From a bacterium (GTDB lineage Bacteria; Zhuqueibacterota; Zhuqueibacteria; Oceanimicrobiales; Oceanimicrobiaceae), in contig JBHHXN010000129.1 of assembly GCA_046757025.1 (NCBI GenBank), forward strand, positions 1 through 14,940: a stretch of 14,940 bases of DNA. Direction: 5' to 3'. The position numbers and the translations under genes are program-made. The notes below the pieces were generated by a model, which made no database searches, had not been told where the DNA came from, and was given only the letters and a program-made list of their open reading frames with translations. This document shows positions 1 to 14,940 of the stretch, in pieces (the first letter of the stretch is position 1; the number at the start of each line of letters is the position of its first letter).

Positions 1-2263
1 CGTTGAGCAAATCTGAATAATTCAGGCCCACGTCCAGACTGCGGCTGTTGTTGGCTAGAATGGCGGAGCTGCCTTTAAAGCTCAGATGCGCATCCGCTTC
101 CAACCGGCCCTCGTTTTTTCGCAGCAGAAGGTGGTAGCGGTTCATCAATCGTTCCCGGCTGAGGGGATTGGAGTAGGCAATTTTTCCGTCGATTTCCCGC
201 GAATCCACACCTACCACGGCTTCGAGCACGAGGTTGTGATAAAAAGCGCGGTAGCTGCTGCTGGTGCGCACGCCTAACCGAACGGAGTCGTGCCGATTGT
301 AATCGATGAGCGGACGCCAAAGCACCAGAATGGCGTCGCTGGGCATGTGGATGAATTTCAGCAGCGGCAGATCCGGCCGCCACTCCAAACGCAGGCCCTG
401 GTCGTTGAGGCGGTTGCTGTCCATGATGCGGTCATCGGGATCCACCTTCACTTTTTTGGGTTTTTTCTCAGATTCAAAAATCACTTTGCCGGCTTTGGCT
501 TTACCATCCCAACGCTTCACCACTTTCTGTCCGTCTCCCAGATCCATCTCCACCTCCACCGGCATGATGCCGTCGCCCTTCCGCTCGAGCTCCACTTCTG
601 TCACCCATTTGTCATCGTCGCGCTGGTACTTTTTCACTTTGCCTTTGCTGTAATCCACCACCGGCGTGTCGTGCAGCCATTGTCGAAAAAACCAGTCTAA
701 TTCCTGACCGTAATTTTTTTCGAACACCTTTTGCAGATCGCTTTCGGAAATGTGGGAATAAGCGTAGCGTTGCACCAGTTCACGCGTGCTGACAACAAAC
801 GCAGAATCTCCCACCACAAAACGCAGCATCTCGTAAAAGATTTCGGATTTCAGGTAGATATTTGAAAGCGCGCTCAGCGGATCTTTGTATTTGTGGATGG
901 AATTCGAAATAGGTTCGTTCTGGCCGGATTCCATGTAGAGGCGGGTAAAATTGCGCAAAACCGCGTCAAACGAAGGCAGAGGGTACTGTCTTTCGAACCA
1001 GTTCATGTCTTCCTGGGCGTCATCCATGTCGTAACCGCGCGCACCGTATGTTTTCTCTGAAAACGATTTGCCCATATACACCTGAATGCCTTTCGCTAAC
1101 CACGACTCTTTCACACCGTTGCTGGCTACCAGACCCGGGAAATACATGCCGGTCAACTCATAAGCGAGACTGAACGGCTCGTCATCGAATATCAGGGCCA
1201 TGCCGGGCATAACGAAAGAGCGGTTGCCGGCTTTCACCACGTTGAGCTGGGAAGCCAGGGGCGCAAAATGACTTTCCAGATACTTGAAGGTCTCATCGAG
1301 ATTTTTCAACATAGCTTTCAACCAGTGTTGTGGATTCCCGCCCCGGTAAAAAATATGGATGGGCGTGTCGTGATAACGGTGCGGGTAAAAGACAAAATCG
1401 GGGGAAGCGCTCCAGACGAAATTTTGCTGCTTTTTAGCGTGGAAACGCACCTGTTTGGGACCGTTCTGGAGGCCAAATTGTTTGAGCTCTTGTTTCAGGG
1501 AATCGCTCCAGGCTTGGTAAGTTTCTTTATCCATGCTGGTGTCGATGCGAACCGCCTGCCAGCCGGCGTCGCCGGCCACGACTTCACCGGCGCCGACCAC
1601 AATATAATTTCCAGGTACGGTGAGGGTGACCTCCATCTCGGCAAAATCGCTGTAAATGTCGCTCGCTTCCATCATGAAGTGGAACGGTTCGGCCTGCCAG
1701 CCGTGTTCGTCGTACACGGCCAGCCGCGGAAACCACAAAACAAAATTTGTGGGCAGTTTCACTTTTTGAGAATCGCGGCCGGTGCGGGCAAAATCCTGGC
1801 GGAAGCTCAGCCCGAGGGACAAGGTGTCGCCGGGCTGTAAAGCGTACGGCAGAGTTAAATTTAGAATGGTGTCGCTGAAATCGTACGCCTGCAGGGGAAA
1901 GATTTTTTGCCGACCGATGGAAAGAAACTGCAGACTTCGAATGGTCAACTTGTAACCCCTGGTCTGATCGAAATCGATGTTGCCGCCGCTGAACCGACGC
2001 ATTTCTTTCATGGCGGTGTTCTCTTCATCGTGGTAAGCGTTGGAGGGCACTTGTAAATAGATTTTCGTCAGCGTATCGGGGGAATTGTTTTGATAAAATA
2101 TCCGCATGTAGCCCTGCAGTCGTTTGGCGGTGGTGTCCAATTCAGCTTCGATCTGGTAGCGCACCCCCTGTTGCCATTTCTGCTCCAGGGCGAAAGCAGG
2201 GCGGTTGCACAAGGGCAGGTCATAAAGTAAAACCGTTAACAAAAACGCAATAAATGTTTTCAT
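1..2263 (-). CDS. Secreted M1 aminopeptidase-like protein, predicted catalytically inactive, with a probable C-terminal outer-membrane beta-barrel; 3' end runs off the window
   Basis: Not in the ORF track because it has no stop in the window. Hand translation from ATG 2263 stays open to base 1 (754 codons). It starts with a signal-like MKTFIAFLLTVLLY...AFA and shows M1 hallmarks: WQQGVRYQIEAELD, YQNNSPDTL, WFPRLAVYDEHGW, YSDFAEMEVTLTVP, NFVWSASPDF, YLKSEIFYEMLRFVVGDSAF, ELDWFFRQWL, VDPDDRIMDSNRLND. The zinc motif position reads YELTG-x18-K. Confidence 0.85.
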   Translation of the reverse strand, partial: MKTFIAFLLTVLLYDLPLCNRPAFALEQKWQQGVRYQIEAELDTTAKRLQGYMRIFYQNNSPDTLTKIYLQVPSNAYHDEENTAMKEMRRFSGGNIDFDQTRGYKLTIRSLQFLSIGRQKIFPLQAYDFSDTILNLTLPYALQPGDTLSLGLSFRQDFARTGRDSQKVKLPTNFVLWFPRLAVYDEHGWQAEPFHFMMEASDIYSDFAEMEVTLTVPGNYIVVGAGEVVAGDAGWQAVRIDTSMDKETYQAWSDSLKQELKQFGLQNGPKQVRFHAKKQQNFVWSASPDFVFYPHRYHDTPIHIFYRGGNPQHWLKAMLKNLDETFKYLESHFAPLASQLNVVKAGNRSFVMPGMALIFDDEPFSLAYELTGMYFPGLVASNGVKESWLAKGIQVYMGKSFSEKTYGARGYDMDDAQEDMNWFERQYPLPSFDAVLRNFTRLYMESGQNEPISNSIHKYKDPLSALSNIYLKSEIFYEMLRFVVGDSAFVVSTRELVQRYAYSHISESDLQKVFEKNYGQELDWFFRQWLHDTPVVDYSKGKVKKYQRDDDKWVTEVELERKGDGIMPVEVEMDLGDGQKVVKRWDGKAKAGKVIFESEKKPKKVKVDPDDRIMDSNRLNDQGLRLEWRPDLPLLKFIHMPSDAILVLWRPLIDYNRHDSVRLGVRTSSSYRAFYHNLVLEAVVGVDSREIDGKIAYSNPLSRERLMNRYHLLLRKNEGRLEADAHLSFKGSSAILANNSRSLDVGLNYSDLLN

Positions 2264-2410
2264 CTGCACTCTTTTTTAAAGGGTTAAGTTAAAATTGTGG
2301 TGTGAGTTTTTTACTTATACGCAGCTTAAGTCATTTGTGTTCGCTGATTAAATAATATGAATGATCATTTCAAACTCTGTTTTGATGAATTAATAAGGAG
2401 TTATCACGGT

Positions 2411-2471
2411 TTCCCGAATTTACTTCGCGACTCAGACTGAACGTTCCCTCGACTTCGTCAACAAAATCATT
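2411..2471. repeat. Dispersed 61-bp repeat; degenerate copy of the right end of the element at 10504-10648
   Basis: Ungapped manual alignment with 10590-10650 gives 49/61 identical bases in the same orientation. Confidence 0.8.
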
Positions 2472-2619
2472 TATCATCGAGCAAAAATACCCCTGCCTGA
2501 TTCCATTTAATGCAATCGGTTGAAGAAATCCATGCGACGACCCGGACGCCTGCTAACAGGGAGATAAAATGGCATTTGAACTAGCGCTTGCAACGCTGGG
2601 CAATTTGTTGGGAAAATCC

Positions 2620-2648
2620 TTTGCAATTAATAAATTAAATCGTATGTT
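2620..2648 (+). promoter_or_regulatory. Possible sigma70-type promoter for the TIGR01777 gene
   Basis: TTTGCA/TTGCAA, a 16-17 nt AT-rich spacer, then TATGTT, about 70 nt upstream of the likely start. Motif match only. Confidence 0.3.
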
Positions 2649-2715
2649 TAAATATCGCCACCCAATAGCCGCACACGATCTCGCGTTACACAAATCAAAC
2701 AAAGGAGGGATGAAA

Positions 2716-3615
2716 ATGAAAATACTGATTTCTGGCTCCAGCGGGTTGATCGGTTCGGCGCTGGTCGCTTTTTTAACCTCCGTAGGGCATGAAGTCATCA
2801 AGCTGGTGCGGAGAACAGAGGAAGACGAAAATGGCTTATCCTGGGATCCTTACTCAGAAACCGTGGATAAATCCAAGTTGGAAGGATTTGACGCGGTGGT
2901 AAATTTATCAGGCGAAACCATTGCCGACAAGTGGACCGATGAAAAGAAGAAAAAAATACACGACAGCCGGGTGAATTTAACAAAATTTTTAAGCATCACG
3001 CTGACGGAGCTGGAGAATCCGCCCAAAACCCTGATCTGCGCTTCCGCCATCGGATATTACGGCGACCGAAGTGACGAGCTGCTCACCGAAGACAGTTCAT
3101 TTGGCGCCGGCTATCTGCCCGAGGTGGTGCGCGAATGGGAGGCGGCGACGGTGCCGGCTTCGGTGAACGGCATTCGCGTGGCAAACATGCGTTTCGGTCT
3201 GGTGCTCAGTCCACAAGGCGGCGCTCTGGCCAAAATGCTGCCGCCGTTTAAGATGGGCGTGGGCGGCATTGTGGGCAGCGGTAAACAGTACTGGAGCTGG
3301 ATCGCTTTAGAGGACGTGGTCGGAGCTATTCATCATGCGCTGACGACCGAATCCCTCAAGGGCGCGGTGAACGTGGTAGCGCCCATTCCCGTAACCAATC
3401 GCGAGTTCACAAAATGTCTGGGGAAAGTACTGGGCCGTCCCACGGTTTTCCCCATGCCGGCGGTTGCCGTACGACTGGCCTTCGGCGAGATGGGCGATGC
3501 GTTGCTGCTGGCCAGCGCGCGTGTGGAGCCAACCAAACTCAAAAACACCGGCTACGAATTTCGTTTTACCGCGCTGGAAGACGCACTCAGAAACATGCTT
3601 GGGAGAACTGGATAG
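2716..3615 (+). CDS. TIGR01777 family NAD-dependent epimerase/oxidoreductase (YfcH-like), about 299 aa
   Basis: Rossmann motif MKILISGSSGLIG, plus VVNLSGETI, SRV, ASAIGYYG, WSWIALED and a C-terminal P(A)VAVRLAFGEMG...SARVEP segment. Start moved from 2569 to ATG 2716 because AGGAGG at 2703-2708 lies 7 nt upstream and the family-like sequence begins there. Confidence 0.92.
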   Translation: MKILISGSSGLIGSALVAFLTSVGHEVIKLVRRTEEDENGLSWDPYSETVDKSKLEGFDAVVNLSGETIADKWTDEKKKKIHDSRVNLTKFLSITLTELENPPKTLICASAIGYYGDRSDELLTEDSSFGAGYLPEVVREWEAATVPASVNGIRVANMRFGLVLSPQGGALAKMLPPFKMGVGGIVGSGKQYWSWIALEDVVGAIHHALTTESLKGAVNVVAPIPVTNREFTKCLGKVLGRPTVFPMPAVAVRLAFGEMGDALLLASARVEPTKLKNTGYEFRFTALEDALRNMLGRTG

Positions 3616-3716
3616 AATAGATCGATTATCTACAACAAATCATCCTTTTCCTATTCCAATAAGGCCAGATGAATTAGCCGGTGCTCAACCTTCAGGCTGC
3701 GAAAGAGTAAGCTAAA

Positions 3717-3876
3717 GAGCCTGTGTGAAAAATCGAAATGTAAACTAAAAACCAATTTCACCCCTATTGTCATTCTGGAAGAATCTTTTTAATAAACAGC
3801 ACCTTACGTCCAAATAAAAAAGATCCCGCAGTTGCGGGATGACAGGTGGGTGGTTTGTGCGTTTTCACACAATCTG
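3717..3876. mobile_element. 160-bp MITE-like element with 15-bp imperfect TIRs and a TAAA target duplication
   Basis: Left end GAGCCTGTGTGAAAA (3717-3731) and right end TTTTCACACAATCTG (3862-3876) match 12/15 as inverted repeats. TAAA occurs at 3713-3716 and 3877-3880. The reconstructed empty site matches 6419-6437. Confidence 0.8.
3768..3844. repeat. Inverted pair of TGTCA-type hairpins with no gene between them
   Basis: TGTCATTCTGGAAGAATCT (3768-3786) and AGATCCCGCAGTTGCGGGATGACA (3821-3844; reverse complement TGTCATCCCGCAACTGCGGGATCT). Confidence 0.7.
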
Positions 3877-3910
3877 TAAAGCTTGAACACCCGAAAGTTA
3901 TTATTTGTCC

Positions 3911-6265
3911 CTATTTCAAAAATAACATTTTGCGAGAAATGGTCACTTTTTCAGTCTGAATCTGGTAAATATACAAACCGCTGGCCACGATTTCGCCAAC
4001 CTCGTTTTGGCCGTTCCATTGAATGGCATAATTTCCTGCGTTCTGATTTTCGGACACCAGTTTACGAATTTTTTCTCCAAGAATATTAAAAACACTTAGC
4101 TCTACTCGACCCGGTTTGGCCAAATCGTAGCGAATGGTAGTGATGGGGTTGAACGGATTGGGGTGGTTTTGATACAAAATAAATTCAGTGGGCACGGCTT
4201 CGCTAACGGGTCCGACGCCAGTGGCAAGGGGCGGCAGCTCAAAATCGAAAACCATTTCAGAACCGTAGGGCAAGTTGAAAGTCTGCGTGGCCGATTTGTA
4301 ATCCGGAGCGCCCACTTCCAGCGTGATGTTTTCCTCGCTGTCCAATTTGCTGGCGGCCAGGTAGCGAAATGTGTAGCGGCCGCCATTCTGAACAAATTGC
4401 GAAAATCCGCGTTCAGTTGATTTCACCAAAATGTTCTGGATGGGTTGTTTGGTGACGGAGTCCAGCACGTGACCTTTGATGACCGCCACTGGAAAAGTTT
4501 GCGACAAACTGGTGTTAATGGTGAATCGGCCGTCCACCGACACTTCGAAATAATCTTCCCAGGCTTTGCGGAATGCGGCAATTTTATCGAGATCGCTCTG
4601 AGGGGGGGCGCCGCCGTTTTGGGTGACCAGAATAAAGGCCTGGCGCAGGTCTTTTTGCACATCCGCTTCTGCAGGGAGGCGTGGGCCTTCCGCTGCGATG
4701 ATGGCCTCGATGGTCACCTCCACGGCGGTACCCGTGGCGGTGCTGCCTCGAACGGGCGTGCCCAGCGCGCGTCTGTCAGGAAGATTGTTGGTGGCGCTGC
4801 TGACAAAAATTCTGGGAGCGACTTCTTCGGGGGTGCGCAAACCCATCAAATATTCATCGAGCTCGCTGAAGAAATCGATTTGTGTCGGGGTAGTGAAAGT
4901 GTTGTCGGACAAAGGCTGCCAGTTGCCCCCTTCCAGCGAAGAATGATCGCTGTCGAAAAAGTAGCTCCAGTGCGCGTCGGCGCGCCCGAGGATCAGGTTG
5001 CTTTTGTTGCCATCGGCATCGATGAAGTTGACGAACGCGCCCCAGCGGTGCCCGGCTTCCTGTCCCATGATGGTTAAAAAATTGTTCTCTCCCCGAAAAA
5101 AGCGCTGTTTGGGATTGGCCGGCCAGGCGTCTAACTGGTTCATGTTGCAGCGGCTTTCCAGCACCCCGTTGCTGCCAAACAAACCGCTGTCATCGGAGAT
5201 TCGCACACCGATGCCTTGCGCGCTGTTTTTGATGGTGACTTCGTTGGCAAATCCCAACAAAGTTTGCGGGAAGTTGGTGAAGAAAATAAATTGAAAAAAA
5301 CTGTCCGGAAAAGTTCGATAAAAATTTTGCATCAGTGCGACGTCGTTCACCATGGGTTGGGTGATGTTCATATAGTTTTCAAACAGGCCCGTGTGCGCGG
5401 CGCTGCTGAATGGCAGATCGTCAGAGAAGCTGATGGTTTCCAGGTGTGCCGTGCCGCCTGGATGGATGCCAAAAGTAATGGGCGTACCGGTGGCGGCAAT
5501 TTTAGCGTCGATGCCGTTAAACGTGACGTCAAAGGAGCCATCGGCACGCAAAACCAATTGCAACGTGTTGGAATTGACAATTTCAAATTCCCGCACATTA
5601 TTCCAGGTAAGGGTCGTTTTGTTGGATTCGCTTTTTTGAAAAACGCCGCCCTGCTGCGCAGGATTGAGATCCAGAAAATAGGCGGCAATTTTGGGCGTTT
5701 CACTCAAAAAATCGTTGTTGTCATAAAAGCCACCGGGGTTCACATCCGCGCCGAAACTGACGATGCCGTTGGCGTTTACGTGCACATCGCTCCAAGCCAC
5801 GCCGAAGTAATTAAAAGTAAATGACAGGTTGACGGTGGCGTTTTCATCATCTCCTAACAACAAGTTGGTCCCCAGGTCGGAATCAAAATTGAATGGCACC
5901 GCAGTGATATCGTAACCGCCACCGACCGGCACAAAATGAAAAGTATGCTGGTCGGTATCAAAGGGATTGATGCCGCTGATGAGAATGGAGCCGTCATCTT
6001 CGGCTACCCAGACGTCATCAAACACAAACGAGCTGGCAGATAGTCGCTCCGATTTCTTTTTTGTGGATTGGTAGCGGTAGTAATTCCACAGATTTTCTTT
6101 TTCGTTGCCGCGGTAAGTTCCACACTCGAATTGCTGCGTAGCAGTCAGGCTGTGAGTATGGCGTTGGGGTTTAAAGGGATGATTTTTGCTTTGTATCTCA
6201 TTGATTCCTGAAAACAAGGTGATTGCAAAAAAGATAGTAAATTGAAGTGTTTTACGAGTAAGCAT
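3911..6265 (-). CDS. Secreted 784-aa protein: NIDO-like domain, metzincin-like domain with QExxH, carboxypeptidase-regulatory-like beta-sandwich, and T9SS/FlgD-type C-terminal domain
   Basis: Signal-like N-terminus; NIDO-like FTFNYFG...VNANGIVSFG...IAAYFLDLNP...NTLQLVL; MGQEAGHRWG...AHWS...YLMG; IKGHVLDSVTKQPI...YTF; YQNHPNPFNPITTIRY...RKMLFLK. Confidence 0.8.
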   Translation of the reverse strand: MLTRKTLQFTIFFAITLFSGINEIQSKNHPFKPQRHTHSLTATQQFECGTYRGNEKENLWNYYRYQSTKKKSERLSASSFVFDDVWVAEDDGSILISGINPFDTDQHTFHFVPVGGGYDITAVPFNFDSDLGTNLLLGDDENATVNLSFTFNYFGVAWSDVHVNANGIVSFGADVNPGGFYDNNDFLSETPKIAAYFLDLNPAQQGGVFQKSESNKTTLTWNNVREFEIVNSNTLQLVLRADGSFDVTFNGIDAKIAATGTPITFGIHPGGTAHLETISFSDDLPFSSAAHTGLFENYMNITQPMVNDVALMQNFYRTFPDSFFQFIFFTNFPQTLLGFANEVTIKNSAQGIGVRISDDSGLFGSNGVLESRCNMNQLDAWPANPKQRFFRGENNFLTIMGQEAGHRWGAFVNFIDADGNKSNLILGRADAHWSYFFDSDHSSLEGGNWQPLSDNTFTTPTQIDFFSELDEYLMGLRTPEEVAPRIFVSSATNNLPDRRALGTPVRGSTATGTAVEVTIEAIIAAEGPRLPAEADVQKDLRQAFILVTQNGGAPPQSDLDKIAAFRKAWEDYFEVSVDGRFTINTSLSQTFPVAVIKGHVLDSVTKQPIQNILVKSTERGFSQFVQNGGRYTFRYLAASKLDSEENITLEVGAPDYKSATQTFNLPYGSEMVFDFELPPLATGVGPVSEAVPTEFILYQNHPNPFNPITTIRYDLAKPGRVELSVFNILGEKIRKLVSENQNAGNYAIQWNGQNEVGEIVASGLYIYQIQTEKVTISRKMLFLK

Positions 6266-6378
6266 CTTTCATTCCATTTCTTTTGTTAGTTCAAAATTCA
6301 ATCTGATTAATAATCCTGTGTTTTATGGACATGAATTGAGCGATTACGCTTGATTTTCTCAGGAATGAGGTCATAGCG

Positions 6379-6437
6379 GGTGTTCACGCTTTAGCGTGTT
6401 CCTCCCGACTCACCACACAAGCTAAAGCTTGAACACC
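6379..6437. repeat. Intact REP-like inverted doublet (GGTGYTCA family)
   Basis: GGTGTTCACGCTTTAGCGTGT (6379-6399) and ACAAGCTAAAGCTTGAACACC (6417-6437) match 19/21 as inverted repeats. The two differences are a compensatory pair within the small hairpin (CACGC-TTTA-GCGTG versus CAAGC-TTTA-GCTTG). Confidence 0.85.
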
Positions 6438-6518
6438 AAAATCCCCACCGATGAGGCTTCGCACTGTTCAGGTTAGAGTTACATTGACTAATTTAGATGG
6501 TTCCACAATCCACAAAAT

Positions 6519-9419
6519 CTATTTCAGTAAAAGTAATTTGCGCGATTGCACAAACTCACCGGCTTGAAACAGCAAAATATACATACCGCTTGCAACCGCC
6601 GTTCCGGCGTCATTATTCCCTGACCACTGGATGGTATGTGCACCAGCTATTTTTTTCTCATCAACCAGCGTGCGAATTTTTTGTCCTCGTAAATTGTAAA
6701 TAACTAATTGCACATGGCGGTCTCGGGCAATTTCATAGCGGATGGTAGTGGCAGGATTGAAGGGATTAGGGTAGTTTTGATTCAGATAAAATCGTACAGG
6801 ATGGACTGGTGTCGGCTCTTCAACGGCGGTGGGAAACAGTTTATTCCACAGCGCTCGGGCGGTGTCGGCATTAGCCTGTAAATCGCTCAAATTTTCTCCC
6901 GCCAGCAGCGCAAAACCGATTTCCACGCTTTGGTCGGCAGGCAGTGAATAGGGGCCGGCGCCGATCACAAAGGCGATATCGGCCGGGCCCATGCGCGTGA
7001 CCTGAACCCCGCCGCTGATGGTTTGCCATTTTTCGTTATCGGTAAAACCGTCATCGGTGCCGAAAAAACTGGCTCCGTTGTCGATGGCTCGATACGATAC
7101 GCCACCGTCGCTCAAAACCGACATGCCAACGTAGGTGCCGGGCGCGTTGCCGCTGGTACCAAATGCGTAGCCCAATTTGCGCGCGTGGTCATAATCGGCA
7201 ACATTGGTGGCATAATTTTTTTCATCGATATCCCAGTCGAAAAAGATGCCAAAATGGAAATTGTTCAAAACGTTTAAGCCCGAATTCTCAATGGTAAAAC
7301 GGAAGAAGATGAAATCGTCGTTGGGCGGGGCAGTCATGGCGAAGGTTTCCTGTTTGATGCGAATATTCATGGGTAGCGTCGCTTTGGAGTCGTTAAAGAT
7401 GCCGATGCTTTCGTGATCCGTTCGGGTACCGGGAATGATTAGCTGCAAGTCGCCGCCGTCCACGATGGCAAAATCGTCGTCACTATTTGTTCGACTGCGG
7501 GCCGCGTTGGAGATCTGGCTCTGGCTGGCGCCGGCGATGATAGCGCCCTCGTACAGCAAATTGCCGCCGTTTTTAAACGTGAAACCCATGCCGCTGTCTG
7601 TGCTGTTGTCGGGATCGGCAAACCCGATGCGCCCGACGTTAGTGATGGTTACGCCGATGTTGTTGACCTCGATGTTTTTAAATATGGGCAAAATGGTTAA
7701 GGTGAAATGATCCAAATCCTGATACTTTCCAGCGGTCAGCTCGAGATTGAAAACGACCTGGCGCCCACCTGGCGCCCCACTGGCAACCGTGAAAATAAAA
7801 GGCGTGGAAAGCGTGATTTCGTTGTTTGAATTGATGGCTGAAATGATCTGAGTCGGGTTGGTTACGTTGACAAAATTATCGTTTTCGGTTAAAGTTAAAT
7901 TCAAGTTAGAAACACTGGTTAAATAATTTTTCAATTTGAGTGTGACCTCGACGGTTTCGCCGGGCTCAATGACGCCATCGTCGTCGCTGTCGCTGAACTG
8001 CAAGTCCGTTATGCGTACGGAAGGCGAATTTTGGGTGACGGCTTGCAAGGCGTTCACCCGCCCTTTCCCGAGCAAACCGGCGAAATTGGGATTGAGCTGG
8101 TCGATGTTGTCTGCGGTAACCCGTACCTGTTCCGCTACTTGATTTCCCGACCAATTCGGGTGCTGAGTTTTAACCAGTGCCGCCACTCCCGACACAATGG
8201 GTGTGGAAAAAGACGTGCCGCTGAACGAGCCGTAACGGCCGTTGTGCAGGGTGCTGAAAATAAATCTACCGGGCGCGGAGATATCCACGTCGGTGCCGTA
8301 ATTTGAGTTGAAATCTTTTAAGTCGCTGTTGTTGGTCATGGCCACGGAAAGGACGTTTTTGTATGAGGCTGGCAGTGCAGATGCCAATCGCCCGTCGTTA
8401 CCAGCCGCGGCGATGATGGCGGCGCCGCTGGCTGCAGTTAGATTGATGATATCCTGTTCAAAGGCGGAAGGACTTCCCAGGCGCGACCAGCTCAGGTTGA
8501 TGACGTCCGCGCCGTTGTCCGCAGCATAGAGGATGCCTTCGTATCCGAAATCTACAACGAGGTCCTGCACGGCATTGGAAGCGTTGATGGGCATGATTTT
8601 CGCATTCCAGCTTGTGCCTGCTACCCCGGTGACGTTATTGCTCACCGCACCCACCAGTCCGGCGGAGTGACTGCCGTGGTTGGCGCTTTGCGGTGTGGCG
8701 TCCAGACCCGAGGGGTCGTTGCTGTTGTTGGCAAAGTTCCAGCCCTGTACGTCATCCACAAAACCGTTGTCGTCATCATCTATGCCATTGCCGGCGATTT
8801 CCTTTGCGTTGCGCCAGATATTGGCCGCTAAATCGGAATGATCGATGTCGGTGCCGCCATCGACGATGGCAACGACGACGCTGCCCTGTTCGCCCTTTAC
8901 AACATTCCAGGCCTGCTCTGCCTGAATCACCGCATAAAAAGTCTGCTGGCTAAAAAGCGTGTCGTTGGGTGTGGCGGTCAAACGGTGCCGGTAAAGCGGC
9001 TCGGCATATTCCACTGCAGGGTGCTGGCGCAGGGCTTGCGCCACCGCCTGCGGGGGTTGGCTGCCGGTAAAATACGCATAATAAAGACTGGCAAGGGAGC
9101 GGGAAGATTTGATTTTCGCAAGAACATGGCGCGGGCGGTAAACTTGCTGCAACTGAGTAATTTTTTGAATTCGCAACAGTTGATCAAATGTGGCCAAACC
9201 GGTTGCAAACGCGGTTTTGCCAAACGTGCGGCCCTCTTTGAATTTGATAACAATTTTATTGGGAATGGTTTGCGCGTCATGGTTTGATAGCTTTTGGTGA
9301 CTGCTTTTTTTTGTTTTGAAAGCGAACAGCTCATCTAATTGCCATCCCGCCACAAATAAAAAGCCCAATGAAATAAATATTACAAACGGTGTTTTAAACC
9401 TTACCTTCATGACCGTCAT
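6519..9419 (-). CDS. Secreted S8 (subtilisin-family) serine peptidase with T9SS/FlgD-type C-terminal domain, 966 aa
   Basis: Intact triad: VAIVDGG (Asp), NHGSHSAG (His), GTSFSTP (Ser), with oxyanion AAAGND. Also a prodomain ending VEYAEP, the NGIDDDDNGFVDD loop, and QNYPNPFNP...RKLLLLK. An alternative start exists at ATG 9410. Confidence 0.95.
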   Translation of the reverse strand: MTVMKVRFKTPFVIFISLGFLFVAGWQLDELFAFKTKKSSHQKLSNHDAQTIPNKIVIKFKEGRTFGKTAFATGLATFDQLLRIQKITQLQQVYRPRHVLAKIKSSRSLASLYYAYFTGSQPPQAVAQALRQHPAVEYAEPLYRHRLTATPNDTLFSQQTFYAVIQAEQAWNVVKGEQGSVVVAIVDGGTDIDHSDLAANIWRNAKEIAGNGIDDDDNGFVDDVQGWNFANNSNDPSGLDATPQSANHGSHSAGLVGAVSNNVTGVAGTSWNAKIMPINASNAVQDLVVDFGYEGILYAADNGADVINLSWSRLGSPSAFEQDIINLTAASGAAIIAAAGNDGRLASALPASYKNVLSVAMTNNSDLKDFNSNYGTDVDISAPGRFIFSTLHNGRYGSFSGTSFSTPIVSGVAALVKTQHPNWSGNQVAEQVRVTADNIDQLNPNFAGLLGKGRVNALQAVTQNSPSVRITDLQFSDSDDDGVIEPGETVEVTLKLKNYLTSVSNLNLTLTENDNFVNVTNPTQIISAINSNNEITLSTPFIFTVASGAPGGRQVVFNLELTAGKYQDLDHFTLTILPIFKNIEVNNIGVTITNVGRIGFADPDNSTDSGMGFTFKNGGNLLYEGAIIAGASQSQISNAARSRTNSDDDFAIVDGGDLQLIIPGTRTDHESIGIFNDSKATLPMNIRIKQETFAMTAPPNDDFIFFRFTIENSGLNVLNNFHFGIFFDWDIDEKNYATNVADYDHARKLGYAFGTSGNAPGTYVGMSVLSDGGVSYRAIDNGASFFGTDDGFTDNEKWQTISGGVQVTRMGPADIAFVIGAGPYSLPADQSVEIGFALLAGENLSDLQANADTARALWNKLFPTAVEEPTPVHPVRFYLNQNYPNPFNPATTIRYEIARDRHVQLVIYNLRGQKIRTLVDEKKIAGAHTIQWSGNNDAGTAVASGMYILLFQAGEFVQSRKLLLLK

Positions 9420-9544
9420 TTCGCAATCTAGCTATTTTCAGAATGAACTCGATTAATTCCTAAATTAGAAACGTAAGCAACTTCGATGGCAGGACGATTG
9501 CGGAATAACCTCCTGAGCCAGCGCTGACGTGTTTGGATATTGCC

Positions 9545-9573
9545 AAATTAAAAATTTAGACGGGAAAAGTCAA
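9545..9573 (-). promoter_or_regulatory. Putative sigma70 promoter for the S8 gene
   Basis: Minus strand TTGACT (9573-9568), a 17-nt spacer, then TAATTT (9550-9545), about 125 nt upstream of the start. Confidence 0.45.
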
Positions 9574-9607
9574 GTCCTTACTTTTATGGCAGTGAAATCG
9601 CATGATC

Positions 9608-9646
9608 TTCTTCCCGCTCCCACCTGGAGACTGGGAGCGAGAAGAA
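9608..9646. repeat. Palindromic REP-like hairpin
   Basis: TTCTTCCCGCTCCCA (9608-9622) and TGGGAGCGAGAAGAA (9632-9646) match 14/15, with a 9-nt loop. Confidence 0.6.
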
Positions 9647-9761
9647 AGACCGGGTTGAACTTCTTGTCATTTACTCAAGTTTCGCAATTGTGTAATCAAT
9701 TGTTTCTAAGTTATTTTTCTTAACATGAATTCACATAATTCGTAACTATTCAGCACAGAGC

Positions 9762-9789
9762 TGTCATTCCTGCGAATGCAGGAATCTCC
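9762..9789 (+). repeat. TGTCA-type REP-like hairpin, left copy
   Basis: TGTC-ATTCCTGC-GAAT-GCAGGAAT-CTCC; matches the reverse complement of 10164-10191 at 25/28. Confidence 0.85.
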
Positions 9790-9801
9790 TCTGGCTTCCA
9801 T

Positions 9802-10089
9802 TTAAACTAGTTCAGCGTACGAGTCTTTCCATTCTGGATTTATTTCTCCAATGACATTCGCTTTGTATTCCCGCTGCCATTTTTTCATGCTTTTTTCCTG
9901 AGTGATAGCGGCAGTAAAATCTTATGTTTGTTGAAACCACACCAGCTGGTGGCAAGGGTATTTTTTTGTAAAGCCATGGCTCAATTCCCTTTTGTGCTCA
10001 TAAACACGTCGAATAAGATTGTTCGTTACACCGAAGTAAAGCACATTGTTATGTTTGTTTGCCATCATGTACACGTTGTATGTTTCCAC
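9802..10089 (-). pseudogene. Small stand-alone GIY-YIG nuclease (about 95 aa) with one in-frame TAA at 9922-9924
   Basis: GTG 10089 follows a GAGGA Shine-Dalgarno-like sequence. Translation: METYNVYMMANKHNNVLYFGVTNNLIRRVYEHKRELSHGFTKKYPCHQLVWFQQT*DFTAAITQEKSMKKWQREYKANVIGEINPEWKDSYAELV*. The VY...LYxG, RRxxEH, FTxKY, AIxxEK.xKxW and NPEW motifs continue in frame past the stop. Confidence 0.88.
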
Positions 10090-10163
10090 AATTCCTCTAC
10101 CTGAACCTGTTTTTACTTGATTGAACGCTATGAATTCTTTTCTCACTTATTTACATTGAATCG

Positions 10164-10191
10164 GGAGACTCCTGCATGCGCAGGAGTGACA
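10164..10191 (-). repeat. TGTCA-type REP-like hairpin, right copy (inverted)
   Basis: Reverse complement reads TGTC-ACTCCTGC-GCAT-GCAGGAGT-CTCC. Confidence 0.85.
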
Positions 10192-10354
10192 CCTGAATAG
10201 TTACCATAATTCTTTATAACAACTATCGTTACAAATATTCCAAAATTTTACAATGTAACCATTTATTTAAGAAGTCATTCTAAATCGATCTTTTGATTCA
10301 ATATTAAAAGGCCATTTGCTACAGAACAATTAACTCTAAAATAAAAACTTTGCT

Positions 10355-10447
10355 TTTAACGCAGAGGCCTCTGAGAGCGCAGAGAGTTTCGCAGAACGAT
10401 ATTTTTTTCTCTGCGCAGCTCTGCGCCATTGGCGCCTCTGCGTTAAA
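10355..10447. repeat. Long palindromic repeat built from CGCAGA(G) / CTCTGCG units
   Basis: Perfect outer 14-bp inverted repeat TTTAACGCAGAGGC (10355-10368) / GCCTCTGCGTTAAA (10434-10447). Three CGCAGA units face three CTCTGCG units. Confidence 0.8.
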
Positions 10448-10503
10448 TAAAATGGTTAGAATGTTTATATAACGACTCAATCACCCTGATTTTGGAATAT
10501 TAA

Positions 10504-10648
10504 TGCTCCTGTTGATTAAGTCCATTTTCCCATCAATCTTCATGCTGAGCGGAGTCGAAGCATGATGAAAAAACAACAGGTTACGGCCATTCCCAAATTT
10601 ACTTCGGGATTCAGCCAGAATGTTTCTTCGACTTTATCAACAGAGTCA
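10504..10648. mobile_element. About 145-bp MITE-like element flanked by TTAA (or ATTAAT), containing a REP-like hairpin
   Basis: Imperfect inverted ends TGCTCCTGTTGATTAAGTC and GACTTTATCAACAGAGTCA. TTAA at 10500-10503 and 10649-10652. Internal palindrome TCATGCTGAGCGGAGTCGAAGCATGA (10540-10565). The right part is repeated at 2411-2471. Confidence 0.65.
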
Positions 10649-10742
10649 TTAATGTAACATCTTTAATATTAATTTCTGAAATACGAATTCATCAGCTTGA
10701 CCTTATTTGTTTTTGTTTCTATTATCTAAGTACGAGATTGAG

Positions 10743-12761
10743 TCATTTGGCCGTAACCGCTTCTCCGGTTAAATATTTTTCGAACCAGCCGCGCAAATAC
10801 AGAATCTGCTGGATCTTGCTGGTGGGGTGCCGGCGGCCGATACCGTGAAACTCATCTGCGATGCGCACCATGGCGGTTTCAATCTTGCGCAATTTCAACG
10901 CGCGATAATACTGTTCCGTCTGCTCCATGGGGGTGCGCAAATCTTTTTCGCCGGTCAGCAGTAAAGTCGGGGTTTTGACATTTCCCACATACATCAGTGA
11001 AGAGCGGCGCAGGTGTTCCGCCGGATCTTCCCACGGCAGTTTTTTGAAATTGTAGTACCAGCTGCTGCCGTCGGTGGTGCCCACAAAACTGAACCAGTTG
11101 GTGACGGGTTTCATCACCACGGCGGCCGCAAAGCGTTCGGTATGGCCTACGATCCAGGAGGTGAGCACGCCGCCGCCGCTGCCGCCGCAAACAAAAAGCT
11201 GGCTTTCATCGATATAGCCGCGCTTCAGTATTTCATCCACGCCTTTCATCAGGTCGATGTAATCCGGGCCGGGATAATTATTTTTAATGGCGTTGCCAAA
11301 CGCCTGGCCATAACCGCTGCTGCCGCGGGGATTGGTGTACAACACCACAAATCCGTTGGCGGCATGATTCTGAAACTCAAAGTTGAAGCGCACACTGTAC
11401 ATGGCGTGCGGGCCGCCGTGAATGTACAGAATCAGCGGATATTTTTTCTGTGCATCGAAATCCGGCGGTTTCACGATCCAGCCCTGAATGCGTACCCCCT
11501 CCGCCGAATCATACCAGATTTCTTCCACCTCGCCCAATTTTCGATCTTCCAACAAATCGTCGTTTACCGCCGTGAGTTGTTTCGGTGTGGGATGCTTGCG
11601 CGAGAAAGTGACCAGATCGCCGGGCTGATGATAGCCGGCAAGCACCGCGGCTATCTGGCCTTTTTTGCCGATAAAAGGTGAAGATATGTAGTGGCTGCCC
11701 CTGGTAACCTGGATGATTTTACCACTTTTCAGCGAAACAAAGTGCAGGTTTCTGGCGCCGCGATCCTGGTAAGTAAAAAACAAACCTGAACCGTCAGCTG
11801 CCCACTGCACCGACGATGGCCGCCGATCCAGCTCAGCGGTTAACGAACGCTTATGGCTGCCGTCGAGATTCATAACATACAATTGGCTGACGATGTAAGT
11901 GTCGTCGGTGCGGTCATAACCAGTATAGGCGATCATTTTGCCGCCTGGAGAAACCACGGGATTGTAATCCGGGCCTTCGCGGTCGGTCAGAGCCGTAATG
12001 GCGCCCTCTTCCAGCGTCACCAGGTAGATTTCGGATTCCCGCCACTGCCAGTCCCATTCCGGCTCTCGCAATCCGCTGAAAACAAGGCCTTTGCCATCGG
12101 CAGTCCATTTTGGCGCGCCGTCGTTGAAATCGCCAAAGGTCACCTGACGCGGTGTGCCACCAGAAGAAGGAATCACATAAATGTGTCGAAAGCCATCGGC
12201 GTTGTAACCGCGGCCATCTCGGCGGTAGTTCAAGCGGTCGATCACCCGCGCAGGTTGGCTCCATTTGGCGCCTCGCGGCTTTTTGGGCATTTTCACCCGC
12301 CAGGATTTTTCCGCGGGACCGATCATGTTAAACGCAATCTTTTTACCATCTGGCGACCACTGGATATTACTGGGAGAATTTTCCAATCTGGTTAACTGGC
12401 TGCTCTCGCTGCTGTCCATCCAGCGCACATAAATTTGGGAGCCGGTCGGTTCGCCTTTGGCCGTATAAAGCAAACGCTGACCATCCGGCGACCATTTTGG
12501 TGAGGCGCCTTTTAACAGGAAACGGTCTTTGCTGCCATCGATATTCATGATCCAGATCTCGCTCGAATATTTATCGTTCACTTTGTCGGTCCAGCGTTTA
12601 GTGTAAACGATTTGTTTGCCATCGGGTGAAAGCTGGGGGTTTGAAACCGATTCCCATTCCAGGAACAGGTCCACGGTGAGTTTGTCATTAGGCTGCGCTT
12701 GCAACGCAATAGTGAAAAGCAGCCAAAAACTCCAAATTAATACAAGCGTTCTGCGTTTCAT
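10743..12761 (-). CDS. Secreted S9 family peptidase (dipeptidyl/acylaminoacyl peptidase type) with PD40/TolB-like beta-propeller, about 672 aa
   Basis: SPDG repeats, YIHGGPH, NPRGSSGYG, nucleophile motif GGSGGG, DLRTP (Asp) and EFHGI (His). Start placed at ATG 12761 (MKRRTLVLIWSFWLLFTIALQA signal peptide, AAGGA upstream) rather than 12821. Confidence 0.93.
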   Translation of the reverse strand: MKRRTLVLIWSFWLLFTIALQAQPNDKLTVDLFLEWESVSNPQLSPDGKQIVYTKRWTDKVNDKYSSEIWIMNIDGSKDRFLLKGASPKWSPDGQRLLYTAKGEPTGSQIYVRWMDSSESSQLTRLENSPSNIQWSPDGKKIAFNMIGPAEKSWRVKMPKKPRGAKWSQPARVIDRLNYRRDGRGYNADGFRHIYVIPSSGGTPRQVTFGDFNDGAPKWTADGKGLVFSGLREPEWDWQWRESEIYLVTLEEGAITALTDREGPDYNPVVSPGGKMIAYTGYDRTDDTYIVSQLYVMNLDGSHKRSLTAELDRRPSSVQWAADGSGLFFTYQDRGARNLHFVSLKSGKIIQVTRGSHYISSPFIGKKGQIAAVLAGYHQPGDLVTFSRKHPTPKQLTAVNDDLLEDRKLGEVEEIWYDSAEGVRIQGWIVKPPDFDAQKKYPLILYIHGGPHAMYSVRFNFEFQNHAANGFVVLYTNPRGSSGYGQAFGNAIKNNYPGPDYIDLMKGVDEILKRGYIDESQLFVCGGSGGGVLTSWIVGHTERFAAAVVMKPVTNWFSFVGTTDGSSWYYNFKKLPWEDPAEHLRRSSLMYVGNVKTPTLLLTGEKDLRTPMEQTEQYYRALKLRKIETAMVRIADEFHGIGRRHPTSKIQQILYLRGWFEKYLTGEAVTAK

Positions 12762-12867
12762 GGTTTCATCCTTTCGATTGGTAAAAGTTTTTAATATTGA
12801 TTTCTTAAAAGATTCCCTCATACGGTCCGGACTGAATGATTGCAGTATAAGTTACAATGAAATACAC

Positions 12868-12897
12868 GAAACGGCTTAAATAAAATGAGCCCGTTTC
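12868..12897 (-). terminator. Possible terminator hairpin downstream of the M14-like gene
   Basis: GAAACGG...CCGTTTC stem with a bulged extension. The U-tract is weak. Confidence 0.3.
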
Positions 12898-12907
12898 TTG
12901 TTGTCAC

Positions 12908-12956
12908 TGAATACCTCTAAATTTTAACTCAGTACTTCTAACTTGAAATTTCTAAC
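12908..12956. repeat. Degenerate heptamer tandem array (consensus about TTCTAAC)
   Basis: TGAATAC CTCTAAA TTTTAAC TCAGTAC TTCTAAC TTGAAAT TTCTAAC. Confidence 0.4.
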
Positions 12957-12964
12957 TTCCACCC

Positions 12965-14940
12965 CTACTGCCACTCCTCCCACCACCCTTCCTGCGTGTG
13001 CGCCGGGGTGGGTTCCTCCTCCTCTTCTTCACGTTCCGGCCAGCCAACTCGCAGATCGTTCCAGTGCAGCAAGGTGTTGAACACCATGGCGTGGCTGCCG
13101 TGCGTTTCCCAGCGCCAGAAAGGCCGGATGGCAAACAACACCACGTGCCCTTCTCCCACTGGTACATCTACCACGGCCGGTGCGCCGGCGAGCTCCTTTT
13201 CGCCGCGCAGCATGCCGCTGAGCAGCAGTTTTTTCTTCGGAAAACTCAGCACCACTCGCGGCACCTCTTTGGCCCACACTTCGTCTTTAAACCAGTCGGG
13301 TGTGGCGTAATTGCCCACCCTTTTGTTGATGCTAAAAACCGGCGCCTGGTTAAAATAGACCGCCAGGGTGTCTGCGTAGCCGTACATGATGGGACTGAGC
13401 GAGTCTTTCACCATGGCTTTCAAAACCGTGCCCCTGGCCATCAAATCTTTCGTACGCTTGATACGGATGTTTCTGGTGATGGCCATGTCGATGGGAAAAG
13501 CCGCGGTGCTGCCTTCGGTGATAAACACGCCGCCGTTTTCGATGAATGTTTTCAGGTTTTTAAGGCCATCGTAGCCCATGCCCTGGCGCAGGTCTTTGGT
13601 TTCATCGATTTTGCCCAAGTGTGGAAAATCTGGATTGGTCTCCCAGGGGATGGGATCGCCGGCTGCGGTGGTGCCAGCCACCAGACGCTGCGGAGAAGCC
13701 CAGGTGCGCGGCAAAATGACCACATTAAATTTAGTCAAATCGGTTGTGGCCAGGTCCTGCTCGGAAAGATAGGTGTACGGGATTTCGATTTCGTCAAAGG
13801 CGTACTGCCACCAGCCGGCGTCCTGCGGCGTGGAAACCCAGGTGTGCACCAGCGCGACTTTCGGCACTTCCACTTCGTGGGTTTTTATCTTAGGTAGCCG
13901 GGAAACTCCGGTCAATTGTAAACCCAATTCTTCGGCGGTTTTTTGCAATTGCTCTCCTAAATTGGTGGGATTATCTTTGGTTGGAATGATCAGCGTACCG
14001 GCATGAAATTTTTGTTTTCCGATTTTAAATTCCTGCTCCGCCGCCAGCATTTTGACCTCGGACAGTTTAAATCGGAACACCGCCACGTGATCTTCCGTGT
14101 TGTGGTCCAGCAAATAATAATTTTTACCTTTGCGGTTTAAGCCACCGACGATTTCCACCGGCGCCGTGACTGGCGACATTTTTGCTGAAAGAATCGCTGG
14201 ATCGTCCGCACGGAAACATTCCACCTGGCGCAAGTAGGGCAAACACCAGCCGGTGTCATCGTATGGCGGTCGGGCATCTTTTGGAAAATTCTGTTTATCC
14301 AATAAAATCCGTGCCAGGGTGCGATAGGGTTGATTCATGCGGATAACGTAAGAACCTTTCGCGGCTTTCTGCATTTTGGATTTAGCCTTTTCAGAAGTTT
14401 TGCCATTGGTTGAAGATGCGTCGGGCTCTTTCTTCGGAGGTTTTAAAGACCACTGCAATTCTTCATCAGCTTGATGGACCTCCAACCCCTGCTGCAGAAG
14501 CAAATTGACAAAATCCGCCGTGGCTATGGAGCGTTTTTGTTTTTGCGGAATCACCCAGGCATGAGGCGCTTCCGCCCGGCCGGCCTGCACCGCTTTTTTG
14601 ACTTTAAGGTAAAAATTTTCAACAAAATCCTGGCGATTTTCCGCCACATATTTTAAGCCTGTCAACACCCCGCTCTGCATGTAATTGGTGTTGTTTCGGA
14701 AGGACCACATGGTTTTTTTCAGCGGCGGATTTGGGCGGTACCACTCCACGGATGTGCGGCGGCTTTGCAGCTTGCGTTCTTTCGTCTCCGGGATGGAATT
14801 CCCAAACGTCTCATAAAACCGTCCGATGGCGTTGCGGTTGTTGGCCGTCCAGATCAGGTAATTAGCCGCCCAGCCGTTATAAAAGCCGTGCGTCCAGACG
14901 CCGGGCATGCCGCGTTTGGTCAGCTCCGTCACTTCTTCGT
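12965..14940 (-). CDS. M14-like zinc carboxypeptidase family protein, C-terminal part with a class I glutamine amidotransferase-like domain; 5' end lies outside the window
   Basis: The frame is open to the right edge. GFYNGWAANY...NAIGRFYETFG resembles the end of an M14 catalytic domain. Also GSYVIRMNQPY, PPYDDTGWCLP, DAGWWQYAFD, LKTFIENGGVFI and GHVVLFAIRPFWR. The zinc ligands are not in the window. Confidence 0.7.
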   Translation of the reverse strand, partial: EEVTELTKRGMPGVWTHGFYNGWAANYLIWTANNRNAIGRFYETFGNSIPETKERKLQSRRTSVEWYRPNPPLKKTMWSFRNNTNYMQSGVLTGLKYVAENRQDFVENFYLKVKKAVQAGRAEAPHAWVIPQKQKRSIATADFVNLLLQQGLEVHQADEELQWSLKPPKKEPDASSTNGKTSEKAKSKMQKAAKGSYVIRMNQPYRTLARILLDKQNFPKDARPPYDDTGWCLPYLRQVECFRADDPAILSAKMSPVTAPVEIVGGLNRKGKNYYLLDHNTEDHVAVFRFKLSEVKMLAAEQEFKIGKQKFHAGTLIIPTKDNPTNLGEQLQKTAEELGLQLTGVSRLPKIKTHEVEVPKVALVHTWVSTPQDAGWWQYAFDEIEIPYTYLSEQDLATTDLTKFNVVILPRTWASPQRLVAGTTAAGDPIPWETNPDFPHLGKIDETKDLRQGMGYDGLKNLKTFIENGGVFITEGSTAAFPIDMAITRNIRIKRTKDLMARGTVLKAMVKDSLSPIMYGYADTLAVYFNQAPVFSINKRVGNYATPDWFKDEVWAKEVPRVVLSFPKKKLLLSGMLRGEKELAGAPAVVDVPVGEGHVVLFAIRPFWRWETHGSHAMVFNTLLHWNDLRVGWPEREEEEEEPTPAHTQEGWWEEWQ

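Follow-up and report, generated by a model that had tools for sequence, protein, structure and literature searches.

The stretch of DNA analysed here (the window, 14,940 nucleotides in length) contains a 463-bp cassette that lacks a transposase and in which a GIY-YIG gene lies between two tagged hairpins, with 12-bp ends outside them, and this cassette was very probably inserted in the window by an IS66 transposase of the ISBst12 group acting in trans. The original prediction had proposed a mobile cassette moved in trans; this proposal is supported by ends identical to those of ISBst12-type elements, by 8-bp duplications and by empty paralogous sites, and it is from these that we infer the insertion event.

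Read from the sequence, the outermost elements are two copies of the target duplication CATAATTC, at 9734..9741 and 10205..10212 (both on the + strand). They are followed inwards by 12-bp terminal inverted repeats, GTAACTATTCAG at 9742..9753 (+), which is identical to the ends of ISBst12-group IS66 elements with a single ORF, and its perfect inverse at 10193..10204 (-). Spacers of 8 nt on the left (9754-9761) and 1 nt on the right (10192) separate these repeats from two TGTC-tagged hairpins of the SRM/NTS-like, CGTC-REP type. The left hairpin (9762..9789, +) agrees with the NTS consensus at 22 of 28 positions and has one compensatory pair; the right one (10164..10191, -), with its tag outermost, agrees at 20 of 28 positions and has two compensatory pairs. 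Folded as DNA, the two gave z scores of -3.6 and -3.9 against shuffled sequences. The nested, symmetric layout of duplications, 12-mers, TGTCA hairpins and spacers that the original prediction had described was recovered base for base.

The cassette is located in a 1.3-kb intergenic region, with a subtilase gene on one side and an S9 peptidase gene on the other, and is inserted within a MITE-like host repeat to which it is unrelated (9673..10743, no strand assigned; ACTCAAGTTTCGCA ends). The host repeat is usually about 430-445 bp long, and its right end is degenerate in the window; its ACTCAAGTTTCGCA-ended family has 11 paired copies and 117 end matches with at most 2 mismatches in the window's genome, the assembly of which comprises 5.96 Mb in 374 contigs and is 94.8% complete. 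The junction is spanned by 19 aligned paralogues of the host repeat, all of which have the target as a single copy, in eight of them exactly as CATAATTC. Thus the empty alleles that had been suggested as a check were found, in the form of paralogous sites of the same genome. An orthologous empty allele of the window locus was seen neither in 30 relatives nor in four metagenome runs, the latter being represented by contigs only, so that a missing allele there says nothing about its absence.

Several other features surround the insertion. The host repeat holds an internal GC-rich hairpin (10355-10447), and there is overlap between its right end and the S9 peptidase stop codon. It also contains a second insert of about 143 bp (approximately 10505-10647) with inverted ends of the GACTCTGTTGAT(T/A)AAGTC type, of which the genome has nine paired copies, making the intergenic region a set of three nested elements. 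The window also encodes two large proteins that carry FlgD-Ig and secretion-tail domains and are probably secreted; that at 6519-9419 is the subtilase, and that at 3911-6265 had no further Pfam match.

The 12-bp ends are not confined to this locus. The exact 12-mer GTAACTATTCAG occurs 35 times in the 5.96-Mb assembly, where 0.9 occurrences would be expected, and so is not there by chance. Pairing of near-exact ends gave 34 elements of 54-1697 bp, and an 8-bp duplication was perfect at eight of these pairs and within one mismatch at 18 of the 34, compared with 2 of 578 shifted controls. For other duplication lengths, allowing one mismatch, 4-6 pairs were found at lengths of 4-7 and none at 9-11. 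Further end-pairs with 8-bp duplications had been named as a test of the idea, and their presence across the family, together with the empty paralogous sites, bears out the claim that a real transposition event had taken place. The cassette itself is present in about a dozen copies in the window's genome, whole, deleted or truncated, with internal deletions in many; the copy closest to that of the window (C28, 97%) is without a duplication, 6 of the 8 positions being mismatched. Other cargo found between the same ends includes hairpin-only elements of 123-186 bp, remnants of a four-helix-bundle gene (TIGR02436) and a GxxExxY-like remnant that scored below the cut-off, and elements of only 54-62 bp also exist. 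Being short and without a transposase, with IS ends and with copies dispersed in large number, the cassette has the characteristics of MITEs and non-autonomous derivatives, and it represents one kind of cargo among several in a large family of MITEs. The longest of the elements (G000:C51:10051-11747; 1697 bp, with a perfect 8-bp duplication) carries an open frame of 288 codons with a T5orf172 domain within a split four-helix-bundle remnant, and this frame is a candidate intact passenger gene.

The gene carried by the cassette (9802..10089, - strand) is of the Ssn type, a single-domain GIY-YIG gene of 95 codons plus stop, with a GTG start behind AGAGGA. Its 5′ part (9925-10083) matched PF01541 at 1.8e-9, in agreement with the GIY-YIG gene of the original prediction, but an in-frame TAA at codon 56 (9924-9922), ahead of the predicted metal-binding Glu65, had been overlooked, and the window copy is broken. 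The stop is common to five of the seven aligned copies that cover codon 56 (the other four that bear it are 86-97% identical to the window's), and hence the cassette can spread without an intact gene. Read through, with X at the stop, the gene gave 49 homologues, with identities reaching 86% and a length of 95 aa. One homologue of the cargo protein, at 71%, carries the label candidate division KSB1, near which the window's genome may tentatively be placed. The spacing of Tyr7, Tyr18 and Glu65, the last of which falls after the stop in the window copy, equals that of Tyr6, Tyr17 and Glu64 of SsnA, which are the residues mutated by Chenal et al. (PMC11893778, in the part of the article available), and among 18 aligned sequences Y18 and E65 are invariant and Y7 nearly so. 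The Ssn-type label is given on the basis of length, of this spacing relative to the published SsnA residues and of the hairpins; no solved structure matched an intact homologue (P0002). Elsewhere in the window's genome, an intact Ssn-like gene (G000:C173:9612-9878; a 57% match to P0002) lies among many tagged hairpins, without these ends, and might be a source of nuclease activity in this genome.

Ssn nucleases associated with NTS/SRM hairpins have been described by Chenal et al. (2025; PMC11893778, available part), and the cassette is like them in having a gene for a single-domain GIY-YIG protein of about 95 aa between two tagged hairpins. It differs from them in that its hairpins, with a variant stem, do not conform to the strict SRM pattern, in that the window gene is broken and in that the module has IS66 ends and a duplication around it, neither of which is described in the available part of that article. 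The strict published SRM pattern had no match in the window, where both hairpins fail it; in the window's genome it had 94 matches, only one of which adjoins this end. Among 80 homologue loci the strict pattern missed 35, and the window's stem variant was present at 17. The hairpins have likewise the properties of CGTC-tagged REP repeats (Di Nocera et al., 2013; PMC3733652, available part), that is, a CGTC or TGTC tag, a stem of 8-9 bp, a loop of 4-5 nt and pairing in opposite orientation, those of the window being an oppositely oriented pair with a TGTC tag, an 8-bp stem and a 4-nt loop. Such repeats have no dedicated transposase according to the available part of that article, whereas in the present case ISBst12-type ends enclose a subset of them: 24 of the 211 tagged hairpins in the window's genome adjoin a GTAACTATTCAG-type end. 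A further 36 of the 211 follow TAGTGTCCATCCGTAAAG and 18 follow TTTGA(A/C)CGAAAA, flanks which resemble the ends of other MITE families.

The association of gene and hairpins extends well beyond the cassette. At those homologue loci where each flank comprised 200 nt or more, tagged hairpins flanked the gene on both sides at 48 of 66 metagenome loci and 12 of 25 phylum loci (window included), and at none of 2000 random controls. The 12-bp ends were found near none of the Ssn homologues at 80 metagenome loci, in a count of close matches only (the filter missed a right end with 2 mismatches in the related genome G131). Thus the module is common and is normally free of these ends. These observations bear on the idea that mobilisation is due to the Ssn nuclease, with the hairpin-gene-hairpin unit moving itself and the IS-like ends being incidental. 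Chenal et al. suggest, in the available part of PMC11893778, that NTS-ssnA-NTS resembles a mobile element, and the metagenome loci with hairpins on both sides and without these ends are in keeping with this, as are two copies of the interior that stand behind other, MITE-like flanks in the window's genome (C111:17573 and C332:55). However, the duplication adjoins the 12-mers and not the tags, and its length is that of IS66. Moreover, copies in which the gene is broken or deleted, and elements with unrelated cargo, have the same ends and duplications, and cleavage by SsnA is confined to single-stranded DNA close to the tag, strand transfer being unreported in the available part of PMC11893778. 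Self-mobilisation is therefore largely refuted for the window insertion, and we give it hardly any credence.

Insertion by an ISBst12-group transposase requires an enzyme that recognises these ends, and an element with a closely matching pair was found in a genome of the same family as the window's (G013). This element (L017) is a single-ORF IS66 of 1658 bp with an exact left end and one mismatch in the right end, and its 505-aa product (P0001) scores as an IS66 transposase (NF033517, PF03050). Among the best 80 of 250 P0001-homologous loci examined, at least one end was present within 2 mismatches at 76, both ends at 45 and both exactly at 32. A perfect 8-bp duplication was present at 22 of 41 testable transposase loci, in eight genomes, with 14 of the 22 coming from one of them. 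Close homologues of P0001 were found in 7 of 167 phylum genomes, and three of their newly fetched loci had both ends. The assignment of the ends to IS66 in the original prediction therefore holds, given the 32 of 80 loci at which both are exact, but the expectation of a tnpABC element does not, since these are single-ORF members of the ISBst12 group. As a separate point, the right ends of about eight autonomous elements were inspected by eye for a GTC tag just inside the end, and what was seen resembled chance.

Transposition has been observed for ISDge4, a member of the ISBst12 group whose ends are GTGACTACTCAGCA/GTAACTGCTCAGCA and which has an 8-bp repeat (PMC12898284, available part), and the cassette is like it in its GTAACT-type 12-bp ends and its 8-bp duplication. 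Intact ISBst12-type relatives have ends identical to the cassette's and one ORF, whereas the cassette is without a transposase, is only 463 bp long and has an unrelated module as its interior; it is a non-autonomous IS66 derivative and not an IS. Such a derivative might have arisen by deletion if a tIS66, an autonomous IS66 with a passenger gene, had once contained ssn. Elements of the tIS66 type are known, making up 7 of 25 Pseudomonas IS66 (PMC12888890), but the 45 autonomous loci with both ends (from the best 80 of 250) are about 1.5-1.76 kb long and are filled by the transposase, and the interior of the cassette, where the GIY-YIG gene alone was seen, shows no apparent trace of a transposase. 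We consider this origin very unlikely.

The transposase was sought closer to the window as well. The window's assembly had no PF03050 match, and a search with P0001 gave one N-terminal IS66 fragment, at a contig end and with no such 12-bp end nearby. In five MITE-rich relatives, no cognate transposase was found in four (G007, G136, G140 and G068), and the fifth (G131) had only distant matches of 25-26%. Thus an IS66 transposase sharing these ends, the search for which the original prediction had put forward, exists in the form of L017 but outside the window's assembly. The window's DNA is held by three runs (X1, X2 and X4), which are hydrothermal-vent metagenomes from one study, and the L017 element is present in two of the three. 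In X1 it showed no difference and forms a stand-alone contig of 1.66 kb, the element's own length; in X4 it showed no difference over 1557 bases; and it is absent from X2. A transposase of the L017 type thus belongs to the same community and is probably encoded by a different organism or subpopulation, because X2 contains the window's DNA without the element.

The composite of module and ends is shared with other genomes. The same cassette junctions are present in G131 and G136, which belong to two further families of the same class (f6 and f12), at about 80-83% identity, and the other two matches among the 167 genomes searched were to the gene only. Four copies in G136 have perfect 8-bp duplications, and derivatives of 61-62 bp consisting of end, hairpin and end exist. 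In G131, where the contig starts inside the gene, the frame is open from residue 10 up to the stop, and the sequence continues to the right end, which has 2 mismatches; a full-length intact gene with both ends was not seen in these genomes. The window gene and that of G131 differ at 22.5 of 48 synonymous and 21.5 of 192 non-synonymous sites (dN/dS 0.17; Fisher p 5e-7), and the ratio was 0.15-0.28 against G136 and 0.37-0.78 among copies in the window's genome, all of these values being based on 45-94 codons with small counts and open to mimicry of a low ratio by hairpin-to-hairpin gene swapping. From these ratios we infer that, between lineages, the gene probably retained its function inside the ends and that it decayed in the window's genome. 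In G136 (L230-L237, L275), eight gene copies stop matching after residue 49, and the inspected copies have a further hairpin-dimer element there.

An end followed by a YGTCAY tag within 12 nt was found in 19 of the 167 phylum genomes (with one control match) and in 3 of 40 genomes picked for the transposase, including one 148-bp hairpin-dimer element with a perfect duplication. In viral contigs the end-plus-hairpin arrangement had no match. The 3.2-Mb assembly of G007 contains 138 ends of the exact type, many of them around hairpin-dimer elements of 124-138 bp. The many different spacers between end and tag in the 19 genomes could reflect two events, in which a minimal IS66 MITE came first and an Ssn module later entered it, so that the composite never moved as a unit; the existence of the 54-62-bp elements and the frequency of nested insertions in the window's genome would also fit. 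Against this, the same two junctions occur in three genomes at numerous sites that are unrelated to one another and that have separate duplications. These shared junctions refute the two-event scheme for the window copy, and we regard it as highly improbable, although as the origin of the cassette family it may apply.

Under insertion in trans, a hairpin-ssn-hairpin module, of a kind common without these ends, would have come to lie between two of them. The transposase would bind and pair both 12-mers, cut at their tips and insert the unit with an 8-bp staggered cut. The gene would have been under purifying selection as the cassette spread between families of the class, and in the window's lineage it would then have been inactivated, the unit continuing to multiply while becoming reduced to hairpin MITEs that lack the gene. 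In this process the nuclease is a passenger. By analogy with SsnA, the predicted cutting sites of an intact cassette nuclease are in single-stranded DNA, a few bases to the 5′ side of each tag; at the right end the predicted cut would fall within the terminal repeat, and it may be speculated that such a cut favours broken copies.

Mobile insertion cassettes, such as MIC231, consist of IS ends around a passenger gene and depend on a transposase from elsewhere. The cassette is like them in having IS ends around a passenger gene, which is broken in the window copy, and would likewise depend on an outside transposase; it differs in that its IS66 ends are cut to 12 bp and in that the passenger is a repeat-associated nuclease module. 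Mobile insertion cassettes and MITEs are both named in the available part of PMC6542083. Already described, as far as the available parts of the sources go, are therefore the Ssn/SRM modules (PMC11893778), the CGTC REPs (PMC3733652), the ISBst12 elements, MITEs and mobile insertion cassettes; what seems to be new is the join between them. The full-text literature, with coverage that leaves out most subscription journals, yielded no description of an IS66-ended Ssn cassette. The original prediction knew of no description of the combination, of which the module of nuclease and palindromes had been reported by Chenal et al. (PMC11893778, available part).

These results reveal neither a new enzyme nor a new mechanism, and they concern a minority of such hairpins even in the window's genome (24 of 211). 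They do suggest that 12 bp per end may suffice for a transposase of the ISBst12 group, a little-studied group for which a matched transposase (P0001) and mini-element are now in hand. Whether ISBst12-type transposases are a real vehicle for Ssn/SRM modules, their ends having captured a working module, carried it in functional form between families and spawned gene-less hairpin-dimer MITEs, seems to us about evenly balanced. If they are, the spread of CGTC repeats would be explained in part. A bolder extension, proposed because modules adjoin at least three kinds of repeat end in the window's genome, is that the modules might land next to IS ends on purpose. In the available parts of the earlier articles the mobility of Ssn modules is only hypothesised (PMC11893778) and the repeats are without a dedicated transposase (PMC3733652); the join described here offers a concrete and testable route by which Ssn nucleases and CGTC/SRM hairpins may spread.

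Follow-up and report, generated by a model that had tools for sequence, protein, structure and literature searches.

What moved a short DNA unit in which two inverted, tagged hairpins enclose a broken gene for a small GIY-YIG nuclease? The question is posed by positions 9762-10191 of the window, the whole 14,940-nucleotide stretch of bacterial DNA analysed here, which a first-pass annotation had read as a candidate REP/RAYT-like system with a different enzyme, in which the nuclease itself may spread the hairpins. We consider it very probable that the unit is instead a non-autonomous element with a broken Ssn cassette that owes its movement to an ISBst12-group (IS66-family) transposase encoded elsewhere and acting in trans. 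The pairing of enzyme and hairpin is itself already known and not new; what the locus presents is a known Ssn/SRM system in a new vehicle.

The gene is an ssn pseudogene (GIY-YIG, cd10448-type) of 95 codons on the minus strand (9802-10089), a single GIY-YIG domain as expected of Ssn. It starts with GTG, replaced by ATG in several sister copies, and an AGAGGA ribosome-binding-like motif lies upstream; a promoter and terminator scan found nothing exceeding shuffles. The first 54 residues match Pfam GIY-YIG (PF01541; E 1.9e-9), while an NCBIfam search with the gene fragment matched no family. When the stop is read as X, the read-through protein aligns over 90 of 94 residues with the SsnA orthologue of N. 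gonorrhoeae (38.9% identity, E 4e-24), a 94-aa protein from a 2.4-kb locus with flanking NTS copies that we retrieved via the published ssnA primer (PMC11893778). Y6, Y17 and the catalytic E64 of SsnA are all kept, E64 lying downstream of an in-frame TAA at codon 56 (9922-9924, minus strand). A sequencing error as the source of the TAA was rejected, as five copies carry it and contigs of three runs show no other letter there. Judged from sequence, the window copy today probably yields no working nuclease, and all it contributes is two potential sites for cleavage by Ssn.

Intact relatives give further context. Protein databases were queried with an intact paralogue (7249/7249 candidates matched) and an intact closer relative, and by way of these queries the intact proteins closest to the window copy are known only in part. 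The paralogue (L001, G000:C173:9606-9899) has its own hairpin type and no IS ends; it is flanked by hairpins of the long-loop TGTCATTTCGAG...GAGAAATC type, which escape the published SRM pattern, and the neighbouring ORF encodes what we take to be an HsdM-like methyltransferase. A close intact relative (L012, G008:C276, ~1298-1910) lies between two directly repeated doublets, each pairing a ACTCCTGC-type with a ATTCCGGC-type hairpin, and the same pairing makes up gene-less 135-bp GTAACT elements in G000 (C3, C145, C243). With a single-sequence structure model of this relative, of moderate quality (pLDDT 74), Foldseek ranked GIY-YIG structures first, weakly, none at E <= 0.001, and a sequence search of solved structures with the intact paralogue found none.

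Much of what the nuclease would do at such hairpins has been published. According to the available text of Chenal et al. 2025 (Nat Commun, PMC11893778), Ssn (cd10448) comprises GIY-YIG proteins of ~94 aa that bind a GTCA-tagged hairpin (NTS/SRM) solely as single-stranded DNA and cleave a few bases upstream (5') of the tag; in the case of Neisseria SsnA, the cut falls 5 nt ahead of the tag's G, giving a 20-nt product with the G at 26. The GTCA tag and the C after the palindrome are both required for cutting and binding, and hairpins stand on both sides of 42% of Ssn homologues. The proposal of a small GIY-YIG family that would recognise GTCA-tagged hairpins and cut next to them is right, but had already appeared as Ssn/SRM. 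The likeness to a REP/RAYT system had also been anticipated, as the discussion of that paper draws the analogy to REPs and IS200/IS605, merely raising IS-like mobility (PMC11893778, available text); the further step, in which the nuclease spread the window copy, is unsupported. The window shares with Ssn/SRM a single-domain GIY-YIG protein of ~95 aa, the NTS-ssnA-NTS layout, the GTCA-tagged 8-bp hairpin and the 3' C. It differs in having a broken gene, a swap from C:G to T:A within the hairpin stems, arms that fall short of the strict SRM pattern, and a cassette lying between IS66-type ends with an 8-bp duplication, an arrangement not described in the available text of PMC11893778.

The hairpins are of the SRM/NTS-like kind. 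The downstream arm (9762-9789, plus strand, TGTCATTCCTGCGAATGCAGGAATCTCC) has a ATTCCTGC stem and the upstream arm (10164-10191, minus strand, TGTCACTCCTGCGCATGCAGGAGTCTCC) a ACTCCTGC stem; both bear the TGTCA tag, and they fit the NTS consensus at 22/28 and 20/28 positions, respectively. In each, an 8-bp stem closes a 4-nt loop while TGTC stays unpaired (fold z -3.6 and -3.8; 0/200 and 1/200 shuffles equally good); the GTCA tag is 5' of the stem and a C directly follows the palindrome. The window has no longer or better inverted repeat than that of the two arms (31 nt, 87%). A search of the window with the SRM pattern in its strict published form gave 0 matches, each arm being 2 substitutions away; the pattern matches 94 times in the whole genome, against 13-23 in 5 shuffles, and also misses most close homologues (matched at 5/30 loci).

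The three differences between the 28-nt arms, at arm positions 6, 14 and 23, are as first described. Beyond the compensatory change noted between two of them, stems do covary across the hairpin family: Watson-Crick pairs occupy the three tested stem pairs in 44/45, 44/45 and 42/45 distinct hairpins (shuffle means 30.0, 20.4 and 16.7; 0/2000 shuffles as good), in a set that left the test pairs unconstrained during selection but includes kin that are not independent and some loci fetched by likeness to the window arms. The T:A/C:G difference between the arms is one inherited state that sister copies also show; the change in the loop (position 14) occurs in the window copy alone.

Two other repeat systems invite comparison. 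Like REP-RAYT systems (REPtrons) and TIRtrons, the locus places tagged hairpins on either side of a small gene whose enzyme acts on single-stranded hairpins, with gene-less doublets elsewhere; unlike them, its enzyme is GIY-YIG rather than HUH/Y1, its tag is TGTCA rather than the GTAG of REP-RAYT, and it is flanked by an 8-bp duplication typical of DDE transposition. The CGTC-1 REPs, as described in the available text of PMC3733652, resemble the window arms in their CGTC/TGTC tag, 8-bp stem opening with AT, 4-nt loop and short tail, and also form head-to-head dimers, but no dedicated transposase was found there, whereas the window repeats ride on DDE-type ends.

Tagged hairpins are strongly enriched beside homologues of the gene, as the first-pass annotation had suggested checking. 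They occur within 300 bp at 78/80 metagenomic loci (63/80 on both sides), the best 80 of 549 confirmed homologues, a few duplicates among them, against 6/89 control windows, and at <=300 bp from 22/30 class homologues (18 on both sides) against 4/46 controls. The controls accompany a relaxed tag-plus-stem rule that was written after the flanks had been seen. This enrichment speaks for a RAYT-style reading, with the GIY-YIG nuclease as the agent that moves the hairpin-gene-hairpin unit and gives rise to gene-less hairpins; so do the cleavage by Ssn 5' of the tag and the raising of IS-like mobility in the available text of PMC11893778. The genome also holds the intact paralogue with its own hairpin type (C173), and 32 short-loop and 84 long-loop NTS-like hairpins without a GTAACT-type end nearby, so that some other route must spread these. 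Even so, we regard the nuclease as a very improbable mover of the window unit, for reasons that begin with where the unit ends.

Those boundaries fall outside the arms. BLAST against the genome itself showed that sister copies match from 10204 to 9742 and no further, 14 and 20 bases beyond the hairpins. The hairpin-gene-hairpin unit first annotated at 9762-10191 is real, but the true unit is larger, its ends having been overlooked: a 463-bp non-autonomous element (9742-10204) with IS66/ISBst12-type ends carrying SRM-ssn-SRM, delimited by sister-copy boundaries, empty sites and contig junctions. Its 12-bp terminal inverted repeat GTAACTATTCAG lies at the gene-downstream end (9742-9753, plus strand) and again at the gene-upstream end (10193-10204, minus strand), and the ends of five single-ORF IS66-family elements are the same or near-identical. 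Outside the repeats stands a target-site duplication of 8 bp, CATAATTC, on the left (9734-9741, plus strand) and in perfect copy on the right (10205-10212, plus strand). These IS-type ends and the 8-bp duplication indicate that the element was likely copied by a borrowed IS66-type transposase and not by its own nuclease.

Such duplications recur within this family of ends. A looser search of the genome found 29 pairs of these ends, spanning 54 bp to 6.6 kb. Among 24 of 30 listed end-pairs (6 cross-pairings or implausible pairs were dropped), 8-bp duplications were perfect in 7/24 and matched at >=7 of 8 positions in 14/24, compared with 0 and 0.2% of shifted controls (n=888), with agreement highest at a length of 8 bp. 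No duplication flanks C28:34307-34769, the closest sister copy (97%), where 2 of 8 positions match.

The element sits in a dispersed host repeat of ~20 copies (9669-10748; BLAST coverage 17-41 on both flanks), which is also the target of a second small element. All 17/17 examined copies of the repeat are continuous across the insertion point, the exact 8-mer occurring once in 7. Contigs diverge at 9742, and in those from two runs a joint skips 471 bases (463 + 8), which is probably a paralogous empty copy. The host repeat is a nested stack of small elements and also contains a long AACGCAGAG...CTCTGCGTT hairpin at ~10355-10447 (z -5.0).

Could the copies instead reflect recombination or assembly error, with ends matching by chance? 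The assembly is fragmented and several element ends coincide with contig ends, but flanks and 8-bp duplications differ per site, empty sites exist, the same structure recurs in other genomes, and the junctions also appear in independent contigs that come from 4 runs of one study. We judge this reading to be almost certainly wrong. The run contigs come from that one study, possibly the source samples of this genome.

Autonomous elements with the same ends exist. They were found at 4/30 IS66-family (PF03050) loci from relatives and 1/80 viral-contig loci (L054, L055, L057, L065 and L116), each 1.5-1.7 kb with a single long ORF and ends shared with the window element. One of them (L116) has a perfect 8-bp duplication and a PF03050 match at E 4e-60; the other four are without a matching duplication. 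ISBst12 is listed as a DDE subgroup of IS66 (PMC8024623, available text), and ISDge4, a single-ORF element of the ISBst12 group for which transposition was observed, is bounded by GTGACTACTCAGCA/GTAACTGCTCAGCA and comes with an 8-bp repeat (PMC12898284, available text); one of its ends is identical to the window repeat at 12/14 positions. This assembly (95% complete, 374 contigs) has 0 PF03050 matches to an intact IS66-type transposase; it does contain the 5' part of one such transposase at the end of contig C354, with the element ends unassembled. A single L054-like transposase query matched in 1/5 MITE-rich genomes.

The window element thus shares with the IS66/ISBst12 group and with MITEs the GTAACT-type terminal repeats, 8-bp duplication, dispersed copies and empty sites. 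It differs from IS66/ISBst12 elements in having no transposase gene and an Ssn cassette as its interior, and from MITEs, given as 70-300 bp in the available text of PMC3733652, in its length of 463 bp. GTAACT ends surround none of the other ssn loci searched (0/30 class homologues, 0/80 metagenomic homologues); with none at these 110 loci, the ends are no regular component of Ssn cassettes. The literature searched, mostly open papers, contained no description of Ssn or SRMs within IS66/ISBst12 ends.

The same ends hold other cargo as well, including hairpin doublets and four-helix-bundle, T5orf172 and PDDEXK_3 genes. Three elements (G000:C51:10051-11747, C123:13539-14320 and C13:53531-54187) place GTAACT ends around a four-helix-bundle (23S_rRNA_IVP) gene with heptamer repeats and a T5orf172 gene, and around PDDEXK_3-type remnants. 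The small modules of gene plus repeats that IS66-type ends capture are of several kinds, and the fact that non-Ssn cargo is among them counts further against the nuclease as mover. Large families with GTAACT ends and GTCA-tagged interiors occur in G007, G096, G106, G092 and G003 (116, 31, 23, 11 and 10 junction matches), and several of the elements checked have perfect 8-bp duplications.

The history of the stop codon bears on the same issue. Seven alignable copies cover the broken codon, which reads TAA in 5, CAA in 1 and TCC in 1. The copies sharing TAA are 82-97% identical in pairs and the copy tree is largely without resolution; a single origin of TAA would be the parsimonious account. Private coding changes comprise 28 synonymous and 90 non-synonymous substitutions, with omega at 0.75-1.02, not different from neutral; a cruder count of all substitutions against the majority gives dN/dS 0.43, and neutrality emerges only after shared changes are removed and transitions weighted. 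A shared stop and neutral decay suggest that the element likely kept multiplying without its nuclease, spreading on after the loss.

Related elements reach beyond this family. They were found in genomes of two other families (G096 and G090), ~80% identical including the ends, and the whole element was not found in the first 40 relatives. The first genome has 68 matches, among them three ssn-remnant copies with perfect 8-bp duplications. The second has one copy, its 5' end cut by the contig start, with a frame open to its end and 68/86 residues identical. Open relatives in both carry Asn or Lys at the position of the stop codon. Given these open-frame relatives in other families, the capture predates the stop, and the unit was present in, or moved between, several lineages.

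The gene-less relatives that had been attributed to the nuclease also have other explanations. The doublet at 3768-3844, which its activity was proposed to explain, is GTCA-tagged, with a good fold in the right arm only, and forms the interior of a second MITE (3717-3876) that has GAGCCTGTGTGAAAA-type ends and 4-bp TAAA duplications at 3713-3716 and 3877-3880. The window copy is 160 bp long. The genome has 53 end-pairs of this type; 30 are flanked by perfect 4-bp duplications, and 30 have inward GTCA tags on both strands. The type's ends read GAG(C/A)CTGTGTGAAAA and it is often inserted in the middle of GGTGTTCA-type palindromes; a DDE_Tnp_1_6 search for its partner transposase found none. The hairpin at 10540-10565, suggested as a possible further product of the nuclease, has TTCA before its stem, with GTCA in 0/50 genomic matches, and lies untagged within a third MITE (10505-10647) that has GACTCTGTTGAT-type ends and ATTAAT on both sides. 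That family has ATnnAT flanks, and a 64-bp part of the window copy is repeated at 2411-2474. With both hairpins inside other MITEs, the nuclease is not needed to account for their position.

Taken with the IS66-type ends, the 8-bp duplication and the multiplication despite a stop codon, this leads us to set aside the view that the nuclease spread the window copy and its gene-less relatives; moreover, the available text of PMC11893778 does not report strand-transfer activity of Ssn. Elsewhere in the window, two more intergenic repeats (6378-6477 and 2350-2441) have 12-38 genomic matches, one of them being a GGTGTTCACGCTTTAG-type palindrome. The stretch 3911-9419 encodes a secreted subtilase and another secreted protein; their C-terminal sorting-type domains are similar, and the DNA for these domains recurs at a distance of 2608 bp. 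Other genes in the window encode M1 and S9 peptidases and a TIGR01777 oxidoreductase.

The nuclease may still have had a part at an earlier stage. In a two-step partnership, the transposase moves the element, and Ssn, by nicking 5' of the inward tags, would have released the cassette that was then repaired between minimal IS ends; such release would be the reason that IS ends so often abut GTCA tags. A GTCAY tag lies 10-40 nt from an end in 23/28 paired GTAACT elements <2 kb (at both ends in 20), against 4.2% of random 30-nt windows. Counted from the element end, 41/43 tags are at positions 15-17 or 21-22. Across the phylum, junctions of end plus tag occur in 28/167 genomes (275 matches), compared with 13/167 (31 matches) for a permuted tag, and the cut of Neisseria SsnA 5 nt before the G of the tag (PMC11893778, available text) is in keeping with the proposal. 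However, the 43 tags stem from ~five families and are not independent events, their spacing from the ends is bimodal with no single fixed distance, and some junction matches are other repeat types rather than SRMs (L310, L311, L313-L316). Since four-helix-bundle and PDDEXK_3 modules are captured by these ends too, it may be enough that intergenic hairpin DNA is taken up generically, or that IS end and tag share short homology (L054 and L055 ends). We therefore hold this partnership to be possible but rather unlikely. The bolder claim that would build on it, that Ssn cuts act as a MITE factory in which excised hairpin doublets and whole ssn cassettes are repeatedly joined to the minimal ends of unrelated DDE insertion sequences, is likewise offered tentatively, as something we doubt more than we believe.

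Movement by an IS66-type transposase in trans, the account that we favour, can be laid out in four steps. An intact ancestor of the window gene would have bound the tagged hairpin in single-stranded form and cleaved it a few bases to the 5' side of the tag, as is known for family members (PMC11893778, available text). The SRM-ssn-SRM cassette would then have been joined once to minimal ISBst12-type ends, in an ancestor shared with the elements in two other families of the class. From there the unit entered many sites, each insertion being marked by an 8-bp duplication where this is kept, and the window copy landed in a repeat whose other copies are empty. Five copies now carry the same stop, with private changes that are neutral, and their movement would not have needed the nuclease.

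For the spread of CGTC-type REPs, the available text of PMC3733652 records that no dedicated transposase was found. If the MITE factory were real, these REPs and the Ssn gene would gain the transposase that they were said to lack, and it would explain how an intact ssn cassette crosses between bacterial families inside ISBst12-type ends. Intact relatives (L012 and L327) offer further Ssn/hairpin pairs with a stem variant that the published pattern misses. The locus also serves as a warning that the look of a transposon in a hairpin-ssn-hairpin arrangement can hold for reasons unrelated to the nuclease. Above all, it provides one concrete route, with clean footprints, for the spread of SRMs and ssn: hitch-hiking inside IS66-type ends, even after the death of the nuclease.
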